A stretch of 64,000 nt of DNA from Deltaproteobacteria bacterium GWC2_65_14 (GTDB taxonomy: Bacteria; Desulfobacterota; Deferrimicrobia; Deferrimicrobiales; Deferrimicrobiaceae): positions 50,019-114,018 of the forward strand of contig MGPV01000017.1 of NCBI GenBank assembly GCA_001797615.1, in the 5' to 3' direction. This document shows positions 1 to 64,000 of the stretch, piece after piece (positions within the stretch are counted from its first letter, which is position 1; each line of letters starts with the position of its first letter). The translations under genes were made by a program, and so were the position numbers. The notes beneath the pieces were generated by a model. The model had not been told where the DNA came from. It made no database searches and saw nothing but the letters and a program-made list of their open reading frames with translations.

Positions 1-1077
1 AGGATCCGGTTGCCGTAGGCCATCCCCTTGAGGATGGAGGGCATGAGATCGAGGAACCCCCCCTTCTCCGCCTGCTCGAAGGAGGAGGGGAAGGCTCCCC
101 CGGGCATCCGGTGCGAGATCACGTCGTGGGAGAACCCCTTGTGGGGGGACTCGAACCGCTCGTAGTTCCGGATGAACCCCCGGATGACGTCGGTCGCCTC
201 CCCCGCCCGCTCCATGTCGAACCGGACGGAGAAGCCCAGCTCGCGCAGGAACCGCGCGAGGGGACGCACCGGCGGGTGCCCGTAGAAGCGGGAGAAGGCG
301 TCGTCGGTCACGTCGAAGAGGCGCGCCCCCGCCCCCGCGGCGGCGGCCATCGCCGGGATCACCAGCCCGTCGGTGGAATGCCGGTGGTAGAGGAGCAGCA
401 GGTCGGGGTGCTTCTGGAGGATCGCGTCGATCAGGCGCCGGATCCGCTCGGGGCTTCCCACCCCGGCCATGTCCTTCACGCAGAGGATGATCCCCGAGGT
501 CCCGCCGCACAGCGAGACGATCTCCGAAACCACCCGGAGATAGTAGGCATCGGTGCATTCCGGCGCCTCGGTGAAGGAGATGGCCGGCTCGAAGATCTTC
601 CCCCCCTTCAGCACCTCCTCGGCGACCGGCGCCATGTTCGGGACGTAGTTCAGGAAGTCGAAGCAGCGCCAGACGTCGATCGTGGGGAGGAAGGAGCGCA
701 CGGCGGCCCGGACCACGTTGCGGGGATACATCCGGTATCCCCACACGTTCGTCGAGCGGATGAGCGTCTGCGTCAGAACGTTCGGCATCCCCTCCGCCCA
801 GACGCGCGACTCCTCGAACGGGTCGATCTTGTTGTTGAGCAGATCCTGGTGGAACCGGGCCCCCCCGTGGATTTCCACGGAGAAGTAGCCGGTCGCGTCG
901 TAGATCGGGACCAGGCGGGACATGTCGTGGAGGGTGAAGCGGTTCTTGAAGTCGCTCTGCCCGGTGTCCCGCGGGCCGGTGTTCGTGAGCCAGATCTCCC
1001 CGCTCTCCCGGACCCCCTTGAGGATCTTCTTCGCGCTCTTTTTCCGCAGCCCCGCCCGCACCCTTTCCCCCGTTCCT
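1..1077 (-). CDS. pycB: Pyruvate carboxylase subunit B / oxaloacetate decarboxylase alpha-like carboxyltransferase domain. 5' part only; the gene continues beyond the window start.
   Basis: I translated the minus strand by hand; this ORF is not in the track because it is partial. The N-terminus is MGRDRGEG...WLTNTGPRDTGQSDFKNRFTLHDM, followed by a TIM-barrel carboxyltransferase pattern (VKDMAGVGSPERI, HRHSTDG). This matches the DTTxRDxHQS ... IKDMAG ... HxHxTxG order of PycB/OadA. The ATG lies 9 nt downstream of the pycA stop. Confidence 0.7.
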
Positions 1078-1086
1078 TCGCCCCGA

Positions 1087-2532
1087 TCACGTCCCATGGA
1101 TGTTCCGGCCGAGTCCGGAGACCTCGGCGACGAACTTCGCCACCTTGAAGATTTCATCCTCGACGTGTTCGTACTCCGTGAGCCCGGCGATATTTTCCTC
1201 GATGAACCCGGTGTGGATGTTCCCCGCCACGAAATCCGGGTGGTCCATCACCCGCTTGAGGAGGGGGATCGTCGTCTTCACTCCCCAGATCTCGTACTCC
1301 CGCAGCGCCCGGCGCATCCGCTCGATGGCGGTCTCCCGGTCCTTCCCCACGGCGCAGATCTTGGAGAGGAGGGAGTCGTAGAAGGGGGGCACCTCCCATC
1401 CCTGGTAGATCCCGGACTCGGTCCGCACGAAGGGGCCGCTGATCTGCCGGAGGAAGGAGATCCGGCCGAAGGAGGGGGCGAAGCCGTTCTTGGGATCCTC
1501 CGCGTTGATCCGGCACTGGATCGCGTGCCCCCGCAGGGTCACCTCCTCCTGGCGGAGCGACAGCGGATCCCCCGCGGCGATCTTGAACATCTTCCGGATG
1601 ATGTCGAACCCGCTGATCATCTCGGTGACCGTGTGCTCGACCTGGATCCGGGTGTTCACCTCGAGCGCGTAGAAGTTCCCCTCCCGGTCGACCAGGAACT
1701 CGAGGGTCCCGGCCGACTCGTACCCGACATCCCGCATCGCCCGGACGACGATCTCCCCCATCCTGGCGCGTATCTCCGGGGTGAGCGTCGAGCTGGGCGC
1801 CTCCTCCACGAGCTTCTGGTGCTGACGCTGGAGGGAGCACTCCCGCTCGCCCAGGTGGATCACGTTCCCGTTCCGGTCGGCCAGGAACTGGAACTCGATG
1901 TGCCGCCCCCCTTCGATGAACTTCTCCGCGTAGACCGACGCGCTCCCGAACGCCTTCTCCGCCACGGAGCGGGCGGCCGCCAGGTTCTCCTCGACTTCGT
2001 AGGGGGAGGAGACCTTGCGCATCCCCTTTCCGCCCCCCCCCGCCGCCGCCTTGAGGATCACCGGCCATCCGACCTGCTCGCCGAATTCGATGACCTGCTC
2101 GGCGCTCTCCACATTCTCCAGACCCGGGGTGACCGGCACCCCGGAGGCCGCCAGCGCCTTGCGGGCGGCCACCTTGTCCCCCAGGATCCGCATCACGCGG
2201 GCGGAGGGCCCGATGAAGACCATCCCCTCCCGCTCGACCGCCTCGGCGAATTCCGGATTCTCCGCGAGGAAGCCGTAGCCGGGGAAGACCGCGTCGCACC
2301 CCGAGTCCCGGGCGGCACGAATGACCGCGTCGATGTCGAGGTAGCTCATGCTGGCCGGGGAAGGGCCGAGGCGGACCGCCTGGTCGGCGAGCTTGACGTG
2401 GAGGGAGAGCGTGTCGCAGTCGGAGTACCCCACGACCGCCCGGATCCCCAGCTCCCGGCAGGGGCGGATCGCGCGGCAGGCGATCTCCCCGCGGTTCGCG
2501 ATGAAGATGCTGCCGAAGTACTTCTTTCCCAT
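1087..2532 (-). CDS. pycA: Biotin carboxylase, as pyruvate carboxylase subunit A or an AccC-type enzyme.
   Basis: 481-aa ORF with an ATP-grasp biotin carboxylase signature (FIANRGEIACR, GGGGKGMRKV, EVNTRIQVEHTVTE). It sits immediately upstream of the carboxyltransferase gene, which suggests a two-subunit pyruvate carboxylase. Confidence 0.88.
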   Translation of the reverse strand: MGKKYFGSIFIANRGEIACRAIRPCRELGIRAVVGYSDCDTLSLHVKLADQAVRLGPSPASMSYLDIDAVIRAARDSGCDAVFPGYGFLAENPEFAEAVEREGMVFIGPSARVMRILGDKVAARKALAASGVPVTPGLENVESAEQVIEFGEQVGWPVILKAAAGGGGKGMRKVSSPYEVEENLAAARSVAEKAFGSASVYAEKFIEGGRHIEFQFLADRNGNVIHLGERECSLQRQHQKLVEEAPSSTLTPEIRARMGEIVVRAMRDVGYESAGTLEFLVDREGNFYALEVNTRIQVEHTVTEMISGFDIIRKMFKIAAGDPLSLRQEEVTLRGHAIQCRINAEDPKNGFAPSFGRISFLRQISGPFVRTESGIYQGWEVPPFYDSLLSKICAVGKDRETAIERMRRALREYEIWGVKTTIPLLKRVMDHPDFVAGNIHTGFIEENIAGLTEYEHVEDEIFKVAKFVAEVSGLGRNIHGT

Positions 2533-2533
2533 C

Positions 2534-3445
2534 CTATCCGCCGATGTCGCTGCCGGTGAGGATCCGCAGCGCCTCCCGGTACTTCCCCGCCGTGTTCTCG
2601 ATCACGTCGGGAGGAAGCTTCGGCCCGGGGGCGGTCTTGTTCCAGGACAGGGTGAGCAGGTAGTCGCGGACGAACTGCTTGTCGAAGCTCTTCTGGGGAC
2701 CGCCCGCCCTGTATTCCGCCGCCGGCCAGAACCGGGAGGAATCGGGGGTCAGCGCCTCGTCGATCCAGAGGAGCCGGCCGTCCAGGAAGCCGAACTCGAA
2801 TTTCGTGTCGGCGATGATGATTCCCTTCCCCAGGGCGTACTCGGCCGCCTTCCGGTAGAGCGTCAGGGAAATGTCCCGCGCCGCCTCGGCCGTCTCCCTC
2901 CCCAGGATTCCGCACATCCGCTCGAAGGAGATGTTCATGTCGTGCTTCCCCTTCTCCTCCTTGGTGGCGGGGGTGAAGAGCGGCTCGGGGAGCCGGGACG
3001 ACTCGACGAGCCCCGCGGGGAGCCGGATGCCGCACACCTCGACATGCTCCCGGTATTCCGCCCAGCCGGACCCCGAGAGATACCCGCGGACGACGCATTC
3101 CACGGGGAGGGGGGAGGTCTTCCGGCAGAGCATCGAACGGCCGGCGAGCAGCTCCGCGTGAGGCCTGGCGGCAGGCGGGTATTCCCGCGGGTCCACGGAG
3201 AGCATGTGGTTCGGGACCACGTCCGAGAGCTTCCGGAACCAGAAGGCGGAGATCTGCGTGAGGACCTTCCCCTTCCCGGGAATCCCGTTGGGTAGGACGA
3301 CGTCGAAGGCGGAGATCCGGTCGGAGGCCACCAGGAGCAGCTTGCCGTCCGTCTCGTAGATGTCCCGGACCTTCCCCCGCGCGAGCAACGTCAGTCCCGC
3401 AAGTTTCGTCTCGACGACCGCCTGCCTTGCCATAGGATGTCCCAC
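2534..3445 (-). CDS. purC: Phosphoribosylaminoimidazole-succinocarboxamide synthase (SAICAR synthetase).
   Basis: 303-aa ORF. RGKVRDIYE...LLLVASDRISAFD is the canonical PurC N-terminal motif. Confidence 0.88.
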   Translation of the reverse strand: MGHPMARQAVVETKLAGLTLLARGKVRDIYETDGKLLLVASDRISAFDVVLPNGIPGKGKVLTQISAFWFRKLSDVVPNHMLSVDPREYPPAARPHAELLAGRSMLCRKTSPLPVECVVRGYLSGSGWAEYREHVEVCGIRLPAGLVESSRLPEPLFTPATKEEKGKHDMNISFERMCGILGRETAEAARDISLTLYRKAAEYALGKGIIIADTKFEFGFLDGRLLWIDEALTPDSSRFWPAAEYRAGGPQKSFDKQFVRDYLLTLSWNKTAPGPKLPPDVIENTAGKYREALRILTGSDIGG

Positions 3446-3520
3446 CTCCGGATTGAAAGGGAGATCCTACTATATCCGGCGCCCCCCGCACAAACAGTTC
3501 CGGCGAGGGGCGTCCCCCCT

Positions 3521-5305
3521 TCAGGCCGGCCGCCCCTCCCGGAACTGGAGGGTGAAGAGGCGGTGGTAGATCCCCCGCTCCCGCATCAGCTCGCCGTGGG
3601 TCCCGGTCTCGCGGAGCTTCCCCCGGTGGATCACGAGGATCCGGTCCGCCGAGAGGACGGTGGAGATCCGGTGGGCCACCACGAGGGAGGTGCGGCCGGA
3701 GAGGATCTCCCCGATCGCCCGCTGCACCTCCTGCTCGGTCACCGGGTCCACGCTGGAGGTGGCCTCGTCCAGGACCAGCACCCGCGGCTCCCGGGAAAGC
3801 GCCCTGGCGAAGGAGACCAGCTGCCGCTGCCCGACGGAGAGGCGCCCTCCCCGCTCCCCCACTTCCGTGTCCAGCCCGAGCTCCCAGCCCCCCGAGAACC
3901 GGGAGACCCCGGCGGCGGCCGCGGCCCGATCCACGAAGGGACCTCCCCCCTCCACGTTCCCGCGGATCGTCCCGGAAAAGAGGACCGGGTCCTGCGGGAC
4001 CATCGAGATCATCCCGCGGAGTTCCTCCCTCGGGATCTCCCGGATATCCCTCCCGAACAGGAGGATGCTCCCCCGGGAGATCTCGTAGAGGCGGCAGAGC
4101 AGCGACAGGATCGTCGTCTTCCCCGCGCCGGTCGCGCCGACGATCGCCCCCGCCTCCCCCTCTCTCAGGGAAAAGGTAACCCCCCGCAGGACCGGCTCGC
4201 CGGGCCGGTAGGAGAACCAGACGTCCCGGAACTCGATCGCGGGGACTTCCCCCTCCGGAGGGGCCGGGACCGCGCGGGGGACGGGCGGGCGGTACTCGGG
4301 GGAGATCTCCGTATCCAGGACCTGGAAGATCCGCTCCGCCGACGCGAGCGCCGACTGGAGGATGTTGTACTTGTCGCTCATGTCCTTGATCGGATCGAAG
4401 AACTTCTGCGCATACTCGAGGAAGGCGACCAGCGTCCCGAAGGTAAGCGCCCCGGAGAGGATCCCGATCCCGCCGCGCCACAGGATCAGGGCGACGGCGA
4501 CGGAGGCGAGCAGCTCGACCCCCGGGAAATAGACGGAGTAGAAGTTCGTCAGCCGGATGCTCTCGTCTGCGTAGTCCATGCTCAGTCCGTCGAACCCGCG
4601 GATTGACTTCTCCTCGTTGCGGTACGTCTTGACGACCGCGATCCCGCTCACCCGCTCCTGGAGGAAGGCGTTCAGGCGGGCCAGCTTCCGGCGCAATTCC
4701 CGGTTCGCCTCCCGGATGAACCGCTTCACCAGCTCCACGAACAGGATCAGCGCCGGCAGGACCGCGAAGGTGACCAGCGCGAGGCGCGCGTCCATCCAGA
4801 GCAGGACCGCCGCGGTCCCGACGAGGACCGCCGCGTCGCCCACGGTGGAGACCAGTCCCGAGGAGAGAAGCTCCTGCAGCGCCTCGACATCGGAGGTGAG
4901 CCGCGTCATCAGCCTCCCGGCGGGGGTCCGGTCGAAGAAGGAGACCGGGAGGCGCTCCAGCCGGGCGAACATCTCCCCGCGGATCGCGAGGATCACCCGC
5001 TGGCCGAGGACCGACACCGCCAGCATCTGGAGGTAGAGAAAGGCCATCCCCCCCGCCAGCGCCGCGAGGTAGAGGCCGGCCCGGGGGAGCATCCCCTCGA
5101 AGACGCCGGGGATGAGGTTCTCGTCGACCACGATCTTGATGATGTAGGGCCCGGAGAGCCGGCAGGCGGTGCCGAAGAGCAGGGCCGCCAGCGCGAGGGC
5201 GACCAGCGTCCCGTGGGGGGAAAGGTAGGAGAGGAGCCGCCGCATGTGCGCGAGGTCCACCCCCTGCGTCTCCACCCGGTCCTCGTGGAGGAAGGGCTCC
5301 GGCAT
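3521..5305 (-). CDS. ABC transporter, fused permease and ATP-binding protein (MsbA/exporter type).
   Basis: Six-TM N-terminal domain, Walker A GATGAGKTT and an ABC signature LSVGQRQ. The probable start is MPEPF, which overlaps the stop of the upstream ABC gene (half of a heterodimeric exporter pair). The 2346..4481 and 3437..4606 ORFs are antisense artefacts. Confidence 0.82.
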   Translation of the reverse strand: MPEPFLHEDRVETQGVDLAHMRRLLSYLSPHGTLVALALAALLFGTACRLSGPYIIKIVVDENLIPGVFEGMLPRAGLYLAALAGGMAFLYLQMLAVSVLGQRVILAIRGEMFARLERLPVSFFDRTPAGRLMTRLTSDVEALQELLSSGLVSTVGDAAVLVGTAAVLLWMDARLALVTFAVLPALILFVELVKRFIREANRELRRKLARLNAFLQERVSGIAVVKTYRNEEKSIRGFDGLSMDYADESIRLTNFYSVYFPGVELLASVAVALILWRGGIGILSGALTFGTLVAFLEYAQKFFDPIKDMSDKYNILQSALASAERIFQVLDTEISPEYRPPVPRAVPAPPEGEVPAIEFRDVWFSYRPGEPVLRGVTFSLREGEAGAIVGATGAGKTTILSLLCRLYEISRGSILLFGRDIREIPREELRGMISMVPQDPVLFSGTIRGNVEGGGPFVDRAAAAAGVSRFSGGWELGLDTEVGERGGRLSVGQRQLVSFARALSREPRVLVLDEATSSVDPVTEQEVQRAIGEILSGRTSLVVAHRISTVLSADRILVIHRGKLRETGTHGELMRERGIYHRLFTLQFREGRPA

Positions 5306-5310
5306 CCGGC

Positions 5311-7035
5311 TCACGGAGAGGCCTCCAGCTCCCGCACCAGCATCTGGCGGGAATAGAGGTCGAAATACTCCCCCCCGAGGGCGAAGAGCTGCTCGTGGGT
5401 CCCCTGCTCCACGATCCTCCCCTCCCGCATCACGAGGACCCGGTCGCACCGGGAGAGGGAGGCCATCCGGTGGGTGCTGAACAGGACCGTCCGCTCCCCC
5501 CGCAGCGAGAGGATCCCCTCGAAGATCTCCCGCTCCGTCTCCGAGTCGACCGCGGAGAGGATGTCGTCCAGCAGCAGCAGCTCCCCCCCGGCGCAGAGCG
5601 CCCGCGCGACGGCGGCCCGCTGCTTCTGCCCCCCGGAGAGGGTCAGCCCCCGCTCCCCGATCACCGTGTCCATCCCGGCCGGCATCTCCTCGATCTCCGC
5701 CAGGAGCCGGGCGAGCGACGCCGCCCGCCGGGCCGCCTCCGCGTCCGGCTTCTCCAGGCCGAAGCAGATGTTCTCGAGAACGGTATCGGAGAAGAGGAAC
5801 GGGTCCTGCGCCACCAGGCGGATCGACCGCCTGAGCTCGGCCAGGGGGATCCCGGCCGCGTCGCGGCCCCGCAGGAAGATCTTCCCCGGGGGAGCCGGGT
5901 AGAGCCGCAAGATCAGGGAAAGGAGGGTGCTCTTCCCGCTGCCGGTCTGCCCGACCAGCCCCACCACCTCCCCCGGCCCGACGGAGAAGGTGACCCCGCG
6001 GAGCGTCTCCCCCCGGGTTTCCCCCTCGTAGAGGAACGAAAGATCCCGGATCTCGAGCAACGGGACCTCCCGGCCGTGCGGCGGCGGCTCCGCCGGTCCG
6101 GCCTCCTCCGGCTCGGACGGCGTCGCCAGAAACTCGTGGATCCGGCCCGTCGCGCTCCCGGCCCGCTGGAACAGGTTGATCACCCAGCCCAGCGCCATGG
6201 TCGGGAAGGAGAGCATGGCGAGGTAGGCGTTAAAGGCGACGAATCCCCCGAGGGTCAGCTGCCCCCGGATCACCAGCCATCCCCCCAGCAGCAGCACGAG
6301 GGCGACGCCGCCCCCCGCGAGGAAGCCGATCCCGCCGTGAAAGGCGGCGGAGGTCTTCGACACCGAGACGTTCACCCGGTAGTACTCCTCGCAGGAGCCG
6401 CGGAACCGGCGCTCCTCCCGCTCTTCCAGCCCGTAGGTCTTCACCAGACGGATCCCGGTGATGTTCTCCTGGAGGAGGGAGTTCATCGCGGCGAACGACT
6501 CCTGCCCCTTCCGGTGCAGCCGGTGAAAGGCCTTCCCGTAGGAGCGGGACAGCAGGACGACCGCCGGGGCCAGGACGAGCGCGACCGCCGTGAGGACCGG
6601 GCTGATCCGGACCATGAAGGCGAGCGCCAGCAGGTAGGAGATGGCGGTACCCGTCAGGGTGAGGATCCCCGGCCCCAGGAAGAGCCAGATCGCGGAGATG
6701 TCGTTCGTCAGCCTGGACATCACGTCGCCGGTGGCCGTCCTCCCGAAGAAGGAGACCGGGAGGCGGATGACGTGCGAGAAGAGGTCGTGCCGGAGCTCGA
6801 GCTCCACGTGCCGGGCGGTGATCAGGAGCCCGCGGCGGGAGACGTACCGGAACCCCGCGTGCAGCGCGGCGAACAGAAGCATCCACGAGACCGCCCGCAC
6901 CAGCCCCCCGGCGCCTCCCGGCCGGGACAGGCTGTCGATCGCCTCGCGGATCATCCACGGAACGAGGAGGCCGGACAGGCTGGAGGCGAACAGTCCGAGC
7001 GCGCAGAGCAGGTAGGCCGCGCGGTGGCGCTCCAT
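5311..7035 (-). CDS. ABC transporter, fused permease and ATP-binding protein (second half of a heterodimeric exporter).
   Basis: 574 aa with TM helices, Walker A GQTGSGKST, signature LSGGQKQR and a Walker B LLLDD. Confidence 0.85.
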   Translation of the reverse strand: MERHRAAYLLCALGLFASSLSGLLVPWMIREAIDSLSRPGGAGGLVRAVSWMLLFAALHAGFRYVSRRGLLITARHVELELRHDLFSHVIRLPVSFFGRTATGDVMSRLTNDISAIWLFLGPGILTLTGTAISYLLALAFMVRISPVLTAVALVLAPAVVLLSRSYGKAFHRLHRKGQESFAAMNSLLQENITGIRLVKTYGLEEREERRFRGSCEEYYRVNVSVSKTSAAFHGGIGFLAGGGVALVLLLGGWLVIRGQLTLGGFVAFNAYLAMLSFPTMALGWVINLFQRAGSATGRIHEFLATPSEPEEAGPAEPPPHGREVPLLEIRDLSFLYEGETRGETLRGVTFSVGPGEVVGLVGQTGSGKSTLLSLILRLYPAPPGKIFLRGRDAAGIPLAELRRSIRLVAQDPFLFSDTVLENICFGLEKPDAEAARRAASLARLLAEIEEMPAGMDTVIGERGLTLSGGQKQRAAVARALCAGGELLLLDDILSAVDSETEREIFEGILSLRGERTVLFSTHRMASLSRCDRVLVMREGRIVEQGTHEQLFALGGEYFDLYSRQMLVRELEASP

Positions 7036-7074
7036 GTAGGGTCGCAGGGTGAGGAGTTCGCGGATGGCCGCCCC

Positions 7075-7908
7075 CTACCCGACGATGGTGAATGGGGCCG
7101 GGGTGAAGCAGAGCAGGAACAGGACCCCGGCGGCGAATCCGATCCACCGCCTGCCCCGGGAAAGGGGGATCTCCTCGAAGACGGGCCGGGGATGCCGGGT
7201 CCCCAGGAAGAAGAGCAGGGCCGCCCAGAGGACCCAGCCTGCCCAGAGCAGCCCCAGCGGCAGCAGCAGGAGCGGAATGATCCGGGAGACCCTCTCGTAC
7301 CTGGCGCCGAAGAGGGCGTAGGCAATGTGCCCCCCGTCGAGCTGACCGGAAGGGATCAGGTTCAGCGAGGTCACAAAAAGGCCGATCCACCCCGCGAAGG
7401 CCACCGGGTGGAGGACGACATCGTACCCCGCGGGGATGTCGCCGAACAGGAGGAGGTTCGCCGCCTTGAGCAGCAGCGGCTCGCCGAGCCGGACCTGGAA
7501 CCCTCCGGCGGACAGGACCTGCCGCACCTCCGACATCGTCAGCCCGATCAGCAGGATGGGGATCGCCACGAGCGCCCCCGCGATCGGCCCCGCGGCGCCG
7601 ATCTCCATCAGCGCGTCCCGGTGGGGAAGCGGGGAGCGGATCTTGATGAAGGCGCCGAAGGTCCCGATCGACAGACCGATCGGGGGGGCGGGGATGAAAT
7701 AGGGGGGAGTGACCTCCACGTGGTTCCGCCGCGCCGCCGTGTAGTGCCCCATCTCGTGCACGCCGAGGATGGAAAGGAGCGGGACGGCGAACATGAGCCC
7801 CAGGAGAAGGTCCTGCGGCCTCGCGAGCGGGTTCCCCCCGGCGAGGAAGGCCCCCGCCACCAGCGTGGTGAGAAAGGTCATCAGGAACAGGACGATCTGC
7901 AGGCGCAT
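7075..7908 (-). CDS. Site-2 protease family (M50) zinc metallopeptidase.
   Basis: Polytopic membrane protein with an HEMGH zinc-binding motif (GVHEMGHYTAAR) and a downstream LDGG motif typical of M50. Confidence 0.78.
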   Translation of the reverse strand: MRLQIVLFLMTFLTTLVAGAFLAGGNPLARPQDLLLGLMFAVPLLSILGVHEMGHYTAARRNHVEVTPPYFIPAPPIGLSIGTFGAFIKIRSPLPHRDALMEIGAAGPIAGALVAIPILLIGLTMSEVRQVLSAGGFQVRLGEPLLLKAANLLLFGDIPAGYDVVLHPVAFAGWIGLFVTSLNLIPSGQLDGGHIAYALFGARYERVSRIIPLLLLPLGLLWAGWVLWAALLFFLGTRHPRPVFEEIPLSRGRRWIGFAAGVLFLLCFTPAPFTIVG

Positions 7909-7971
7909 CGGTTTCCTCCCGGAACTCTCTCTCGATTATAGGATAATGAATCCGGGAGGTGGGTCCCGGGA

Positions 7972-8565
7972 ATGAAGCTGATCCGCCCATGCGCCGACGG
8001 GGAAGAGCTGCTGCTCCACATCTGCTGCGGTCCCGACGCAGCCTACGGGGTGCCCGCGCTCCAGGAGCGGTACCGGGTCACCGGGCTCTTCTTCAACCCG
8101 AACATCCAGCCCGGGGACGAGCATGCGCGGCGCCTGCTGGCGGCCCGCCACCTGCGGGAGGCGCTCCCCTTCGCCCTGGAGATCGCGTCCGGGGGCGAGG
8201 AAGAGTGGGAGGAGGCGGTCCGCGGCCTGGAGGAGGAGCCGGAGAAGGGGAAACGGTGCGAGGCCTGCATCCGGCTGCGGCTGCGCAGGACCGCCTCCGA
8301 GGCGAAGCGGCTCGGGGTCCCGAACTTTTCCACCGTCCTCACCGTCAGCCCGAAGAAGGATGCGGCGATGGTGAACCGAGTGGGGTTCGAGGAGGGGGAG
8401 CGGTCGGGGGTCGTTTTCCTGGCGGCCGACATGAAGAAGGGGGACGGCTTTCGCAAGAGCGTGGAGATCTCGAAGCGGCTGGGAATCTACCGGCAGGACT
8501 ACTGCGGATGCCGCTACTCGCTCCGCCCCGCGGGCGCCGAGCCCGGAGTCTCCCCCGCGGACTAA
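7972..8565 (+). CDS. queH: Epoxyqueuosine reductase QueH (DUF208).
   Basis: LLLHICCGPD ... FFNPNIQP ... CxxC (CEACIRLR) ... TTVLTVSPKK ... YRQDYCGCRYS follows the conserved QueH cysteine pattern. Confidence 0.82.
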   Translation: MKLIRPCADGEELLLHICCGPDAAYGVPALQERYRVTGLFFNPNIQPGDEHARRLLAARHLREALPFALEIASGGEEEWEEAVRGLEEEPEKGKRCEACIRLRLRRTASEAKRLGVPNFSTVLTVSPKKDAAMVNRVGFEEGERSGVVFLAADMKKGDGFRKSVEISKRLGIYRQDYCGCRYSLRPAGAEPGVSPAD

Positions 8566-8633
8566 AGAACCCTGCCCGTTCTTCCGATACGCCTCCCGGG
8601 AGCCAGGACATGGGGAAACCGTTGCGGAAAAGA

Positions 8634-8729
8634 TGGCGGAAGCGTGAGGGAATCGAACCCCCCGGAGACATTGCTGCCTCCCGGCCGGATTTGAAGTCCG
8701 GGAGGGCCACCAGCGCCCTATCCGCTTCC
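8634..8729 (-). tRNA. selC: tRNA-Sec (selenocysteine tRNA, anticodon UCA).
   Basis: The reverse complement reads GGAAGCGG...CCGGACTTCAAATCCGG...GGTTCGATTCCC...CGCTTCCGCCA. The anticodon arm CUGGACUUCAAAUCCAG-like is identical in loop sequence to E. coli selC, with anticodon TCA. It has a long variable arm and a ~95-nt length with encoded CCA. Confidence 0.85.
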
Positions 8730-8762
8730 ATCCGAAGCCTCGCCCGGCTTGCGGGAAAACCG

Positions 8763-8855
8763 GCCCTACTTCTTCGCGGTCTCGCTCGCGCGCTTCTTCC
8801 GGGCCTTCTTCCTCCGGTGCCGGCGGCGCCGGATCTCCCGCTTCCGTTCCGTGGT
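8763..8855 (-). CDS. Candidate 30-aa highly basic small protein (MTTERKREIRRRRHRRKKARKKRASETAKK), immediately upstream of selC.
   Basis: ATG preceded by GAGGTGGAG, with strong third-position GC bias across the Arg/Lys codons. It is below the ORF-track length cutoff. It resembles small ribosomal or THX-like basic peptides, but I have no positive identification. Confidence 0.25.
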
Positions 8856-8923
8856 CATCTCCACCTCGTCCCGATTCCGATATGCGACGCCGGGACAGTA
8901 TACCAGAAGGGAAAGGAGTTCAG

Positions 8924-9691
8924 ATGAGACGATTCGCATGGATTATCGCCGCGGTATTTCTGGCCGCGCCCGCCGCCCCCGCCGCGGCGATGCCGGGGTT
9001 CGAGGCCGGGGTGCGGGGAACCTACTGGTTCCCCGACCTCTCGGCGAAGATCCAGACCTTCGACCCGCCCCCGGCGGGGACGAAGTTCGACGTGAAGGAC
9101 GACCTGGGGGTCGGAGACGAGAATTTGCCCTCCGGGGAGGCGTTCCTCCGGGTCGGGCGGTTTCACCTGAGAGCAGGATTCACCCCGGTTTCGTTCGACG
9201 GGAGCAAGGCGCTGGCGAGGGAGATCGTCTTCAGCGGGCAGACCTTTACGGTCTCCGACACCGTGATCTCGAGCCTGGACATGAAGATGCTCGACGGGGA
9301 GATCCAGGTCGACATCCTCCGCCCGGATCTGGTCGCGGCCAGCTTCTACCTCGGGCTGGTCGGCAAGGTGAAATATGTGGACGGAGAGGTGGAGCTGCGC
9401 GGCAGCGCGGTGACGGAGCGGAAGGACTTCAAGGCCCCGATCCCGATGGTCGGGCTGGCGGCGGGCGCGGGGTTGCTGAAGGACATGGTCCGGATCGACG
9501 CCCGGGCGGCGGGGATGGCCTATTCCGGGAACCACCTGTACGAGGGGGAGGTCTATCTCTCCTTCGCCCCGTTCCCCTTCGTCCGGATCCAGGGGGGGTA
9601 CCGGTGGATCGATCTCCAGGTGGACAAGGACGACGTCGTGGCCGAGCTCACGCTGAAGGGGCCCTACGCGGGGGCACAGATCTCCTTCTGA
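8924..9691 (+). CDS. Putative outer-membrane beta-barrel protein with a signal peptide.
   Basis: AAGGAG RBS 5 nt before the ATG. It has an N-terminal signal peptide MRRFAWIIAAVFLAAPAAPAAA, alternating hydrophobic beta-strand periodicity, and a C-terminal aromatic residue (..AGAQISF). Confidence 0.6.
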   Translation: MRRFAWIIAAVFLAAPAAPAAAMPGFEAGVRGTYWFPDLSAKIQTFDPPPAGTKFDVKDDLGVGDENLPSGEAFLRVGRFHLRAGFTPVSFDGSKALAREIVFSGQTFTVSDTVISSLDMKMLDGEIQVDILRPDLVAASFYLGLVGKVKYVDGEVELRGSAVTERKDFKAPIPMVGLAAGAGLLKDMVRIDARAAGMAYSGNHLYEGEVYLSFAPFPFVRIQGGYRWIDLQVDKDDVVAELTLKGPYAGAQISF

Positions 9692-9744
9692 CCGGAATTT
9701 TCGCTTGCTGCGCCCGGCGGGGACGGTAGAATAGGGGTTCCCGC

Positions 9745-9819
9745 GGGCGCTTAACTCAGCGGTAGAGTGCCACCTTCACACGGTGGAAGTCACAGGTTCA
9801 AATCCTGTAGCGCCCACCA
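9745..9819 (+). tRNA. tRNA-Val (anticodon CAC).
   Basis: GGGCGCTTAACTCAGCGGTAGAGTGCCACCTTCACACGGTGGAAGTCACAGGTTCAAATCCTGTAGCGCCCACCA folds as a cloverleaf with a 7-bp acceptor stem, T-loop TTCAAAT, anticodon loop TTCACAC and encoded CCA. Confidence 0.9.
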
Positions 9820-9837
9820 CGGACAACCTCCGGGAGG

Positions 9838-9880
9838 CCTCAACCAGGCCTCCCGGTTTCCTTTTTTCCCGCCTGGGCCG
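9838..9880. terminator. Rho-independent terminator after tRNA-Val. It may act bidirectionally, because the convergent methyltransferase gene ends here.
   Basis: Perfect 10-bp stem CGGGAGGCCT / AGGCCTCCCG with a 5-nt loop, followed by GTTTCCTTTTTTCC. Confidence 0.6.
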
Positions 9881-10841
9881 TGACGATCCCCACCCCGGCG
9901 GGGTCCGGCCGCCGCGCGGAGACCTTCCGGAACCCGGCCGTGGAAAGCATCACCGCGATCTCCCCCTCCGTGTAGGATCTGCCCCCCTCGGTCGCCGCCA
10001 CCATGTGGACGGAGAAGAAGGCGGGGCCCGGTGGAGAGGTCTTCCCCTCGTCCAACAGAAACTCCTGCACCGCGACACGCCCCTTGGGCGCCATCGCCTG
10101 GCGCGCCCTCCGGAGAATTCGGATGCACTCCCGTTCGGAGAACGCGTGGAGGATCTGGGAGATCCAGACGAAGTCGTACGGCCCGCCGAGCGGGTCCTTC
10201 AGGAAATCCCCCGCCGCAATCTCCACCTCTCCGGATCTCCCCTTCTCCGACAGGATCCTTCGGGCGATCCGGACCGTCTCGGGCAGGTCGAACAGCGTCA
10301 CCTTCGCCCCGGGGTACCTTACCGCCCATTCGAGGGCGTAGGTCCCCGGGCCGCCTCCCAGGTCCAGGAGGCGCTCCCCCTCCCGCAGCGGGAACTCCCG
10401 CGCGACCTGCGCGGCCCGCTCCCGGGAGTTGTCCTCCATCCCGCGGATGAAGTTCTCCTGCCAGTTCTTCTCCGGGCCCGCTCTTTTCCTCCCCGCCCGG
10501 ATCTTTCTTTCCAGGTCGGTCCATTCTGGCCAGCAGTTACGGTGATGCAGCAGGATCGATCGCTTCGAGAGGGGGCCGTCCGTGAGATACCGGGCCGCGA
10601 GCTTCCCGTTTTCGTACTGCGCACCGTCGCGCTTCAGCAGGCCGACCGCTACCAGGGCGTTCAGGAGGATCGAGAGCCTTCGGGGATCGGCGGACACCGT
10701 TCGCGCGAGCCGGGAGGCGTCGGACGGGCCGGAGGCCAGGGCCGAAAAGACGCCGAGCCGCAGTCCGGTGAACAGGGCCATCGAGCGCTGGTAGCCGTGC
10801 GCGACCTCCATCAACTCCTCAAGCCTTTTCATCGAACCCAT
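9840..10841 (-). CDS. Class I SAM-dependent O-methyltransferase.
   Basis: 333 aa with an N-terminal dimerisation/winged-helix region and the SAM motif LLDLGGGPGTYA, as in the COMT/HIOMT-type O-MTase family. The 9783..11321 plus-strand ORF is an artefact. Confidence 0.75.
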   Translation of the reverse strand: MGSMKRLEELMEVAHGYQRSMALFTGLRLGVFSALASGPSDASRLARTVSADPRRLSILLNALVAVGLLKRDGAQYENGKLAARYLTDGPLSKRSILLHHRNCWPEWTDLERKIRAGRKRAGPEKNWQENFIRGMEDNSRERAAQVAREFPLREGERLLDLGGGPGTYALEWAVRYPGAKVTLFDLPETVRIARRILSEKGRSGEVEIAAGDFLKDPLGGPYDFVWISQILHAFSERECIRILRRARQAMAPKGRVAVQEFLLDEGKTSPPGPAFFSVHMVAATEGGRSYTEGEIAVMLSTAGFRKVSARRPDPAGVGIVTAQAGKKETGRPG

Positions 10842-12291
10842 CGGTGCCCCTCCCCCGCCGTTTTTCCAGCCGGAAGGTCCCCTCCGGCCCGTCCGTCACC
10901 TCGTACCCGGCCTCCCGGATCCCCTCCCGGAGGGCATCCGCCTCGCGGAACTTCCGCTCCTGCCGGAGCCGCCCGCGCCTCCTTGCGAGGTCGGCCACCG
11001 CCTCCGGAATCCCCTCCCGATCCACGGCGCCCGCCTCTTCCCTCGCGGCCTCCGCGGACCGGAGAAGTCCGACCCCCAGCACCGGGTCCCATTCCGCGGC
11101 GAGCTTGCGCAGCGTCCTCCCGGAAAGCCCGGCCCGCGCCGCCTCATGGACGACCCCGAGCGCCTTCGGGGTGTTCAGGTCGTCCCCGACCGCCTCCCGG
11201 AAGCGGCGCCGGAACTCCCCCTCCTCTCCCGGCGCGCCGCTCCCCGCGTCCCCCCCCCGGGCGAACGCCTCCCGAAGTCTTTCCAGCGCCGTCGCGGATG
11301 CCGCTTGCGCCTCCCAGGTGAAGTTCATCGGCGTCCGGTACTGGAGCGTCAGGCAATGATACCGGAAATCGGCCGGGGAGACCCCACGGGCTTCCAGGTC
11401 GTCGAGGGTGTGCTCGTTGCGCAGCGACTTGGACATCTTCCGCCCGTCGACCAGAAGGTGCGCCCCGTGTACCCAGAGGGCGGCGAACCGGCCGCCGGTG
11501 GCCGCCCTCGCCATCGCACGGGAGTTCTCGTGGTGCGGGAAGCGAAGGTCCGAGCCTCCCACGTGGATGTCGAATTCCGGTCCCAGGTACCTCACCGCCA
11601 TCGCCGCGCACTCGATGTGCCATCCGGGCCAGCCGCGGCCCCAGGGGCTCTCCCAGGAGAACTCCCGCCCGGGCTCCGCCGGAAGCCAGAGCGAGAAATC
11701 CTCCGGCCGTTTCTTGCGGAGATGGATCGCGGCGTCGGTCCGGCCGGCCGCCTCCCCTTCCCCCAGCAGGGCCCCGGAGAGCTCTCCGTACCCCGGCGCC
11801 TTCGTCACGTCGAGGTAGAGCCACCCCTTTTCCCCGTAGGTCGCCCCGCGGCGCTCCAGTTCCCGCGCCATCGCGATCATGTCGGGAACGTGGGCGGAGG
11901 CGCGGGGATAGAGGTCGGCGGGGAGGAAGCCCATCCTCCGGCAGTCCCGGAAGAACGCGCCGGTGAAGAAGGCCGCAATCTCCCCGGCCGACTTCCCGGC
12001 CGCGCGGGCGGCGGCGACGACCTTGTCCTCCGCCTCTTCGAGTCGCTCCTGCTGCATGTGCCCCATGTCGGTGACGTTCTGGACGGAAACGGTCCTGAGC
12101 CCGAAGAACCCGAGGGCCCGGACGAGCAGGTCGGTGAGCAGCCAGGTCCGGAGATTCCCGATGTGGACATACCGGTAGACGGTGGGTCCGCAGGTGTAGA
12201 TCCCCGCCCGCCCCGGTCTCATCGGAACGAACGGAACCTTCTTTCGCGAGCAGCTGTCGTAGAGAGCGATCAGCGCGGGCCTCCCGGGCAT
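10819..12291 (-). CDS. cysS: Cysteinyl-tRNA synthetase.
   Basis: Class I aaRS with IYTCGPTVYRYVHIGN (HIGH region) and KMSKSLRN (KMSKS), and a DALR-like C-terminal domain. Confidence 0.9.
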   Translation of the reverse strand: MPGRPALIALYDSCSRKKVPFVPMRPGRAGIYTCGPTVYRYVHIGNLRTWLLTDLLVRALGFFGLRTVSVQNVTDMGHMQQERLEEAEDKVVAAARAAGKSAGEIAAFFTGAFFRDCRRMGFLPADLYPRASAHVPDMIAMARELERRGATYGEKGWLYLDVTKAPGYGELSGALLGEGEAAGRTDAAIHLRKKRPEDFSLWLPAEPGREFSWESPWGRGWPGWHIECAAMAVRYLGPEFDIHVGGSDLRFPHHENSRAMARAATGGRFAALWVHGAHLLVDGRKMSKSLRNEHTLDDLEARGVSPADFRYHCLTLQYRTPMNFTWEAQAASATALERLREAFARGGDAGSGAPGEEGEFRRRFREAVGDDLNTPKALGVVHEAARAGLSGRTLRKLAAEWDPVLGVGLLRSAEAAREEAGAVDREGIPEAVADLARRRGRLRQERKFREADALREGIREAGYEVTDGPEGTFRLEKRRGRGTDGFDEKA

Positions 12292-12364
12292 CCGGGTCGT
12301 GCAGGTCGGCCCGGGATCCCCGGGAGCCCCCCGGGTGCGTCCCGCATTCCTCCCCGGAGCGTCC

Positions 12365-12562
12365 CTACATCTCCTGGTTGACCTCCCGGTCGATCTCCTC
12401 CTGCAGGAGCTTCACATGCTTTTTCTCCTCCTCCACGAGGAAGAGGAACATCTCCCGGATGGACGGCTCCTTGGCCGTCTTCGCGAACGCCGTGTAGTCT
12501 TTTACCGCCGCCTTCTCGCGCCCCAGCGCCATCCGGATCACATCGAGCGGGTTCGACGTCAT
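12365..12562 (-). CDS. Small (~65 aa) ferritin/rubrerythrin-like half-domain protein.
   Basis: The C-terminal part of the 12365..12853 ORF begins at MTSNPLDV. It carries a single E...EExxH-type motif (FLVEEEKKHVKLL) and is paralogous to the 14682..14879 protein. The upstream ORF portion is Gly/Arg-rich junk. Confidence 0.5.
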   Translation of the reverse strand: MTSNPLDVIRMALGREKAAVKDYTAFAKTAKEPSIREMFLFLVEEEKKHVKLLQEEIDREVNQEM

Positions 12563-12600
12563 GGTCCCTCCCTGGCTGCTTCCGGCCCGCGGGCCGGGGA

Positions 12601-13050
12601 TCAGACTCTGTTCAGCAATTCCTCGATCCGCGCGAGGTGGGTCCTCTCCTCCTCCCGCAGCTCGGAAAGCAGGCCCTTCGTGTTCCTGTCCTCGACCGCC
12701 TCCGCCGCCTTCCCGTAGAACTCCACGGCATGTTCTTCCGCCCTCTTCGCCACGGCAAGCCCCTTCCGGATCGCGTCGCTTTCCCCGGCCCCCTCCTCCT
12801 CCCGGGCGATCCGGTCCAGGTCGATCATGTAGGGGAGGAATCGGTGCTCCCACTTCGCCTCGTGCTTCGGGACCCCGAATTTCGCCGAGAGCTTCCGGAT
12901 ATGGCCCTCCTCCTCCCGGGCGAGGAAGTCGAAAAGGTCGCCCGCCGGCGACGTTCCGTGCAGGGCGGCCTGCCGTCCGTAGTACGCTCTCGCCCGCTCC
13001 TCGTGGGCGAGGGCGACCTGGAGGATCTCGATCTCGTTCAGGTCCAGCAT
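12601..13050 (-). CDS. Rubrerythrin-like / ferritin-like diiron four-helix-bundle protein.
   Basis: 149 aa with two ExxH-type metal-binding motifs (AREEEGHIRKL and LREEERTHLARI) spaced as in the rubrerythrin/ferritin-like superfamily. Confidence 0.68.
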   Translation of the reverse strand: MLDLNEIEILQVALAHEERARAYYGRQAALHGTSPAGDLFDFLAREEEGHIRKLSAKFGVPKHEAKWEHRFLPYMIDLDRIAREEEGAGESDAIRKGLAVAKRAEEHAVEFYGKAAEAVEDRNTKGLLSELREEERTHLARIEELLNRV

Positions 13051-13066
13051 CGGTCCTTCCTCCTTC

Positions 13067-13450
13067 TCAGGCGGGATGCTTCTTCGCGTAGTCGTCCAGG
13101 GCGGCCTTGACCGCCTCCTCGGCCATGACCGAGCAGTGGATCTTCACCGCGGGGAGCCCGTCGAGGGCGTCGGCGACATGCCGGTTCGTGATCGCCCGCG
13201 CCTCTTCGACCGTCTTCCCCTTCACCATCTCCGTCAGCATCGAGCTGGAGGCGATGGCCGCCCCGCACCCGAAGGTGCGGAACTTCGCGTCCACGATCGT
13301 CTCTCCCTCGACCTTGAGGTAGAGCCGCATCATGTCGCCGCAGGCCGGGTTCCCCACTTCGCCGACGCCGCTGGCATCCTCGATCTCGCCGACGTTCCTC
13401 GGGTTCATGAAGTGATCCATCACCTTCGCGCTGTACGGTCCGCTCGCCAT
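13067..13450 (-). CDS. iscU: Fe-S cluster assembly scaffold IscU/NifU.
   Basis: 127 aa with [25 protein letters not shown] and [11 protein letters not shown], the three conserved Cys plus the LPPVK-like region. Confidence 0.9.
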
Positions 13451-13456
13451 GTCCGC

Positions 13457-14668
13457 CTATCCTCCCTGGAGGATCTTCTTCTGGTAGTCGAGATATGTGG
13501 GAGACATCGCCCACAGCTTCCGGACGATTCCGGGAAGCGCCGACAGCACCGCGTCCACCTCCTGCCCGGTGCTTCCCTTCCCCATGCTGAAGGTGATCGA
13601 CCCGGTGCAGATGTCCGAGGGGACCCCGATCGCCCGCAAGACGTGGGAGGCGATCAGGTCCTCCTCGTCCTGCCCTTTCAGGTTCGAGCTGCAGGCCGAT
13701 CCCGAGGCGGCCATCACCCCGTGGAGGTTGAGCAAAAGCAGCAGCGATTCCCCTTCCGCATACTCCACCCAGAAGCTCACATGCCCGGGGAGCCGCACCG
13801 AAGGGTGGCCGGTGAAGTGGAGGTGCTCCACGGAGGCGGCGATCCCGTCGTGCAGGCGCTTTCCCAGGCTTCGGAGATGCCGGTCCCGCTCCGCCATCTC
13901 CCGGGCGGCGATGGAGGCCGCCGCTCCCATCCCCACGATCCCGGGGACGTTCTCGGTGCCGGCGCGCAGCCCCATCTCCTGGAACCCGCCGTCCAGGAGC
14001 GACTCGAGGCGGACCCCCTCCCGGACGTAGAGCGCCCCCGCACCCTTCGGCCCGTAGAAATTGTGGGCCGACAGGGTCGCCAGGTCGGCCCCGATCCGGT
14101 TCACGTCGACCGGAATGTGGCCGGCCGAGGCGGTCGCGTCGGTGTGGAACAGCACCCCCCTCTCCCGCGCGATCCTCCCGATCTCCTCCACCGGCTCCAC
14201 CGTGCCGATCTCCGCGTTCGCGTGCACGACGGACACCAGGATCGTGTCCGGCCGGATCGCCCGGCGGACCTCCCCGGGGTCCACCCGTCCGTCCCGGTCG
14301 ACCCTCACGGTGGTGACCTCGAAGCCGCGGTTGCGCAGCGGGATCAGGGCGTTCAGCACCGAGAAATGCTCCACCTCGGATACGACGAGGTGCTTCCCCT
14401 TCGCCGCGTGGGCGCCGGCAACCCCTTTCACCGCGAGGTTGTTCGACTCGGTGGCCCCGGAGGTGAACAGGATTTCTCCGGGCTTCGCGCCGACCAGGGA
14501 GGCCACCTGGCTCCTGGCCGCGTCCAACCCCTTGAGGGCCGCCTGCCCCTGATCGTGGATGTGGGAAGAGGGGTTGCCGTACCGCTCCGTGAAGTACGGC
14601 ATCATCGCCTCCAGGACCTTCGGGTCCAGGGGGGTGGTGGAGATATGGTCGAAGAAGATCCGGCCCAC
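13457..14668 (-). CDS. iscS: Cysteine desulfurase (IscS/NifS, class V aminotransferase).
   Basis: 403 aa with IFFDHISTTPLDPKVLEAM, a PLP-lysine region and the active-site loop SGSACSS. Confidence 0.9.
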   Translation of the reverse strand: MGRIFFDHISTTPLDPKVLEAMMPYFTERYGNPSSHIHDQGQAALKGLDAARSQVASLVGAKPGEILFTSGATESNNLAVKGVAGAHAAKGKHLVVSEVEHFSVLNALIPLRNRGFEVTTVRVDRDGRVDPGEVRRAIRPDTILVSVVHANAEIGTVEPVEEIGRIARERGVLFHTDATASAGHIPVDVNRIGADLATLSAHNFYGPKGAGALYVREGVRLESLLDGGFQEMGLRAGTENVPGIVGMGAAASIAAREMAERDRHLRSLGKRLHDGIAASVEHLHFTGHPSVRLPGHVSFWVEYAEGESLLLLLNLHGVMAASGSACSSNLKGQDEEDLIASHVLRAIGVPSDICTGSITFSMGKGSTGQEVDAVLSALPGIVRKLWAMSPTYLDYQKKILQGG

Positions 14669-14681
14669 CGTCGCTCCCCGG

Positions 14682-14879
14682 CTACTCCTGGATCCTGAAC
14701 TCGGCCATCTTGTCGCGGATCAGCTTGATGTGACCCTTTTCCTCCTCCGCGAGGTAGGCGAACATCTTCCGCACGGCCGGGTTCTGCGTCTGTTCCGCCG
14801 CCTTCCTGTACTCCCCGAAATTCTCCATCTCGTGCCGGAGCGCCAGGCGCAGTACCTCTTCCATGGTCCATTCCGCCAT
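14682..14879 (-). CDS. Small (~66 aa) ferritin/rubrerythrin-like half-domain protein, paralog of 12365..12562.
   Basis: The C-terminal part of the 14682..15056 ORF starts at MAEWTMEEVL. It has the motif YLAEEEKGHIKLI and aligns with the other small protein (xMFxxLxEEEKxHxKL). Confidence 0.5.
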   Translation of the reverse strand: MAEWTMEEVLRLALRHEMENFGEYRKAAEQTQNPAVRKMFAYLAEEEKGHIKLIRDKMAEFRIQE

Positions 14880-15015
14880 CGTCTTCCTCCCCGTGCCGTT
14901 TTCCGGAACGGCATGCGGTCCGCCGTCCGGACGCCGCCCCTTGTGTAGGATTAGGAGGCGGGCCGTTCCGTTTCCCTTTATAATTCTATCTGGAAACGAT
15001 CGCAAGGAGTCGCGC

Positions 15016-15555
15016 ATGAAAAAATCCTCGGTTCTCCCGGCCGCGGTGCTCGTCATCGCGCTTGCGGGCGCCGTCGCCTACTACCTGGGAAGCTCCGCAC
15101 CGAGGTCCCCCTCGGGGAGCTCTCCCGCCGGGCGCACCGTCGCCGGGGTGCAGGCGCCGGAGTTCTCCCTGGTGGACATCAGCGGGAACCGTGTCTCCTT
15201 TTCCCGGTTCCTCGGGAAGCCCACCGTGATCAACTTCTTCGCCACCTGGTGCCCCCCCTGCCGGGAGGAGATTCCGGGATTTGTCGAGGTCCACCGGAAA
15301 TACCGGGACCAGGGGTTCGAGCTGGTCGGCATCTCCCTCGACACCGATACGCGGGGAAACCTTCCGGGGTTCATCACGAGCCACCGGATCGAGTACCGGA
15401 TCCTCTTCGGAGACCTCACCACCACGCGGGCCTACGGAGGGGTCACCTCCATCCCGACCACCTTCTTCATCGGGAAGGACGGAACGATCCGGTATGTCCA
15501 TGTCGGCTATATCGACCAGGAAGCGTTCGACCGGGAGGTCCGGAAGCTGCTGTGA
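15016..15555 (+). CDS. TlpA/ResA-like thiol-disulfide oxidoreductase (thioredoxin fold, membrane-anchored).
   Basis: Signal/anchor MKKSSVLPAAVLVIALAGAVAYY and the active site FFATWCPPCREE, a redoxin-family layout. The ATG is at 15016, inside the longer GTG-extended track ORF. Confidence 0.8.
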   Translation: MKKSSVLPAAVLVIALAGAVAYYLGSSAPRSPSGSSPAGRTVAGVQAPEFSLVDISGNRVSFSRFLGKPTVINFFATWCPPCREEIPGFVEVHRKYRDQGFELVGISLDTDTRGNLPGFITSHRIEYRILFGDLTTTRAYGGVTSIPTTFFIGKDGTIRYVHVGYIDQEAFDREVRKLL

Positions 15556-15653
15556 CCCGCGAGTCCCAAAAATGCGGAAACCCGGAACGGTGTGCTTCCG
15601 GGTTCCCGCCAGGTTCGGCGAGCGGACCGGCCCCGGAGGACCGTTCCGCGGAC

Positions 15654-15824
15654 TCAGGCTGGAATGCAGGCCGCCGTCGGGCAGACTCCGGCGCAGTTCG
15701 CGCAATCGGTGCACTTGCCCGCATCGATGCCGTAGATCGGATCGCCCTCCGAAATGCACTGTTCCGGGCATTCCGGAAGGCAGGCCCCGCAGGCGATGCA
15801 TTCCTCCGTGATCTTGTACGCCAT
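15654..15824 (-). CDS. 2x[4Fe-4S] ferredoxin (56 aa).
   Basis: I translated this by hand: MAYKITEECIACGACLPECPEQCISEGDPIYGIDAGKCTDCANCAGVCPTAACIPA. It has two CxxCxxCxxxCP motifs and a GGAGGAAT RBS. It is below the track length cutoff. Confidence 0.7.
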   Translation of the reverse strand: MAYKITEECIACGACLPECPEQCISEGDPIYGIDAGKCTDCANCAGVCPTAACIPA

Positions 15825-15846
15825 GATTCCTCCTGTATGGGTTGAT

Positions 15847-16065
15847 TTATACCGACTCCACCCGCTCCACCGCGGGGATCTCCTCCTTCAGCAACGCCTC
15901 GATGCCGTTCTTCAGGGTGATCGACGCCATGGGGCAGCCGGAGCATGCGCCGGTCAGTCGCACCTTCACCACGCCCCCGTCCACGTCGACGAGTTCCACG
16001 TCTCCCCCGTCGGCCTGCAGGGCCGGGCGAATCTTTCCGAGCACTTTTTCGACTTCTGGCTTCAT
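15847..16065 (-). CDS. NifU-like (Nfu-type) Fe-S cluster carrier domain protein.
   Basis: The probable start is MKPEVEK. It has the conserved CxxC in [15 protein letters not shown]. Confidence 0.78.
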
Positions 16066-16147
16066 TCCCTTTTCCCTCCCCGGGGGCAATCTATCCCCCT
16101 CCCTGTTATAGGATGTGCGTTCCGGCCCCCCGGTTCCTTGACCGGGA

Positions 16148-16786
16148 TCAATCCGCCGAAAGGATTTCGTACCCCGCCTTTTTCAGGGCCGCCTTGAGCA
16201 CCTTGTAGTTCTTCGTCTCGAGCCGCAGGATCAGGGTCTTCATCCCCGGCTCCGCGTGGGCGGCTGTCGCCACGGAGACGATCTTGGTTTCGAAGTCCTT
16301 GAGCAGTTTCGTCACCTCGAACAGCATGCCGATCCTGTCGGGCAGCCCCAGCTCGACCCGGTAGCCCGGCCCGCTTACCCCCATCGACTCGATGAAGGCG
16401 TCCAGGATGTCGGTCTCGGTGAGGATCCCGACCAACTTCCCCCCCTCCACGACCGGGAGGCACCCGATCTTCTTCTCCCGCATGATCAGCGCCGCCTCCT
16501 CGATCGGGGCGGACGGGGATATCGTGTAGGGGCGCCGGGTCATGATCTGCCGGGCCTTGACCTTGTCGAGCAGGTAATAGATCTCGCGGATTTCCAGGGA
16601 GGTCGCGGAGGAAGGGGAGGCCTGCTTGATGTCCCGCTCCGAGAGGACCCCGACCAGTTTCTCCCCGTCCTTCAGGACGCAGAGGTGGCGGATCCCCCGC
16701 TCCTTCATGATGTCCATCGCCCTTCGCATCGAGTCGTTCTCGTCCACGACCACCGGGTTCCGCGCCATCCGCCTCGCAACGATCAT
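16148..16786 (-). CDS. CBS-pair plus ACT domain protein.
   Basis: The real start [17 protein letters not shown] has an AGGAGG RBS. It has two CBS motifs (..[23 protein letters not shown].. and ..[21 protein letters not shown]..) and a C-terminal ACT-like region. The upstream part of the track ORF is Gly-rich junk. Confidence 0.75.
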
Positions 16787-16827
16787 CGAAGGGTCCTCCT
16801 GAAGGGTTTTCCCGCCGTCTCTTCCGG

Positions 16828-17424
16828 TCAGGTGAAGTAGCGCCGCACGAGATCGATGGCGCTTATCAGATCCGAGGCCGTCACCAGAAAGAAGGAGGCC
16901 CCCTCCTTTTCCCAGTACACGAACGACATCCCCTCCTTCTCTCCGGAGAGGAAACCGGAGCCGGAGAAGAGGTCCTCCTCGTCCTGGCCCCCCGCCCGGG
17001 GCCGGTTCCGGAGCACGAGAAGGAGATACGAATTCCCGAATCCCGAGAAGCGGACGGCGGCGGCCGTCTGCCTCCCCACCTTCTCCCGCCGGACGGAGGA
17101 GACGGAGAACACCCCCTCCTCCCGGGGAAGCAACAGCTTCGCCCCCGTCCACTCATTCACCTTCGCCTCGGCGTCGGCGGGAGCGAGGGGGGGCGCTCCC
17201 TCCTTCTCGAGGTTCGCGGCCCCGTAGAGCCGCATCCCCTCCCGCGCCAGGAGGTCGACCCGGGCATGCCCCGTGTCCCGGGAGATGCGCACGGCGAAGA
17301 CGGCGACCGTCATGGTCAGGAAGAGCAGGACGACGGCCAGGCGCGGCCGATCGCTCACCAGGCCGAACAGGGAGGTCGTCTCGGATTTCCCCCGGTCCGG
17401 GCGTTCACCGGTCGATCCATTCAT
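16828..17424 (-). CDS. Hypothetical membrane-anchored protein.
   Basis: 198 aa with one N-terminal TM helix (LAVVLLFLTMTVAVFAV) and a C-terminal soluble domain; no recognisable motif. It could be an anti-sigma factor or periplasmic regulator, but that is only a guess. Confidence 0.45.
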   Translation of the reverse strand: MNGSTGERPDRGKSETTSLFGLVSDRPRLAVVLLFLTMTVAVFAVRISRDTGHARVDLLAREGMRLYGAANLEKEGAPPLAPADAEAKVNEWTGAKLLLPREEGVFSVSSVRREKVGRQTAAAVRFSGFGNSYLLLVLRNRPRAGGQDEEDLFSGSGFLSGEKEGMSFVYWEKEGASFFLVTASDLISAIDLVRRYFT

Positions 17425-17474
17425 GGTTGCTGTCTCCCGGCATCCCAGGGAGTCTGGAATCTATTATTCTACGC

Positions 17475-19346
17475 CTACCAGTCCACGATTTCCACACCGA
17501 ACCGCCGCATCAACTCCCGGGTCTTGGTGTGGATCTTCCCGCGGACGAGGATGGCCGCCCGGATCTTCCGCCCGCCGAGGTATTCCGCCGAGGTGAGAAA
17601 GGTCCCCGTGACCCGGACCTCGAACCCCGCGCCCTCCCCTCCGAAGAGGAGAAACCGCTCCCGATCCTCGTGGGGGGTCCCGGAGACTCCGAGGATCCGC
17701 CGGAAGATCGATCTCCCCCCCTCCTCCTTCCCCACGGAGAAGATCTCGTACCCCGAGTCCCGTACGATCGACCGCAGGGGAGGGGACATCTTTCCCGCGT
17801 CGACCACGTACCGCTTCCCCCCCGCATCGAAGATCCTCTCCGGCTGGACGGTGAGCTGGAAAGCACCTCCCTTTCCCCCGATCGTGATCTTCTCCTCCGA
17901 GGCGATGTGAAGCCCCAGAAAGGAGAGGGTGTAGTCGACCGCCGCCAGCCCCCCTTGCGGCACCGCCTCCGGGGCGGCTTCCGGCTCCGTCTCCTCGGCG
18001 TCGATCCCGACCAGGAATCCCTCACTGGCGGAGCGGTCCACGGCAAACGGCAGGACCCGGATGCCGATGTGCCCCGCGTACCGGAGGACCGCGGAGAGAT
18101 CGTCCCCCGGCTTCTCGGAGACCTCCTTGAGCAGGAAGACCTCGCCGTTGAGCAGGCTCTGCGGCGTCTTCAGCACGATCCGGTCGGCGGGGACGGCGAT
18201 GGCGAGCTGCTCCCCGATGACCAGCGGATGCTCCTTCCCTTCCCTGGCGGAATGGTACCCGGCGGCCTTCAGGAACCGGTCCAGCATCTCCAGCGGACCG
18301 GAGCTTCCCCCCATCGAAACCACCCGGTAGTTCTTCCAGGTCTCCGTGATCAGCGCCCGCACGTCGGCGGGGAGCCCGTCGTGAAAGTCGACCAGCAGGT
18401 CCACCCCCGTGGAAAGGCGGACGACCGGATAATCCCCGAGGTCGAGGACGACCTCCCCGCCGGTCGGGATGGGAAGATACAGGGTGCCCCGGTCGATCCA
18501 CTTCTCCCCCAGTCCGGCGGCCAGGTCGGAGAGCAGACCCCGGTACACCGGCTTCGCCGGGGCGGGGGGAACCTCCTTCGCCGGCACTCCGGCCGTGAAG
18601 GCGATCAGGGATCCCGCTTCCGGGGTCGGCAGCGAAGGCGACACGAGCTGGGCCTCCGGCTTCGCCGCCGGGATCGCCTCCTGGCCCGGCTGCGGCGGGA
18701 CATCCCGCGTCAGCGCCACCGCCGAAGCCGGCGCCTCCTCCGGTTTCCTCTCCGCAGGTTCTGCGGGGGGCGCCGCGGCCGCCAGCGGGCCGGGGAATGG
18801 AGCGGCTGCGACGGAAGGGGCTTCCGCGAAATACTCGGCGGTGGGAATCAGGATCGTTGTTCCGGCATAGATCCGGTCCACGTCGCGGACCGGCTCGTTC
18901 AGCTCCATCACGGCCGAGAGGTACCGCTCCCTGTCCTCCCGCGGGACTCCGCGCGCGGCGAGGATCTTCAGCAGCGCGTCTCCGCGGACGATCCGGTGGG
19001 GGACCGCTTTCCCGGATTCCACCATCCGCCGGACCTTCGCGGCCGCCCCGGAGGGGATCAGGATCTTCTGCCCGGGCGAAAGCTTCCCGGGATCCCGCAC
19101 CTCCGGGTTCGCCCGCCGGAATTCCCGGAGCGCCGCGGAATAGTTCGACGGAAAGAGCGGGGAGATTCCCTCCAGGATCTTCCAGAGGTTCTCCCCCTTC
19201 GAGACGGTGTGGACCTCGTAGAAGCTCTTCTTTCCCTCCGAGGTCTCCGCGAAGATCCTCTTCTCCAGGAAGATCTTCGGCCTCTCCTCCGCCTGTACCG
19301 CCGCCACGACAAGGCAAAGCGCGGCGACGACCGCCCCTCTTCTCAA
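17475..19346 (-). CDS. Secreted LysM-like / peptidoglycan-binding repeat protein with a Pro/Ala-rich linker and a C-terminal domain of unknown function.
   Basis: The probable TTG start is at 19346 (LRRGAVVAALCLVVAAVQA signal peptide, GGGAGG RBS). Two LysM-like segments (YEVHTVSKGENLWKIL and HRIVRGDALLKILAARG) are followed by a P/A/E-rich linker and a ~330-aa C-terminal domain. The N-terminal 160 aa of the track ORF is Gly/Arg junk. Confidence 0.55.
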   Translation of the reverse strand: MRRGAVVAALCLVVAAVQAEERPKIFLEKRIFAETSEGKKSFYEVHTVSKGENLWKILEGISPLFPSNYSAALREFRRANPEVRDPGKLSPGQKILIPSGAAAKVRRMVESGKAVPHRIVRGDALLKILAARGVPREDRERYLSAVMELNEPVRDVDRIYAGTTILIPTAEYFAEAPSVAAAPFPGPLAAAAPPAEPAERKPEEAPASAVALTRDVPPQPGQEAIPAAKPEAQLVSPSLPTPEAGSLIAFTAGVPAKEVPPAPAKPVYRGLLSDLAAGLGEKWIDRGTLYLPIPTGGEVVLDLGDYPVVRLSTGVDLLVDFHDGLPADVRALITETWKNYRVVSMGGSSGPLEMLDRFLKAAGYHSAREGKEHPLVIGEQLAIAVPADRIVLKTPQSLLNGEVFLLKEVSEKPGDDLSAVLRYAGHIGIRVLPFAVDRSASEGFLVGIDAEETEPEAAPEAVPQGGLAAVDYTLSFLGLHIASEEKITIGGKGGAFQLTVQPERIFDAGGKRYVVDAGKMSPPLRSIVRDSGYEIFSVGKEEGGRSIFRRILGVSGTPHEDRERFLLFGGEGAGFEVRVTGTFLTSAEYLGGRKIRAAILVRGKIHTKTRELMRRFGVEIVDW

Positions 19347-20128
19347 TATCCCTCCCCAGTGAACGTCGACACTCCGGCGTTCACCCCGATCGTCTTGTAC
19401 ATCTTCGGGCTCTCCCACGGCTCGTCCAGGATTCCGTCGTGGATGGCCCAGCTCCTCCCGCGCACCGTCGCCCCCTGCCCCGGCATCCGGAAGGGGGTGC
19501 TCCCGTCGAGCCTCCCGTGCAGCAGTCCGCCCGGACGGAACTCCCGGTCGGTCCGGACCATCCCCTCTTTCCCGGTAAGGTACTGGAACCCGCTCCTCTC
19601 GTACAGGATCGCGCTGGTGTAGCCCAGCGGCTCCAGGAAGAAGAACCGGTGCCCCAGCTTCCCGAAGAAGGCTTCCCAGCTGGCGACCAGGTCCGGCATG
19701 GCGCGCAGACCGCGGCGGACCTGTCCGGGCGCCAGGCCGTCCCGCATCGCCCGGATCTCCTCGGGGAGGTTCCTCAGGGCGGTCCCGAAGTAGGTGTCCC
19801 GCCCCCCCTCGTCCACGTCCACGTCGTACCGTCCGCTCTCCGGATCGTTCACGATGACGAACGAGATCTCCATCTGCCCGTAGGGCGTGCTCGACACGTC
19901 GAGGAAGTAGACGGCGTCCCGGTCCTCCGGGGTCCGGTGGAATTCCACCTGGAAGAAGGGCATCCCTTCCGGGCAGGTGAAGGAGACGCACCGGTTTCCT
20001 CCCGGCCCCCGGAACGTCTCCGGGTCTACCGAGAACCTCTCCAGGAGCCGGCGCGGGACCAGGGTGGACAGAAGCGCCTCACGCTCCCCCTCCGGCAGGG
20101 CGTTGATCTCGTACGCCGTAACGGGCAA
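19343..20128 (-). CDS. Hypothetical protein (261 aa), co-operonic with the acyl-CoA ligase; possibly an acyltransferase-like fold.
   Basis: The ORF has normal codon usage and is tightly packed, 9 nt after the ligase stop and overlapping the downstream start. I found no confident motif. Confidence 0.5.
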   Translation of the reverse strand: MPVTAYEINALPEGEREALLSTLVPRRLLERFSVDPETFRGPGGNRCVSFTCPEGMPFFQVEFHRTPEDRDAVYFLDVSSTPYGQMEISFVIVNDPESGRYDVDVDEGGRDTYFGTALRNLPEEIRAMRDGLAPGQVRRGLRAMPDLVASWEAFFGKLGHRFFFLEPLGYTSAILYERSGFQYLTGKEGMVRTDREFRPGGLLHGRLDGSTPFRMPGQGATVRGRSWAIHDGILDEPWESPKMYKTIGVNAGVSTFTGEGY

Positions 20129-20136
20129 GGGGGAGA

Positions 20137-21930
20137 TCAGCCCTTCTCATACAGGGAGTCGAGCAGGTGACCGTACTTCTGAAGGATCACCTTGCGCTTC
20201 AGCTTCAGCGTTGGAGTCAGCTCCCCCGTTTCCAGCGTGAAATCGGTCCCGAGCAGCACGAACTTCTTGACCTGCTCGAAGGAGGCGAGCTGCCGGTTCA
20301 GCTCCTCGATCCGGGCGCGCATCCTCTCCTCCACTTTCGGGTGCTTCGCCAGCAGGACCGGATCCTGTTCTGCGATTCCGTTCTGCGCCGCCCATTTGGC
20401 GACATCCTCGGCCGACAGGGTGATCAGGGCGGTGATGAAATGTTTCCGGTCGCCGTAGGCGAAGGCCTGGCTCACGAACGTGTCGGTCTTCAGCAGGTTC
20501 TCGATGTTCTGCGGGGCGATGTTCTTCCCCCCCGAGGTCACGAGGATGTCCTTCTTCCGATCGGTGATCGTGAGGAACCCCTCGGAGTCGAGGACCCCGA
20601 TATCCCCCGTGTGGAGCCACCCCTCCGCGTCGACCGCCTGCCGCGTGGCCTCCGGGTCCCGGAAATATTCCTTGAACACGTGGGGACCGCGCACGAGGAT
20701 CTCCCCGTCCTGCGCGATCCGGATCTCGGTGCCCGGAAGCGCCTTCCCCACGGTCCCGAACTTGTAGCGCTCGATCCGGTTCACCGTCGTGACGGTGGAG
20801 TCCTCCGTCAGCCCGTACCCCTCCAGGATGAGCACGTCCATGGCATGGAGGAACTCCGCGACCTCCCGGGCGAGCGGGGCGCCGCCGGAGATGAAGAAGC
20901 GCAGCCTGCCCCCCATCCGCTCCCGGATCTTGCCGAACACCAGCTTGTGGGCAAGGGAGTACTTCCCCGCCAGGAACCCCCCCACCGCCTCTCCCCGCTG
21001 GCGGCGGCGGGACACCTCGCGTCCGACCCCGAGCGCCCAGTGGAAGATCTTTTTCTTGAGCCCCCCGTCCTCCTCGACCTTGGCCAGAACGCGGGCATAG
21101 AACTTCTCGAAGAGCCTGGGGACACTGACCATGATCTCCGGCCGCACGAGCGCAAGATCCTCCCCCACCGTCAGGATGCTCCGGGCGAAGGCGGAGACCG
21201 CCATTACGTCGAAGGTGAGGAAGTGCTCCAGCCGGCCGAGGGAGTGTGCGAGGGGGAGGAACTGCAGGAGCGTCTCCCCACGGCGCACCGTGACCGCGTC
21301 GACCGCGGAGGTGACGACGAAGGCATAGTTGCTGTGCCGCGTGACGACCCCCTTCGGGGGGCCGGTGGTCCCGGAGGTGTAGATGACCGTCAGGTCGTCC
21401 TCCGGCCGGATCTCCGCGGTCCTCCGGTCGAGCGCGCCGGGATGCTCCCTGGAGAATTCCCTCCCCTTCTCCCGGAGCCCGCCCAGCCCGATCGTCCCCG
21501 TCCGCCCTTTCGGATCCCCCGTGAGCAGGACGACGGTGGAGAGGTCCGGGAGGTTTTTCCTCGCCTGGTCGACCTTGCTCCACTGCTCCTCGTCCTCGAC
21601 GAATACCAGCCGGGCCCGGGAATTCGCCAGGATGTACTCGACCTGATCGGGAAGGTTGGAAGGATAGATCGGCACGGTGACGAACCCTCCAAGGATCCCG
21701 GCGATATCGGACAGGCACCACTCCAGCCGCGTGGTCGACAGGATCGCCACCTTGTCCTCCCGGGAAAGGCCCAGGGCGAACAGGCCGTTCGCCATCTCCC
21801 GGACCGCGGTGCCCACCTCCCGGTAGGTCGTCGGCTCCCACTTCCCCTCCCGGGGAACGAGGTAGCGGACCGCGTCCCCCCCCTCCTCGATCCGGTTCAG
21901 GAACATCCGGTTCAGCGTGCCTTCCTTCAT
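20137..21930 (-). CDS. Long-chain-fatty-acid--CoA ligase (AMP-dependent synthetase/ligase).
   Basis: 597 aa with the AMP-binding motif IYTSGTTGPPKGV, a GYGLTE-like core and a C-terminal conserved Lys region. Confidence 0.88.
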   Translation of the reverse strand: MKEGTLNRMFLNRIEEGGDAVRYLVPREGKWEPTTYREVGTAVREMANGLFALGLSREDKVAILSTTRLEWCLSDIAGILGGFVTVPIYPSNLPDQVEYILANSRARLVFVEDEEQWSKVDQARKNLPDLSTVVLLTGDPKGRTGTIGLGGLREKGREFSREHPGALDRRTAEIRPEDDLTVIYTSGTTGPPKGVVTRHSNYAFVVTSAVDAVTVRRGETLLQFLPLAHSLGRLEHFLTFDVMAVSAFARSILTVGEDLALVRPEIMVSVPRLFEKFYARVLAKVEEDGGLKKKIFHWALGVGREVSRRRQRGEAVGGFLAGKYSLAHKLVFGKIRERMGGRLRFFISGGAPLAREVAEFLHAMDVLILEGYGLTEDSTVTTVNRIERYKFGTVGKALPGTEIRIAQDGEILVRGPHVFKEYFRDPEATRQAVDAEGWLHTGDIGVLDSEGFLTITDRKKDILVTSGGKNIAPQNIENLLKTDTFVSQAFAYGDRKHFITALITLSAEDVAKWAAQNGIAEQDPVLLAKHPKVEERMRARIEELNRQLASFEQVKKFVLLGTDFTLETGELTPTLKLKRKVILQKYGHLLDSLYEKG

Positions 21931-22065
21931 GACCTCTCCTTGGAGGGCGGGGATCCCCCCGTCCTCATCGTCACTCGTATTCCACGGCGAGCGTCACCGT
22001 GTTGCTCCGCCTTCCCATTCTGGTTGTGCCCGCCTTGCCCTGCCGGCAGCATCTCCCCCCCGCCG

Positions 22066-23781
22066 CTACCGGAAAAAGGGAAGGATATCATCGTATGCTA
22101 CCATCCCCCGCCCAAGCAGTTCCCGCACGGACTGGAAGGCGGGGTAGAGATGCTCCTCCGTGAGCTGTTCGACCGTCCGCTCGACCGGAAGGCCCGCGAG
22201 CAGAAGGCTCTGCACCCCGTGGGAGAACGGCAGCGCTTCCGCCAGCGCGATCTTCCCGGAATATCCCTTCCCGTCGCAGCGGTCGCAGCCCGCCGGCATG
22301 TAGAACGAGGTCTTCCGGATGATCTCCTCCAGCATCTCCCCGCGCTTCCCCCCGCCGGGAAGAAGGGAGGGCTTCGCCGGCACCGTGCGCCGGCATTCGG
22401 TGCACAGGAGGTCCACCAGCCGCTGGTGCAGGATGAGGCGCACCGTGCGGAAAAGCAGGAACGGGTCGACAGGGAGCGACAGGAGGGTGCGGACCACGTC
22501 CCCGACCCCGGACCCGCGGACGCCGCACAGGACCGGGACACCCTCGCGGACGAGGTGGACCAGCTCGATCAGGTCCGAGGAGTCCCGCAGAAATTCCACC
22601 ATCAGGGCGTCCGGCTCGACCGCTCCGGCCAGCTGCGCCCACCGCCCCCCGTACCGGGTTTCGAGATCCCTGCGCTCCAGCTGGATGTATCTCTCGGTGC
22701 GGAACCGGAACCGCTCCTCCACGGTCACGACGCGGGCGCCCGGGCGAACCATTTCCCGGAGCATGGCGAACATCGTGGTGGCGGCCCCCTCCGGTCCGGG
22801 GGTGGAAAGCAGGTAGAGACCGTCCTTCTTCCCCAGCAGCCGGCAGGTGATCTCGACCTGTTCCGGCGCCAGCCCGACCGAATCGAGGGTGGCGGCGGGC
22901 CGGAATTCGGGCAGGTGCCTCACGATCGCCTCGGGCCCGGAAAGGCCGTGGAGAAAGAGCAGCTGGAAGGAGAGAACCCCGTCGGAGCCCTCCAATTGGA
23001 AGGTAGACTCCGACCCTTCCGCGGGGATCCCGGGAAGCGCGGCGAGCTCCGCCAGCCCCCCGAGCAGCGCCCCGCGGTACCGGATCGGCATGGAGAACAG
23101 AAGGGCGTTCTCCCCCTCCGCGCGTCCCGAGACCCGGACCCGATTCCCGGCGGGGAAGATCCGGACGCTTGAAATACCGCCTCCCACGGCGAAGGAGAGG
23201 GTTTTCTCCACGAGCGTCCTCGCCCTCCCCCGGGCGAGCCATTCCGCGGCCTGCCCGCGGTCCACGAGACCCCCTTCCAGCTCCTCGGATGCGGGCGCCT
23301 GCAGGTTCGGGTAGAGCCGGTCGAGGATCCGGTTGATCGTCCGGGGCGGACAGACCACGAGCCGGATGCTCAGGCCGGTTCCCTGCCCGATGACGGAAAA
23401 GACCGGGTGAAGGAACGGGTCGGCCACCGCCAGGGTCAGCCGGTCTTCCTCCCGGGAGAGCGGCGCGATCCGGTATTCCCGGGCGGTAGATTCGGGGACG
23501 AATTCGGACATTGCGAGAGGCACCGCGGCCGGATCGATGTCCTCGAACGCCAGTCCCAGCGATTCGGCGAGGAGGAAGCTCCTGGCGTCCGGGTGGAGGA
23601 TTCCCTCCAGCAGCGTCGCCTCGAGAAGAGGGACCCCCCTCCTCTCTCCGGCCATCTTGAGATGTTTCAGCGACTCGGGGGAGAGATACCCCAGTTTCAG
23701 AAACATTTCCAGGATTTCCGTCTGGGAAACACCCAACTCGGGCCGCCTCTGCGCGGACCGTTCCGGAACCCTGCCGGGCAT
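22066..23781 (-). CDS. GspE/PilB-family protein with an N-terminal MshEN-like (c-di-GMP-binding type) domain and a C-terminal zinc finger, but a degenerate Walker A; likely a pseudo-ATPase.
   Basis: The probable start is MPGRVPERS. The N-terminus ILEMFLKLGYLSPESLKHL...LLEATLLEGIL fits the GspII_E N-terminal/MshEN pattern. The C-terminus has CTECRRT...CDRCDGKGYSGKIALAE, the tetracysteine motif of GspE. Where GPTGSGKT is expected the sequence reads LLSTPGPEGAATTM. Confidence 0.65.
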   Translation of the reverse strand: MPGRVPERSAQRRPELGVSQTEILEMFLKLGYLSPESLKHLKMAGERRGVPLLEATLLEGILHPDARSFLLAESLGLAFEDIDPAAVPLAMSEFVPESTAREYRIAPLSREEDRLTLAVADPFLHPVFSVIGQGTGLSIRLVVCPPRTINRILDRLYPNLQAPASEELEGGLVDRGQAAEWLARGRARTLVEKTLSFAVGGGISSVRIFPAGNRVRVSGRAEGENALLFSMPIRYRGALLGGLAELAALPGIPAEGSESTFQLEGSDGVLSFQLLFLHGLSGPEAIVRHLPEFRPAATLDSVGLAPEQVEITCRLLGKKDGLYLLSTPGPEGAATTMFAMLREMVRPGARVVTVEERFRFRTERYIQLERRDLETRYGGRWAQLAGAVEPDALMVEFLRDSSDLIELVHLVREGVPVLCGVRGSGVGDVVRTLLSLPVDPFLLFRTVRLILHQRLVDLLCTECRRTVPAKPSLLPGGGKRGEMLEEIIRKTSFYMPAGCDRCDGKGYSGKIALAEALPFSHGVQSLLLAGLPVERTVEQLTEEHLYPAFQSVRELLGRGMVAYDDILPFFR

Positions 23782-23928
23782 CAAGGATGTGCGCGGCCGG
23801 GACGCGGCAATGCTTGACAGCCGGCTGCCTCCAGGAACAGGCCGCCTGTTTTTTTCAACTTTATTAAAAAGACGTGGGAAAGTAAAATGTTTCCTGACTG
23901 ACGAAAACGCGCGGATCTGGAGAAGGGA

Positions 23929-24852
23929 TTGCACCGTAAGGGTCGGGTGTTGCTGTTGTGCCTGTTGGCGCTAACCCTCGCCACGGAAGGCTGTGTCGTC
24001 GCCACCTCCCGGTTCGACGCGAAGGTCCGGGAGTCGGACGCCCTTCGGGACGCGCTGGCCTCCGTGAACCGGGAGAAAGGCGCCCAGGAGGCGCGGAACG
24101 AGGCGCTGGCCAGGCAGGTCGCCGGGGAAAAGGACGCCTCGGAGCGGTGCGCCGCCCGCACGGCGGCACAGGAGGAGGAGCTCCGGAAACTCCGGGCGGA
24201 GTTCACGGAGACCAGCAGGAACATCGAGGGAACCCGGATCACGCGGGAGACGTTCATCACGGAGCTGCTGGAAAAGGAGAAGGGAAGCGGGAAGCGGATC
24301 CAGGAGCTGAGCGCCAGGGCGCTCGCCTGCGAATCGGAGCGGGAAACGGTTCTCCGGGAATCCGCATCCATGAAGCAGAAGATCGAGGAGCTCGCGAACA
24401 AGGCGGCGGAGACGCCGGCCCTGATCGCCCTCCGGCTGGAAAGGGACATCCTCCTCGGCCGCGTGGAGCGCCTGTCGGAGGAGAAGCGGCTGTCGGAAAA
24501 ACGGCGGACGGAACGGCTCGAGGCCCTCGTCCGGGAGATCGCCGCGATCTCCCCGGAGGTAACGGCGTCCTCTGCGGGCCCGGCCCTGCGCCTCCTGGTT
24601 CCCGGGAAGGTGCTTCTGGGGAAGGGAAAAACCGCGCTATCGGACGTCGGCAAGGAGTTGATCGGGAGGATCGGAAAGGCGGCCTCCGAGTTTCCGGGAG
24701 CGTCGGTCATCGTGGCAACGGACGGAAGACCGGCGGCGGACGAGATCCTGGCGCTGCTGGCCCGCGAGGGAAATATTCCCGGGGGGCGGATTCTCGTGGA
24801 CCCGGGAGGAAGGGAGAAGGGGGCGACGGAGCTGCTCCTTGTCGCGCCGTGA
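23929..24852 (+). CDS. Lipoprotein with a long coiled-coil region and an OmpA/MotB-like C-terminal domain.
   Basis: Lipobox LLALTLATEGC, then ~180 aa rich in E/R/K/A with heptad character, then a C-terminus (LLVPGKVLLGKGKTALSDVGKELI...VIVATDGRPAADE) weakly resembling OmpA_C. Confidence 0.5.
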   Translation: MHRKGRVLLLCLLALTLATEGCVVATSRFDAKVRESDALRDALASVNREKGAQEARNEALARQVAGEKDASERCAARTAAQEEELRKLRAEFTETSRNIEGTRITRETFITELLEKEKGSGKRIQELSARALACESERETVLRESASMKQKIEELANKAAETPALIALRLERDILLGRVERLSEEKRLSEKRRTERLEALVREIAAISPEVTASSAGPALRLLVPGKVLLGKGKTALSDVGKELIGRIGKAASEFPGASVIVATDGRPAADEILALLAREGNIPGGRILVDPGGREKGATELLLVAP

Positions 24853-24884
24853 CGGCGCGCCGGACCGGACGACCCCCGGTCGAT

Positions 24885-25532
24885 ATGCCCAAGAAACGGG
24901 AAAAAGAGCCGGAAAAAATCCCGGGGATGGATCTTTTCGAGGCGATGAAGGGGCGGCGGAGCGTCCGGCGGTTCCTCAAGGAAGCGGTCCCGAAGGATGC
25001 GATCCTCCGGATGGTGGCGGCCGCGGCGGAAGCGCCCTCCGCGGGAAACGCGCGGAACGTCCGCTTCCTCGTGGTCCAGGATCCGGGCCTTCTCTCCCAG
25101 ATGCGCAGGATCGTGGATGAAATCCTTTCCCGGGTCACCGGGAAAGCGGTCCCGCCGGGGAAGATCAACTACCACAACCTGTTCGCCGCGGCGCCGGCGG
25201 CGGTCTGCGTCGTGGGGTCCCCCTACGAATCCTCGACCGACCGTCACCTGAGGGCGAAGGATCCCGAACGGCACCGGGCGCGGCGATTCCAGGTGAACCC
25301 CGGAGTCCAGAGCGTCGCGGCGGCCATCACCCAGTTCCTCCTCGCCGCCCACGGGCTCGGGTACGGCGCCTGCTGGATGACCGGACCCCTGTTGGCCAAG
25401 CCGGAACTGGAATCGGTCCTGTCCGTGCGCCCCCCCGAGGAATTGCTCGCGATCATCGCGCTGGGAAAGCCGGACACGGTCACCCCGAAGCCGCCGAGAG
25501 AGCCCCCCGAGGAGATCACGGAGTTCCGGTAG
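24885..25532 (+). CDS. Nitroreductase-family protein.
   Basis: MDLFEAMKGRRSVRRFL..., then ..NARNVRFLVV.. and GYGACWMTG, the FMN-nitroreductase fold signatures. The 5' part of the 23958..25532 track ORF is artefact. Confidence 0.8.
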   Translation: MPKKREKEPEKIPGMDLFEAMKGRRSVRRFLKEAVPKDAILRMVAAAAEAPSAGNARNVRFLVVQDPGLLSQMRRIVDEILSRVTGKAVPPGKINYHNLFAAAPAAVCVVGSPYESSTDRHLRAKDPERHRARRFQVNPGVQSVAAAITQFLLAAHGLGYGACWMTGPLLAKPELESVLSVRPPEELLAIIALGKPDTVTPKPPREPPEEITEFR

Positions 25533-26793
25533 CGACCGCCTTCTCGAAGCGGAGACGACGGATCCGGAAGCGCTCGGTCTCCACGATCGTGACGCGGTAT
25601 CCGTGCGCCAGAAAGGTGACCACCCCCTCCGGCCACCCCTGGAGGCAGTCCAGCACGAACCCCGCCGCCGTCTCGTAGGTCTCCCCCAGCGGGATCTGGA
25701 TGCCGTATTCGTCCCGGAGGACCCGCACAGGGGTGGAGGCCGGAACCGACAGCGCGCCGTCCTTCTCCCACTCGGGAACCTCGACCGGCTCCGTCCCCCC
25801 GGCCAGCCTCCCCACGATCTCCTCGAGCAGGTCGTGGACCGTGGTCACCCCGCAGAGCTTCCCGTGCTCGTCGATCACGACCGCCATGTGCACCCGCGTC
25901 CGCTGGAACCGCCGGAGCAGATCGGACACCTTCATCGAGGCGGGCACGTAGACCGGCTTTTCCTCCTGCCGCTCCCATGCCTCCGCTCCCCCGGGGCGAA
26001 GCAGCTGGCGCGTCGAAAGGACCCCCACGACCTCCTCCCCGCTCCGGGAAACGATTGGGAAACGGGAGAATCCCGCGCGGGCGGCGATCGCGGACACCTC
26101 CTCCGGCGTCATCCCCTGCCGCAGCGTCACGACCTCGGACCACGGCGTCATCACCTCGTCCACGACCGCCTCGCCGAACCGGAGGACCCGCTCGATCATC
26201 TTCTCCTCCGTGGAATCGATCGTCCCGTGCTCCGCCCCCTCCTCGATCATGCCGAGGATCCCTTCCTCCGAGCCGAACCGGATATCCATGAGAGCCTCCG
26301 GGGAATACCGGCTGCCGAACAGTAGCCTCCCCAGGCCGTCGAGGAGGCGGGAGGGGAGCGCCCCCGCGCGGAGGGCGAACCTGCAGGACCGGCTCCACCG
26401 GCGCAGCACCCGGCGGGAGTCGGCCAGCGCCCTGCGGTTCGCCAGATTCTCCAGGAAGAAGAGGAGCAGCAGATAGACGGGAACCCACGCCGCGCAGAGG
26501 GCCAACCCCAGCCACCCCGGAATCCGGGCGGCGAGGGACACCGCGGCCGCTCCCGCGCAGAGCGCGGAGAGGATCTTGAGGACCGACGACGAGACCCAGA
26601 GGGAGAACGGGTGGCGGATCCCCGGATCGCGCACCAGAACCAGCAGGATCTCCGCGGAAGGATGCCCCCCCTCCGCCTCCTCCTCCAGCCCCTCCTCCCC
26701 CAGGATGAGGAGGGAGGAGCGGAACAGGGTCGCCGCACCGCCCGCCGCGGCGAACAGGACCGCCGCGGCCGTCCAGGCCCAGGGATTCCACAT
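25516..26793 (-). CDS. CNNM/HlyC/CorC-family transporter (DUF21 TM domain, CBS pair, CorC_HlyC domain).
   Basis: The real start MWNPWAWTAAAVLF is followed by four TM helices, CBS motifs (VDEVMTPWSEVVTL, VHMAVVIDEHGKLCGVTTVHDLLEEIVG) and a C-terminal transporter-associated domain. The remainder of the 1245-aa track ORF is artefact. Confidence 0.85.
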   Translation of the reverse strand: MWNPWAWTAAAVLFAAAGGAATLFRSSLLILGEEGLEEEAEGGHPSAEILLVLVRDPGIRHPFSLWVSSSVLKILSALCAGAAAVSLAARIPGWLGLALCAAWVPVYLLLLFFLENLANRRALADSRRVLRRWSRSCRFALRAGALPSRLLDGLGRLLFGSRYSPEALMDIRFGSEEGILGMIEEGAEHGTIDSTEEKMIERVLRFGEAVVDEVMTPWSEVVTLRQGMTPEEVSAIAARAGFSRFPIVSRSGEEVVGVLSTRQLLRPGGAEAWERQEEKPVYVPASMKVSDLLRRFQRTRVHMAVVIDEHGKLCGVTTVHDLLEEIVGRLAGGTEPVEVPEWEKDGALSVPASTPVRVLRDEYGIQIPLGETYETAAGFVLDCLQGWPEGVVTFLAHGYRVTIVETERFRIRRLRFEKAVATGTP

Positions 26794-26795
26794 GT

Positions 26796-26818
26796 CTTCA
26801 CTATATCTGATATAGTGA
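26796..26818. promoter_or_regulatory. Perfect inverted repeat TCACTATATC-T-GATATAGTGA in the divergent promoter region between the CNNM transporter and acuC-like genes; candidate operator.
   Basis: Read directly: ...cacatgtcttcactatatctgatatagtgagaggaatcctgagggagATG. The arms are 10 bp, the spacer 1 nt, and the sequence is AT-rich within GC-rich DNA. Confidence 0.5.
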
Positions 26819-26835
26819 GAGGAATCCTGAGGGAG

Positions 26836-27789
26836 ATGATGAAACGCGTCGCCTACGTCTATCACCCCGACTATCTCCTGCACGTTCCCCCCTTCGAGCA
26901 TCCGGAATCCCCCGAGCGGCTCGCCGCCATCCACGGGCACCTCGAAACGGTCGGTCTGACATCCCTGCTGCTCCCGACGACCCCGGACTATTCGGAGGAC
27001 GGGGAAATCCTCCGGGTCCACGACCCGGCATACCTCCGGAGGCTGGAGATGGCCTGCCGCCGGGGCGATCTGACGCTCGACGCCGAGGACACCTACATCG
27101 ACAAGAACTCCTATGCGATCGCCCTCCTCTCGGCGGGCGGCTCGATCGCCGGCGCAGACGCGGTGGCTTCCGGAAGGGCGGACCGGGCCTTCTGCGCAGT
27201 CCGGCCGCCGGGCCATCACGCGACGCGGACCGAGGGGATGGGATTCTGCCTCCTGAACAACATCGCCATTGCCGCCCGGCACCTCCAGGCGAGGCACGGA
27301 TTCGCCCGGGTGATGATCGTGGACTGGGACGTTCACCACGGCAACGGGACGCAGGACATCTTCCTCGAGGACCCTTCCGTCTTCCTCTTCAGCATCCACG
27401 AGAACCCCTCCTTCCTCTACCCGGGCACGGGACGCCGCTGGGAGACCGGGAAGGGGGCGGGAGAGGGAACGATCCTGAACGCTCCGATGCCCCCCGGTGC
27501 GGGGGACGACGAGTACCGGCTGGCCTTCGAGCAGCTGCTCGCGCCGGCCGTGGAGCGGTTCCGCCCCGAGATCCTCCTCCTCTCCGCCGGGTTCGACGCC
27601 CACCGGGACGACCCCCTCTCGCACCTCCAGCTGACCGGGGAAGGGTTCCGGTTCATGACCCGCTTCGTGGTGAGGCTGGCCGAAGCCTATTGCGGGGGAA
27701 GGATCGTCTCCATACTCGAGGGGGGATACGAGCCGCGATCGCTCACCCTTTGCACCGAGATCCACCTTCGGGAACTGCTGGCGGACTGA
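26836..27789 (+). CDS. acuC: Histone deacetylase-family enzyme (AcuC / acetoin-utilisation protein / acetylpolyamine amidohydrolase-like).
   Basis: Start MMKRVAYVYHPDYLLH. It has the HDAC zinc-site motifs (..CAVRPPGHHA.., ..MIVDWDVHHGNGTQ.., ..LLLSAGFDAHRDDPL.. and EGGY). Confidence 0.85.
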   Translation: MMKRVAYVYHPDYLLHVPPFEHPESPERLAAIHGHLETVGLTSLLLPTTPDYSEDGEILRVHDPAYLRRLEMACRRGDLTLDAEDTYIDKNSYAIALLSAGGSIAGADAVASGRADRAFCAVRPPGHHATRTEGMGFCLLNNIAIAARHLQARHGFARVMIVDWDVHHGNGTQDIFLEDPSVFLFSIHENPSFLYPGTGRRWETGKGAGEGTILNAPMPPGAGDDEYRLAFEQLLAPAVERFRPEILLLSAGFDAHRDDPLSHLQLTGEGFRFMTRFVVRLAEAYCGGRIVSILEGGYEPRSLTLCTEIHLRELLAD

Positions 27790-27813
27790 CACGACCGCAA
27801 AAAGGAGCCCTCT

Positions 27814-28473
27814 ATGTACGTCGCCAGAAGGATGCACCGAAACGTCGTCACGGCATCCCCCGGAGACTCCCTCCGGGAGGCCCGCGAGAGGATGCAGAGG
27901 AGGAATGTCCGCCAGCTGCCGGTCGTCTCCGCCGACGGGACGCTTGTGGGGATCCTCTCCGACCGCGACATCCGGGAGGCAATCCTCCCGGTCCGTTTCC
28001 TGCCGGGAACGACGGAGGAGGATCTGGAACGGATGCTCTCGGAGACCCCCGTCGAGAGGGTGATGACGCGGAAGGTGGTCACCGCGACGCTGCACGACGC
28101 CCTGGAGGACGCCATTGTCCTGCTCGCCGACTTCCGGGTGAACTCCCTGCCGGTCGTGGACGGAACGGGAAGGCTGGCCGGAATCCTCACCCGCGGGGAC
28201 GTTCTTCGGGCCTGCATCCAGGCGATGGGGGTCGGGGAGATCAGCTCCCGCCTCGAGGTCCTGGTTCCGGACAGGCCCGGGGCGCTCGCGGATGTCGTGG
28301 CGATCATCAAGACCTTCCACGTGAACATCATTACGGTCCTGACCGCAGGCCCCGCGGGGGCGGGGATGCGGACGATCTACTTCCGGTTGAGCACGCTGAA
28401 CGTGGCGCCGATCCGGAAGGCGATCGAGGAGGCGGGGTTCCGGGTTCTCGACCCGGGCTCCTTCATGCCGTGA
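27814..28473 (+). CDS. acuB: CBS-pair plus ACT domain protein (AcuB-like).
   Basis: 219 aa with two CBS domains (VRQLPVVSADGTLVGILSDRDI and VNSLPVVDGTGRLAGILTRGDV) and a C-terminal ACT-like domain. It is immediately downstream of the acuC-like gene, mirroring Bacillus acuBC. Confidence 0.75.
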   Translation: MYVARRMHRNVVTASPGDSLREARERMQRRNVRQLPVVSADGTLVGILSDRDIREAILPVRFLPGTTEEDLERMLSETPVERVMTRKVVTATLHDALEDAIVLLADFRVNSLPVVDGTGRLAGILTRGDVLRACIQAMGVGEISSRLEVLVPDRPGALADVVAIIKTFHVNIITVLTAGPAGAGMRTIYFRLSTLNVAPIRKAIEEAGFRVLDPGSFMP

Positions 28474-28526
28474 GGACGATGGTGCTCCGGGCGACGGGGG
28501 TCCTGACCGCCGATTGAGGGAACCCC

Positions 28527-29900
28527 CTACCCGCTCCCTTCCCTGCGCAGGATCCCCTCCGCCGCCAGGATGCCGTTCAGCGCCGCCCCGACGATCCCCC
28601 GGGACTTCCCCACCCCGTCCCCCGACACGAACAGGTTCGGGACGTTCGTCTCGAGATACCGGTCGGTGTCGTACTTGGTGTCGTAGAACTTGATTTCGGG
28701 CACATAGACCGTCGTCGAGGGGTGGGCCACCCCGGGAATCACCCGGGCCAGCAGGAGCAGGCTCTCCCGGAGGTTGTCGACAATCCTCCCCGGGTAGGCG
28801 AAGGAGATGTCCCCCGGGGTCACCCGGGGGCCGAGGGGGAGGGTCGGGGTCATCTTGTCGTAGCCCAGGTCCGCCGAATGGAAGGTCTCCGCCTTCGAGC
28901 GCCTCCCCTCGGTGAGGTCTCCCCACCGCTGCACGACGAGGCTCTCGCCGCCTCCCCAGAAGTTCGCGAACTCCATCACCTTGCGCCCCATCTCCGTGGT
29001 GTCCTGGATCGGCTCGGTCATGGAGACGGTATTCAGGATCGCGAAGTTGCTGTTCCGGGTCTTCCGTTTTTTCAGCGCGTCCCCGTTCACCAGCCGGAAC
29101 CCGTTCCGGATCTCCACGCGGACTCTCCCCCCGGGGTTCGTGCAGAAGGTCCGGGTCCGGTCCCCGTATGTGGGGGTGACAAAGAGGAATTTCGGGTCGT
29201 AGAGCACCTGCGTGATCTCGTCGAGGACGGGGTGGGCGACTTCGACCCGGCACCCGATGTCGATGGGCCCGTACCGGGTCCGGACGCCGTTGCGCCGGGC
29301 CACCTCGCGGAACCAGTAGGCCCCTTCCCGACCCGGCGCCGCCAGCAGGTAGCGGGAGAGGATCTTCCCGTTCGTCGTCCGGAGGAGGAAGAGCCCGTTG
29401 TCTTCCCGGGAGATGTCCTCCACCCGCGTTCCCAGGGAAAAGCGCGCGCCGGAAGCGGTGATCGACTCCGTGAGCCGCGCCACGACCCGGTGCGCGAGGT
29501 CGGTCCCCATGTGCCGCTGGCGTGCGGGAAGCAGGGTGATGTCCCAGAGGTCCTTGGAGGTTTTTCGCCGCACCCAGGAGACCCGGTCCATCCAGGTTCC
29601 GATCCGCTCCGCGTCCTCCCCGTACAGGACCGGGTCGGCCCCGTGCGCGAGGAACACCTCGTCGATCCCGGCGATCCGCGCGGAGGCCTCCTCCTCGGAG
29701 ATTCCCAGCTCGTCCAGGTCGAGCCCGATGTGCGGAGAGAGGTTCAGCTTCCCGTCGGTCATCGCCCCCGCACCCCCGGTCCGGGGCTTCTCCTCGAGGA
29801 CGATGACCGTAACCTTCCGAGAGAGCTCCCGCGCCGCGAAGAGCCCGGCCGGCCCGGCGCCGATGATCGCGACGTCCCAGCGCACGGGATCAGCGGGCAT
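28527..29900 (-). CDS. FAD-dependent oxidoreductase (COG2509-type uncharacterised FAD-dependent dehydrogenase).
   Basis: The real start is MPADPVRWDVAIIGAGPAGLFAA (a Rossmann GxGxxG dinucleotide motif), with a long C-terminal domain typical of the FAD-dependent protein C-terminal family. The upstream 103 aa of the track ORF is Arg/Gly junk. Confidence 0.7.
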   Translation of the reverse strand: MPADPVRWDVAIIGAGPAGLFAARELSRKVTVIVLEEKPRTGGAGAMTDGKLNLSPHIGLDLDELGISEEEASARIAGIDEVFLAHGADPVLYGEDAERIGTWMDRVSWVRRKTSKDLWDITLLPARQRHMGTDLAHRVVARLTESITASGARFSLGTRVEDISREDNGLFLLRTTNGKILSRYLLAAPGREGAYWFREVARRNGVRTRYGPIDIGCRVEVAHPVLDEITQVLYDPKFLFVTPTYGDRTRTFCTNPGGRVRVEIRNGFRLVNGDALKKRKTRNSNFAILNTVSMTEPIQDTTEMGRKVMEFANFWGGGESLVVQRWGDLTEGRRSKAETFHSADLGYDKMTPTLPLGPRVTPGDISFAYPGRIVDNLRESLLLLARVIPGVAHPSTTVYVPEIKFYDTKYDTDRYLETNVPNLFVSGDGVGKSRGIVGAALNGILAAEGILRREGSG

Positions 29901-30954
29901 GCCGTCCCCCCTCCACGCGCGGCCCCGCGGAGAGCCGGAAGGGATAGACCGTGAACCCGCGCCCGCGCAGGAAGGACTCGACCTCTTCGCGCCCCTCCGG
30001 TTGGCGGAGCAGGGCGAAGAGCATCCCGCCCCCTCCCGCCCCGCAGAGCTTGGCGCCCGCGACGTTCCGACGGAAGACCCGGCTCGCCAGAGCCTCCTCC
30101 ACCTGGCGCGTGGAAATCCCGGGGGCGATCGTCTTCCGGATCGCCCACTCCCGCGACACGGCGCGGCCCAGCCGCTCCACCTCTCCGGAGGAAGCCGCTT
30201 CCCAGGCATCCCGGGCGGCGCCGGCGATCCCCGCGAACTTCTTCAGGATCGCGGGATTCCCCTCGATCGCACCCCGGATCATCCTCCAGTTCACTCCCGC
30301 GGAGAAGTGGCTCTTCCCGGTGTAGGCGAGGACTCCATGCCCGGAGATCCTGCGCCCCGGGAGGCTGCCCGGGGGGATCCGGTCCGCCTCCGCCGTCCCC
30401 GGGAGAAACCGGATTCCCTGGATCCCTCCCCGCAGCGCCGCGATATGGTCCTGGCGCCCCGTCAGGTTCCGCAGGTGCAGCGCCTCGATCTCCATCGCCT
30501 TCCGTGCCGTGTCCCTCCACCGGCCCCGCCTCCCGAGCAGCGCGTCCGTCGCGAGCAGGACGGCGACCAGCAGGGCCGACGAGGCTCCCATCCCCGTGCC
30601 GATCGGGGCCTCGTTGCGAAACCGGATCTCGACGCCGGACAGGGGCGGAACGGTGCGCAGCGCCGCGGCGACAAGCCCGAACCGTCCCCTCCCCGGAAAC
30701 CGGTGGGTGTCGGCCGCTTCCTGCCGGCGGGCGAATCCCTCCGCCACGAGCCGCGCGCCCCCCGGGACCGGGAGGATCTCCACGCGGCTGGTCAGGCCTA
30801 CCGCCGCGTTCACCGTCAGGGAACCCGGGACAAGAAGGTAGAGGGGAAAGATGTCGAGCGTCCCCCCGGCGAGGTCGACGCGGTTCGGAACGACCGCCCG
30901 GACCGGGACCGCCGGGAAGCGCCGTCCTGCACGCATCGGCCACTCCCTGCGCAA
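29890..30954 (-). CDS. GHMP-family sugar/metabolite kinase.
   Basis: PNRVDLAGGTLD near the N-terminus and the GHMP ATP-binding motif PIGTGMGASSA. Its position beside gmhA suggests a heptose-phosphate kinase (HddA-like), but that is an inference. Confidence 0.72.
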   Translation of the reverse strand: MRREWPMRAGRRFPAVPVRAVVPNRVDLAGGTLDIFPLYLLVPGSLTVNAAVGLTSRVEILPVPGGARLVAEGFARRQEAADTHRFPGRGRFGLVAAALRTVPPLSGVEIRFRNEAPIGTGMGASSALLVAVLLATDALLGRRGRWRDTARKAMEIEALHLRNLTGRQDHIAALRGGIQGIRFLPGTAEADRIPPGSLPGRRISGHGVLAYTGKSHFSAGVNWRMIRGAIEGNPAILKKFAGIAGAARDAWEAASSGEVERLGRAVSREWAIRKTIAPGISTRQVEEALASRVFRRNVAGAKLCGAGGGGMLFALLRQPEGREEVESFLRGRGFTVYPFRLSAGPRVEGGRHAR

Positions 30955-31087
30955 TGGGCTCTCTCCGTACTTGTACCACGCCCCCCCGGGTAGCGGAAGA
31001 ACGCAATTCCCCCTTTACGCGCGGACGTTTTGCCCTGTATAACCTGTAGGCAGGAACGGATCCGAAACCCCGCGCAGGAGGAAACCC

Positions 31088-31789
31088 ATGCCGCCTGTCA
31101 AGATCCGCTGGTTCGGTCATTCCGGCTTCTCCATCCAGGACCCCTCGGGGAAGACGGTGCTGGTGGACCCGTGGTTCCAGGGAAACCCCACCGCCCCGGG
31201 CGACATGAAAGAGGTGACCAGGGCGGAGTTCATCCTGATCACCCACGACCACTTCGACCATGCGTCGGACGTGCCTGCGCTCGCACGGCAGACCGGCGCG
31301 CTCGTCGTAGCAATCTTCGAGGTGGCCGGGGATCTCAAAGCCCGGGGAGTTCCCGAGTCCCAGCTGCTCCATGGCGGGATCGGAATGAACATCGGGGGAA
31401 CCGTCGTGCTCGACGGATTCTCCTTCACGATGACGGAGGCCCGCCACTCCTGCACGCTGGGCTCACCCGCCGGCTACGTGATCCAGACCCCCTCGGGCGT
31501 CACCCTCTACCACTCCGGGGACACCGGGATCCTCCCCGGCATGGCGCTGACCGGGGAGCTCTTCTCGATCGACGTCGCGATCCTGCCGATCGGATCGGTC
31601 TTCACGATGGACTACCGGCAGGCTGCCCGGGCGGCGTCCCTCCTGAAGGCGAAGACGGTGGTCCCGATGCACTACGGGACCTTCCCGATCCTGGAGCCGA
31701 ACGCGGACCGGTTCGTCGCGGAGATGAAGAGGACGGCCCCGGGAACGCGGGTGATCGTCCTCTCCCCCGGGGAGGAAGCCTCGGTCTGA
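31088..31789 (+). CDS. Metal-dependent hydrolase of the metallo-beta-lactamase fold (UPF0173-like).
   Basis: MPPVKIRWFGHSGF.., the zinc motif ITHDHFDH, then HSGDTG and PMHYGTF. Confidence 0.8.
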   Translation: MPPVKIRWFGHSGFSIQDPSGKTVLVDPWFQGNPTAPGDMKEVTRAEFILITHDHFDHASDVPALARQTGALVVAIFEVAGDLKARGVPESQLLHGGIGMNIGGTVVLDGFSFTMTEARHSCTLGSPAGYVIQTPSGVTLYHSGDTGILPGMALTGELFSIDVAILPIGSVFTMDYRQAARAASLLKAKTVVPMHYGTFPILEPNADRFVAEMKRTAPGTRVIVLSPGEEASV

Positions 31790-31962
31790 CCCGGGCCGCC
31801 CGTATCCAGGCCCGTCCCGATTGCGCTCGGATCGGCTTCGTCGCCTCGGAGAAACTCTCCGCGATAAAGGGACCCTGGCTCGCGGGGGGAATCCCCTCGG
31901 CTACGCTCGCGATCTGCGCCCGCTCGCTGCCGTTCCGCTCGCCGCAAGCTGCACCCTGTTGT

Positions 31963-32007
31963 GGGGACACTCCTGTGTTCTTCGCGGAATACACCAGGAA
32001 TGTCCCC
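31963..32007. repeat. Palindromic hairpin element GGGGACACTCCTG-N19-CAGGAATGTCCCC (copy 1, intergenic).
   Basis: Read directly. A 13-bp stem with one mismatch and a 19-nt loop. A second copy with the same architecture lies inside clpB at about 59536..59585. Confidence 0.6.
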
Positions 32008-32039
32008 GCCGCCTCGTCGACTCCCCCCACAGCGCTGCG

Positions 32040-32159
32040 GGTCCCCGGTTGCCGGCAAAGCAGCCGCAGGAGGGTGGGCGGAGTGAGGTAAAGCGCAGCC
32101 AAAGCGTGCGTCCTCCAAGGCGAGCCACGAACGCAGCCCCCCTCCGAGGATGCGGAGCC
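32040..32159. repeat. ~120-nt intergenic repeat, copy A, with conserved termini GGTCCCCGGTTGCCGGC...GCAGG and GCAGCCCCCCTCCGAGGnnnCGGAGCC.
   Basis: It aligns with a second copy at about 46697..46809 (upstream of dusB) in the same orientation. The termini are nearly identical and the middle is divergent. It contains a conserved small hairpin CTCCG-N6-CGGAG. Confidence 0.55.
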
Positions 32160-32211
32160 GTCACCGTGGTCCCCCGCGAGCCAGGGGCCTCTTCCGGGAA
32201 GGGCGGGGGGT

Positions 32212-33147
32212 TCAGCCCAGGCGTTCGGCGACCGCGGCCATCAGCAGCGGGAAGAGGATCTCGTGCGGTCCGATCAGGTGGTATCCCTTCCCGCCGGCCC
32301 GGGTCGGCCGCGACACGACGTTCACGTCCGGGCGGTAGTGCCGGATGAAGTCCATGTTCACCGTGGTGATCCGGGACAGCGGTTTGCCGAGATTCCGGGC
32401 GACCGAGACGGCCTTGAGGAAGACCTCCGGCAGGATCACCGCGGAGCCGACGTTCAGGTAGACCCCTCCCTGCAGCCGGCAGACCATTCCGCAGAAGATC
32501 CGGAAGTCCCGGAGCGAGGCCTCCCCCGACGCCGCGCCGTCCGCCTCGGGGTGCATGTGGACGATGTCGGCCCCCAGGCAGACATGGACGGTCACCGGAA
32601 CGCGGAGCTTCCAGGCCTGCGCAAGCAGGGAGCGGTCCCGGTGCGGCGCCCGGGAGCCCGCGATCGCCCTCCCGACGGCGGCGCCGTACCCCAGCCCGTC
32701 GCGAACCCCGTCCGCCACGGCGGCGTGGATGAACCGCGCCGTCTCCTTCGCCATCCCGAACGACCCGTCCCGGAGCCGCTCGGCCACGTCTTCGGAGGTC
32801 TTCCCCGCCAGGGCAAGCTCCGTGTCGTGGATCACTCCGGCCCCGTTCATCGCCACTCCGGTGAAAAGCCCCTCCGAAAGCCCCTGGAGCAGGAGGGGGG
32901 AGAGCCCCACCTTGATGAAGTGGGCGCCGATCCCGAGAAGGACGGGGGCGTTTTGCCTCCTCGCGCGCGCGATCGCGACCGCTACCGCGCGGAAGTCCCC
33001 CGCGGCGAGGTAGCCGGGAAGTCCGTCCAGGAACTCCCCGAACGTCATTCCCTTTCGCACGGGAGCGGCGAACCCCCGCAGGGAGACCTTGCTTTTCCGG
33101 GAACGGAGCGACTCCCGGCGCAGCCGGGAGAGATCGACCTCCTTCAT
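32212..33147 (-). CDS. Hypothetical conserved protein (311 aa) translationally coupled to gmhA.
   Basis: The start MKEVDLSRL overlaps the gmhA stop (ATGA). Gly-rich motifs GIGAHFIKVG and VAMNGAGVIHD are present, but I cannot assign a family. The N-terminal 500 aa of the 813-aa track ORF is artefact. Confidence 0.55.
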   Translation of the reverse strand: MKEVDLSRLRRESLRSRKSKVSLRGFAAPVRKGMTFGEFLDGLPGYLAAGDFRAVAVAIARARRQNAPVLLGIGAHFIKVGLSPLLLQGLSEGLFTGVAMNGAGVIHDTELALAGKTSEDVAERLRDGSFGMAKETARFIHAAVADGVRDGLGYGAAVGRAIAGSRAPHRDRSLLAQAWKLRVPVTVHVCLGADIVHMHPEADGAASGEASLRDFRIFCGMVCRLQGGVYLNVGSAVILPEVFLKAVSVARNLGKPLSRITTVNMDFIRHYRPDVNVVSRPTRAGGKGYHLIGPHEILFPLLMAAVAERLG

Positions 33148-33725
33148 CGCTTCCCGACCTCCCGGAAGAGGAGGGTGTCGGTCAGGTCGCAGAGGATGTG
33201 CCCGACCACGATGTGGGCCTCCTGGATCCTCGGCGTGCTCCTGGAGGGAACGCACAGGGAGATGTCGGCGAGGGAGGCGGCCTTCCCCCCCTCTCCGGTC
33301 AAGGCGATCGTGAGGATCCCCGCCTTCTTCGCCACGCGGAGCGCCTTGAGGACGTTCGCCGAGGAGCCGCTCGTGGTGATCCCCAGCACGACGTCCCCCT
33401 TTTTCCCCAGCGCCTTGACCTGCTTGCTGAACACCTCGTCGAAAGCGTAGTCGTTCGCGACGCTGGTGAGGATGGAGGTGTCCGTGGTGAGGGCGATCGC
33501 CGGGAGTGGGGGACGCTCGATCAGGAACCGGTTCATGAACTCGGCGGCGATGTGCTGGGCGTCCGCGGCGCTCCCGCCGTTGCCGAACAGCAGGATCTTT
33601 CCCCCCGCCTTGAACGAATCCGCGATCGCCTTCGCGGCCTCCAGGATCTCCTCCGTCATCGTCTCGATCATCCGGAGCCGGAGCTCCGCGCCTTCCCGAA
33701 ACGCCTTCGCGATCGTTTCCTTCAC
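33144..33725 (-). CDS. gmhA: Phosphoheptose isomerase (D-sedoheptulose-7-phosphate isomerase, SIS domain).
   Basis: 193 aa with the SIS-domain GmhA pattern (KILLFGNGGSAADAQHIAAEF, GITTSGSSANVLKA and the LTGEGGG region). Confidence 0.85.
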   Translation of the reverse strand: MKETIAKAFREGAELRLRMIETMTEEILEAAKAIADSFKAGGKILLFGNGGSAADAQHIAAEFMNRFLIERPPLPAIALTTDTSILTSVANDYAFDEVFSKQVKALGKKGDVVLGITTSGSSANVLKALRVAKKAGILTIALTGEGGKAASLADISLCVPSRSTPRIQEAHIVVGHILCDLTDTLLFREVGKR

Positions 33726-33888
33726 CGGGTTCCTCCGAGACGGGTAGGGTACGATAATCCGTTTCCCGCGGGGCTGTCAAGAAACGGCGCCCCGCGGGAG
33801 CGGCGCCGCCCCGGCTTTCCTTTCGGAAAAAACCGATGTAGCATTTAGGGCATCTTATTCTCCGACCGAATGCAAAGAGGAGCAAGGT

Positions 33889-34287
33889 TTGGATGCCCTG
33901 ATCGACAGGATTCTTTCCGACAGCCGGACGATCGCCGTGGTGGGACTCTCGGAGAAACCGGAGCGTCCGAGCCACGGTGTGGCCCGCTATCTCCAGGAAC
34001 GGGGATTCCGGATCATCCCGGTGAACCCCAAGGTCCGGGAGGTCCTGGGGGAGAAGGCCTACCCCTCGCTCCGGGAGATCCCCGGAACGGTCGACCTCGT
34101 CGACGTGTTCCGGAGGCCGGAGGAGGTGGTTCCGGTCGCCGAGGAGGCGATCCGGATCGGGGCGAGGTTCTTCTGGATGCAGGAAGGCGTCACGAACCGC
34201 GAAGCGGAGGAGATGCTGGCGGGCGCCGGGATTCCCGTGGTCGCAGACCGGTGCGTGAAACAGGAGCTCGCGAAGCGGGGCAGATGA
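33889..34287 (+). CDS. CoA-binding domain protein (YccU/YneT family).
   Basis: 132 aa with IAVVGLSEKPERPSHGVARYLQERGFRIIPVNPK, typical of the CoA_binding_2 family. Confidence 0.78.
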   Translation: MDALIDRILSDSRTIAVVGLSEKPERPSHGVARYLQERGFRIIPVNPKVREVLGEKAYPSLREIPGTVDLVDVFRRPEEVVPVAEEAIRIGARFFWMQEGVTNREAEEMLAGAGIPVVADRCVKQELAKRGR

Positions 34288-34354
34288 AGCATCCTTCGCC
34301 TTTTTCCGCCGGGGAACGGACTCCGGGGGAGCGGGGCGGGCAGGGAGGAACGGT

Positions 34355-34677
<323 letters not shown>

Positions 34678-34681
<4 letters not shown>

Positions 34682-35295
34682 GCGGAGGACGGGGTGCCGC
34701 CGCGGCGGGCCGCTCTCCCGCAGGGCTTATCGCGCTTCTGATCGCGGCCCTCGTATCCGCCGGCTGCGGCGCGAAGCGGCTTGCCGTGGGCAGTTCCCCC
34801 TTTCCCGCGGAAAAGCCGGTGTTTCTGGACGAGCGCGGACTGGAGCGGTCCGCCCTACCCGAAACCCCCGAACCGGCCCGGCTCCTCTTCCTCGATTTCC
34901 CCTGGTGTCCCCAATGCGACGACATGTGGCAGGGGATGAACGCCGCGGCGCAGGCATTCCCTCCGGGGACTCTCCGGGTGTACCGGATCCTGTTCGACCG
35001 GGAGCGGCTGTTCACCCGGGGGGAACCGGCCGACGTGCCTCCGCTCCTGCCGACCTCCCCCCGAAATCCGGTCCTCGTCGACTCCGCGGGAAACGCCGTG
35101 CCGGTGACGACCTGGACGGCGATTCCGGTCCGGTTCCGGGACCGGTTCCAGGTCGGACAGGTCCCGATCCTGCTTCTGCTCGACCGGGAAGGGGTCGTGG
35201 CCGCCCGGTGGGTGGGGGTTTCTCCCTCCCTGGCTGCCTCCCTGACGGACGAAATCAGGGAGCGATCAGCCGCTCCCCCCTCCTCTGGAAGGTGA
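34678..35295 (+). CDS. Thioredoxin-fold lipoprotein with a CxxC motif (WCPQC), translationally coupled to trxA.
   Basis: A TTG at 34678 overlaps the trxA stop (TTGA). It has a lipoprotein signal peptide with lipobox LVSAGC, then FLDFPWCPQCDDMW. It shares a frame with the track ORF 34450..35295. Confidence 0.55.
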
Positions 35296-36376
35296 ACCGG
35301 CTGCGGGCGAGATTCGAGAGAACCCCGAGAGCCAGCATGTTCGTGACCATCGAGGACCCCCCGTAGCTGACGAACGGCAGCGGAATCCCCACCACGGGGA
35401 AGAGCCCGCACACCATCATCGTGTTGACCACGACATGGACGAGGAAAAAGGCGGTAATCCCCCCGCAGGCAAACGCCGCGAACCGGTCCTGGCACCGGGA
35501 GGCCAGGAAAAACCCCCGGTAGCAGAGTCCCAGGAAGAGCGCGATCAGGACCAGGGACCCGAGGAATCCCCACTCCTCGGCAAAGACTCCGAAGGCGAAA
35601 TCGGTGTGCTGCTCCGGCAGGAACCGGAGGGAGCCCTGCGTCCCCTCGAGGTACCCCTTTCCGAACAGGCCGCCCGATCCGACGGCGATCTTGGACTGGA
35701 TGACGTGGTACCCCGCGCCGAGGGGGTCCCGCTCCGGGTCCAGCAGCGTCAGCACGCGCTGCTTCTGGTACTCCCTCATCAGGAACCAGAGGACCGGGAT
35801 CCCGCCGGCGGCGAGCACCCCGAGGAGGACGAAGACCCGGGTCCGGACGCAGGCGATCACCATCATCCCGGCGAGGATGAGGAGGAGCACCCCGGCTGTC
35901 CCCAGGTCCGGCTGCAGTGCCACCAGCAGGAACGGCGGGGCCGCGATGCCGATCGACGGAAGGGTGTCGAACAGGTCCAGGCCGGCGTGGGTGTACCGGC
36001 TCGAGAAGAAGGTCGCGAGCGCCAGGATGAGCGCGATCTTGGCGAGCTCGGAGGGCTGGAGGTTGAACCCGCCGAAGGAGATCCACCGCTGGGCGCCGCC
36101 CCGGACCTTCCCGGCGATCAGGACGACCACCAGGAGGAGGAGGACCAGGAAGTAGAGGAACCAGGAGGTCTCCTCGAGGAACCCGTCTCCCACGAGATAC
36201 ACCGAAAAGAACACCCCGATCCCCAGGAGCAGCCAGATCGCTTGCTTGGAATAGAGCGGGATCCCGCGCCCTCCGAGGACCCGGGTTCCGCTGTACACGT
36301 TCAGCAGCCCGATCGCGCACAGGGAGAGGGCGATGAGACAGAGTGTCCCGTCGAGCCGCGCGAGCTTCTCCCGCAT
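35255..36376 (-). CDS. rodA: Peptidoglycan glycosyltransferase RodA (SEDS family).
   Basis: 373 aa with 10 TM segments and the SEDS family pattern. It is the last gene of the mreBCD-mrdA-rodA operon. Confidence 0.88.
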   Translation of the reverse strand: MREKLARLDGTLCLIALSLCAIGLLNVYSGTRVLGGRGIPLYSKQAIWLLLGIGVFFSVYLVGDGFLEETSWFLYFLVLLLLVVVLIAGKVRGGAQRWISFGGFNLQPSELAKIALILALATFFSSRYTHAGLDLFDTLPSIGIAAPPFLLVALQPDLGTAGVLLLILAGMMVIACVRTRVFVLLGVLAAGGIPVLWFLMREYQKQRVLTLLDPERDPLGAGYHVIQSKIAVGSGGLFGKGYLEGTQGSLRFLPEQHTDFAFGVFAEEWGFLGSLVLIALFLGLCYRGFFLASRCQDRFAAFACGGITAFFLVHVVVNTMMVCGLFPVVGIPLPFVSYGGSSMVTNMLALGVLSNLARSRFTFQRRGERLIAP

Positions 36377-36378
36377 TC

Positions 36379-38220
36379 CTACGTTCCCCCTTTCGAGCCT
36401 TCCGCCTGCCGGATCCGGAAGTATTCCTGCATCACCGCCTTCACGATGGGTGCGGCGGCGGATCCCCCGTGGCCGCCGTGCTCCACCATCGCGACGACGG
36501 CGATCTCGGGCTCCTGCACGGGGGCGAAGCCGACGAACCAGGCGTGGTCGCGGATCTCGTAGGGGAGATGCTCCGATTTGACTCTCTTCCCCTTCATCGC
36601 CGCCACCTGGGCCGTGCCGCTCTTTCCCCCCACCTCGATCCCGGGAAGCTTCGCCGCCCCCCCGGTGCCGTGGTCGTTCACGACCCCCGAGAGCGACCGT
36701 TTCAGGAAGGCGGCCGTTTCCGGGCGGAACTGCAGGCTGGCTTTCACCTCCTCCGGGACCTCCTCCACCGTCCCGTCGAACCGGAGGATCCTGCGCACCA
36801 GCCGGGGACGTACCACCTTACCCTCCGCGGCGATCGCCGAGTAGGCGGAGAGCATCCCCAGCGGCGTCACGTGGATCGCCCCCTGGCCGATCCCCAGCAG
36901 GACGCTGTCGGACGGGAGCCACCGCTCCTTCCTCGCTTCCCGCTTCCAGGCGACGTCGGGCACCAGCCCCTTCCGCTCCCCCGGCAGGTCGATCCCCGTC
37001 TGCACGCCGAGACCCATTCGACGTTCCAGTTCCGCCACCCGGTCCGGGTCCAGCTTCAGCCCGAGGGTGTAGAAGTAGACGTCGCAGGACTGGACAACCG
37101 CCTTGTACATGTCGACGCGTCCGTGCCCCTTCTCCTTCCAGCAACGGAAGCTCCGGTTCCCGAGCGTGAAGGATCCGTTGCAGGAAACCGCGGCCCGCGG
37201 GTCCTGTGCCCCCGATTCCAGCGCCTCGAGGACCAGCAGCGGCTTCACCGTCGATCCCGGCGCGTAGGTTCCCTGGACCCCCTTGCTCTGCATCGGGTTG
37301 CGGGGGTTCCGGACCAGCGCCTGCCATTCCTCCGCCTTCAGCTTCCGGGAAAAGAGGTTCGGGTCGTAGGCCGGCGTGGAGACCAGCGCGAGGATCTCCC
37401 CGCTCCGCGGATCCATCGCGATGACGGCGCCGGCCCGGGTTCCCATCGCGTCGTACGCCGCTTTCTGGATCTCCGCGTCCAGCGTGGTCTGGACGGTATC
37501 CCCCCTCCTCGGGGTGACTTCCCTCACGAGACGCCGGTCCCTTCCTGCGGCGTCCACCTCGACGTACCGCCCCCCGTTCTCCCCCCGAAGGGCGCTTCCC
37601 CAGGTCTTCTCCAACCCGTTCTTCCCGACGAGGTCCCCCATGAAGACCCCGCCGTTATCCCCCGGATCCAGTTCCTCCTCGCTCGCCTCCCCCACGTATC
37701 CCAGCACGTGCGCAAACTGCGCCCCGAACGGGTAGCTCCGTTTCGCCTCGACGAGGATGGAGAAGCCGGGGAGCGCCTCCCGGTTCAGCTCGATGACCGA
37801 CACCTGCTCGAACCGGATGTCCCGGGCCACGGTGATGCTCTTGAAGGGGTTCTTCCTCTTCGCGGCGAGGATCCGCTCCCGGGTCTCGGCGGGGTCGAAG
37901 TCCACCACCTCGGCGAGCAGGCGGAGCTCCCGCTCGAGATCCGGCACGTCGCCCGGGAAACAGATCAGGTCGAAGGAGGCGGCGGTCTCGGCGATGGAGC
38001 GGCCCTTCCGGTCGAGGATGACCCCCCGGGGAGCCCGGATCGCCCGGAGCCGGAGCCGGTTGTTCTCGGAGAGGGTGCGGAAATGCTCGCTGCGCACCAC
38101 CTGCATCCAGTAGAGCCGGCCGAGGAGCAGCAGGAAGAACCCCAGGGCGATCCATTGCAGCAGCCCGATCCGGGCGCCGACCCAGGGATCCTGCTCCCGC
38201 TGCCGGATCCTCTCCCTCAT
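36379..38220 (-). CDS. mrdA: Penicillin-binding protein 2 (peptidoglycan D,D-transpeptidase MrdA).
   Basis: The start MRERIRQREQDPW overlaps the mreD stop. It has an N-terminal TM helix, a PBP dimerisation domain and a transpeptidase domain with STVKP (SxxK), SCN-like (SxN) and KSGTA (KTG) motifs. Confidence 0.9.
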   Translation of the reverse strand: MRERIRQREQDPWVGARIGLLQWIALGFFLLLLGRLYWMQVVRSEHFRTLSENNRLRLRAIRAPRGVILDRKGRSIAETAASFDLICFPGDVPDLERELRLLAEVVDFDPAETRERILAAKRKNPFKSITVARDIRFEQVSVIELNREALPGFSILVEAKRSYPFGAQFAHVLGYVGEASEEELDPGDNGGVFMGDLVGKNGLEKTWGSALRGENGGRYVEVDAAGRDRRLVREVTPRRGDTVQTTLDAEIQKAAYDAMGTRAGAVIAMDPRSGEILALVSTPAYDPNLFSRKLKAEEWQALVRNPRNPMQSKGVQGTYAPGSTVKPLLVLEALESGAQDPRAAVSCNGSFTLGNRSFRCWKEKGHGRVDMYKAVVQSCDVYFYTLGLKLDPDRVAELERRMGLGVQTGIDLPGERKGLVPDVAWKREARKERWLPSDSVLLGIGQGAIHVTPLGMLSAYSAIAAEGKVVRPRLVRRILRFDGTVEEVPEEVKASLQFRPETAAFLKRSLSGVVNDHGTGGAAKLPGIEVGGKSGTAQVAAMKGKRVKSEHLPYEIRDHAWFVGFAPVQEPEIAVVAMVEHGGHGGSAAAPIVKAVMQEYFRIRQAEGSKGGT

Positions 38221-38702
38221 TCCCGGACCCGCTGCCAGCGCGACGACAGGTCCAGGAACAGGAAGACGGCGACCAGGGAGGTCCAGGCGATCCGGACCGT
38301 CTCCTTCCACCCCCAGAGCAGAGAGAAGATCCGGGCGCCGGAAAGGTGCATCAGCAGAACGATCGAGAAGGACTCGACGGAGAGCAGCCCCGCGGCGACC
38401 GCCAGAACGTGCAGCTCCGACCGGAAAAACACGCGCAGGCCGATCTCCCGGGAGAGGAAATAGAGCGCCATCGACGCGAAGAAGAACGATCCGGGAGGGG
38501 CGCCGACCGTCAGTTCCCGAAACAGGGCGGGGGGCAGGGCGACGAGGAACCCGAGGGGCCCCTGGAGGAACAGACCCGCATAGACGATCGCAAGGAACGA
38601 GAAGTCCGGGAGAAGGTACCAGGGAAGCAGGCCGGACAGCAGCCAGACATTTGCGGCGGTCCCGGCGAAGGAGATCGCGAGCAGCGCAAGGACGGGCTTC
38701 AC
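38217..38702 (-). CDS. mreD: Rod shape-determining protein MreD.
   Basis: 161-aa polytopic membrane protein between mreC and mrdA. It has a GTG start overlapping the mreC stop (GTGA). The rest of the 433-aa track ORF is artefact. Confidence 0.72.
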   Translation of the reverse strand: MKPVLALLAISFAGTAANVWLLSGLLPWYLLPDFSFLAIVYAGLFLQGPLGFLVALPPALFRELTVGAPPGSFFFASMALYFLSREIGLRVFFRSELHVLAVAAGLLSVESFSIVLLMHLSGARIFSLLWGWKETVRIAWTSLVAVFLFLDLSSRWQRVRE

Positions 38703-39541
38703 GGGTTCGCGGCTCCGAACGGGACCGTCGGACGGGAGAGGATGACCAGGACCTCCTCGACCGCATCGAAGCGGACCACGCTCACGACCTGGATCTTCAG
38801 GAAGAGGCCCTCCCGGGGGCGGTCCACGCTGAGCACCGTCCCCAGCGGCGTTCCCTTGGGCATGATGCCGTCGAATCCCGAGAAGAGGATCCGGTCCCCC
38901 GGCGCGACATCCTGGGTGGGGGCGACATACTTCAGCCGGCAGAGGGTTCCCCCCATCCCCTCCGCGATCGCCTTCACGCGGGTTCTCTCGACGATCACGT
39001 CGGCCGCGAACCGCCCGTCCGACAGCAGGAGGACCTCGGAGTATCCCCTGTAGCTCTTGTGCACGCGGCCGACGGCGCCCTCGGGGGTGACCACGGCCAT
39101 CCCGGGGACGACGCCGCGCTCCGTCCCCGCGTCGATGAAGATCCCCTGGAACCATGGGGAGATCTCGTGGCCGATCACCCGGGCGCCGGCCGTCTTCTTC
39201 TCCACCGTCTTCGAGAAGTCGAGCAGACGTTTCAGCCGCTCGTTTTCGAGCGCGACGTCTCTCCCCTCCCGGACCTTCTCCCGGAGGGTTTCGACCTCCC
39301 GGCGGAGCTCCTCGTTCTCGCGGGAAACCCCCACCAGCGCGACATACCGTGACCAGGCCGAGTGGATCCGCTGGCGGAGGAAGTCGACGGCCGAGTAGAC
39401 GGGCCGGAAGACCTCCGCCCCGCGTCCCCGCGCCTCCTGGGCGAAGGACACTTGCGGCGGGCGCAGAAAGAGCTGGATGGCGACCGCGAGCAGCGCGACC
39501 GCCGTGAGCAGGCGCCACCAGGTGCGAAGATACCGTCTCAT
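38699..39541 (-). CDS. mreC: Rod shape-determining protein MreC.
   Basis: 280 aa with an N-terminal TM helix, a coiled-coil region (ENEELRREVETLREKV) and beta-rich C-terminal domains typical of MreC. Confidence 0.85.
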   Translation of the reverse strand: MRRYLRTWWRLLTAVALLAVAIQLFLRPPQVSFAQEARGRGAEVFRPVYSAVDFLRQRIHSAWSRYVALVGVSRENEELRREVETLREKVREGRDVALENERLKRLLDFSKTVEKKTAGARVIGHEISPWFQGIFIDAGTERGVVPGMAVVTPEGAVGRVHKSYRGYSEVLLLSDGRFAADVIVERTRVKAIAEGMGGTLCRLKYVAPTQDVAPGDRILFSGFDGIMPKGTPLGTVLSVDRPREGLFLKIQVVSVVRFDAVEEVLVILSRPTVPFGAANP

Positions 39542-39580
39542 CCAGCGGACTTCAGGGCGGCTCGGTTCCGGAGGCGGCTC

Positions 39581-40744
<1,164 letters not shown>

Positions 40745-40800
40745 TTAGCATAGGATGTTCCGGTCCCTATCCAACGACATCGACAGGGGAGACAGGCTTC

Positions 40801-42669
40801 ATGCTCAGCATCCTCCGAAAGCACGCAGGCTCGTGGTTCATCAAGTTCATCCTGGCCTTCATCGCCCTCACCTTCGTCTGGTGGGGGGTGGGAACCTACT
40901 CCGAGCGGGAGCGGGAACTGGCCGCGACCGTGGGGTCGACCCGGATCACCATGTCGGAACTGGGCGAGGCGATGGCGGGTCTCGAGAAATCGTACCGCGA
41001 CGTGTACGGAAACGCCTTCACCCCGGAGATGGCGAAAGCGCTCGACCTGAGGCGGCAGGCGCTCGACGGTCTCGTCCAGCGGGCGCTGTTCCTCGCCGAG
41101 GCGAAGAAAATGGGGATCGTCGCCAGGAAGGCGGAGGTGCAGCGGGAGATCGCCGCCACCCCCGCGTTCCAGGTCGACGGCCAGTTCCGGGAGGACCGGT
41201 ACCTGGGCGTTCTCTCCTACAACCGGGTCTCCCCGGCGGAATACGAGGCGGCCAAGCGGGACGAGATCACCCTCCGGAAAATGGAGGGGCTGCTCACCGC
41301 CTCCTCCCGGGTCTCCGCGGAGGAAGCGCGGGAATTCTTCGACCTGAGCTACCGGAAGATCCGCCTGCTCGTCGTCGCCGCGGACCCTGCGGCGATCCGG
41401 AACACGTTTGCGCCGACGGAGGGGGAGATCGCCGCGAACTACGGGCAGACGAACGAGAAATACCGGATCCCGGCCCGCGTGAGGCTTTCGGTGGCCCGGT
41501 TCACCCCGGAATTCTTCGCCCGGAAGGCGGAGCCGTCCGAGGAGGAGATCCGCTCCTTCCACGAGGGAAACGCCGACCGGTTCCGCACGGAGGAGTCGCG
41601 GCTTCTTTCCCACCTCCTCCTCCCCTATGCGGAGAAGAACCGGGACGCGGTCCGGAAGAAGGTCGAGGAGCTCCTCCCCGAGGCAAATACGGGGCGGGAG
41701 CGGTTCGACGCCCTGGCGAAGCGGTATCCCCTCGGGAAAGCGAAGGCGGAGTGGTTCACCCGCCGCGACCTGCGTCCGGAGGTGGCGGAGGCCGCCTTCG
41801 CGACGGGAGTGGATTCGGTGGCGGGCCCGCTGGACATGGGCCGGGGGTTTCTCCTCGTGCGGGTCAACCAGATCCGGTTCCCCGAGTCGCTCCCCCTGGC
41901 CCAGGTTCGGGAACGGGTGGTCTCCCTCCTCAAGCGGGAAAAGGGGAAGGACCTTGCGGTCGTGAAGGCCTACGAGGCGCACGGAAAGGCGACGGAGTCG
42001 CAGGATCTCGCGGCCTCCTGCGCCCCCTACGGGATCGTCCCGGGCGAAACGGGATGGCTCTCCGGCGAACCTTCCGGGGAACTCCCCCCGCAGGTCGTCC
42101 AGGAGGCGCTCCTGCTCCGCACGGGGGAGATCGGCCCCGTCAAGACGGTCGGCGACATCCATTACCTGTTCCGGGTCGTCGCGAAGGAGGACTCCCGGAT
42201 CCCCCCGCTCGACGCCGTGCGGGAACGGTTGCGGCAGGCCCTCCTCGCCGCGAAGAGGGAAGCGGAGGCCAGATCCGGGCTCGAGAAGGCGCTGGCCGGG
42301 GCGAAGACGGCGGCGGAGCTGGAGCGGAACGCGAAGCAGGGAGGGTTTCGCGTCGGGAGCACCTCCTATTTCCTTCCCCTCTCCGGGGATCTCCCGGGGG
42401 CCCTCGCGGGCGCGGGGGAGATCCGCAGGGACCTGATCGGTCTCTCTTCGGCGAACCCGGTGTCCCCCAAGATCTTCCGGTCGGGCCCGTTCTTTCTGGC
42501 CGTCGCATTCCTTGGGGAGCAGCCCCCCGCAGCGAAGGAACGGGAAACCGGCATGGAGGCCTTCACCACGGAGCTCGTGGAGCGGAAAAAAACCGGTCTG
42601 ATCGGGGCCTTCCTCGCGGAGCGGAAGAAAACGGCCAAGGTGGAGATCCATCCCCAGGCGCTGCAATAG
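40801..42669 (+). CDS. ppiD: Periplasmic chaperone / peptidyl-prolyl cis-trans isomerase PpiD (SurA-like N-terminal domain plus parvulin-like domain).
   Basis: 622 aa with an N-terminal membrane anchor (WFIKFILAFIALTFVWWG) and a SurA_N-like region (MAKALDLRRQALDGLVQRALFLAEAKK). The length and architecture match PpiD. Confidence 0.78.
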   Translation: MLSILRKHAGSWFIKFILAFIALTFVWWGVGTYSERERELAATVGSTRITMSELGEAMAGLEKSYRDVYGNAFTPEMAKALDLRRQALDGLVQRALFLAEAKKMGIVARKAEVQREIAATPAFQVDGQFREDRYLGVLSYNRVSPAEYEAAKRDEITLRKMEGLLTASSRVSAEEAREFFDLSYRKIRLLVVAADPAAIRNTFAPTEGEIAANYGQTNEKYRIPARVRLSVARFTPEFFARKAEPSEEEIRSFHEGNADRFRTEESRLLSHLLLPYAEKNRDAVRKKVEELLPEANTGRERFDALAKRYPLGKAKAEWFTRRDLRPEVAEAAFATGVDSVAGPLDMGRGFLLVRVNQIRFPESLPLAQVRERVVSLLKREKGKDLAVVKAYEAHGKATESQDLAASCAPYGIVPGETGWLSGEPSGELPPQVVQEALLLRTGEIGPVKTVGDIHYLFRVVAKEDSRIPPLDAVRERLRQALLAAKREAEARSGLEKALAGAKTAAELERNAKQGGFRVGSTSYFLPLSGDLPGALAGAGEIRRDLIGLSSANPVSPKIFRSGPFFLAVAFLGEQPPAAKERETGMEAFTTELVERKKTGLIGAFLAERKKTAKVEIHPQALQ

Positions 42670-42823
42670 CCGCCCGCCGGGTCCGGCAGCGATCCATCCC
42701 TTCCCCCCCTCCCTCTCCCGGGAGGGTTCCCGGGGGGGGCGGACGCTGCCTCTGATCGTTTCCGCCCTTCTGCTCTTCCTGGCGGCGGGGGCTGTCCCAT
42801 CCCCCGCCGGGGAGCGCGCCACC

Positions 42824-43804
42824 GTGACGGAGATCGTGGACGGCGACACGGTGCGGGTCCTCCTGGGAGGGGAAGAGCGGACGGTCCGCCTGATCGGCAT
42901 CGACGCCCCGGAGAAGGGGCACCCCTCCCGGCCCGTGGAGTTCCTCGCCGCCGAGGCGGCCGCGGCCCTCTCCTCCCTCTGCGCGGGAAACCCGGTGATC
43001 CTGGAAACGGACCGGGAGGATTCCGACGAGTACGGGCGGCTCCTGCGGTACCTGGTCCTTCCCCCTCCGGACGGACGGCTCGTCAATCTGGAAATGGTGC
43101 GGAAGGGGCACGCCCGGGTCCTGACCCGATTCCCCTTCTCCCGGAAATCCGACTATCTGCGGGAGGAGGAGCGGGTGAGGCGGGAGGGAGCCGGCGTCTG
43201 GGCCGACGGCGGAATGGCGGAACTCCGCTGGCTCGCGCAGCGCCATCCCGACCCGGTCCGGGTCCATCCGGCGGGAGGAGGACGATACGCCGTCGTCCAC
43301 GACGGGTGGGGGAAGCCCGGGATCCGGGAGAAGGAGGTGGGGCGCGAGGCCGGGAAGATCGCCCGCCTGGCCGTCGAGTTTGCCGGGGCCGACCTCCCGC
43401 GGGAGGCCCGGAAAGCCGGCTTTCTCCCCCTGTCCCCGGAACGGCGCGCCCCGGGCACGCGGGGACCGGGCGAAACGCCCCCTTCCGGAACGGTTCCCTT
43501 TGAAGCGGCGTCAGGCCACGAAGGGCGGGAGATCACGGTGGAGGGGGAAATCGTCCGGACCTACCGGAGCCGGCGCAACCTCTACCTCAACTTCCATCCG
43601 AACTGGAAACGGTACCTCTCCATCGTGGTTCCGGATGAGGAACTGGCGCGGTTCCCGCGGCCGCCTGAAACCTTCTACCGGGGGAAGCGGATCCGCGTCA
43701 CGGGGACGGTGTCGCTGTCCCAGGGGGCGCCGCAGATCGTCATCCGGTCGCCGGAGGCGATCGCCGTGCTCCCCCCGTCTCCCCCGCCGCCCGGCGTCCG
43801 GTAG
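42824..43804 (+). CDS. Thermonuclease (SNase-like) domain protein with a C-terminal extension. The true start is probably upstream, at a signal peptide.
   Basis: DGDTVRV...VRLIGIDAPE is the staphylococcal nuclease fold. The in-frame upstream sequence encodes TLPLIVSALLLFLAAGAVPSPA with no canonical start codon before the annotated GTG, so the start is uncertain. Confidence 0.65.
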   Translation: MTEIVDGDTVRVLLGGEERTVRLIGIDAPEKGHPSRPVEFLAAEAAAALSSLCAGNPVILETDREDSDEYGRLLRYLVLPPPDGRLVNLEMVRKGHARVLTRFPFSRKSDYLREEERVRREGAGVWADGGMAELRWLAQRHPDPVRVHPAGGGRYAVVHDGWGKPGIREKEVGREAGKIARLAVEFAGADLPREARKAGFLPLSPERRAPGTRGPGETPPSGTVPFEAASGHEGREITVEGEIVRTYRSRRNLYLNFHPNWKRYLSIVVPDEELARFPRPPETFYRGKRIRVTGTVSLSQGAPQIVIRSPEAIAVLPPSPPPPGVR

Positions 43805-43828
43805 CCGGAGGGAGCTCCCCCCGCGGGC

Positions 43829-43862
43829 AAAAAAACCAGGGCGCGGCGGAGGCCGCGCCCTG
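43829..43862. terminator. Rho-independent terminator for hppA (minus strand), possibly bidirectional.
   Basis: AAAAAAA, then CAGGGCGCGGC-GGAG-GCCGCGCCCTG, a perfect 11-bp stem. On the minus strand the stem is followed by a TTTTTTT run. Confidence 0.65.
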
Positions 43863-43888
43863 TCCGGTAGAACCGGCTGTGGATCCGA

Positions 43889-46465
<2,577 letters not shown>

Positions 46466-46696
46466 TCCTTCCTCTCCTTGTTGTGTGATGAACGCCGTGA
46501 CGGGGGGATCTCCCCCGGAATCCGGACGAAAACGGAACGAAACCGTGCGCCGCAGGTTCCTGCCGGGCACATTAAACCGTCCTTGAATACCACGACTCCC
46601 CCCCACCGTCAAGGGGAAAACCGGCCGCCCAGACCCATTCCCGATGGAGCACACTCCGCGAAGGATGCCGGAGAGGGACCCCGGCTCGCGGGGGAG

Positions 46697-46809
46697 GGTC
46701 CCCGGTTGCCGGCGGAGCTGCCGCAGGAGGGGGGATGAGCGGAGATAAAAAGATTGATCCGCGGGCGGAGGGCGGGCGAAGCGAAGCCCCCCTCCGAGGC
46801 GGCGGAGCC
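46697..46809. repeat. ~113-nt intergenic repeat, copy B (upstream of dusB), homologous to copy A at 32040..32159.
   Basis: GGTCCCCGGTTGCCGGCGGAGCTGCCGCAGGAGGGG...GCGAAGCCCCCCTCCGAGGCGGCGGAGCC, with the same termini and orientation as copy A. Confidence 0.55.
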
Positions 46810-46866
46810 CTCTCCGGAAACCCACGAGACGGGGGCAGCGGCGCGGCGGAGTGATATAGTTGGGGG

Positions 46867-47823
46867 ATGGATTTCACCGGGAAACTGATCCTCGCCCCGC
46901 TCGCCGGGATCACCGACACCACCTTCCGAAGGCTCTGCCGGGAGAACGGGGCGGACATGGTCGTGACCGAGATGGCCTCCGCGAAGGGGATCCTCCGCGC
47001 CCCCGGCCGGACGGGCAGGTTCCTCGAGTATTCCGGGGAGGAGCGCCCGGTCGGGGCGCAGATCTTCGGGGCCGACCCCGGGGAGGTGGGGGCGGCGGCG
47101 GCCGAGATCGGACGGATGGGGTTCGACTTCGTGGACATCAACATGGGATGCCCCGTCCGGAGAGTCACGGCGGGCGGGGCCGGGGCGGCCCTGTGGTCGG
47201 ATCCCCCGCTTGCCGGCAGGATCGTCTCGGCGGCGGTCCGGGACGCCGGCATCCCGGTCACCGTCAAGATCCGTTCCGGGTTCGGGCAGGATCCCGGCGG
47301 CTACCTCGAGGTGGCGCGGGAGGCCTTCGCCGCGGGGGCGGCGGCCGTCACCCTCCACCCCCGAACGCGGGGGCAGATGTTCTCGGGACGAGCGGACTGG
47401 AGTCAGATCGCCCGGTTGAAGGAGGAATTCCCCGGCCGGGTCGTGATCGGGAACGGGGACGTCCGGGCACCGGAGGACGCGGCGCGGATCGTCGCGGAGA
47501 CCGGGTGCGACTCCGTGATGATCGGAAGGGCCGCGCTCGGAAACCCCTGGATCTTCGGCGAGGCGAAACGGTCGGCGATGGCGGCGGCGGGAGGAGGACC
47601 GGGGCCGGTCCTGCCGGGCCCGGACCCGGAGGCGCGGAAAGCGCTGATCCTTCGCCACGGAGAGGAGATGCACCGCCGCCACGGGGAACACGGGATCCGG
47701 GAGATGCGCAAGCACCTGGCCTGGTACAGCCGGGGGATTCCGGGGGCGGCCGCCTTCCGCGGCCGGCTGGTCGGGGTCCGCACCCTCGCGGAACTCCGGG
47801 AGGCCGTGGAGCGATTCTTTTGA
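46867..47823 (+). CDS. dusB: tRNA-dihydrouridine synthase (DusB-like).
   Basis: LILAPLAGITDTTFRRL, MVVTEMASAKG, a TIM-barrel Dus signature (VDINMGCP.. and the active-site Cys) and a C-terminal helical domain. Confidence 0.85.
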   Translation: MDFTGKLILAPLAGITDTTFRRLCRENGADMVVTEMASAKGILRAPGRTGRFLEYSGEERPVGAQIFGADPGEVGAAAAEIGRMGFDFVDINMGCPVRRVTAGGAGAALWSDPPLAGRIVSAAVRDAGIPVTVKIRSGFGQDPGGYLEVAREAFAAGAAAVTLHPRTRGQMFSGRADWSQIARLKEEFPGRVVIGNGDVRAPEDAARIVAETGCDSVMIGRAALGNPWIFGEAKRSAMAAAGGGPGPVLPGPDPEARKALILRHGEEMHRRHGEHGIREMRKHLAWYSRGIPGAAAFRGRLVGVRTLAELREAVERFF

Positions 47824-48938
47824 ACGATCTCTTCCGGCAGACGCTCGAGTCGGCGAACATAGGGATCCTCGTCTTCCGGGGAAACGGAAGGCTCGCCTAC
47901 CTGAACCCCGCCGCCGAGGAGATCCTGCAGGGGTCGGAGCGTGCCTTGTCCGGGAAATCCTACAGGACGATCTTCCGCGGCTCCCCCGTGGCCGTCCGGA
48001 TCCTCCGGAAGGCGCTGGAGGAGCACTCCGCGGTCACCGCCTACGACGTGGATCTCGCGCCCGTTCGGCGGTCGCCGGCGGCGGGGGAGCCCTCGCAGGC
48101 GCTCCCGGCGATCCTCGGAGCCTCCCCCCTGACCGGCCCGGCGGGAGATGCGGGCGGGGCCGTGCTGACGATCAAGCCGGCGGAGATCCTCTCGATGGTC
48201 GGCCAGGAGGAACGGGCCGCCGTGAGCGCCGAAGAGATGCAGACGCTGGCCTACGGGATCGCCCACGAGATCAAGAACCCGCTCGGGGGGATCCGGGGGG
48301 CCGCCCAGTGGATGCTCCGGGAGGAGACCCCCGAGGAAGAGCGGCGCGAGGGGACCCGGCTGATCCTGCGGGAGGCGGAACGGATCGACGGCCTCGTGGA
48401 GAAGATGCTCGAACTGGGGAGGCAGCCCCCCCCGCCCCGCCCCTTCCCCCTTTTCCCGGTCCTCCGGGAGGCGGAGGAGCTGATCCGCTCCGACGTCCGC
48501 GCCCGGGGGAAGGAGATCCGGTTCGAGCTGGCGGCCGACCCGAGCCTCCCTCCCGTCTCCGGCCATCCCGACACGATCTTCCGGGCGGTCGTGAACATCC
48601 TGAAGAACGCGGTGGAGGCGATCCCGGAGCGGGGGACCGTCCGGATCGGCACGCGGCTGAACGTGAACTACCGGTGGGGCAGGGGCAGGGGGCGGAGGCG
48701 CTCCTTCGTGGAGATCTCGGTCACGGACAGCGGGGTGGGGATGACGGAGGAGGACGCCCGAAAGGCGGTTCTCCCCTTCTACACCACGAAGCCGCAAGGG
48801 ACCGGCCTGGGGCTCGTCATGGCACGCCAGGCGGTCTCCCGGCACGGGGGAAAGATGGAAATTAAGTCGGTGCGGGGAGAGGGCACCACGGTTACAATAT
48901 CCCTTCCGATCGACACCGGAAAGAAGACGGTCCCGTGA
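47820..48938 (+). CDS. Sensor histidine kinase (PAS plus HisKA plus HATPase_c; NtrB-like).
   Basis: The probable TTG start overlaps the dusB stop. A PAS-like N-terminus is followed by H-box AYGIAHEIKNPLGGI, N-box ILKNAVEA and G-boxes DSGVGM / GTGLGL. The first ~320 aa of the 692-aa track ORF (46860..) is artefact. Confidence 0.78.
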   Translation: MNDLFRQTLESANIGILVFRGNGRLAYLNPAAEEILQGSERALSGKSYRTIFRGSPVAVRILRKALEEHSAVTAYDVDLAPVRRSPAAGEPSQALPAILGASPLTGPAGDAGGAVLTIKPAEILSMVGQEERAAVSAEEMQTLAYGIAHEIKNPLGGIRGAAQWMLREETPEEERREGTRLILREAERIDGLVEKMLELGRQPPPPRPFPLFPVLREAEELIRSDVRARGKEIRFELAADPSLPPVSGHPDTIFRAVVNILKNAVEAIPERGTVRIGTRLNVNYRWGRGRGRRRSFVEISVTDSGVGMTEEDARKAVLPFYTTKPQGTGLGLVMARQAVSRHGGKMEIKSVRGEGTTVTISLPIDTGKKTVP

Positions 48939-50377
48939 AAAAAGTCCTGATCGCCGACGACGACGAGAGCATCCGCTGGGTCCTCCAGAAGGCGGTCGCG
49001 GGGATGGGCTTTTCCCCCGACCTGGCGGAGGACGGAGACAAGGCACTCTCCCTGCTCACCCGGAACCGATACGCCGCGGCCTTCGTGGACATCAGGATGC
49101 CCGGCCTCGAGGGGATCGAGGTCCTCGAGAGGGTCCAGGCGAGGCAGTCCCCCACCCGCTTCTTCATCATGACGGCCGTCCGGCGGCCCGACGCGGCGGC
49201 CCGTTCCGCTCGCGCGGGAGCCTCGGAGTTCCTCACGAAGCCGTTCGACATCGCCCGCGTCGAGGAGCTGCTCCGGGACGTGGCGAAGGAGGCGGTCTCC
49301 CGGGAGCGTCCCTTCCGGACGGAGGATCCCGACGAGTGGAGGTCGGCCCGGATCGTGGGGCGGAGCCGGGCCATCCTGGAGGTCTTCCAGAACGTGGGGA
49401 AGGTGGCCGATACCGACGCGACCGTCCTGCTCCTGGGCGACCGCGGGGTCGGCAAGGAGCTCGTCGCCCGGTGCATCCACGACCTCGGCACTCCGGACGG
49501 CCCGTTCGTGGCGGTGAACTCCTCGGCGATCCCGAAGGAGCTCCAGGAGGCGGAGCTCTTCGGCTTCGAGAAGGGGTCCTTCACGGGGGCCGACGCGGCC
49601 CGCGAAGGGAAGCTGGAGGCTGCCGCGGGGGGGACCCTCTTCCTGGACGAGGTGGGGGACCTGCCGGCGGACCTCCAGGCGAAGCTCCTGCGCGTCCTCC
49701 AGGAGCGGGAGTTCGTCCGGATCGGATCGAACGCCACCCGGAAATTCCGCGGGCGGGTCCTCGCGTCGACGAACCGGGACCTGCGGAGGATGGTCGCCGA
49801 CGGGCGCTTCCGGGAGGACCTCTTCGACCGGCTGAACGTCTTCCCGATCCGGATCCCGCCCCTCTCGGAGAGGCGGGAGGATATCCCCCTGCTCGCGGAC
49901 TTCTTCCTCCAGAAATATTGCTCCCTCCTCTCCCGGCCCCCGCGCTCCTTTTCCCGGGAGGCGCTCGAGGAGATCTCCTCCCGCCCCTGGAAGGGGAATG
50001 TCCGGGAGCTGGAGAATTTCGTCCAGCGGCTGGCCGTGCTGTCCACGGGAAAGCTGCTCCGGAAGGACGAGGTCGCCCGGGAGCTCGCGAAGGGGGAGGG
50101 GGCCGTCGACCTCGCCACCGCCCCGCTGGAGCAGGTCATCGAGGAGCGAGTGCGGGAGTTCGTGAACCGGTTCGGGAAGGCGATCGACTCCGAGACCGGC
50201 CTCCACGACCTGTTTCTCCGGCAGATCGAGAAGCCGCTGATCCAGGTGGTGTTCGAGGCGACGGGAGGCAACCAGATCCGGACCGCCGCGATCCTGGGGA
50301 TCAACCGGAACACCCTGCGGAAGAAGCTGGCCGCCTATTCCCTGCTGCCGAAACCGCGGAAGCGGAAGAAACGGTGA
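48935..50377 (+). CDS. Sigma-54-dependent response regulator (NtrC family: REC plus AAA+ sigma54-activator plus Fis-type HTH).
   Basis: REC domain (KVLIADDDESIR...DIRMPGLEG), AAA+ Walker A GDRGVGKE, the GAFTGA-like loop ELFGFEKGSFTGA, and a C-terminal HTH (IRTAAILGINRNTLRKKL). It overlaps the kinase stop (ATGA). Confidence 0.9.
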   Translation: MKKVLIADDDESIRWVLQKAVAGMGFSPDLAEDGDKALSLLTRNRYAAAFVDIRMPGLEGIEVLERVQARQSPTRFFIMTAVRRPDAAARSARAGASEFLTKPFDIARVEELLRDVAKEAVSRERPFRTEDPDEWRSARIVGRSRAILEVFQNVGKVADTDATVLLLGDRGVGKELVARCIHDLGTPDGPFVAVNSSAIPKELQEAELFGFEKGSFTGADAAREGKLEAAAGGTLFLDEVGDLPADLQAKLLRVLQEREFVRIGSNATRKFRGRVLASTNRDLRRMVADGRFREDLFDRLNVFPIRIPPLSERREDIPLLADFFLQKYCSLLSRPPRSFSREALEEISSRPWKGNVRELENFVQRLAVLSTGKLLRKDEVARELAKGEGAVDLATAPLEQVIEERVREFVNRFGKAIDSETGLHDLFLRQIEKPLIQVVFEATGGNQIRTAAILGINRNTLRKKLAAYSLLPKPRKRKKR

Positions 50378-50390
50378 CCCGGAAGGGGCC

Positions 50391-53090
50391 CTACCCGTAC
50401 TCCTTCGCCAGATCCTCGAACCGGGTGTAGCGGGAGATGAAGGCGAGCTCCACGACCCCCATCGGGCCGTTGCGCTGCTTGCCGATGATCACCTCGGCCT
50501 TCCCCTTCTTTTCCTCCGGGGTGTCCTCCTTCTCGTACATCTCCTCCCGGTAGATGAAGAGGATCAGGTCTGAATCCTGTTCAATTGCCCCCGAATTGTG
50601 TGAAACGACTCCGTCCGCCAGCCAGGAGGAAGGACCCGGGACGGTCAGGTCGAATACCTCCTCGGCTCCGTCCGGCCGAAGATCCGTCACACGGTCCCAG
50701 AACAGGTCGCTGGAGGCGGACCGCAGCAGCGGCTCGTCGTCCAGGATATTCGCATATTCCGCCAGCAGGGTCCGCGACGGGGCGAAATCGAGCTGCCCGC
50801 CCCCTCCGTACGCGGTACCCCGGAGCGCCGCCATATCGCGATGGGAGATCCCCCGAGCCGCCATGGCCGCCTTCACCTGGAGGAACGCCTCTTTCGGCAA
50901 CGTGTCGACATTGGGGTTGGATTCCACGAAGGCCAGTTCATTCCACAGTTGGTCCGCGGGCGCCATGCGCGGTCCGAACGCCCCCACCGTCTCGAGGAAC
51001 CGCTTCTGCTGGTCGGCGTCGGACACATCCACGGTGTACACAGGTCGGTAGTTTCCCTTCCGCACGACCCGGATCCTTGCCACGATCCCAAGCCGCACCA
51101 GCAGCGCCGCCACGTCGAGGGCGAGCCCTTCGCTCGAGGTGCTGAAGTAGACCCGCGACGATCCCTTCGCCCCCCTCGGTCGACAGTAAATGCTCCCGTC
51201 CGTCGCCCACAAATGTCTCAACAACGACGAGACCTGCTCATTATCGAACCGAAAGATCTCGGCGGGGAGCCGCTTTTCGTGAGATCGATGCCCGAAGATC
51301 CCCAATTTTCGCAGCCAGCGATTCACCCCCGCAGGATGCCACCGGTTTCCGTTCCCCCTGATGAAAAGCTGGTGCCAGTTTCCGCGCCCGCGGTAGCGGG
51401 TCACCTTCACGCCGAACTCTCTTCGCGCCGCCCCTTCGACGGCGAGGCTGTTCTCTTCCGAAGCGGTTGTGTACCGAAGAGACTGCCCGATAAGATAACT
51501 GCCGTCCCCAACGAGATGCCCCAACAGGGCGATCCGGTCCTCCGGCCAACGGACCGTGTCCCTCGGCTCCGGAACGTGTCGCGCGATGGCTATCCTGTCC
51601 CCCGGTGCGAGATCCGCCACACGCACCCAGCCGTCGGAACCGAACAACCGATGGTCGGCCGTGGCGCGTATCGTGCGGCCGCTGGCCACGGTGACCCGGG
51701 TGACCGGCCTCTCCCCGACCGACCAGACGCAATCGCTTTTCGCGGGGACGATCCGTCCTTCCGGCGACATGGCCCAGACCTCCACCGGTTTCCCGACCAA
51801 GGACCGTATCGGCGCACGGCTTCCGTCGGTGGCGAGAACAAGCGTGTCTCCCGTCACGCACTCCCTCAGGTCCGCCAACTGGGGCCGCTTGTTCTCCCGG
51901 GACTCCACCCCCCGGTTCAGCTGGGAGATCGCGATGACCGGGACGTTGATCTCCTTCGCGAGCGCCTTGAGGGAGCGGGAGATCTCGGAGATCTCCTGCA
52001 CCCGGTTCTCGTAGCCGCCGCGCGAAGAGCCTCCCCGCATCAGCTGCAGGTAGTCGACGATGACCAGCCCGATGCCCCTGTCCTTCTTCAGGCGGCGCGC
52101 CTTCGCCCGCAGCTCGAGGGCGGTGAGCGCCCCGGAGTCGTCGGTGTAGACCGGCGCCTCGGAGAGCCTCCCCACGGAGGCGACGATCCGGTTGATCTCG
52201 TCCTGGGTCAGGTACCCCGTGCGCAGCCGCTGGAACTCGACCCGCGCCTCGGAGCAGATCATCCGCAGCGCGAGCTGCTGGCGGCTCATCTCGAGGGAGA
52301 AGATCGCCACCGGGACCTTGCTCCGGAGGGCGGCGTTCAGCGCGACGTTCAGGCAGAGGGCGGTCTTCCCCATCCCGGGGCGGGCGGCGACGACGATCAT
52401 GTCGGAATTCTGGAAGCCGGCGGTCTTCGCGTCGAGGTCCCGGAAGCCGGAGGGGATCCCGGTGATCATCTCCTTCTTCTCGTAGAGCTTCTCGATCTCC
52501 TTCATCGCCTCCTTGCTCATCTCGGACATCGAGTAGTAGGAGGGCTTGATCTTCTCTTCCGCGATCTCGAAGATCGCCTGCTCGGTCCGGTCGAGGAACT
52601 CGTCGAGCTCGGTCACCCCCTCGTAGGCGGAGGCGGCGATCTGCTGGGAGACCGCGATCGTCTTCCGCAGGATCGCCTTTTCCTTGACCAGCCGCGCGTA
52701 GTCCGCCGCGTTCGAGATGGTGGGCACGTTGTGGATCAGCTCGGAGAGGTAGGCGACTCCCCCCGCCTCCTTTTCCCCGCCGCGCCCCTTCAGCACATCG
52801 GCGATCGTGAGCGGGTCGATCGCCCGCCCGCGCTCGTAGAGCTCCAGCATCGCGGAAAACAGGTTCCGGTGGGCTCCCTGGTAGAAATCCTCCGGCCGGA
52901 GGATCTCCACCACGCCGTTCATCCGGTCGTTGTCCAGCAGGACGGCGGCGAGAACGGCCTGTTCCGCCTCCAGGCTGTGCGGGGGGACTTTCAGCAGGGG
53001 GACGTCCACCGCCGGATACGGGGGTACATGCGTTCCGCTCATCGGCACCTCCCTGCACTCCCCGCGGTCCGGTCGATGGACCGCGGCCAA
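50391..53090 (-). CDS. dnaB: Replicative DNA helicase DnaB containing an in-frame intein (899-aa precursor).
   Basis: The N-terminal DnaB domain and RecA-like helicase core (Walker A ARPGMGKTA; ISQLNRGVESRENKRPQLADLRE) are followed, after the intein, by the C-extein SGAIEQDSDLILFIYREEMY. The probable real start is MSGTHVPP. My hand count of homopolymer runs near the start disagrees with the ORF track; I defer to the track. Confidence 0.9.
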   Translation of the reverse strand: MAAVHRPDRGECREVPMSGTHVPPYPAVDVPLLKVPPHSLEAEQAVLAAVLLDNDRMNGVVEILRPEDFYQGAHRNLFSAMLELYERGRAIDPLTIADVLKGRGGEKEAGGVAYLSELIHNVPTISNAADYARLVKEKAILRKTIAVSQQIAASAYEGVTELDEFLDRTEQAIFEIAEEKIKPSYYSMSEMSKEAMKEIEKLYEKKEMITGIPSGFRDLDAKTAGFQNSDMIVVAARPGMGKTALCLNVALNAALRSKVPVAIFSLEMSRQQLALRMICSEARVEFQRLRTGYLTQDEINRIVASVGRLSEAPVYTDDSGALTALELRAKARRLKKDRGIGLVIVDYLQLMRGGSSRGGYENRVQEISEISRSLKALAKEINVPVIAISQLNRGVESRENKRPQLADLRECVTGDTLVLATDGSRAPIRSLVGKPVEVWAMSPEGRIVPAKSDCVWSVGERPVTRVTVASGRTIRATADHRLFGSDGWVRVADLAPGDRIAIARHVPEPRDTVRWPEDRIALLGHLVGDGSYLIGQSLRYTTASEENSLAVEGAARREFGVKVTRYRGRGNWHQLFIRGNGNRWHPAGVNRWLRKLGIFGHRSHEKRLPAEIFRFDNEQVSSLLRHLWATDGSIYCRPRGAKGSSRVYFSTSSEGLALDVAALLVRLGIVARIRVVRKGNYRPVYTVDVSDADQQKRFLETVGAFGPRMAPADQLWNELAFVESNPNVDTLPKEAFLQVKAAMAARGISHRDMAALRGTAYGGGGQLDFAPSRTLLAEYANILDDEPLLRSASSDLFWDRVTDLRPDGAEEVFDLTVPGPSSWLADGVVSHNSGAIEQDSDLILFIYREEMYEKEDTPEEKKGKAEVIIGKQRNGPMGVVELAFISRYTRFEDLAKEYG
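50595..51860 (-). mobile_element. DnaB intein (422 aa) with a LAGLIDADG homing-endonuclease domain.
   Basis: Begins CVTGDTLVLATDGS (block A). It has two LAGLIDADG-like motifs (LLGHLVGDGSY and LWATDGSIY) and ends ...VVSHN followed by the +1 Ser. The insertion is at the classic DnaB-b site (LRE/SGAIEQD). I checked that the Cys1 codon (TGC) sits at 51858-51860. Confidence 0.85.
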
Positions 53091-53142
53091 CCGGTTTCCG
53101 GAGAAGGCGCTTCGGCCGGGCGGCGCGCGCGCCGGGGCGGCG

Positions 53143-53592
53143 TCAGGCCGGTTCGGGCACCACGCGGATGGAAACCTCCGGAACGAGGTTTCCTCCCGCC
53201 TTGACCTTCACCCGGTAGTCCCCCACCTGCTTGATCGGCTCCTCCAGCAGGATCAGCCGGCGGTCGATCTCCACCCCGGACATCGCGAGGGCACCCGCGA
53301 TATCCCGGGAGGTGATCGCCCCGAAAAGCTTCCCCTCCTCCCCCGCCCTCGCCGGGATCGTCAGGGTCAGGGAGGACAGCTTCCCGCTCAGCGACTCGGC
53401 GGTCTTCCGGGTCTTCTTCGCACGGGCCTCGATCCCTCTCCGCTCGTGCTCGAGGGCCTTCAGGTTCCGCACGTCGGCCGGCACAGCCAGCTTCCTGGGG
53501 ATGAGGAAGTTCCGACCGTAGCCGTCGGCGACCTTGATGATGTCGCCGGCCTTCCCCAGCGTATCGACGTCTTCGCGCAGGATGACCTTCAT
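53143..53592 (-). CDS. rplI: 50S ribosomal protein L9.
   Basis: 149 aa beginning MKVILREDVDTLGKAGDIIKVADGYGRNFLIPRKLA, the canonical L9 N-terminus. Confidence 0.92.
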   Translation of the reverse strand: MKVILREDVDTLGKAGDIIKVADGYGRNFLIPRKLAVPADVRNLKALEHERRGIEARAKKTRKTAESLSGKLSSLTLTIPARAGEEGKLFGAITSRDIAGALAMSGVEIDRRLILLEEPIKQVGDYRVKVKAGGNLVPEVSIRVVPEPA

Positions 53593-53602
53593 CGGGCTCC
53601 CC

Positions 53603-53899
53603 CTACCGCACCTGCGTGGCGGTGAACGGGATCAGCGCCACGATGCGGGCCTTCTTGATCTCGACCGTCAGCTTCCGCTGGTGGGTCGCGCAGGTCCCCG
53701 TGATCCTCCGGGGGACGATCTTGCCGCGCTCGGAAACGAAGTGCTTGAGCATGTAGACGTTCTTGTAGTCGATCTGCAGCTCCTTCTCGGCGCAGAAACG
53801 GCAGAACTTCTTCCGGGTGTAGCGCCTCTTCGGGCCTCCCGGGGAGGACCCGGAGGACCGTCCGTACGGTGGACGGGGTTTCTTCATCGGGGTGCTCAT
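53603..53899 (-). CDS. rpsR: 30S ribosomal protein S18.
   Basis: 98 aa with ..[11 protein letters not shown]...[35 protein letters not shown].., the conserved S18 core. Confidence 0.92.
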
Positions 53900-53943
53900 C
53901 GGTGCTCTCCTCCTGGACTGGTTCCTATTGTATCGTCAACCCG

Positions 53944-54345
53944 TTAAAACGGGATATCCTCGTCCTGCTCTTCCGCGGGGGTTCCCCCGCCTGTGTCCCC
54001 CTCGGCGGGGGCTCCTTTCGGGCCGCCGCCCAGGAACTGGACGATCCCGGCGACCACCTCGATCTTGCTCCTGCGGGTCCCCTCGGCCTCCCAGCGCCGC
54101 TGACGGAGCCTTCCCTCCACCAGCACCGGCCGTCCCTTCGAGAGGTACTCCGCGCAGTTCTCCCCCGTCTTCCCGAACGCGACAACGTCGAAGTAGGAGA
54201 CCTCCTCCTTCAGTTCGTTGTTCTGACGGTAGCGCGAGTTCACCGCGATGGAAAAGTTCGCCACCGGGGTGCCGGATGGCAGGTAGCGGATCTCCGGATC
54301 CCGGACGAGGTTGCCCGCCAGAATGACGCGGTTGAAGGTGACCAT
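53944..54345 (-). CDS. ssb: Single-stranded DNA-binding protein.
   Basis: 133 aa with an OB-fold start MVTFNRVILAGNLVRDPEIRYLPSGTPVANFSIAV, a Gly-rich tail and the acidic C-terminus DEDIPF. Confidence 0.92.
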   Translation of the reverse strand: MVTFNRVILAGNLVRDPEIRYLPSGTPVANFSIAVNSRYRQNNELKEEVSYFDVVAFGKTGENCAEYLSKGRPVLVEGRLRQRRWEAEGTRRSKIEVVAGIVQFLGGGPKGAPAEGDTGGGTPAEEQDEDIPF

Positions 54346-54360
54346 CCCTCCTCCTCTCCC

Positions 54361-54747
54361 TTACGCGGTGGAAGCCGGTTCCCCGGGCGCGGAGCCTTCC
54401 GGCTCCCCGGGCGCCGCCGGGGGGGTCTCCTCCACTCCCGCGGGGGGGGCGACCTTCGCCTCGATCTCCACGCGGGAGGTCAGGTAGCGGAGGATCCCGT
54501 CGAAGATCTTGAGGTTCCGCTCCACCTCCTCCACCACCCCCCGTTCCCCGGAGTAGACGAGGAAGGTGTAGTACCCGTTGCCCTTCTTCATGATCTGGTA
54601 GGCGAGCTTCCGGATTCCCCAGTCGTCCTGCTTGACTACCTCACCGCGGAACGAGGAAACCACCCCGCCCAGCTTGGCGAGGAATTCCTTGCGTCGCTCT
54701 TCGGGAAGTTCCGGGTCGAACAGAATGGCGGTTTCGTACTTCTGCAT
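54361..54747 (-). CDS. rpsF: 30S ribosomal protein S6.
   Basis: The real start is MQKYETAILFDPEL, with an acidic/Pro-rich C-terminal tail. The conserved rpsF-ssb-rpsR-rplI order supports the call. Confidence 0.88.
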   Translation of the reverse strand: MQKYETAILFDPELPEERRKEFLAKLGGVVSSFRGEVVKQDDWGIRKLAYQIMKKGNGYYTFLVYSGERGVVEEVERNLKIFDGILRYLTSRVEIEAKVAPPAGVEETPPAAPGEPEGSAPGEPASTA

Positions 54748-54826
54748 CGTGACGGCCTCCTTCCGGCTGATCGAGCCCCCGGACATGGCGCCGGGGGCAA
54801 GGAGTATGTTTTCCCTCCCCGCGGTC

Positions 54827-55453
54827 CTACGGGGGGGGTTCCTGGCGTTTCGCGTTCCAGCGGGTCATCGCCCGGTTAAAACCTTCCCTCGCGATGTCGC
54901 CGACCGCCTCCGCGGCCTCCGCGATCGCCCGGTCGAACCGCTCTTGCGATCCTTCCGGTACGCGGGCGAGGACATAGTCGGCCGGGTCCACCCCCTCGGG
55001 GGGCCTTCCGATCCCGATGCGGACCCTCAAAAACCCCGACGTTCCGAGCTCTTCCTCCAGGGAGCGCAAGCCCTTGTGCCCCCCGGTCCCCCCCCCGCGC
55101 TTGAGCCGTACGCTCCCGAGCGGCAGGTCGAGGTCGTCGTGGACGATCACGAGGTTCTCCGCCCCCTCCGCATGCCTCCGGTAGACGGGGGCCACGGCGA
55201 GGCCGGAGAGGTTCATCCAGGTCCGCGGCTTCCCGAGGAGGATCTCCGTCTCCTCCAGCAGGCCGATTCCGAACTCCGCCTCCCCGGCGGCGCGGCACCG
55301 GACCCCGATCCCTTTCGCGAGCAGGTCGACCGTGGCCTGCCCGGCGTTGTGGAGGGTTCCCGCGTACCGGCGGCCGGGATTTCCCAGCCCGAACACCAGG
55401 AAATCGGGGCGCCGCTCACTTCTCTTTTTCCGACTCCACCTGCTCGGCCACAC
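54827..55453 (-). CDS. pth: Peptidyl-tRNA hydrolase.
   Basis: FLVFGLGNPGRRYAGTLHNAGQ and ..VIVHDDLDLPLGSVRLKRGGGTGGHKGLRS.. are the Pth active-site motifs. The true start is probably internal to the track ORF, which overlaps the rplY 3' end by 38 nt. Confidence 0.85.
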   Translation of the reverse strand: MWPSRWSRKKRSERRPDFLVFGLGNPGRRYAGTLHNAGQATVDLLAKGIGVRCRAAGEAEFGIGLLEETEILLGKPRTWMNLSGLAVAPVYRRHAEGAENLVIVHDDLDLPLGSVRLKRGGGTGGHKGLRSLEEELGTSGFLRVRIGIGRPPEGVDPADYVLARVPEGSQERFDRAIAEAAEAVGDIAREGFNRAMTRWNAKRQEPPP

Positions 55454-56078
55454 TGGCGCCTTCCACGGCCTCCTCGCCCTCCACGGGCGCCACCGTCACG
55501 ACCTCCTCGACCCGCGGGGCGTGGACGGAGGCGACGGTCTGGGAGAGATCCTTCTCCATCGGGGAAACCCCCTCGGGGAAGACGATGTCCTCCATGTGGA
55601 GCGAATTGCCGATCTCCAGCGCCGAGACGTCCAGCTCGAGGAACTCCGGGACCATGGAGGGGACGCACTCCACCTCGATGTTGCGGACCACCTGCTCGAG
55701 GATCCCCCCCTGCTCGATCCCGGCCGCCTTTCCCTTGAGCCGCAGCGGAATGTCGACGCGGAACTTCTGCCCGAAGGCGACCTCGTAGAAATCGACGTGG
55801 ATCACCCGGTCGGTCACGGGGTCGGCCTGCACCTCCTTCAGGACGGTGTAGGCCTCCTTCTTCTCCTCCCCGTCCCGGATCTCCATCCGGACGACGACCG
55901 TCCCCCGGCGCGCCTTGGCGAGGAACTTCTCGAGCTCCCTGCGTTCGAACTCGATCGACCGCGTCTCCAGGTGCTTTCCGTAGACGACACCGGGCACCTT
56001 CCCCCGGGCGATCGTCTTCCGGTTGTTTCCCGTCCCGGCGGTCCGCCTCCGGTCCGCCGTCAACTCCACCATGGCCAT
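55416..56078 (-). CDS. rplY: 50S ribosomal protein L25 / general stress protein Ctc.
   Basis: 220 aa with an N-terminus (..RRTAGTGNNRKTIARGKVPGVVYG..) typical of L25/Ctc and an acidic C-terminal extension. Confidence 0.85.
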   Translation of the reverse strand: MAMVELTADRRRTAGTGNNRKTIARGKVPGVVYGKHLETRSIEFERRELEKFLAKARRGTVVVRMEIRDGEEKKEAYTVLKEVQADPVTDRVIHVDFYEVAFGQKFRVDIPLRLKGKAAGIEQGGILEQVVRNIEVECVPSMVPEFLELDVSALEIGNSLHMEDIVFPEGVSPMEKDLSQTVASVHAPRVEEVVTVAPVEGEEAVEGASVAEQVESEKEK

Positions 56079-56096
56079 TCCCGTTTCCTCCCGATC

Positions 56097-57032
56097 CTAT
56101 ACGAACAGCGAGCTCACCGAGTCGTTGCTGTGGATCCGCTTGATGGCCTCCCCGAGGAGCGCCGCCACCGACAGTACGCGGATCTTGCTGCAGGCGGCCT
56201 TCCCGCCCAGGGGGATCGTGTTCGTCACCACCAGCTCCTCGATGGAGGATTTCTCCAGCCGCTCGATCGCGGGGCCCGAAAGCACCGGGTGGGTGGCGCA
56301 GGCGAAGACCCGCTTCGCCCCGTTGCCGGAAAGGGCCCCCGCGGCCTGGACCATCGTCCCGGCCGTGTCCACCATGTCGTCGAGCAGGACGGCGGTCTTC
56401 CCTTCGACCTCCCCGATGATGTGCATCACCTGGGACTCGTTCGGGCCCGTACGCCGCTTGTCGATGATCGCCAGGCTGGCGTGCAGCCGCTTCGCGAAGG
56501 CCCGCGCCCGCTCCACTCCTCCCGCGTCGGGGGAGACGAAGACGATCTCCTCCCCGTAGCGGCTCCGGATATAGTCGAGCATCACCGGGGCCGCGTACAG
56601 GTGGTCCACGGGGATGTTGAAGAACCCCTGGATCTGCCCCGCGTGGAGGTCCATCGTCAGGATCCGGGAGACCCCCGCGGCGGTGATCAGGTCCGCCACC
56701 AGCTTCGCCGTGATCGGGGCCCGGGGAAGGACCTTCCGGTCCTGCCGCGCGTACCCGTAGTACGGGATCACCGCCGTCACCCGGTTCGCCGAGGAGCGCT
56801 TCAGGGCGTCCATCAGGATGAGCAGCTCGACCAGGTGGTCGTTCACCGGGGGGCAGGTCGGCTGGAGGAGGAACACGTCCGCCCCCCGGACATTCTCCCC
56901 GATGTCTACGTTCATTTCCCCGTCGCTGAACCGCTTGACCACCGCGGCCCCCAGCGGGACCGAGAGGTAGGCGCAGATCTCGCGCGCAAGCTCTAAGTTC
57001 GCGTTCCCGGAGAAAATCTTCAGCCGTGTCAA
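56097..57032 (-). CDS. prs: Ribose-phosphate pyrophosphokinase.
   Basis: 311 aa with [32 protein letters not shown] and the PRPP-binding loop [12 protein letters not shown]. Confidence 0.92.
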
Positions 57033-57118
57033 CCCGCTTCCCCTGTCCGGAGAAATCCTGCCGTGGAAGAAATAGACATTATACCGGCCGTCCCCGGGAA
57101 GGCAAGAGAAAACAAATC

Positions 57119-57192
57119 TGGCTGGGAGGGAAGGGGTCGAACCTTCATCGGGGGCTCCAAAGGCCCCTGTCCTGCCGTTAGACGACCTCCCA
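57119..57192 (-). tRNA. tRNA-Gln (anticodon UUG).
   Basis: The reverse complement TGGGAGGTCGTCTAACGGCAGGACAGGGGCCTTTGGAGCCCCCGATGAAGGTTCGACCCCTTCCCTCCCAGCCA has a U1:A72 pair and discriminator G73 as in bacterial tRNA-Gln. The anticodon stem GGGGC/GCCCC carries the loop CUUUGGA, the T-loop is TTCGACC, and CCA is encoded. It lies between spoVG and prs. Confidence 0.8.
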
Positions 57193-57211
57193 GCCTGCCG
57201 GTCGGTTCATC

Positions 57212-57496
57212 CTACCGGGCGACGGCCACCCCGTCAAGGCGGCGGGTCTCCCGCTCGTACTCCCCGAGAACCGCCTCCTCGATCATCCGGCGCGTCTCGT
57301 TGTTCAGCGGATGCGCCGTGTCGCGGTAGGTGCCGTCCTTCTTCTTCTTGCTGGGCATCGCCACGAACAGGCCGCTGTTCCCGTGGATGATCTTCAGGTC
57401 CCGGACCACGAAGCAGTCGTCGAACACGATCGTGGCGTACGCCTTCAGCTTTTCGTCGTCGTTCACCGGAAAGACCTTGACCTCGGTCAGCCGCAT
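57212..57496 (-). CDS. spoVG: Septation protein SpoVG.
   Basis: MRLTEVKVFPVNDDEKLKAYATIVFDDCFVVRDLKIIHGNSGLFVAMPS.. is nearly invariant across SpoVG. The upstream 31 aa of the track ORF is excluded. Confidence 0.88.
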   Translation of the reverse strand: MRLTEVKVFPVNDDEKLKAYATIVFDDCFVVRDLKIIHGNSGLFVAMPSKKKKDGTYRDTAHPLNNETRRMIEEAVLGEYERETRRLDGVAVAR

Positions 57497-57518
57497 CTCC
57501 CTCTCCTCCCTTGCCCTC

Positions 57519-58373
57519 TTAGATGTTCCGGACGACGAACAGGCGTCTCCCCTCCCCCTTCGCCAGCTCCCCCTCCGCCCTGCGCGCATCCTCGCTCCGG
57601 GCGAACAGCCCGTATACCGCCGACCCGCTCCCGGTCAGGGCCGCCGCCTTCGCCCCCGCTCCGAGCAGTTCCTCCTTGATCCCCCCGATCTCCGGGCGGT
57701 CCGCTCCCCAGGACTCCTCGAAATCGTTCCCCACGGCAGCCACCACATCCTCCCAGCTGCGGAAGGAGGGGGTCCGATCCCCCGCGGGCGGATCGCCGGG
57801 AGGGCGCCCGAGCCTGGCGTACCCTTCCGCCGTCGGAAGGCCGAAGGAAGGCTTCACGATCAGGGCATGGAAGGGCACCCTCCACTCGACCGGCGTCAGG
57901 CGGTCGCCGATTCCTTGGGCGAGCGCCGGCACCCCCACCAGGGTGAAAAAAGGGACGTCCGCCCCCACTTCGGCCGCCATGGAGAGCAGGGTCTGCGCGG
58001 GAGGGGTCCTCCCCGTGAGCGCGGAAAGCCCCTTCAGCGTCGCGGCGGCGTCGGAACTCCCCCCCCCGAGCCCCGCCTCGAGAGGGATCCTCTTGGTCAC
58101 CCGCACGCGCGCCCCCCCGCCGTTCCCCGCCCAAGCGAGAAAACGGGCGGCGGCCCGGTGGCAGAGGTTCTCCTCCCCCGGCGGGACGTCCGGGTCGTCG
58201 GTCTCCACCTCGATCCCCGACGGGATCTCCTCCACGGTCACCTCGTCGTAGAGGGTGACCGGGACCATCACCGAGCGGACGTGGTGGTACCCGTCCGGGC
58301 GTTTTCCGAACACCCGCAGGGTTATGTTCAGCTTGGCCGGGGCAAGGAAGGAAATCCCGTTCGTTGCAGTCAC
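57519..58373 (-). CDS. ispE: 4-diphosphocytidyl-2-C-methyl-D-erythritol kinase (GHMP family).
   Basis: 284 aa with LAPAKLNITLRVFGKRPDGYHHV and KRIPLEAGLGGGSSDAAATL. It sits in the conserved ispE-spoVG-prs-ctc-pth neighbourhood. Confidence 0.85.
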   Translation of the reverse strand: MTATNGISFLAPAKLNITLRVFGKRPDGYHHVRSVMVPVTLYDEVTVEEIPSGIEVETDDPDVPPGEENLCHRAAARFLAWAGNGGGARVRVTKRIPLEAGLGGGSSDAAATLKGLSALTGRTPPAQTLLSMAAEVGADVPFFTLVGVPALAQGIGDRLTPVEWRVPFHALIVKPSFGLPTAEGYARLGRPPGDPPAGDRTPSFRSWEDVVAAVGNDFEESWGADRPEIGGIKEELLGAGAKAAALTGSGSAVYGLFARSEDARRAEGELAKGEGRRLFVVRNI

Positions 58374-58515
58374 GCGCAGCCCATATCAAACGCTGTTTTT
58401 TTTACGCTACCGCCCGGAGGAGCCTTTGTCAAGCGTTGGGAACAACCTTGTGTTGGGAACAACCTTGTTGCGAACAACCTTCGGGAACAGGATGGCGGCG
58501 GGCAGGGATCGCTTG

Positions 58516-61134
58516 TCAGGCAGGTCCGCGGAACCGGAACCCGGAGGCTTCGTCCGGATCCACAAGAACGGCGTCTCCATCCGAAAATTCCCCCTTGAGG
58601 ATGCGGAGAGCCAGCGGGTCCTCGAGATGCTTCGCGATCGCCCTCCGCAGCGGCCTCGCGCCGAAGGTAGGATCGTACCCAAGCTCCGCGATCCTCTCCC
58701 TGGCGGCATCCGAGAGCTCGACGGTGATCTTCCGGTCGGCAAGACGGGCGTTGAGCTCCCGGAGCATGATCCCAACGATCCGCGCAAGCTCCCCCTTTCC
58801 CAGGGAGCGGAACAGGACGATCTCGTCGATCCGGTTCAAAAATTCCGGGCGGAATTCCCGGTGCAGCTCCTCCATCACCTTCTCCCGGATCGCCTCCTCA
58901 CCCGTCCCGTAGAGCTCCCGGATCCAGTGCGATCCGACGTTCGAGGTGAGGATCGCCACGGTGTTCCGGAAGTCGACGGTCCGTCCCTTCCCGTCGGTGA
59001 GCCGGCCGTCCTCGAGGACCTGCAGGAGGAGGTTGAAGACGTCCCGGTGCGCCTTTTCGATCTCGTCGAACAGGACGACGGTGTACGGCTTCCGCCGGAC
59101 CGCCTCGGTCAGCGCCCCGCCCTCCTCGTACCCCACGTACCCGGGGGGCGCGCCGATCATCCGGGCGACCGAGTGCTTTTCCATGTACTCGGACATGTCC
59201 AGTCGGACCATCGCCGCCTCGTCGTCGAAGAGAAACTGGGCAAGCGCCCGCGCCAGTTCCGTCTTGCCGACCCCGGTCGGCCCCAGGAAGAGGAACGACC
59301 CGATCGGCCGTCTCGGGTCCTTCAGCCCGGACTTCGCCCGCCGGACGGCGTTCGAGACGAGCCGGACCGCCTCGTCCTGCCCCACGACCCGCTCGGCGAG
59401 CCGTTCCTCCATCCGGAGCAGCTTCTCCACCTCCGCCTCGACCAGCCGGGAGACCGGGATGCCGGTCCACCGGGAGACGACCTGGGCGATATCCTCCTCG
59501 TCCACCTCCTCCTTCAGGAGGCGCCCCTCCGCTTTGGGGGGGACACTCCTGTTCCCATCGGCGAGAAAACCAGGAGTGTCCCCCCGCAGGGCTTCCGCCT
59601 CCCGCTGCAGCGCCGGAAGGATGGAATACTTCAGCTCCGAGGCCCGCTCGAGGTTTCCCTCCCGCTCCGCCCGCTGCATCTCGGAGAGCGCCCGCTCGAT
59701 CCTCTCCTTCACCTCGCGGCTCTTCCCGATCGACCGCTTCTCCTCCTCCCAGCGGGAACGAAGCTCACCGGCCCTCCCGGAGAGCCGGGAAAGCTCCTCC
59801 TCGATACGCGCCAGCCGCTGGGCGGAGACCGGGTCGGTCTCCTTCGTGAGGGCCTGCTTTTCGATCCGGAGCTGGGTGATCCGCCGCTCCACCTCATCGA
59901 TTCCGGTCGGGACGGAGTCGATCTCGATCTTGAGTTTCGAGGCCGCCTCGTCCATGAGGTCGATCGCCTTGTCCGGCAGAAAGCGGTCGGGGATGTACCG
60001 GTGGGAGAGGGTGGCGGCGGCGACGAGGGCGGAATCCTTGATCCGCACGCCGTGGTGGACCTCGTATCGCCCTTTCAGCCCCCGCAGGATGGCGATCGCG
60101 TCCTCCACGGAAGGCTCCGGGACCATGACCGGCTGGAAGCGCCTCTCCAGCGCCGCGTCCTTCTCCACGTGCTTCCGGTACTCGTCGAAGGTGGTCGCGC
60201 CGACGCAGCGGAGCTCGCCCCGGGCCAGGGCGGGCTTGAGCATGTTCGAGGCGTCCATCGCCCCTTCCGCCTTCCCGGCCCCCACCAGGGTGTGGAGCTC
60301 GTCGATGAAGAGGACGACCCTCCCCTCCGCCGCGGCGATCTCCTTGAGGACCGCCTTGAGCCGGTCCTCGAACTCACCCCGGTACTTCGCCCCGGCGATC
60401 AGCGCCCCCATGTCCAGCGCCAGCACCCGCTTGTCCCGAAGCCCCTCCGGGACATCTCCCGAGACGATCCGCTGGGCCAGCCCTTCCGCGATGGCGGTCT
60501 TCCCCACCCCCGGGTCGCCGATCAGAACGGGGTTGTTCTTGGTCCGCCGCGACAGGACCTGGATCACCCTGCGGATCTCGTCGTCCCTCCCGATGACGGG
60601 GTCGAGCTTTTCCCGTCGGGCCAGCTCCGTCAGATCCCGGCAGTACTTGTCGAGGGCCTGGTACTTTGCCTCCGGGTTCTCGTCGGTGATTCGCTGCGTC
60701 CCCCGGATTCCGGTCAGGGCCGACAGCAGCGCCTCGCGGTTCGCCCCGTGCTTCCGGAGCAACCCCTCGATCTTCCCCCCCTCCGCGGCCATCGCGAGGA
60801 GGAAGTGCTCGGCGGAGAGAAACTCGTCCTTGAAGGCGTCCGCCTCGGACATCGCACGGGAAAAGAGCGGCTCCATCCGGGGGGAGAGCCCCCGGCTCAC
60901 CGCGCCGGTGACCTTCGGGAAGGACGCGGCCATCGAGGCCGCGTCGGATTCGAGGGAAGGCAGCGCCACCCCGGTGCGCGCGAAGAGGTCCCGGGCAACC
61001 CCGCCCTCCTGCCGGAGCAGCGCGAGGAAGAGATGCTCCGGCTCCACCTGGGCGTGCGCCTCGCCGGAGGCGATGCGCACCGCCTCCTGCAGCGCCTCCT
61101 GCGATTTGACGGTGAGCTTGTCGAGAGAGATCAT
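58516..61134 (-). CDS. clpB: Chaperone ClpB (Hsp104-type disaggregase; two AAA+ modules plus coiled-coil M-domain).
   Basis: 872 aa with NBD1 Walker [12 protein letters not shown]2 Walker [10 protein letters not shown], a coiled-coil M-domain and the sensor-2 GARPLRRAI. There is a ~13-aa insertion relative to E. coli ClpB near the M-domain/NBD2 junction (see findings). Confidence 0.92.
59536..59585. repeat. Palindromic hairpin element GGGGGGACACTCCTG-N19-CAGGAGTGTCCCCC (copy 2), embedded in-frame within clpB.
   Basis: Read directly: a perfect 14-bp stem with a 19-nt loop. It matches the intergenic copy at 31963..32007 in arm sequence and loop length, and in about half of the loop positions. 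Confidence 0.55.
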
Positions 61135-61168
61135 CGGGTCATCTCGTGGCGGGGTACTCTCCTCAAGA

Positions 61169-62635
61169 TTACCGGTTCTTCACGGCGAGGAAGATCCGCC
61201 CCTCCCCGCGCTCCACCAGAAACAGCACGGTCTTGTCGTCCTTGACCTTCTTCATCACCCGCTGGAACTCCCCGGTGTCCTTCACCGGCTCCCGGTTGAT
61301 CTGCCGGATGATGTCCCCTTCCCGGAACCCGGCGTCCTCCGCGGGGCTTCCCGACTCGACGGAGGTGACCAGGACCCCCTGCCGGCTCTCGATTCCCATG
61401 TGCCGGGCGATCTCGGGGGTGATCGCCTGGACGGTGAGCCCCAGCCCCTTCGACAGGTCGCCACCCTCCTTGCTGCGGGCGGGCTCCTCCCCTTCCATCT
61501 CCGCGATCGTCAAGGGGATCTCGATCCGCTTGGTGTCGCGCACCACCGTGACCTGCACCTTCTTCCCCGGGCTCGTGGAGGCGACGACCTGCGGAAGCTC
61601 GTGCTGGTCCTCCACCTCCTTCCCGTCGAAGCGGACGATCACGTCCCCGGAGCGGATCCCGGCCTTCTCCGCCGGGCCGCCCTTGGTCACGTCGGCCACC
61701 AGCGCCCCCTTCCCCTCGGGGACCTTGAGCGACTCCGCCATGTCCGGAGTCAGCTTCTGGATGTAGACGCCGAGCCACCCCCGCGTCACCTTCCCCTTCT
61801 CCTTCAGCTGGCCGAGCACCGCTTTCGCCATCTGGATCGGGGTCGCGAAGCCGATCCCCTGGCCCCCCTGGATGATCGCCGTGTTGATCCCGACGACCTC
61901 CCCTTTCAGGTTGAACAGAGGCCCTCCGGAGTTCCCGGGGTTGATCGAGGCGTCGGTCTGGATGAAGTCGTCGTACGGTCCGGATCCGATCACCCTCCCC
62001 TTCGCGCTGACGATCCCGGCCGTGACGGTATGCCCGAGGCCGAAGGGGTTCCCGATCGCCACGACCCACTCCCCGATCTCCAGCCCCTCGGAGTCCCCGA
62101 GACGGACATAGGGAAGCGTCTTTCCCGGCTTGATCTTGATGAGGGCGATGTCGGTCTTCGGGTCGGTCCCCACCACCTCGGCCTTGTAGTCCTCCTTGTC
62201 CAGAAGGGTCACGGTGATCTCGTCGGCCTTCTCGACGACGTGGTTGTTCGTCAGGATATACCCGTCCCCCGAGACGAGGAACCCGGACCCCAGGCTCCTG
62301 CGCTTCTGCTCCCGCGGGATGTTTCCGAAGAAGTTGTCGAAAAAGTCCTCGAAGGGATCCCTCCCGAAGGGGGATCGCATGCGCGGCCGGCTGAACCGCA
62401 CCACCTGGGTCGTGCTGATGTTCACGACCGACGGAGAGGTCCCCTTCACCAGCGACGGGATATCGACGGGGAGCAGTCGACCCGGGGTCGGGACCGGGGC
62501 TGCGGAGCCCGCATCCCGCCCCTTCTCCCCCAGAAACGCGTCCGAGAGCGGCGAAAGGTTGAACCCCGCCGAGAGCACGAACCCGGCCGCCACCGCTGCC
62601 AGGACCAGGACCACGACCTTGCTTTTCCGGATCAC
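61169..62635 (-). CDS. Periplasmic serine endoprotease DegP/HtrA family (trypsin-like domain plus two PDZ domains).
   Basis: Signal peptide [18 protein letters not shown], catalytic triad context (..ILTNNHVV.., ..DIALIK.., GNSGGPL) and two PDZ domains. Confidence 0.88.
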
Positions 62636-63117
62636 GCCTTCTTTCCTCCTCCGCCCAGTCCGCCCCCGGGCCCGGACACCACAGAATTCACCGCGGCCAC
62701 GTAGGCCATCCGCAGGTGGTACAGCCCCTCCGTGAGGACACTCTTCTCCTCATCGTCGAGATTCCCCTTCGTCTTGGCCTGCAGGACCTCGAGCATGTCG
62801 ATCGATTCCTTCGCCGCCGGAAGGTCCACCGGGGAGCGGGTGCCGTCCCGGGACTGCACCAGCCCCAGGTTCACCATCGTCCCCATCTGCAGCGTCATCA
62901 CGAGGTCGTTGAACGTCGGGCCCGCGATGGACGACCCGGAGTCGCCGGGGCGTTTCTCCCCTTGGACACCGGCCGGGCCCGGACGGTTCCCGGGTTCCCG
63001 CTTCGGACCCGGCGAGTCCGGAGCCGCGGCGGCCTTCGGCTCCTCCGGCTTGGGCTCCTCCTTCTCCACGCCGCGCTTGTCCACCACCCGGAATCCCTTC
63101 GGTTCCTGATCGGCCAT
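62632..63117 (-). CDS. DUF1844-domain hypothetical protein.
   Basis: The probable start is [15 protein letters not shown]. It has a low-complexity Pro/Glu/Lys linker and a conserved C-terminus [18 protein letters not shown]...[16 protein letters not shown]. Confidence 0.5.
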
Positions 63118-64000
63118 CAGGCAGGCACCCCCTGCAATGTCACGACCACCCCGCCGTCCCGCTCCTCCACGAAGAAGTGGTCGGATTCCTTCCATTGAAG
63201 CGTGATCGGCATCTTCACCATCTCGTCGATATGCCGCTTGAGGAACCGCGCCCCGTACTTCACGCTGAACCCGGAGCGGGAGAGGACGTCCAGCGCCCCG
63301 TCGGACACGGCAAGCGTCTTTCCCGCCCCGGCCATCGTCTTCCGGATCGTGGCGAGATAGAACTCGGCGATCCGCCGGACCTCCTCCGAGGAAAGGGGGG
63401 AGAAGACGATGACGTCGTCGAGCCGGTTGATGAACTCGGGGCTGAACCGGTGCTCCACCGCCTTCAGGATGTTTTTCCGAATCGGCTCAAAGTCCTCGCT
63501 GGAGGTGAATCCCAGCGGGCGGGTCAGCTTCCCGATCTCATCGGCCCCCAGGTTGCTCGTCATGATGACGATCGCGTCCGAGAAGTAGACCTTCTTCCCG
63601 CGGCCGTCCGTAAGCCAGCCTTCGTCGAAGACCTGGAGGAAGAGGTTGTGGACGAAGGAGTCGGCCTTCTCGATCTCGTCGAGCAGGACGACGGTGTAGG
63701 GGTCGTCCCGGAGCTGGTTCGTCAGGATCCCTCCCCGCTCCGACCCGACGATCCCCCGGGGCATCCCGATCAGCTTGTCCACGGAAAGCGCCCCGTCCCG
63801 GTACTCGGACATGTCGACCCGCACCATGTGGCGATCGTCCCCGAACAGGTAGTCGGCGAGAGCCTTCGCCATCTCGGTCTTCCCCACCCCGGTGGGGCCG
63901 AGGAAAAGGAGCACCCCGTCCGGGCGGAAGGGGTTTTCCTTGAGCGGCCCCTTGTTCAGCCGCAGCGCCTTCGCGACGGCCCGGATCGCTTCGACCTGCC
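63117..64000 (-). CDS. ClpA/ClpC-family AAA+ ATPase, 3' portion (D2 module). The gene start lies beyond the window end.
   Basis: In-frame translation continues upstream of the first Met (..[30 protein letters not shown]..). It has the D2 Walker A, Walker B VVLLDEIEKA, sensor-1 TSN and a GARFLKRHI sensor-2-like region. Confidence 0.75.
   Translation of the reverse strand, partial: QVEAIRAVAKALRLNKGPLKENPFRPDGVLLFLGPTGVGKTEMAKALADYLFGDDRHMVRVDMSEYRDGALSVDKLIGMPRGIVGSERGGILTNQLRDDPYTVVLLDEIEKADSFVHNLFLQVFDEGWLTDGRGKKVYFSDAIVIMTSNLGADEIGKLTRPLGFTSSEDFEPIRKNILKAVEHRFSPEFINRLDDVIVFSPLSSEEVRRIAEFYLATIRKTMAGAGKTLAVSDGALDVLSRSGFSVKYGARFLKRHIDEMVKMPITLQWKESDHFFVEERDGGVVVTLQGVPA

Follow-up and report, generated by a model that had tools for sequence, protein, structure and literature searches.

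Two intergenic sequences in the window, as we call the whole 64-kb stretch of DNA analysed here, raise the question of whether they belong to one family and, if they do, whether that family consists of small RNA genes or of MITE-like repeats, the two possibilities left by the original prediction. The near-identical ends of these sequences (copies A and B), their common plus-strand orientation and their positions are all borne out: a 36-nt 5' block is identical at 33 of 36 nucleotides (32039-32074 in copy A, 46696-46731 in copy B), and a 25-nt 3' block at 23 of 25 (32135-32159 and 46785-46809, respectively). The 3' end had been written as GC(A/G)AGCCCCCC, which is slightly off, copy A reading GCAGCCCCCC and copy B GCGAAGCCCCCC; the pattern itself is real. 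Chance similarity of two GC-rich stretches might be suspected from the base composition of the window (67.6% G+C), and the 17-mer alone, for which 1.54 matches are expected when three mismatches are permitted, is not significant, but the matches in A and B are both exact. The 3' pattern AGCCCCCCTCCGAGGNNNCGGAGCC is found twice in the window against 0.03 expected, a count of two being reached in none of 100 shuffles, and the search for further copies returned more than 170 related ones outside the window. The similarity of A and B is far beyond chance, and an explanation by coincidence, already refuted, has next to no probability left.

Extent and state of the two window copies

A third block common to both copies, GGGACCCYGGCTCGCGGGGG, is found at 31869-31888 (+) and 46675-46694 (+), with an inverted copy at 32171-32190, and its position places the start of copy A at about 31869 and not at 32040. 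An nhmmer profile built on 11 long forms of the element recognizes the window at 31868-32159 over profile positions 2-274, with a score of 213.7 bits. The covariance model R1, run with filters off, returned only copies A and B in the 64-kb window, the next match scoring 19.3 bits; both copies had been included in its training alignment. The parts of the two copies are listed in Table 1.

Table 1. Parts of copies A and B and the adjoining inverted fragment, in window positions
Feature	Position	Strand	Remarks
Copy A, 5' domain (M1), long form	31869..32046	+	sharp start GGGACCCTGGCTCGCGGGGGG; closes with GGGTCCCC, complementary to GGGACCC
Copy A, nested palindrome (M5), GGGGACACTCCT...AGGAATGTCCCC	31963..32007	+	in variable apex of 5' domain; motif scan
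Copy A, core module (M2)	32047..32159	+	imperfect hairpin of ~110 nt; R1 95.7 bits, E = 1.6e-19
Copy A, M2 5' arm	GGC 32054-32056; GCAGCC 32060-32065; GGAGGGTGGGC 32069-32079	+	
Copy A, M2 3' arm	GCCCCCCTCC 32136-32145; GGATGC 32148-32153; GCC 32157-32159	+	
Inverted fragment of the element's first 20 nt (AGGCCCCTGGCTCGCGGGGG)	32171..32190	-	2-mismatch pattern search; 16/16 inverted match
Copy B, remnant of 5' domain	46675..46703	+	first 20 nt joined straight to GGGTCCCC; domain interior deleted
Copy B, core module (M2)	46704..46809	+	R1 55.5 bits, E = 2e-10; nhmmer only 31.9 bits
Copy B, M2 5' arm	GGC 46711-46713; GCTGCC 46717-46722; GGAGGGGGG 46726-46734	+	
Copy B, M2 3' arm	GCCCCCCTCC 46786-46795; GGCGGC 46798-46803; GCC 46807-46809	+	

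Folded on their own, the window copies are unremarkable (z = -1.13 for A and -1.4 for B). Copy A has kept the interior of the core module and its apical hairpin is degenerate; the inverted fragment stands 11 nt past its 3' end, within lineage-specific inserted DNA. What is left of the 5' domain in copy B forms a hairpin, GGGACCCC...GGGTCCCC, and a similar but smaller internal deletion of this domain is seen elsewhere (L021, 4210-4370). The module of copy B has kept its three closing helices, one of which, GCUGCC:GGCGGC, contains a U·G wobble and can pair on the plus strand only, and carries in place of the usual apex an unrelated hairpin, GCGGA-GATAAAAAGATTGA-TCCGC, of which no second occurrence was found in the ~1 Mb of collected DNA. 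Copy A occupies the 3' spacer of two convergent genes, and copy B the promoter region of dusB, its module ending 57 nt upstream of the ATG at 46867, in agreement with the distance of about 60 nt given in the original prediction. The best named matches of both the DusB protein and the MBL-fold hydrolase of the window belong to Candidatus Deferrimicrobiaceae, the clade in which the window itself is placed; an exact look-up of its DusB protein gave no recorded match. We regard it as probable, at roughly 0.6, that one mosaic interspersed repeat was inserted long ago at both sites and has partly decayed in copies A and B.

Distribution of the family and occupancy of its sites

An exact-match scan with the 3' block against one genome per species returned 24 loci, 19 of which carry the element; these come from seven MAG assemblies, with no more than six in any one, and six of the seven are annotated as Deferrimicrobiaceae or 'delta proteobacterium', one contig being labelled Limnocylindria. 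This contig (DATHRT010000109.1, labelled Candidatus Limnocylindria; L006 and L017) is probably mis-binned, judging by its gene context, which is that of the Deferrimicrobiaceae contig L021, and by flanks that are ~94-96% identical. A metagenome scan with a seed inside the core, which left the termini free to vary, gave at least 120 stretches. As both seeds require an exact match, the diversity of the family is under-sampled by these scans. The profile of 11 long forms made 176 matches in ~1 Mb of collected genome and metagenome DNA: 111 to the core module only, 27 to the long form, 11 to the 5' domain only and 27 that are atypical or cut by an end. The elements are non-coding and 110-320 nt long. 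At least 10 contigs end within a copy (L034, L061, L063, L065, L066, L086, L094, L098, L101 and L103), as is expected of a repeat that breaks assemblies. Only three viral contigs were matched in two scans of viral contigs, giving no sign of a phage association. Our literature search found no paper on repeats in Deferrimicrobiaceae, nor one containing the core sequence; the family is previously undescribed, and the kind of mobile repeat is an ordinary one for bacteria.

Comparison of orthologous sites reveals that the element comes and goes among close relatives. The hppA-dusB spacer lacks it in three genomes with DusB proteins 78-79% identical to that of the window (L027, L028 and L029), holds only an 11-nt remnant, GATGCGGAGCC, in a fourth (L026, DusB 82% identical) and is occupied in the closest relative (L025, 97%), where the contig begins inside the element; the closest relatives are short contigs of 97% identity. 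A conserved leader RNA of dusB or hppA can be rejected as the identity of copy B, the orthologous spacers being without the element. There is, beside the start of hppA at about 46450-46625, a non-coding stretch conserved in L026-L029 (ggcattccttcctctccttg...gtgacggg.atctc.cccgga...caccgtcaaggggaaaacc), which on its conservation appears to be a separate leader or promoter feature of the H+-pyrophosphatase gene, unrelated to the repeat. The gene pair around copy A, the MBL gene and a convergent gene of ~310 aa, is syntenic in four relatives (L153-L156), and the spacer between the two measures 422 nt in the window, 0 nt in L155 (TGA|TCA), an unrelated 110 nt in both L153 and L154, and 204 nt made up of other repeats in L156; in L153, similarity to the window resumes at ~32191, just to the right of the inverted fragment. 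The convergent gene is a 309-aa ORF (32212-33141, minus strand) with coding-like GC3 and no Pfam domain, located upstream of an SIS-domain gene (33144-33776) and having orthologues of 310 or 311 aa in L153-L156 with synteny kept. In L156 the spacer orthologous to the copy A site is filled (3203-3406) by two ~95-nt direct repeats that contain AGGAACGTCCCTGTTCT / AACAGGGACGGTCCTG; a small repeat on this palindrome also adjoins elements in L001, L004/L012, L014, L039, L108 and L140. Judged from these comparisons, copies A and B are insertions, their sites lacking them in related genomes.

Further filled and empty alleles were paired at the priA site (L001 and L147 filled, L024 and L040 empty) and for L139 against L041, L148 against L100, L144 against L095, and L126 and L099 against L136, and long and short forms alternate at one site in L130 versus L046 and in L021, L023 and L079 versus L017. 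The 'empty' priA alleles (L024, 352-375, and L040) are not wholly empty: directly after the priA stop codon they have GCCCCCCTCCGAGGTAGCGGAGCC, the final 24 nt of the module. This remnant could reflect a deletion instead of an insertion, or be a solo hairpin, or a pre-existing one that served as insertion target. No target-site duplication is recognizable at the filled/empty junctions, where the priA site alone gives a 2-nt GA ambiguity, and no conserved target sequence could be defined from these junctions and the flanks of long forms.

Fold of the core module and mosaic forms

The core module (~110 nt) forms a long imperfect hairpin with three helices, P1-P3, an asymmetric interior and an apical hairpin, GCCGUGC...GCACGGC. 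Its outer helices are GGC:GCC, G(C/U)(A/C)GCC:GGC(U/G)(G/A)C and GGAGG(G)GGGGC:GCCCC(G)CCCUCC, and the strands of the interior, AGUGAGGUWAAG (onward AGUGAGGUWAAGCGCAG) and CGAGCCACGAACGGA, are nearly invariant. The conserved termini first noticed thus form opposite sides of a single stem, and it is their mutual pairing that keeps them conserved. The divergent middle of ~50 nt is true of the A/B pair only, and looked variable because the apex of copy B has been replaced and the apical hairpin of copy A is degenerate, whereas among the 114 members compared it is in the middle that conservation is highest. Conserved ends around a variable core must be given up as a picture of the family: copy B, which is aberrant, is alone in having a variable core. 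The supposed conserved CTCCG/CGGAG mini-hairpin fares no better, most members having CGCAG without a compensating change.

The compensatory changes that the original prediction proposed to look for are present and strand-specific. In 112 distinct modules, 96.3% of 2975 cells are paired, compared with 38-45% when partners are slid, and double changes occur at eight pairs (85 cells), which none of 500 shuffles matched; as many copies are kin by descent, these covariation counts overstate the number of independent events. Pair 21/119, for example, is CG in 57 modules, UA in 31 and UG in 20, pair 22/118 is CG in 63 and AU in 33, and pair 61/83 is CG in 95, GC in 9 and AU in 2, while helix P2 occurs as GCAGCC:GGCUGC, GUCGCC:GGCGAC and GCCGCC:GGCGGC. 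There are 136 G·U and only 20 A·C among the paired cells, with three sites giving 104 of the 136 G·U and the remaining sites 32 versus 20, an excess which indicates that the pairing strand is the plus strand, the orientation in which the copies were first described. This strand-specific covariation suggests that the element acts through a folded single strand. Canonical members reach z = -4.1 to -4.6, with folding energies of -60 to -62 kcal/mol; on the reverse strand the fold is slightly worse. In the interior there is almost no variation against which pairing can be tested. A three-way junction with a GCGC...GCGC hairpin (P4) was considered and rejected on uncompensated changes (L006, L101, L060 and copy A) and on a minimum-energy fold that is a single rod. 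The unpaired nucleotides are near-invariant across more than 100 distinct copies, which is more than is typical for a MITE and would fit a functional RNA as well. With Rfam 15, no family matched either copy at gathering thresholds in a search of the whole window; at E ≤ 10 only chance matches off the module (miRNA, lncRNA and ZMP-ZTP) were obtained around copy A and none around copy B, and four loci with canonical members (G2) gave no match to the module at E ≤ 1. Elsewhere in the window, a selenocysteine tRNA gene is located at 8638-8729 on the minus strand (Rfam tRNA-Sec, 74.4 bits).

The module occurs alone, with the 5' domain, between inverted arms and with M4 or M5 inserts. The long form, in which it is fused to the 5' domain, measures 250-320 nt and in alignment has a sharp start, GGGACCCTGGCTCG, and a sharp end, ...GCGGAGCC, and is without simple terminal inverted repeats. 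Its 5' domain (~170 nt) is structured and closed by GGGACCC/GGGTCCC, and contains an internal helix, GGGGGG-TTCCNNN / NNNGGAA-CCCCCC, with six compensated variants among copies, the NNN being GCA, AC, CC, GCGCA, TCGC or TAT and each matched on the opposite arm. The apex of this domain accepts inserts: some long forms carry the M5 palindrome (the window, L001, L147, L069 and L053), and those without it have either another GC hairpin there or no insert. Inverted arms of ~57 nt (...CTAAGTGC..CATAAATACGGCAACGTATCGGGAAG...) flank the module in most metagenome copies, a form of another lineage with a total length of ~270 nt, and the same arms can alternatively carry the 5' domain (L148) or another module of ~70 nt, sometimes several together; a large insert between these arms was looked for and rejected, the arms always adjoining small modules.

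Other arrangements were observed alongside these. In either orientation, the ~70-nt module, GGCGCCCCAGTACGAGCTTCGCGCTGCTGGGGTACCCCCGCAGTAGGAAGAACGGGGGGCACAGCG, is nested together with the core module inside the 57-nt arms at L110 894-1250, L120 1300-1560, L125 11106-11350 and L081 2540-2620. L147 begins with the 3' end of a tmRNA gene (1-39); within ~90 nt of it come three core modules in tandem (129-480), partly degenerate and on the strand opposite to the tmRNA gene. In the window itself, a perfect palindrome with 12-bp arms, GGGGACACTCCT(21 nt)AGGAGTGTCCCC, at 59539-59583 is the same hairpin module as that in the 5' domain of copy A, and lies in frame in a variable linker of a ClpB-like ORF (58516-61179, minus strand). 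By analogy it may be an in-frame repeat insertion of the type of the Rickettsia palindromic elements; the ClpB-like homologues retrieved are only ~50% identical, and linker length varies among them.

Nature of the element and its spread

Copies of the module are intergenic and near gene ends, in either orientation, with a median distance to the stop codon of ~59-75 nt, and all four arrangements of neighbouring genes are frequent around them: orientation is the same as that of the upstream gene in 62 cases and opposite in 51, and the same as that of the downstream gene in 60 and opposite in 57. If the copies were genes for independently transcribed structured small RNAs, whether trans-acting or protein-binding, then the covarying helices, the one-strand excess of G·U, the almost invariant unpaired segments and the strength with which canonical members fold (z down to -4.6) would all be accounted for, and a family outside Rfam could conceivably be an undescribed class. 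However, conservation starts sharply at the element and the upstream sequence differs at every short-form copy, which leaves no promoter in common, and the copies aligned lack a T-run past the 3' end. Copies are gained and lost among close relatives and exist as truncated, nested, tandem and half versions, those of the window persist despite the loss of parts of the core, and the reverse strand folds almost equally well. With no preferred orientation and no Rfam match either, the small RNA branch of the original prediction finds no support as a set of independent sRNA genes, and we think it rather unlikely. Exaptation of repeats into cis-acting RNA is known for REP and ERIC elements, and it is possible to imagine the module as a hairpin in 3' UTRs that would stop exonucleases or dampen read-through from one gene into the next. 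The closeness to stop codons (medians of ~60-75 nt), the 57 copies oriented towards the 3' end of a convergent gene, the 62 located after a gene on the same strand, the copies within operons (as in the ffh-rpsP-trmD region of L014) and the L139 insert placed directly 3' of a terminator-like hairpin are in keeping with such a role. Against it, orientation is random despite the better fold of one strand, orthologous genes manage without the element, simple protection needs no conserved unpaired core, and 16 copies, copy B among them, lie between divergent genes and so in promoter regions; a cis-acting role is unlikely as the explanation of the family.

A strand-specific fold, sharp ends and the absence of a visible target-site duplication are typical of the single-stranded 'peel and paste' transposition of IS200/IS605 elements, from which the repeat might derive as a PATE, or it might carry a guide-RNA scaffold (a TnpB omega-RNA or an IS110 bridge RNA). 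We consider both very unlikely. No TnpA/TnpB-like or other recurrent enzyme gene adjoins any copy, no tetra- or pentanucleotide is conserved 5' of 12 long forms (TCTG, CCGA, TGAA, CCCG, ACCG, TCCA and others), and local GC skew in the orientation of the element shows no significant bias (57 positive, 46 negative, p = 0.32), a weak test on fragments of 4-14 kb. A guide-RNA carrier is further contradicted by the second-lineage form, where the module is internal between long inverted arms and a flanking guide is thereby impossible, and by the four G2 loci, which had no Rfam match at E ≤ 1. More generally, clustering of 647 flanking ORFs gave no recurrent transposase-like family, the neighbours being unrelated housekeeping genes, with two-component proteins, aconitase, ABC-F, PriA, TsaD, FadB-like, HisA/F-like and Asd as the recurrent families, and no autonomous partner (transposase, HUH enzyme or reverse transcriptase) was found in ~1 Mb of flanking DNA. 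It is interesting to speculate that the module is more than a passenger palindrome and constitutes a structured nucleic acid with a function of its own and of a new type, a scaffold of RNA or folded single-stranded DNA for a putative structure-specific or RNA-guided mobilization enzyme. Several unrelated repeat backbones (the 5'-domain fusion, the MITE with 57-nt arms and tandem arrays) would have captured it on that account, and the invariant interior would be its binding or catalytic core. We hold this idea to be improbable.

Our preferred reading, that Candidatus Deferrimicrobiaceae and their close relatives carry a non-autonomous, MITE/BIME-like interspersed repeat of mosaic build which spreads via a folded single strand, probably applies, and its first part follows from the spread in many copies, the gain and loss, the nesting, the random orientation and the missing gene signals. 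The MITE-like branch of the original prediction is upheld by the many further copies, their presence or absence at orthologous sites, the sharp ends, the mosaic and nested forms and the contigs that break inside copies. Like MITEs such as the Correia elements of Neisseria, the repeat is short, non-coding and multi-copy, shows insertion polymorphism, breaks assemblies and has inverted-repeat ends, the blocks of the module being imperfect inverted repeats and the second lineage having arms of 57 nt; it is in this second-lineage form (~270 nt) that the likeness to a classical MITE is strongest. Unlike cut-and-paste MITEs, which do not need a single-stranded form, it has a G·U/A·C asymmetry that suggests one, and neither a target-site duplication at the junctions examined nor, in the collected flanks, an autonomous IS with matching ends as parent was recognized. 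With the BIME/REP sequences of enterobacteria it has in common that it is extragenic, multi-copy, hairpin-forming, often just past genes and variable between related genomes, and that it is a mosaic of a few modules in varying order and orientation. However, REPs are palindromes of ~35 nt (20-40 nt) that have a GTAG-type head and are partnered by a RAYT, whereas here there is a hairpin of ~110 nt with an asymmetric interior; no GTAG head was found in the module and no RAYT-like recurrent enzyme among the 647 flanking ORFs. ERIC/IRU and the pneumococcal BOX elements resemble it as imperfect palindromes or modular units of ~100-130 nt that lie near genes in either orientation, have longer variants through internal insertions and keep their pairing by compensatory changes, yet they share no sequence similarity with it and belong to another phylum, the 5' domain, the 57-nt arms, M4 and M5 being specific to the present clade. 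The repeat-like candidate RNA motifs of Rfam, structured and intergenic, are similar in their covarying fold, in their high copy number per genome and in a role, at the RNA or DNA level, that is uncertain, and differ in that no Rfam 15 family matches the window copies or canonical members. An integron attC site (RYYYAAC ... GTTRRRY) was rejected, the ends reading GGCGSAG... and ...GCRGAGCC and the copies being dispersed among housekeeping genes.

The maintained strand-specific pairing and the invariant interior indicate that the sequences from which copies are produced are selected for a folded single strand, and we infer that the most likely reason is recognition of this fold by a trans-acting enzyme, as single-stranded DNA or as RNA. 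Our working hypothesis is that new copies would be made from master copies, the folded single strand of which (ssDNA or RNA) would be recognized by a candidate enzyme encoded elsewhere in the genome. Such recognition of master copies would explain why single insertions, A and B among them, decay although fold and unpaired core stay conserved, and effects on neighbouring genes would be incidental.

The finding is considerably larger than the original prediction suggested, a new family of a known kind of element and an undescribed repeat system in the uncultured phylum Candidatus Deferrimicrobiota. For annotation of the window, copies A and B are decayed members of this family and not regulators of dusB, and they should be entered neither as a dusB/hppA regulatory RNA nor as sRNA genes; local effects on expression, of copy B in the dusB promoter region and of copy A in the convergent 3' spacer, are possible but unproven. 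The repeats remodel intergenic regions among close relatives and break metagenome assemblies. The core module, of which more than 110 distinct sequences are available and which combines covarying helices with an invariant interior, is a candidate Rfam-type motif, and provides a handle for tracing the putative enzyme that recognizes it.

Follow-up and report, generated by a model that had tools for sequence, protein, structure and literature searches.

DnaB is the commonest bacterial intein host, and the dnaB gene of Deltaproteobacteria bacterium GWC2_65_14 contains 422 in-frame codons that its closest relatives lack. This raises the question of what the additional segment is, which of the DnaB insertion sites it occupies, and whether it is still mobile. 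We addressed these points in a 64,000-nucleotide stretch of contig MGPV01000017.1 (here called the window, to which all coordinates refer). Our main reading, to which we give a probability of about 0.9, is that the segment is a splicing-competent, endonuclease-bearing class 1 intein located in DnaB motif H4.

The interrupted dnaB gene

The dnaB coding sequence lies on the minus strand (50391..53042), as do all features described below, and encodes an 883-amino-acid precursor from an ATG start, plus the stop codon. A preliminary description of the locus had reported an 899-amino-acid dnaB open reading frame, and the program-made list of reading frames does contain this frame (50391..53090), with a TTG start at 53090; the TTG, however, is probably not the start that is used. 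We preferred the ATG at 53042, residue 17 of the longer frame, because a GGGAGG ribosome-binding site lies just 5′ of it and because the resulting 883-residue product is 100% identical to GenBank entry OGP35143.1, which is labeled only “replicative DNA helicase.”

Profile searches identified the precursor as DnaB (TIGR00665, 550 bits; DnaB_C, E = 1e-101). The Pfam families DnaB (PF00772) and DnaB_C (PF03796, over a stretch at 211-411) both exceeded their cutoffs, and the NCBIfam replicative DnaB helicase model NF005852 (PRK07773) scored 962.9 bits against a curated cutoff of 780. The latter match runs as a single stretch from residue 34 to residue 896 of the protein and from 22 to 885 of the 886 model positions; the intein aligns to positions 398-826. 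The gene order at the locus is prs-rplY-pth-rpsF-ssb-rpsR-rplI-dnaB, and this dnaB is the organism's single chromosomal replicative helicase gene.

The insertion has the parts of a full-size intein

The intein (50595..51860) corresponds to residues 411-832 of the longer reading frame. Its first residues are CVTGDTLV and its last are VVSHN, giving the junctions LADLRE/CVTGD...VVSHN/SGAIEQD (slashes mark the splice points). [quoted passage not shown] The insertion is in frame, and removing it in silico left a contiguous DnaB of 461 residues (...LADLRESGAIEQDSD...) in which the DLRESGAIEQD motif is restored.

The splicing blocks are all recognizable. Block A (CVTGDTLVLATDG; 51822..51860) begins with Cys1, the first nucleophile, and matches TIGR01445 (intein_Nterm, 46.3 bits against a cutoff of 24.5). 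Block B (SGRTIRATADHRLFG; 51639..51683) holds the TxxH motif as T67-A-D-H70 and aligns to KATANHRF of the Ssp DnaB intein. Blocks F and G (GAEEVFDLTVPGPSSWLADGVVSHN; 50595..50669) contain Asp404, His421, and Asn422, match TIGR01443 (intein_Cterm, 25.6 bits against 15.6), and align to EEVFDLTVPG...IVH of Ssp DnaB. The first C-extein residue is Ser+1, the second nucleophile, encoded by TCG (50592..50594). Across 42 aligned homologues, C1, H70, D404, H421, N422, and D119 are invariant, and T67, D221, and Ser+1 are conserved in at least 90%.

Within the splicing domain lies a LAGLIDADG homing-endonuclease domain (intein residues ∼101-295; 50976..51560), supported by PF14528, model alignments, and dN/dS. 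Its first motif, LLGHLVGDGSY (residues 112-122; 51495..51527), carries the putative catalytic Asp119, and its second, LRHLWATDGSIY (residues 214-225; 51186..51221), the putative catalytic Asp221. In an AlphaFold model of the intein (mean pLDDT, 93.4; pTM, 0.92), these residues sit at the C-terminal ends of their respective helices (107-119 and 207-221). G118, D119, and G120 are invariant around motif 1, and T220 and G222 around motif 2, in the same 42 homologues. The endonuclease core is followed by a domain that is helical in the model (residues 296-382; 50715..50975), is conserved across the family, and is missing in part or entirely from mini-intein relatives; it is probably an accessory DNA-binding region.

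The match to inteins is far beyond chance, given the scores for PF14890 (Intein_splicing, 63.3 bits against a cutoff of 35.8), PF14528 (LAGLIDADG_3, 74.7 bits against 22.5, covering residues 209-293 and thus only the second half of the endonuclease), and DnaB_C. Sequence, profiles, and predicted fold together describe a HINT splicing domain split by a two-motif LAGLIDADG endonuclease with a helical extension. The preliminary description, made from the letters alone, therefore stands in most of its structural detail: the 422-residue in-frame insertion between LADLRE and SGAIEQDSD with its Cys start and HN/S end (exact at 50595..51860), blocks A, B, F, and G, the two LAGLIDADG-like motifs, and the full-size character of the element. 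The alignment to intein profiles that it proposed gave a PF14890 score above the cutoff, with the class 1 residues present. When the window was searched for further copies or fragments of the intein, no match was better than E = 0.6.

Splicing has to work, since dnaB is essential and the insertion breaks H4; from this and the intact catalytic residues we infer that it is autocatalytic. By analogy with established class 1 chemistry, Cys1 would undergo an N-S acyl shift after translation, Ser+1 would attack the thioester to form a branched intermediate, and cyclization of Asn422, assisted by His421, would free the intein; an O-N shift would then leave the exteins joined as an active 461-residue DnaB.

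The insertion site is most likely DnaB-c

The preliminary description had also assigned the insertion to the DnaB-b site and called it the classic DnaB insertion point; neither label was correct. In the published scheme (PMC4760082 and PMC6195587), DnaB-b is the ATP-binding P-loop site, home of the class 3 mini-inteins Mle DnaB and Msm DnaBi1. Here the P-loop (ARPGMGKT; 52341..52388) is contiguous, and the intein lies ∼170 residues downstream of it, in the DNA-binding motif H4. A second intein at the P-loop was likewise ruled out, the extein being contiguous at 461 residues. The site b mini-inteins share with the window intein only the host protein and intein status; they sit in the P-loop, have no Cys1, use a block F Cys, and carry no endonuclease, whereas the window intein differs in each of these respects.

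Sites a and c are both in motif H4, two residues apart (PMC4760082). We placed the Ssp insertion point by the native flanks in the PDB constructs of Ssp DnaB, which read LRESG/.../SIEQD. Actinobacterial H4 inteins have the junction DLRESG/C...HN/S[IL]EQD in all 118 inteins with readable junctions, retrieved by a homologue search that was seeded with an actinobacterial two-intein DnaB (P0341) and returned only other Actinobacteria. Site a as RESG/S rests on Kelley 2018 and the actinobacterial junctions, the Mtu protein itself not being among the sequences. The window junction, DLRE/C...HN/SGAIEQD, falls two residues (6 bp) upstream of RESG/S and so is not site a, the classic Ssp/actinobacterial point. 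It shares motif H4 with site a, at a distance of two residues, and has the required Ser at +1. We placed site c upstream of site a because a position two residues downstream would put Glu, which is no nucleophile, at +1. The insertion site is therefore most likely DnaB-c, the link from letter to position being drawn from text statements in PMC4760082 together with the junction data; a full-text literature search for a letter-to-residue mapping of the DnaB sites gave nothing relevant.

Comparison with known inteins

The closest known counterparts are the DnaB site c inteins of Novikova et al. 2016 (PMC4760082), which share the host protein, the H4 motif, the two-residue offset, and the class 1 residues. 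The window element differs from them in nothing substantive and is one more member, in a Deferrimicrobiaceae-like metagenome-assembled genome (MAG). The Ssp and Npu DnaB inteins and the actinobacterial site a inteins (Mtu DnaBi and Msm DnaBi2; PMC6195587) have the H4 motif and class 1 mechanism in common with it. Full-size site a relatives are homologous to it end to end, including the endonuclease, at 29 to 44% identity. These site a elements are inserted at RESG/S, 6 bp downstream of the RE/SG point of the window intein, and their block G context is VHN/SI rather than SHN/SG. The Ssp and Npu DnaB mini-intein structures (1mi8, 6frh, and 4o1r) have a homologous splicing domain (E ≈ 1e-20; 35 to 37% identity) that superimposes on the model with a root mean square deviation of 1.0 to 1.3 Å over ∼96 residues; unlike the window intein, these entries represent engineered mini-inteins, which lack an endonuclease.

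The best PDB matches to the model were the TliVMA intein (7qss; E = 5e-23; TM, 0.72), PI-PfuI (1dq3), PI-TkoII (2cw7), and PI-SceI (1vde), with I-DmoI matching the endonuclease core (∼200 aligned columns; TMt, 0.61 to 0.68). The four inteins, of archaeal and yeast origin, match in architecture (TM, 0.5 to 0.72): a HINT domain split by a pseudosymmetric two-fold LAGLIDADG core with accessory DNA-binding elements. Their sequence identity to the window intein is only 12 to 20%, and they differ from it in host protein (VMA ATPase, RNR, and PolB) and in accessory domains.

Occupied, empty, and mini alleles

More than 1,300 homologues share the RE/SG junction (DLRE/CVTGD...SHN/SG.IEQD). The closest DnaB exteins (77 to 90% identity; P0121-P0150) are 459 to 461 residues long and intein free. 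Comparison with intein-free DnaB proteins and a search for empty sites in the lineage, both suggested in the preliminary description, showed that intein-free orthologues exist, that the DLRESG motif is contiguous in relatives, and that there are empty syntenic alleles. At the syntenic locus L001 (90% amino acid and 92% nucleotide identity), the protein reads DLRE^SGAIEQD without interruption and the empty-site DNA reads ...GCGGACTTACGCGAG^AGTGGGGCAATTGAACAGGATTCAGAC...; the site is likewise uninterrupted in L003 to L007. Pairs of close exteins can differ in intein status, as in window/L001 (90% identity), L008/L003 (91%), and L013/L007 (98%). That the segment is instead a native lineage-specific domain insertion or an assembly chimera is refuted, and we give it virtually no credence, by the presence of every defining splicing residue and profile, an identical protein in an independent GenBank record, a 100% identical fragment in a second MAG, the shared junction, and a DLRESG motif that the insertion breaks.

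Nine full-size copies were found in the lineage (the window, one metagenome contig, and seven GTDB species representatives), all of them exactly 422 residues long and gap free. Mini-inteins of 135 to 210 residues occupy the same site without an endonuclease and with differing deletion boundaries. With empty, full-size, and endonuclease-deleted alleles side by side, the lineage appears to display the whole homing cycle. Intein identities within it range from 67 to 83% and roughly track extein relationships; outside it, intein similarity exceeds extein similarity in 55 of 63 hosts (mean, 60% versus 54%), which points to horizontal spread there.

Mobility of the element

Several signatures bear on whether the element still moves. 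The endonuclease region of the nine full-size copies has a dN/dS of 0.09 to 0.27, as low as that of the splicing domain. The GC3 of the intein is 0.79, compared to 0.955 for the extein and 0.87 to 0.94 for neighboring genes; the value falls abruptly at both junctions, and the offset is present in each of the nine copies, so that the intein's composition appears foreign to the host gene. Together with the empty sites, the gap-free 422-residue copies, and the mini-inteins, these observations make recent or current mobility likely, as far as evolutionary signatures can tell. The earlier suggestion that the endonuclease looks intact and the element may be mobile is plausible on the same grounds, and we consider it somewhat more probable than not that the endonuclease of the window copy is active. 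The freed intein would then be a site-specific endonuclease that cuts empty dnaB alleles around ...GACCTGAGGGAG^TCGGGGGCAATTGAACAGGAT..., and repair of the cut allele from an intein-bearing one would copy the element, in frame, into motif H4 between Glu and Ser of DLRE/SGAIEQD.

The extein dN/dS between the window and L001 was 0.50, an odd-looking value that stems from very low divergence at extreme GC3. Codons flanking the site were also compared. The Ser+1 codon (TCN/AGY, 7/2 in occupied versus 2/4 in empty alleles) did not separate the alleles (P = 0.14), and we rejected it as a marker of co-conversion. The Arg−2 codon was AGR in eight of nine occupied and one of six empty alleles (nominal P = 0.011, confounded by phylogeny), a bias that could reflect shared ancestry instead of co-conversion.

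An alternative is that the intein splices but its endonuclease is inactive, the element being inherited vertically; recombination with intein-free alleles would have produced the empty sites, and the endonuclease fold would persist because it stabilizes the splicing-competent structure. Within the lineage the identity matrices of intein and extein broadly agree, so vertical descent, with the element lost now and then by recombination, accounts for much of the patchiness with no need for current homing. The mini-inteins show that endonuclease loss happens in this clade, and the purifying selection could stem from a structural role of the endonuclease region in splicing rather than from nuclease activity: in the Haloferax volcanii PolB intein, as mentioned in the discussion of PMC10643990, splicing depends on the endonuclease domain. 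Here, however, mini-inteins of 135 to 210 residues show that in this family the splicing domain needs no endonuclease. The catalytic Asp pair and adjoining Gly are invariant or nearly so, dN/dS is no higher in the endonuclease than in the splicing domain, the distinct GC3 in nine genomes speaks against long residence, and across phyla the intein is better conserved than DnaB. We therefore regard an inactive endonuclease as rather unlikely.

Far less probable still is co-option of the intein, beside or instead of a selfish role, as a switch whose conditional splicing keeps DnaB inactive under redox or metal stress. The element does interrupt the DNA-binding motif of an essential helicase, and stress-conditional splicing has been proposed for mycobacterial DnaB inteins, with regulation shown for Msm DnaBi1 (PMC6195587, PMC7360933). 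Those documented sensors, though, are class 3 P-loop inteins of another family at another site; the only other cysteines of the window intein, C44 and C229, do not recur in the family consensus; and the closest relatives are intein free, so the intein is dispensable.

Implications

Inteins in dnaB are common and well-known selfish elements, this family alone has thousands of database members, and the exact protein is already in GenBank; beyond correct annotation, the importance of this copy is small. In annotation, the label DnaB-b should give way to site c, the H4 position that precedes the classic one by two residues, and gene callers and comparative pipelines should treat the 883-residue product as a 461-residue helicase plus a 422-residue mobile element. 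In this clade, full-size, mini, and empty alleles form a clean natural series that could be used to study the homing cycle or could supply protein engineering with a new splicing domain and endonuclease. Tentatively, we speculate that the site c family, homologous over its full length to the site a family, arose with an insertion point slipped by 6 bp, that both endonuclease lineages recognize overlapping H4 targets and mutually exclude each other, and that the sampled Deferrimicrobiaceae-like population holds an active site c element now cycling through invasion, endonuclease loss, and precise loss. If this slipped-site, actively cycling reading is true, the clade would provide a tractable system for quantifying homing dynamics in an uncultured lineage.

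A full-size intein interrupts dnaB

The longest dnaB open reading frame (50391 to 53090, minus strand) translates to 899 amino acids, of which residues 411 to 832 (50595 to 51860, minus strand; 422 amino acids) form an in-frame insertion that begins CVTGDTLV after LADLRE and ends VVSHN before SGAIEQDSD. On translation, its coordinates, both ends and both junctions proved exactly as in the preliminary description, and the two LAGLIDADG-like motifs claimed there were located at intein residues 112 to 122 and 214 to 225. DnaB is contiguous once the segment is taken out. The figure of 899 amino acids overstates the precursor, because the ATG at 53042 (minus strand; residue 17), 16 codons downstream of the TTG at 53090 (minus strand) that opens the longest frame, is preceded by a GGGAGG ribosome-binding site and fits a deposited 883-amino-acid protein; this ATG is probably the real start. 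The 883-amino-acid product has the same sequence as OGP35143.1 in GenBank, annotated as [quoted passage not shown] and a 100% identical fragment from a second MAG was deposited as "hypothetical protein."

The gene occupies its canonical chromosomal position (prs-rplY-pth-rpsF-ssb-rpsR-rplI-dnaB), with a convergent gene for an NtrC-type regulator downstream. A search of the window found no further intein copy. The window also holds ordinary tRNAs at 9745 to 9816 (plus strand) and 57122 to 57192 (minus strand), and a selenocysteine tRNA at 8638 to 8729 (minus strand; Rfam RF01852, 74 bits); the organism therefore probably makes selenoproteins. In the related protein P0163 (621 amino acids), ribosomal protein L9 domains are fused to DnaB; read-through or gene calling probably joined the adjoining rplI and dnaB.

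Pfam searches of the precursor returned DnaB, DnaB_C, Intein_splicing (63 bits; cutoff, 35.8) and LAGLIDADG_3 (75 bits; cutoff, 22.5). The NCBIfam model for replicative DnaB helicase, NF005852, matched end to end (963 bits; cutoff, 780), with model positions 398 to 826 aligned to the intein, and the N- and C-terminal intein splicing models likewise exceeded their cutoffs. Sequence comparison placed the intein closest, among solved structures, to the mini-inteins of Ssp and Npu DnaB (E ~ 1e-20). When aligned with 41 homologues, C1, H70, D119, D404, H421 and N422 were invariant, and T67, D221 and Ser+1 were at least 90% conserved. An AlphaFold2 model built from this alignment was confident (pLDDT, 93.4; pTM, 0.92), and its top PDB matches were endonuclease-containing inteins: TliVMA (7qss; E = 5e-23, TM 0.72), PI-PfuI, PI-TkoII and PI-SceI. 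The model superposed at ~1 Å rmsd on the splicing domains of Ssp DnaB, Npu DnaB and Mtu RecA, and its endonuclease core resembled I-DmoI. Profiles, conserved splicing residues and model together establish the architecture and catalytic residues, and bear out the earlier reading of a full-size intein in DnaB.

Class 1 intein chemistry is established, and from it the splicing steps can be proposed. Cys1 would undergo an N-S acyl shift, Ser+1 would carry out trans-esterification, and Asn422 would cyclize with the assistance of His421, after which an O-N shift would yield active DnaB. The freed intein would act as a LAGLIDADG endonuclease, relying on Asp119 and Asp221 for cleavage of empty alleles, into which it would be copied by recombination.

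The insertion site is neither DnaB-b nor the classic point

Novikova et al. (2016, PMC4760082) give three intein sites in DnaB: b at the P-loop, and a and c two residues apart in motif H4. According to Kelley et al. (2018, PMC6195587), b is occupied by Msm DnaBi1 and its Mle homologue, which belong to class 3 and lack an endonuclease, and a, in H4, is occupied by Msm DnaBi2 and its Mtu homologue, which belong to class 1 and carry one. The preliminary description had assigned the intein to DnaB-b, a label that is wrong because the P-loop, where b inteins sit, is uninterrupted here. Its further claim of the classic insertion point also failed: the window junction, DLRE/C...SHN/SGAIEQD (slashes mark junctions), lies two residues upstream of the point defined by the native flanks kept in Ssp DnaB crystal constructs (LRESG/.../SIEQD) and by all 118 H4 inteins from Actinobacteria whose junctions could be read (DLRESG/C...HN/S[IL]EQD). 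All close homologues with readable junctions share the latter's pattern in the window: Glu or Asp before the intein, Cys...His-Asn as its ends and Ser-Gly after it. Among cluster representatives the RE/SG and RESG/S classes separate cleanly; RE/SG members are generally closer to the window's intein (up to 63% identity), whereas RESG/S members reach 29 to 44%, still aligned over the full length. By elimination, we infer that the intein occupies site c.

Empty sites and signs of mobility

Empty alleles, which the preliminary description had suggested seeking in other genomes of the lineage, are present in L001 and L003 to L007. The nearest exteins (77 to 90% identity) belong to intein-free DnaBs of 459 to 461 amino acids, and L001 is fully syntenic with the window at 92% nucleotide identity, with the site uninterrupted. 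GTDB representatives of the Candidatus Deferrimicrobiaceae-like clade include five empty loci (L003 to L007) and seven with the intein (L008 to L013 and L015). Exteins of opposite status are 90% (window/L001), 91% (L008/L003) and 98% (L013/L007) identical; intein presence does not track extein relatedness. The L010 contig (JBLMWX010000213.1) carries a Gemmatimonadota label; its dnaB extein shares 94% identity with the one in L009, a MAG of this clade filed under "Deltaproteobacteria," which suggests mis-binning or mislabelling.

All nine full-size copies (the window, metagenome contig L002 and seven representatives) are 422 amino acids long and align without gaps, and dN/dS in their endonuclease region (0.09 to 0.27) is as low as in the splicing domain. 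GC3 is 0.79 in the intein, against 0.955 in the extein and 0.87 to 0.94 in neighboring genes, and falls sharply at both junctions, with the same offset in 9 of 9 copies. In hosts outside the clade, intein similarity exceeds extein similarity in 55 of 63 cases, the reverse of the pattern within it, which implies horizontal spread. Mini-inteins of 135 to 210 amino acids occupy the same site in relatives with 66 to 71% extein identity and derive from the same family through endonuclease deletions with differing boundaries. Taken together, all stages of the classical homing cycle are represented in the clade. The earlier suggestion that the element may still be mobile stands: the endonuclease of this copy is probably functional. 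Vertical inheritance with recombinational loss could reasonably explain part of the distribution instead.

Within the flanking codons (51861 to 51869, minus strand, and loci L001 to L015), the Arg codon two residues ahead of the junction reads AGG or AGA in 8 of the 9 alleles that carry the intein versus 1 of 6 empty ones (Fisher P = 0.011); AGG is rare in the window's extein, at 3 of 35 Arg codons. This bias could reflect a co-conversion tract from homing or shared ancestry.

Several dnaB calls among relatives P0197 to P0204 lose frame partway through the intein, some ending without a C-terminal junction; P0198 and P0200 lose it directly after RGTSY, at the stretch where the window's intein has YGGGG. 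Sequencing errors at G-rich runs, not true pseudogenes of an essential gene, are the probable cause. P0169 has a 185-amino-acid mini-intein at the same site, seemingly without the block B TxxH, in a region that reads as frameshifted. If real, the loss would leave an essential gene carrying an intein defective in splicing, and assembly error is more likely for that reason.

An abundant intein family

The family is abundant and well populated. A 90%-clustered database holds more than 1,346 matching proteins, and the hosts named for them include Deltaproteobacteria, Betaproteobacteria, Planctomycetota, Actinomycetota, Rubrobacter, Steroidobacteraceae and Poribacteria. Among 50%-identity cluster representatives, 7,420 matched at E ≤ 1e-3, of which 551 reached E ≤ 1e-30. 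The window's intein is an ordinary representative of this known, very large family, and the exact protein has already been deposited.

Follow-up and report, generated by a model that had tools for sequence, protein, structure and literature searches.

An in-frame hairpin in clpB of a Deferrimicrobiaceae bacterium, probably a REP-type dispersed palindrome at a site with turnover

Background

REP-type repeats are usually regarded as extragenic, lineage-specific passengers. In the 64-kb stretch of Deferrimicrobiaceae DNA analysed here (hereafter the window), a long palindrome lies inside clpB, which encodes a stress chaperone and is not strictly an essential gene. This raises the question of what the palindrome is and how it came to be translated. 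The initial annotation took it for a small mobile unit of REP/MITE-like kind, and held an in-frame element of this sort to be rarely documented in an essential chaperone gene. The latter point was overstated, as in-frame intragenic REPs are already known (PMC3733652). In REP-decorated proteins and with the Rickettsia palindromic elements (RPE), in-frame palindromic repeats add about 7-30 residues; in Xanthomonas recB different REPs occur at roughly one site, and PBP1C of R. conorii is also decorated by a palindromic repeat. The kind of event is therefore familiar. What is new is the strain polymorphism, in which strains 99-99.9% identical differ in this clpB segment alone and by a bounded replacement, together with the many element forms at one ClpB codon position within one subclade and the presence of both element orientations, each in-frame. 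Our analysis leads us to conclude, with good confidence, that the clpB hairpin is a REP-type dispersed and mostly extragenic palindrome which is now part of the reading frame, and that its site is subject to turnover.

Results and Discussion

The hairpin and its host protein

The features of the locus are collected in Table 1. The stem at 59536-59585 had been described as perfect, which it is, although it has 15 rather than 14 bp and starts at 59537. It is the sole perfect local inverted repeat of at least 13 bp within the window. Folding of the transcript region had been suggested as a check, and a 70-nt hairpin context reaches -43 kcal/mol whichever strand is folded (z = -4.7 and -5.0), a stability matched by 0 of 200 shuffles. 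Stop codons are absent from all six frames of the element. When the window was searched against Rfam at gathering and permissive thresholds, tRNAs alone passed the gathering score; the region 31750-32250 around the sister hairpin gave zero matches, and the clpB hairpin gave only sub-threshold eukaryotic miRNA-precursor models, as any long hairpin does. A literature search with the arm sequences returned unrelated PCR primers only.

Table 1. Features of the clpB hairpin, its sister copy and the neighbouring spacer (positions in the window)
Feature	Position	Strand	Description
clpB	58516..61134	-	intact ORF, 872 aa; element is residues 515-531
Allele-specific segment, 56 nt	59532..59587	-	clpB coding positions 1548-1603; L121 has an unrelated 23-nt short-linker segment
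clpB hairpin, whole	59537-59585	-	15-bp perfect stem, 19-nt loop, 49 bases
Hairpin arm GGGGGGACACTCCTG (plus-strand reading)	59537..59551	-	coding-strand distal arm, encodes ...RSVPP; 15 nt, 100% complementary
19-nt loop	59552..59570	-	coding strand GTTTTCTCGCCGATGGGAA; agrees with family loop consensus GTTTTCTCGnCGAAAnAAn
Hairpin arm CAGGAGTGTCCCCCC (plus-strand reading)	59571..59585	-	coding-strand proximal arm, encodes RGDTP; 15 nt, 100% complementary
Sister hairpin	31963..32007	.	GGGGACACTCCTG, 19 nt, CAGGAATGTCCCC; one arm mismatch; intergenic (31790-32211)
150-nt segment, sister hairpin central	31889..32038	.	missing from the second copy of repeat X, hence nested in X
Degenerate solo arm GAGGAGAGTACCCC	61151..61164	-	htrA-clpB spacer

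The hairpin is translated in-frame as 17 residues. The encoded protein matches the PDB ClpB at E = 4.8e-298 with gaps confined to the insert, and the coincidence of about 13 extra residues with the hairpin, as first annotated, is borne out by alignment with E. coli ClpB, in which 13 extra residues (gaps of 6 and 7) fall exactly at the element; against the nearest strain the excess is 11 residues. In an AF2 model of mediocre overall quality (mean pLDDT 65.6) the last M-domain helix spans residues 495-515 and is followed by coil, with pLDDT < 50 at 519-536, and the element-encoded peptide is predicted to be a disordered loop beyond that helix. The loop change comes 13 residues downstream of the position matching Y503 in E. 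coli ClpB, a residue of the M domain that we take to be central to DnaK coupling. Tolerance of the insert would rest on three features: its place in an unstructured loop at the surface, just past the final helix of the coiled-coil M domain; a net change in length that is divisible by three; and the absence of stop codons from all six frames. The insert is presumably neutral. The gene belongs to a dnaK-hsp20-dnaJ-clpB cluster, and no recombinase candidate adjoins the clpB site.

Metagenome assemblies can fold back at palindromes, and one related contig (L215) begins inside such a structure, which would favour an assembly artefact or else a chance palindrome in GC-rich coding sequence. Against this, the exact 872-aa protein is encoded by 3 contigs belonging to at least 2 assemblies, the same arms are found in clpB of another species (L122), and both reading frame and codon GC pattern run unbroken through the element. 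Moreover, a search of the window for the two-arm pattern gives 3 matches, with the clpB copy scoring once per strand, against 0.00 expected from 100 dinucleotide-preserving shuffles. An artefact or chance origin is thus effectively refuted.

A dispersed family of palindromes

A sister element had been placed in the intergenic region at 31.8-32.2 kb with the same arms and loop length; it is present and its loop does measure 19 nt, but its arm has one mismatch. No further paired copy was found in the window by a scan with 2 mismatches per arm allowed. The window thus holds 2 paired copies and 1 arm relic, and related 22-kb loci hold 1-2 each.

Far beyond the window, the family is defined by the core GGGGACAYTCCTG, a quasi-palindromic centre of about 19 nt, and CAGGARTGTCCCC, for which the chance expectation was estimated at < 1 in 596 Gb. 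Among the matches listed, the core pattern occurs in genome contigs at more than 120 loci. It is found in Deferrimicrobiaceae, and an identical core in Gammaproteobacteria, Verrucomicrobiota and other phyla, with at least 15 matches in one Chromatiaceae bin. The Deferrimicrobiaceae copies have common arms and a loop consensus, lie at unrelated loci in many MAGs, nearly all of them extragenic, and sit within repeat units of 110-170 nt with no other likeness between their flanks; in compound forms each side has 2-3 arms. At a variable stem position, 108 of 132 copies have T-A, 18 have C-G and 6 are mismatched, so pairing is kept in 126/132, and compensatory change maintains the stem.

Genuine reading frames were separated from spurious ones by a codon-position GC test on 134 copies. 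Only 3 of these lie in genuine frames (clpB of the window, clpB of L122 and pbpC of L078) and the other 131 lie outside; ORFs which span elements in Deferrimicrobiaceae loci appear to be spurious where the element does not simply adjoin the end of a gene. The pbpC copy, in a Steroidobacteraceae MAG from another phylum, is a second independent case: its ORF matches TIGR02073 at E = 2.8e-121, and the element is read in the same frame as in clpB. Searches for other proteins with element peptides gave no candidate with a 50-aa concatenated consensus query and nothing at E <= 10 with a 245-aa concatenation of observed peptides. A tblastn search with ClpB against 120 pattern loci found no clpB among these, and a metagenome search with ClpB gave, among the matches listed, generic ClpBs of 53-63% identity and one useful locus.

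REP-type repeats border the genes of RAYT/TIRYT-type HUH Y1 tyrosine transposases, enzymes that would move them as single-stranded hairpins. By inspecting the intervals between paired hairpins, we located a RAYT-like gene in a gammaproteobacterial MAG (L092, 157-810), which encodes a Y1_Tnp protein (PF01797, E = 2.4e-13) and scores 74.9 bits, with a cut-off of 80, against the REP-associated tyrosine transposase model NF047646 (E = 5.9e-21). The gene is bracketed by hairpins at 112-157 and 890-937. A second gammaproteobacterial MAG (L069) has a 71% homologue of this transposase with GGGGACATTC...GAATGTCCCC hairpins on both sides, and the arrangement was seen in these two MAGs only; when the ORFs of 120 element-bearing loci were clustered for a recurrent neighbour gene, no transposase family emerged. 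Since same-core hairpins flank a RAYT-like gene in two MAGs, we file the element as REP-type, and the first description of a small repeated palindromic unit stands, its design of arms and loop being recurrent. In the source genome a cognate Y1 transposase would presumably mobilise it. Neither the window nor about 340 kb of Deferrimicrobiaceae loci yielded a Y1 transposase, which weighs against such mobilisation in this lineage.

Variation at the clpB site

One copy of the family is now part of the clpB reading frame, and comparison of close relatives bears on how this came about. The nearest strain (L121, about 99% nucleotide identity) is without the element, the ancestral short linker standing in its place; identity to the window is 98.9% and 99.2% on either side, with 56 nt versus 23 nt between. 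L208 and L209 are 99.85-99.88% identical over 22.6 kb and have 77 nt versus 21 nt at the site. At the protein level, the ClpBs P0061 and P0071 do not differ by a single amino acid away from the site (100% identity), and P0001, in which the insert is absent, has 98.9% amino-acid identity to the ClpB of the window. Comparing filled with empty alleles (window/L121 and L208/L209), 21-23 nt are replaced and target-site duplication is absent. Hence the claim of insertion without frame break holds for the frame but not for a clean insertion, as 56 nt stand in place of 23 nt. Ortholog alignment likewise gives a divided answer to the earlier question of a lineage-specific insert: an approximately 99% identical strain does lack the element, but related elements occupy the same codon position in many relatives and the event is not private to this genome. 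We also considered the short allele of L121 as a deletion derivative of the long one and rejected it, for this needs two deletions and about 35% substitutions in 99%-identical strains.

Within one ClpB subclade, simple, compound, decayed and deleted forms are found at one codon position, and in the ClpB tree long, short, relic and deleted alleles are interleaved. Either orientation occurs, both in-frame and stop-free: the P0061 element matches that of P0036 at 71/78 positions as reverse complement and at 54/78 forward, and the loop of the window matches that of P0006 at 16/19 as reverse complement and 11/19 forward. Flipping would come about when the inverted arms recombine with each other or allow the template to be switched. 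We suggest that in this one Deferrimicrobiaceae subclade the codon position is a long-standing REP site, whose states include the ancestral short linker, simple or compound REPs in either orientation, decayed relics and deletion derivatives, and at which turnover would outpace point substitution.

Active turnover, though not the identity of the element, is challenged by the possibility of one ancient clpB insertion, with long and short alleles coexisting ever since and spread by short-patch homologous recombination between strains or species, so that the patchiness would not come from new transposition or excision. Every long allele is bounded by L-[R/S]-GDTP on the left and by ...[EG]G-RLL on the right, and replacement without target-site duplication, together with one cross-species left junction, is more readily explained by one old insertion with later allele exchange than by repeated transposition. 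Furthermore, the P0002 insert is as long as that of the window with its arms decayed, as in an old allele, and the likeness of the short alleles to the outgroup linker means that they are not deletion products. However, no imported SNPs lie beside the segment (the nearest are >100-240 nt away in window/L121 and >600 nt in L208/L209), so donors would have to be near-identical strains. The arms of the window and P0006 are perfect, with all 30 nucleotides identical (third positions 10/10, p about 0.01) despite a synonymous-site identity of 0.63, that is 37% divergence, whereas the P0002 copy has decayed. Orientation varies among ClpBs 94-97% identical, and the repeat content of spacers near clpB differs as well among strains 99-99.95% identical: where the window has only a solo arm in the htrA-clpB spacer, the 99.95%-identical L215 has a complete hairpin, to be read with caution as it lies at a contig end, and L204, L206 and L208 have full elements in this spacer. 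On balance we regard the ancient insertion as a serious contender, with a likelihood somewhat short of even.

The two orientations also call to mind a recoding intragenic inverton, in which a recombinase or the Y1 enzyme would flip the segment at its arms and yield two ClpB loop peptides by phase variation. A 57-bp precedent is known in Bacteroides (Chanin et al., bioRxiv 10.1101/2023.03.11.532203), and as there, an intragenic segment (about 50-77 nt) lies between inverted repeats and is read through both ways; the same compound element is found both ways round at one codon position, in-frame and stop-free, and among ClpBs 94-97% identical the forward state alternates with the inverted one. 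Yet the orientations here come from different lineages and not from within a single population or sample, and an invertase was not identified. The inverted repeats, moreover, belong as arms to a dispersed repeat, hundreds of whose hairpins are intergenic, where flipping lacks coding meaning. In addition, the simple form offers a centre of only 19 nt, very little for recombinase synapsis, and high-GC DNA is stop-poor in all frames, so that open frames both ways are expected by survivorship. We consider such an inverton unlikely. Equally doubtful is a maintained three-state recoding cassette (absent, forward or inverted) derived from a REP, with fast switching and cross-species polymorphism under selection; if true, it would mean a domesticated repeat generating protein-level variation in a core chaperone.

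A selected role of the structure in mRNA or DNA, such as translation pausing, mRNA stability, temperature response or binding of a heat-shock regulator, would agree with the very stable fold (z about -5), with arm conservation exceeding the synonymous background, and with related hairpins in the htrA-clpB spacer of several relatives, inside the dnaK-hsp20-dnaJ-clpB cluster. The arms also contain CACTC...GAGTG, presumably a loose resemblance to CIRCE half-sites. But the hairpin is absent from near-identical strains and decayed or deleted in many lineages, the family is scattered beside unrelated genes, and no Rfam family matches; we hold such a role to be improbable, slightly more so than the inverton.

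Relation to known repeats

Among known systems, the family resembles the REP/REPIN-RAYT elements of E. coli, Pseudomonas and Stenotrophomonas as a short repeated hairpin, mostly extragenic and often just past stop codons, present as single copies and as clustered or nested arrays, with same-core hairpins flanking a single Y1 HUH gene in L092 and L069 only. It differs in having no recurrent GTAG/CGTC tag (flanks are aaatgGGGACA..., agg/gggGGGACA... and similar), in its longer unit (45-49 nt), a near-perfect palindrome with compound forms of 2-3 arms per side, in a 12-nt core common to several phyla, and in that no transposase is seen in the source lineage (the window and about 340 kb of Deferrimicrobiaceae loci).

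The TIR repeats of TIRtrons flank TIRYT genes and carry a GGGGWSAS motif (Di Nocera et al. 2013, PMC3733652). The present arm starts with GGGGACAC, which fits this motif, and the gammaproteobacterial GGGGACAT fits 7/8 positions; both systems flank a RAYT-like or TIRYT gene (here L092 and L069), and in both the families are of moderate abundance and comprise single copies, dimers and clusters. The published families, however, come from other species with no Deferrimicrobiaceae example, and the enzymes of L092 and L069 are likened to TIRYTs without placement in that group.

With REP-decorated proteins and RPEs the present repeat shares its in-frame position in an intact ORF whose homologues without insert are collinear. 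The repeat sequences are unrelated, ClpB is absent from the listed hosts, and the clpB site, unlike theirs, is polymorphic among 99-100% identical strains, in both orientations and with compound forms. Classical MITEs (Correia, Nezha) are likewise small, non-autonomous, repeated and at times in-frame, but the clpB site is without target-site duplication, a DDE-type terminal repeat architecture is absent and the associated enzyme is an HUH Y1 protein.

The clpB site offers a natural experiment in which a selfish hairpin turns into protein, with empty, filled, flipped, compound, decayed and deleted states in related environmental strains; should the states switch within populations, it would be a new route to chaperone recoding. 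The 12-nt core common to several phyla and the RAYT-like link bear on the age and transferability of REP-RAYT partnerships. In practical terms, the site is usable as a strain marker for Deferrimicrobiaceae populations, and it cautions that indels of conserved genes in MAGs may derive from repeats.

Setting of the sister copy

We considered whether the flanks of the sister copy are homologous to a 170-nt Deferrimicrobiaceae repeat unit (A2) and rejected this, as the core hairpin alone aligns. The sister copy is itself nested within another repeat, X (Table 1).

A palindromic repeat within the clpB reading frame

The hairpin that the initial annotation placed inside clpB is real, with two fully complementary 15-nt arms enclosing a 19-nt loop, and it is the sole perfect local inverted repeat of at least 13 nt in the 64-kb window. 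The 70-nt context of the hairpin folds at about -43 kcal/mol on both strands (z = -4.7 and -5.0), a stability reached by 0 of 200 shuffles. The ORF holding it is intact, encodes 872 aa and matches E. coli ClpB chains over residues 3-861 (E = 4.8e-298). The codons of the element on the coding strand run CGG GGG GAC ACT CCT GGT TTT CTC GCC GAT GGG AAC AGG AGT GTC CCC CCC, namely 17 residues, and the extra residues described at this place correspond to alignment gaps of 6 and 7 residues against E. coli ClpB precisely at the element. In our view an assembly artefact is ruled out, since three contigs, drawn from two assemblies or more, encode the exact 872-aa sequence, the codon-position GC pattern of clpB continues across the element, and the same structure is found in another species (L122, a clpB locus of a relative).

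In an AlphaFold2 model of ClpB, built on a 48-sequence alignment and of mediocre overall confidence (mean pLDDT 65.6), the M domain is modelled with reasonable confidence, in pLDDT blocks of 73-88 over residues 360-510; its last helix (495-515) is followed by coil to about residue 541, with pLDDT below 50 at 519-536 and a mean of 26 in block 521-530. The insert begins 13 residues past a tyrosine that aligns to Y503 of E. coli ClpB, a residue that matters for DnaK coupling.

The proposed second copy was also found, in an intergenic region, by a two-arm pattern for which shuffles give 0.00 expected matches; no further paired copy with up to two mismatches per arm occurs in the window.

Coordinates of the repeats and genes discussed
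Feature	Location	Positions	Strand	Remarks
clpB hairpin, arm 1	window	59537-59551		GGGGGGACACTCCTG
clpB hairpin, arm 2	window	59571-59585		CAGGAGTGTCCCCCC
clpB ORF	window	58516-61134	minus	
Sister copy	window	31963-32007		GGGGACACTCCTG, 19 nt, CAGGAATGTCCCC; intergenic region 31790-32211
150-nt segment	window	31889-32038		sister copy at its centre
Repeat X	window	31870-32189		terminal inverted repeats of X, GGACCCTGGCTCGCGGGGG / CCCCCGCGAGCCAGGGGCC
Repeat X	window	46676-46830		
Repeat X, fragment	L121	1-45		
Degenerate arm	window	61151-61164		GAGGAGAGTACCCC; htrA-clpB spacer
Full hairpin	L215	1-75		GGGGGACACTCCTC, 22 nt, GAGGAGTGTCCCCC; htrA-clpB spacer
Tandem repeat	window	58435-58481		clpB-ispE spacer; coding-strand unit AAGGTTGTTCCCAAC, 2.9 copies
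tRNA-Sec gene	window	8638-8729	minus	Rfam RF01852, 74.4 bits
Y1 transposase ORF	L092	157-810	minus	218 aa
Hairpins flanking this ORF	L092	112-157 and 890-937		
Transposase homologue	L069	6700-7317		
In-frame element in PBP1C gene	L078	299-350		Steroidobacteraceae MAG DATHJZ010000136.1
Compound hairpin unit	L021	~3150-3270		adjoins 3' end of a LUD-domain-like gene (assigned by eye)

A repeat family across phyla and an associated transposase

The pattern GGGACAYTCCTG-N12-28-CAGGARTGTCCC, searched for in a single genome of each species (596 Gb in total), matched at least 120 loci, with a chance expectation that we estimate at less than one. The claim of a small repeated palindromic unit lying in-frame in clpB is upheld, with corrections. 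Three forms of the family were distinguished: aaatgGGGACATTCCTGATTT...AAATCAGGAATGTCCCcattt in Gammaproteobacteria (Steroidobacteraceae, Chromatiaceae, Woeseiaceae and other bins), GGGACATTCCTGTCCC...GGGACAGGAATGTCCC in Verrucomicrobiota and relatives, and GGGGGACACTCCTG, a 19-nt centre (consensus GTTTTCTCGnCGAAAnAAn) and CAGGAGTGTCCCCC in MAGs of Candidatus Deferrimicrobium, Deferrimicrobiaceae and "Deltaproteobacteria". The window copies fit the last form, and the window itself comes from this lineage: its ClpB shares 97% identity with P0001, a ClpB homologue, and the named matches are Deferrimicrobiaceae; the window is also 100% identical to the groundwater scaffold ANAN16-1_scaffold_678 across 6.7 kb. 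The sole variable stem position covaries (108 T-A, 18 C-G and 6 mismatched). The Deferrimicrobiaceae hairpins form the cores of larger repeat units whose flanks are otherwise unrelated, A1 (~130 nt, three arms per side) and A2 (~170 nt, with long-range complementarity).

REP-type repeats, short dispersed palindromes, are usually described as lineage-specific. Among the matches listed, the 12-nt core GGGACAYTCCTG is common to MAGs labelled, as deposited, Gammaproteobacteria, Verrucomicrobiota, Kiritimatiellia, Planctomycetota (Tepidisphaeraceae), Nitrospirales and Deferrimicrobiaceae, a spread across phyla that is unusual among such repeats.

Clustering of neighbouring ORFs yielded no recurrent gene beside the hairpins. 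Examining the DNA that lies between paired hairpins revealed, in the gammaproteobacterial MAG locus L092, a Y1 transposase ORF with hairpins on both sides. It carries the motifs NHFHLV (HUH) and YVERNP, exceeds the gathering score of Pfam Y1_Tnp (E = 2.4e-13), and matches NCBIfam NF047646 ("REP-associated tyrosine transposase") with E = 5.9e-21 and 74.9 bits, below the cut-off of 80. A homologue 71% identical to it, in a second gammaproteobacterial MAG (L069), has GGGGACATTCTACTTTT...AAAAGTAGAATGTCCCC hairpins at either side, which indicates that conservation resides in the outer GGGGACAYTC/GARTGTCCCC of the repeat. Di Nocera et al. 2013 (PMC3733652) described RAYT-like "TIRYT" genes between repeats with a common GGGGWSAS motif; GGGGACAC fits this motif, and the hairpin-flanked transposases of L092 and L069 show the same arrangement as REPtrons and TIRtrons. 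On the best-supported reading, the clpB hairpin belongs to a RAYT/TIRYT-associated family of REP-type repeats. Since neither the window nor the ~340 kb of DNA examined from Deferrimicrobiaceae contains a Y1 transposase gene, transposase-driven mobilisation within this lineage is what we infer rather than observe.

In-frame copies in other genes

A codon-position GC test on 134 family copies recovered both clpB cases and one new case, so that about 2% of the copies are in-frame. The new one lies in a PBP1C gene (TIGR02073, E = 2.8e-121) with the local sequence ...YVGNS-RGDIPGFRVADATETRNVP-RGYSVDIIRRPRSTGSILKP, and lengthens the protein by about 13 residues immediately ahead of the active-site motif SxxK; alignments to PDB structures start only downstream of the insert. 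The reading frame of the element is the same in PBP1C and clpB, GD[IT]P...R[NS]VP. In-frame copies of the family are therefore rare, yet extend beyond clpB. In L021, where a compound unit adjoins a LUD-domain-like gene, the open frame continues into the repeat, which may give a C-terminal tail and a stop codon.

The suggestion that such in-frame insertion is rarely documented in an essential chaperone gene overstates its rarity: the literature on "REP-decorated" proteins includes PBP1C of R. conorii and Xanthomonas recB, with REPs at one and the same site, while ClpB is absent from the proteins described there. Both the kind of element and in-frame REPs are already known; this case adds unusually informative population-level variation and a core conserved across phyla.

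Allelic variation at the clpB site

We aligned 120 ClpB homologues of 78-97% identity and built a tree from the protein without the site. Outgroup clades have a linker of 10-14 residues (e.g. EALSRAVSAPGEGG). In one subclade the tree intermingles alleles of four types: short linkers of ancestral type (e.g. ESLAGKASGGSEG); long alleles of 20-35 residues with translated arms (RGDTP..., ...RSVPP or ...GVSP); relics retaining the left arm alone (P0040, P0042, P0053, P0054, P0059); and a deletion allele (P0069). P0040 looks as if a P0022-type allele had lost 45 nt by deletion between short CCGGG repeats.

Long and short sister alleles sit on near-identical backbones, with amino acid identities outside the site of 98.9% for the window and P0001, 97.8% for P0024 and P0057, 100% for P0061 and P0071, and 98.9% and 99.1% for P0038 and P0047 against P0072 (the long allele first in each case); P0033 and the deletion allele P0069 are 100% identical. 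In nucleotide sequence, the window and the strain locus L121 (P0001) have flanks 98.9% and 99.2% identical around a site of 56 and 23 nt, and the relatives L208 (P0061) and L209 (P0071) are 99.85-99.88% identical across 22.6 kb, with sites of 77 and 21 nt. No SNP cluster adjoins the variable segment in either pair, and no target-site duplication was seen in the long/short DNA comparisons. Sequence comparison also rejected an origin of the short allele by deletion from the long one. The change between long and short alleles is a bounded replacement, rather than an insertion, on near-identical backbones, and the left junction is common across species; this combination is not fully accounted for by simple transposition and excision, or by recombination with a diverged donor.

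The orientation of the element varies as well. In the L204 element (P0036) a 23-nt centre lies between two left arms and a single right arm, and in that of L208 the reverse-complemented centre lies between one left arm and two right arms; the two elements are identical at 71 of 78 positions as reverse complements and at 54 of 78 forward. The element is open in-frame in either orientation, and ClpBs with 90-97% identity carry an interleaved mixture of forward (P0033, P0038, P0026, P0036) and inverted (P0061, P0029, P0062) forms, which implies that orientation changed more than once, via in-place flipping or re-insertion. In L122 (P0006), whose clpB is 81% identical to that of the window at the nucleotide level, the arms occupy the same codon positions and all 30 arm nucleotides are identical, the synonymous-site identity of the genes being 0.63; third positions in the arms match at 10 of 10 (p ~0.01), and the centre matches at 16 of 19 positions as reverse complement, against 11 of 19 forward. 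In P0002, an insert of equal length has decayed arms, so the window arms are either of recent origin, kept uniform with other copies by homogenisation, or under constraint.

The second part of the best-supported reading is that clpB took up the hairpin into its reading frame, in a loop that tolerates it; since then this position has been a dynamic REP site. The main alternative for these dynamics is that two old alleles have persisted as a polymorphism passed between close strains, with flips and arm rejuvenation now and then.

Repeats in the neighbourhood

The 150-nt segment around the sister copy breaks up repeat X, a MITE-like family whose copies have internal blocks in common at ~80% identity; the other X copy in the window is without this segment. 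In a 99.1%-identical strain, the contig stops at 31867, just short of X. An X fragment lies upstream of clpB in L121, and none there in the window. The window and L215 are 99.95% identical, with just two mismatches, both inside the degenerate arm of the window; L215 has a full hairpin in this spacer, with extended outer complementarity, and as its contig begins inside the structure, an assembly effect is possible there. Family members also occur in the htrA-clpB spacer of the relatives L204, L206, L207 and L208. Small repeats around clpB thus differ between strains nearly without point substitutions.

On the other side of clpB, the ~16-nt tandem repeat lies just upstream of a TTGACA; its unit is present in one copy in L121, and ANAN16-1_678 has a run of N there. 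About 8 kb downstream of clpB (L204, L206, L208, L209), dnaB encodes a protein of 883 aa with intein matches (Intein_splicing, LAGLIDADG_3) in some relatives, and an intein-free one of 461-462 aa in L205 and L207, a further presence/absence polymorphism of a selfish element near clpB. The window also holds a tRNA-Sec gene.
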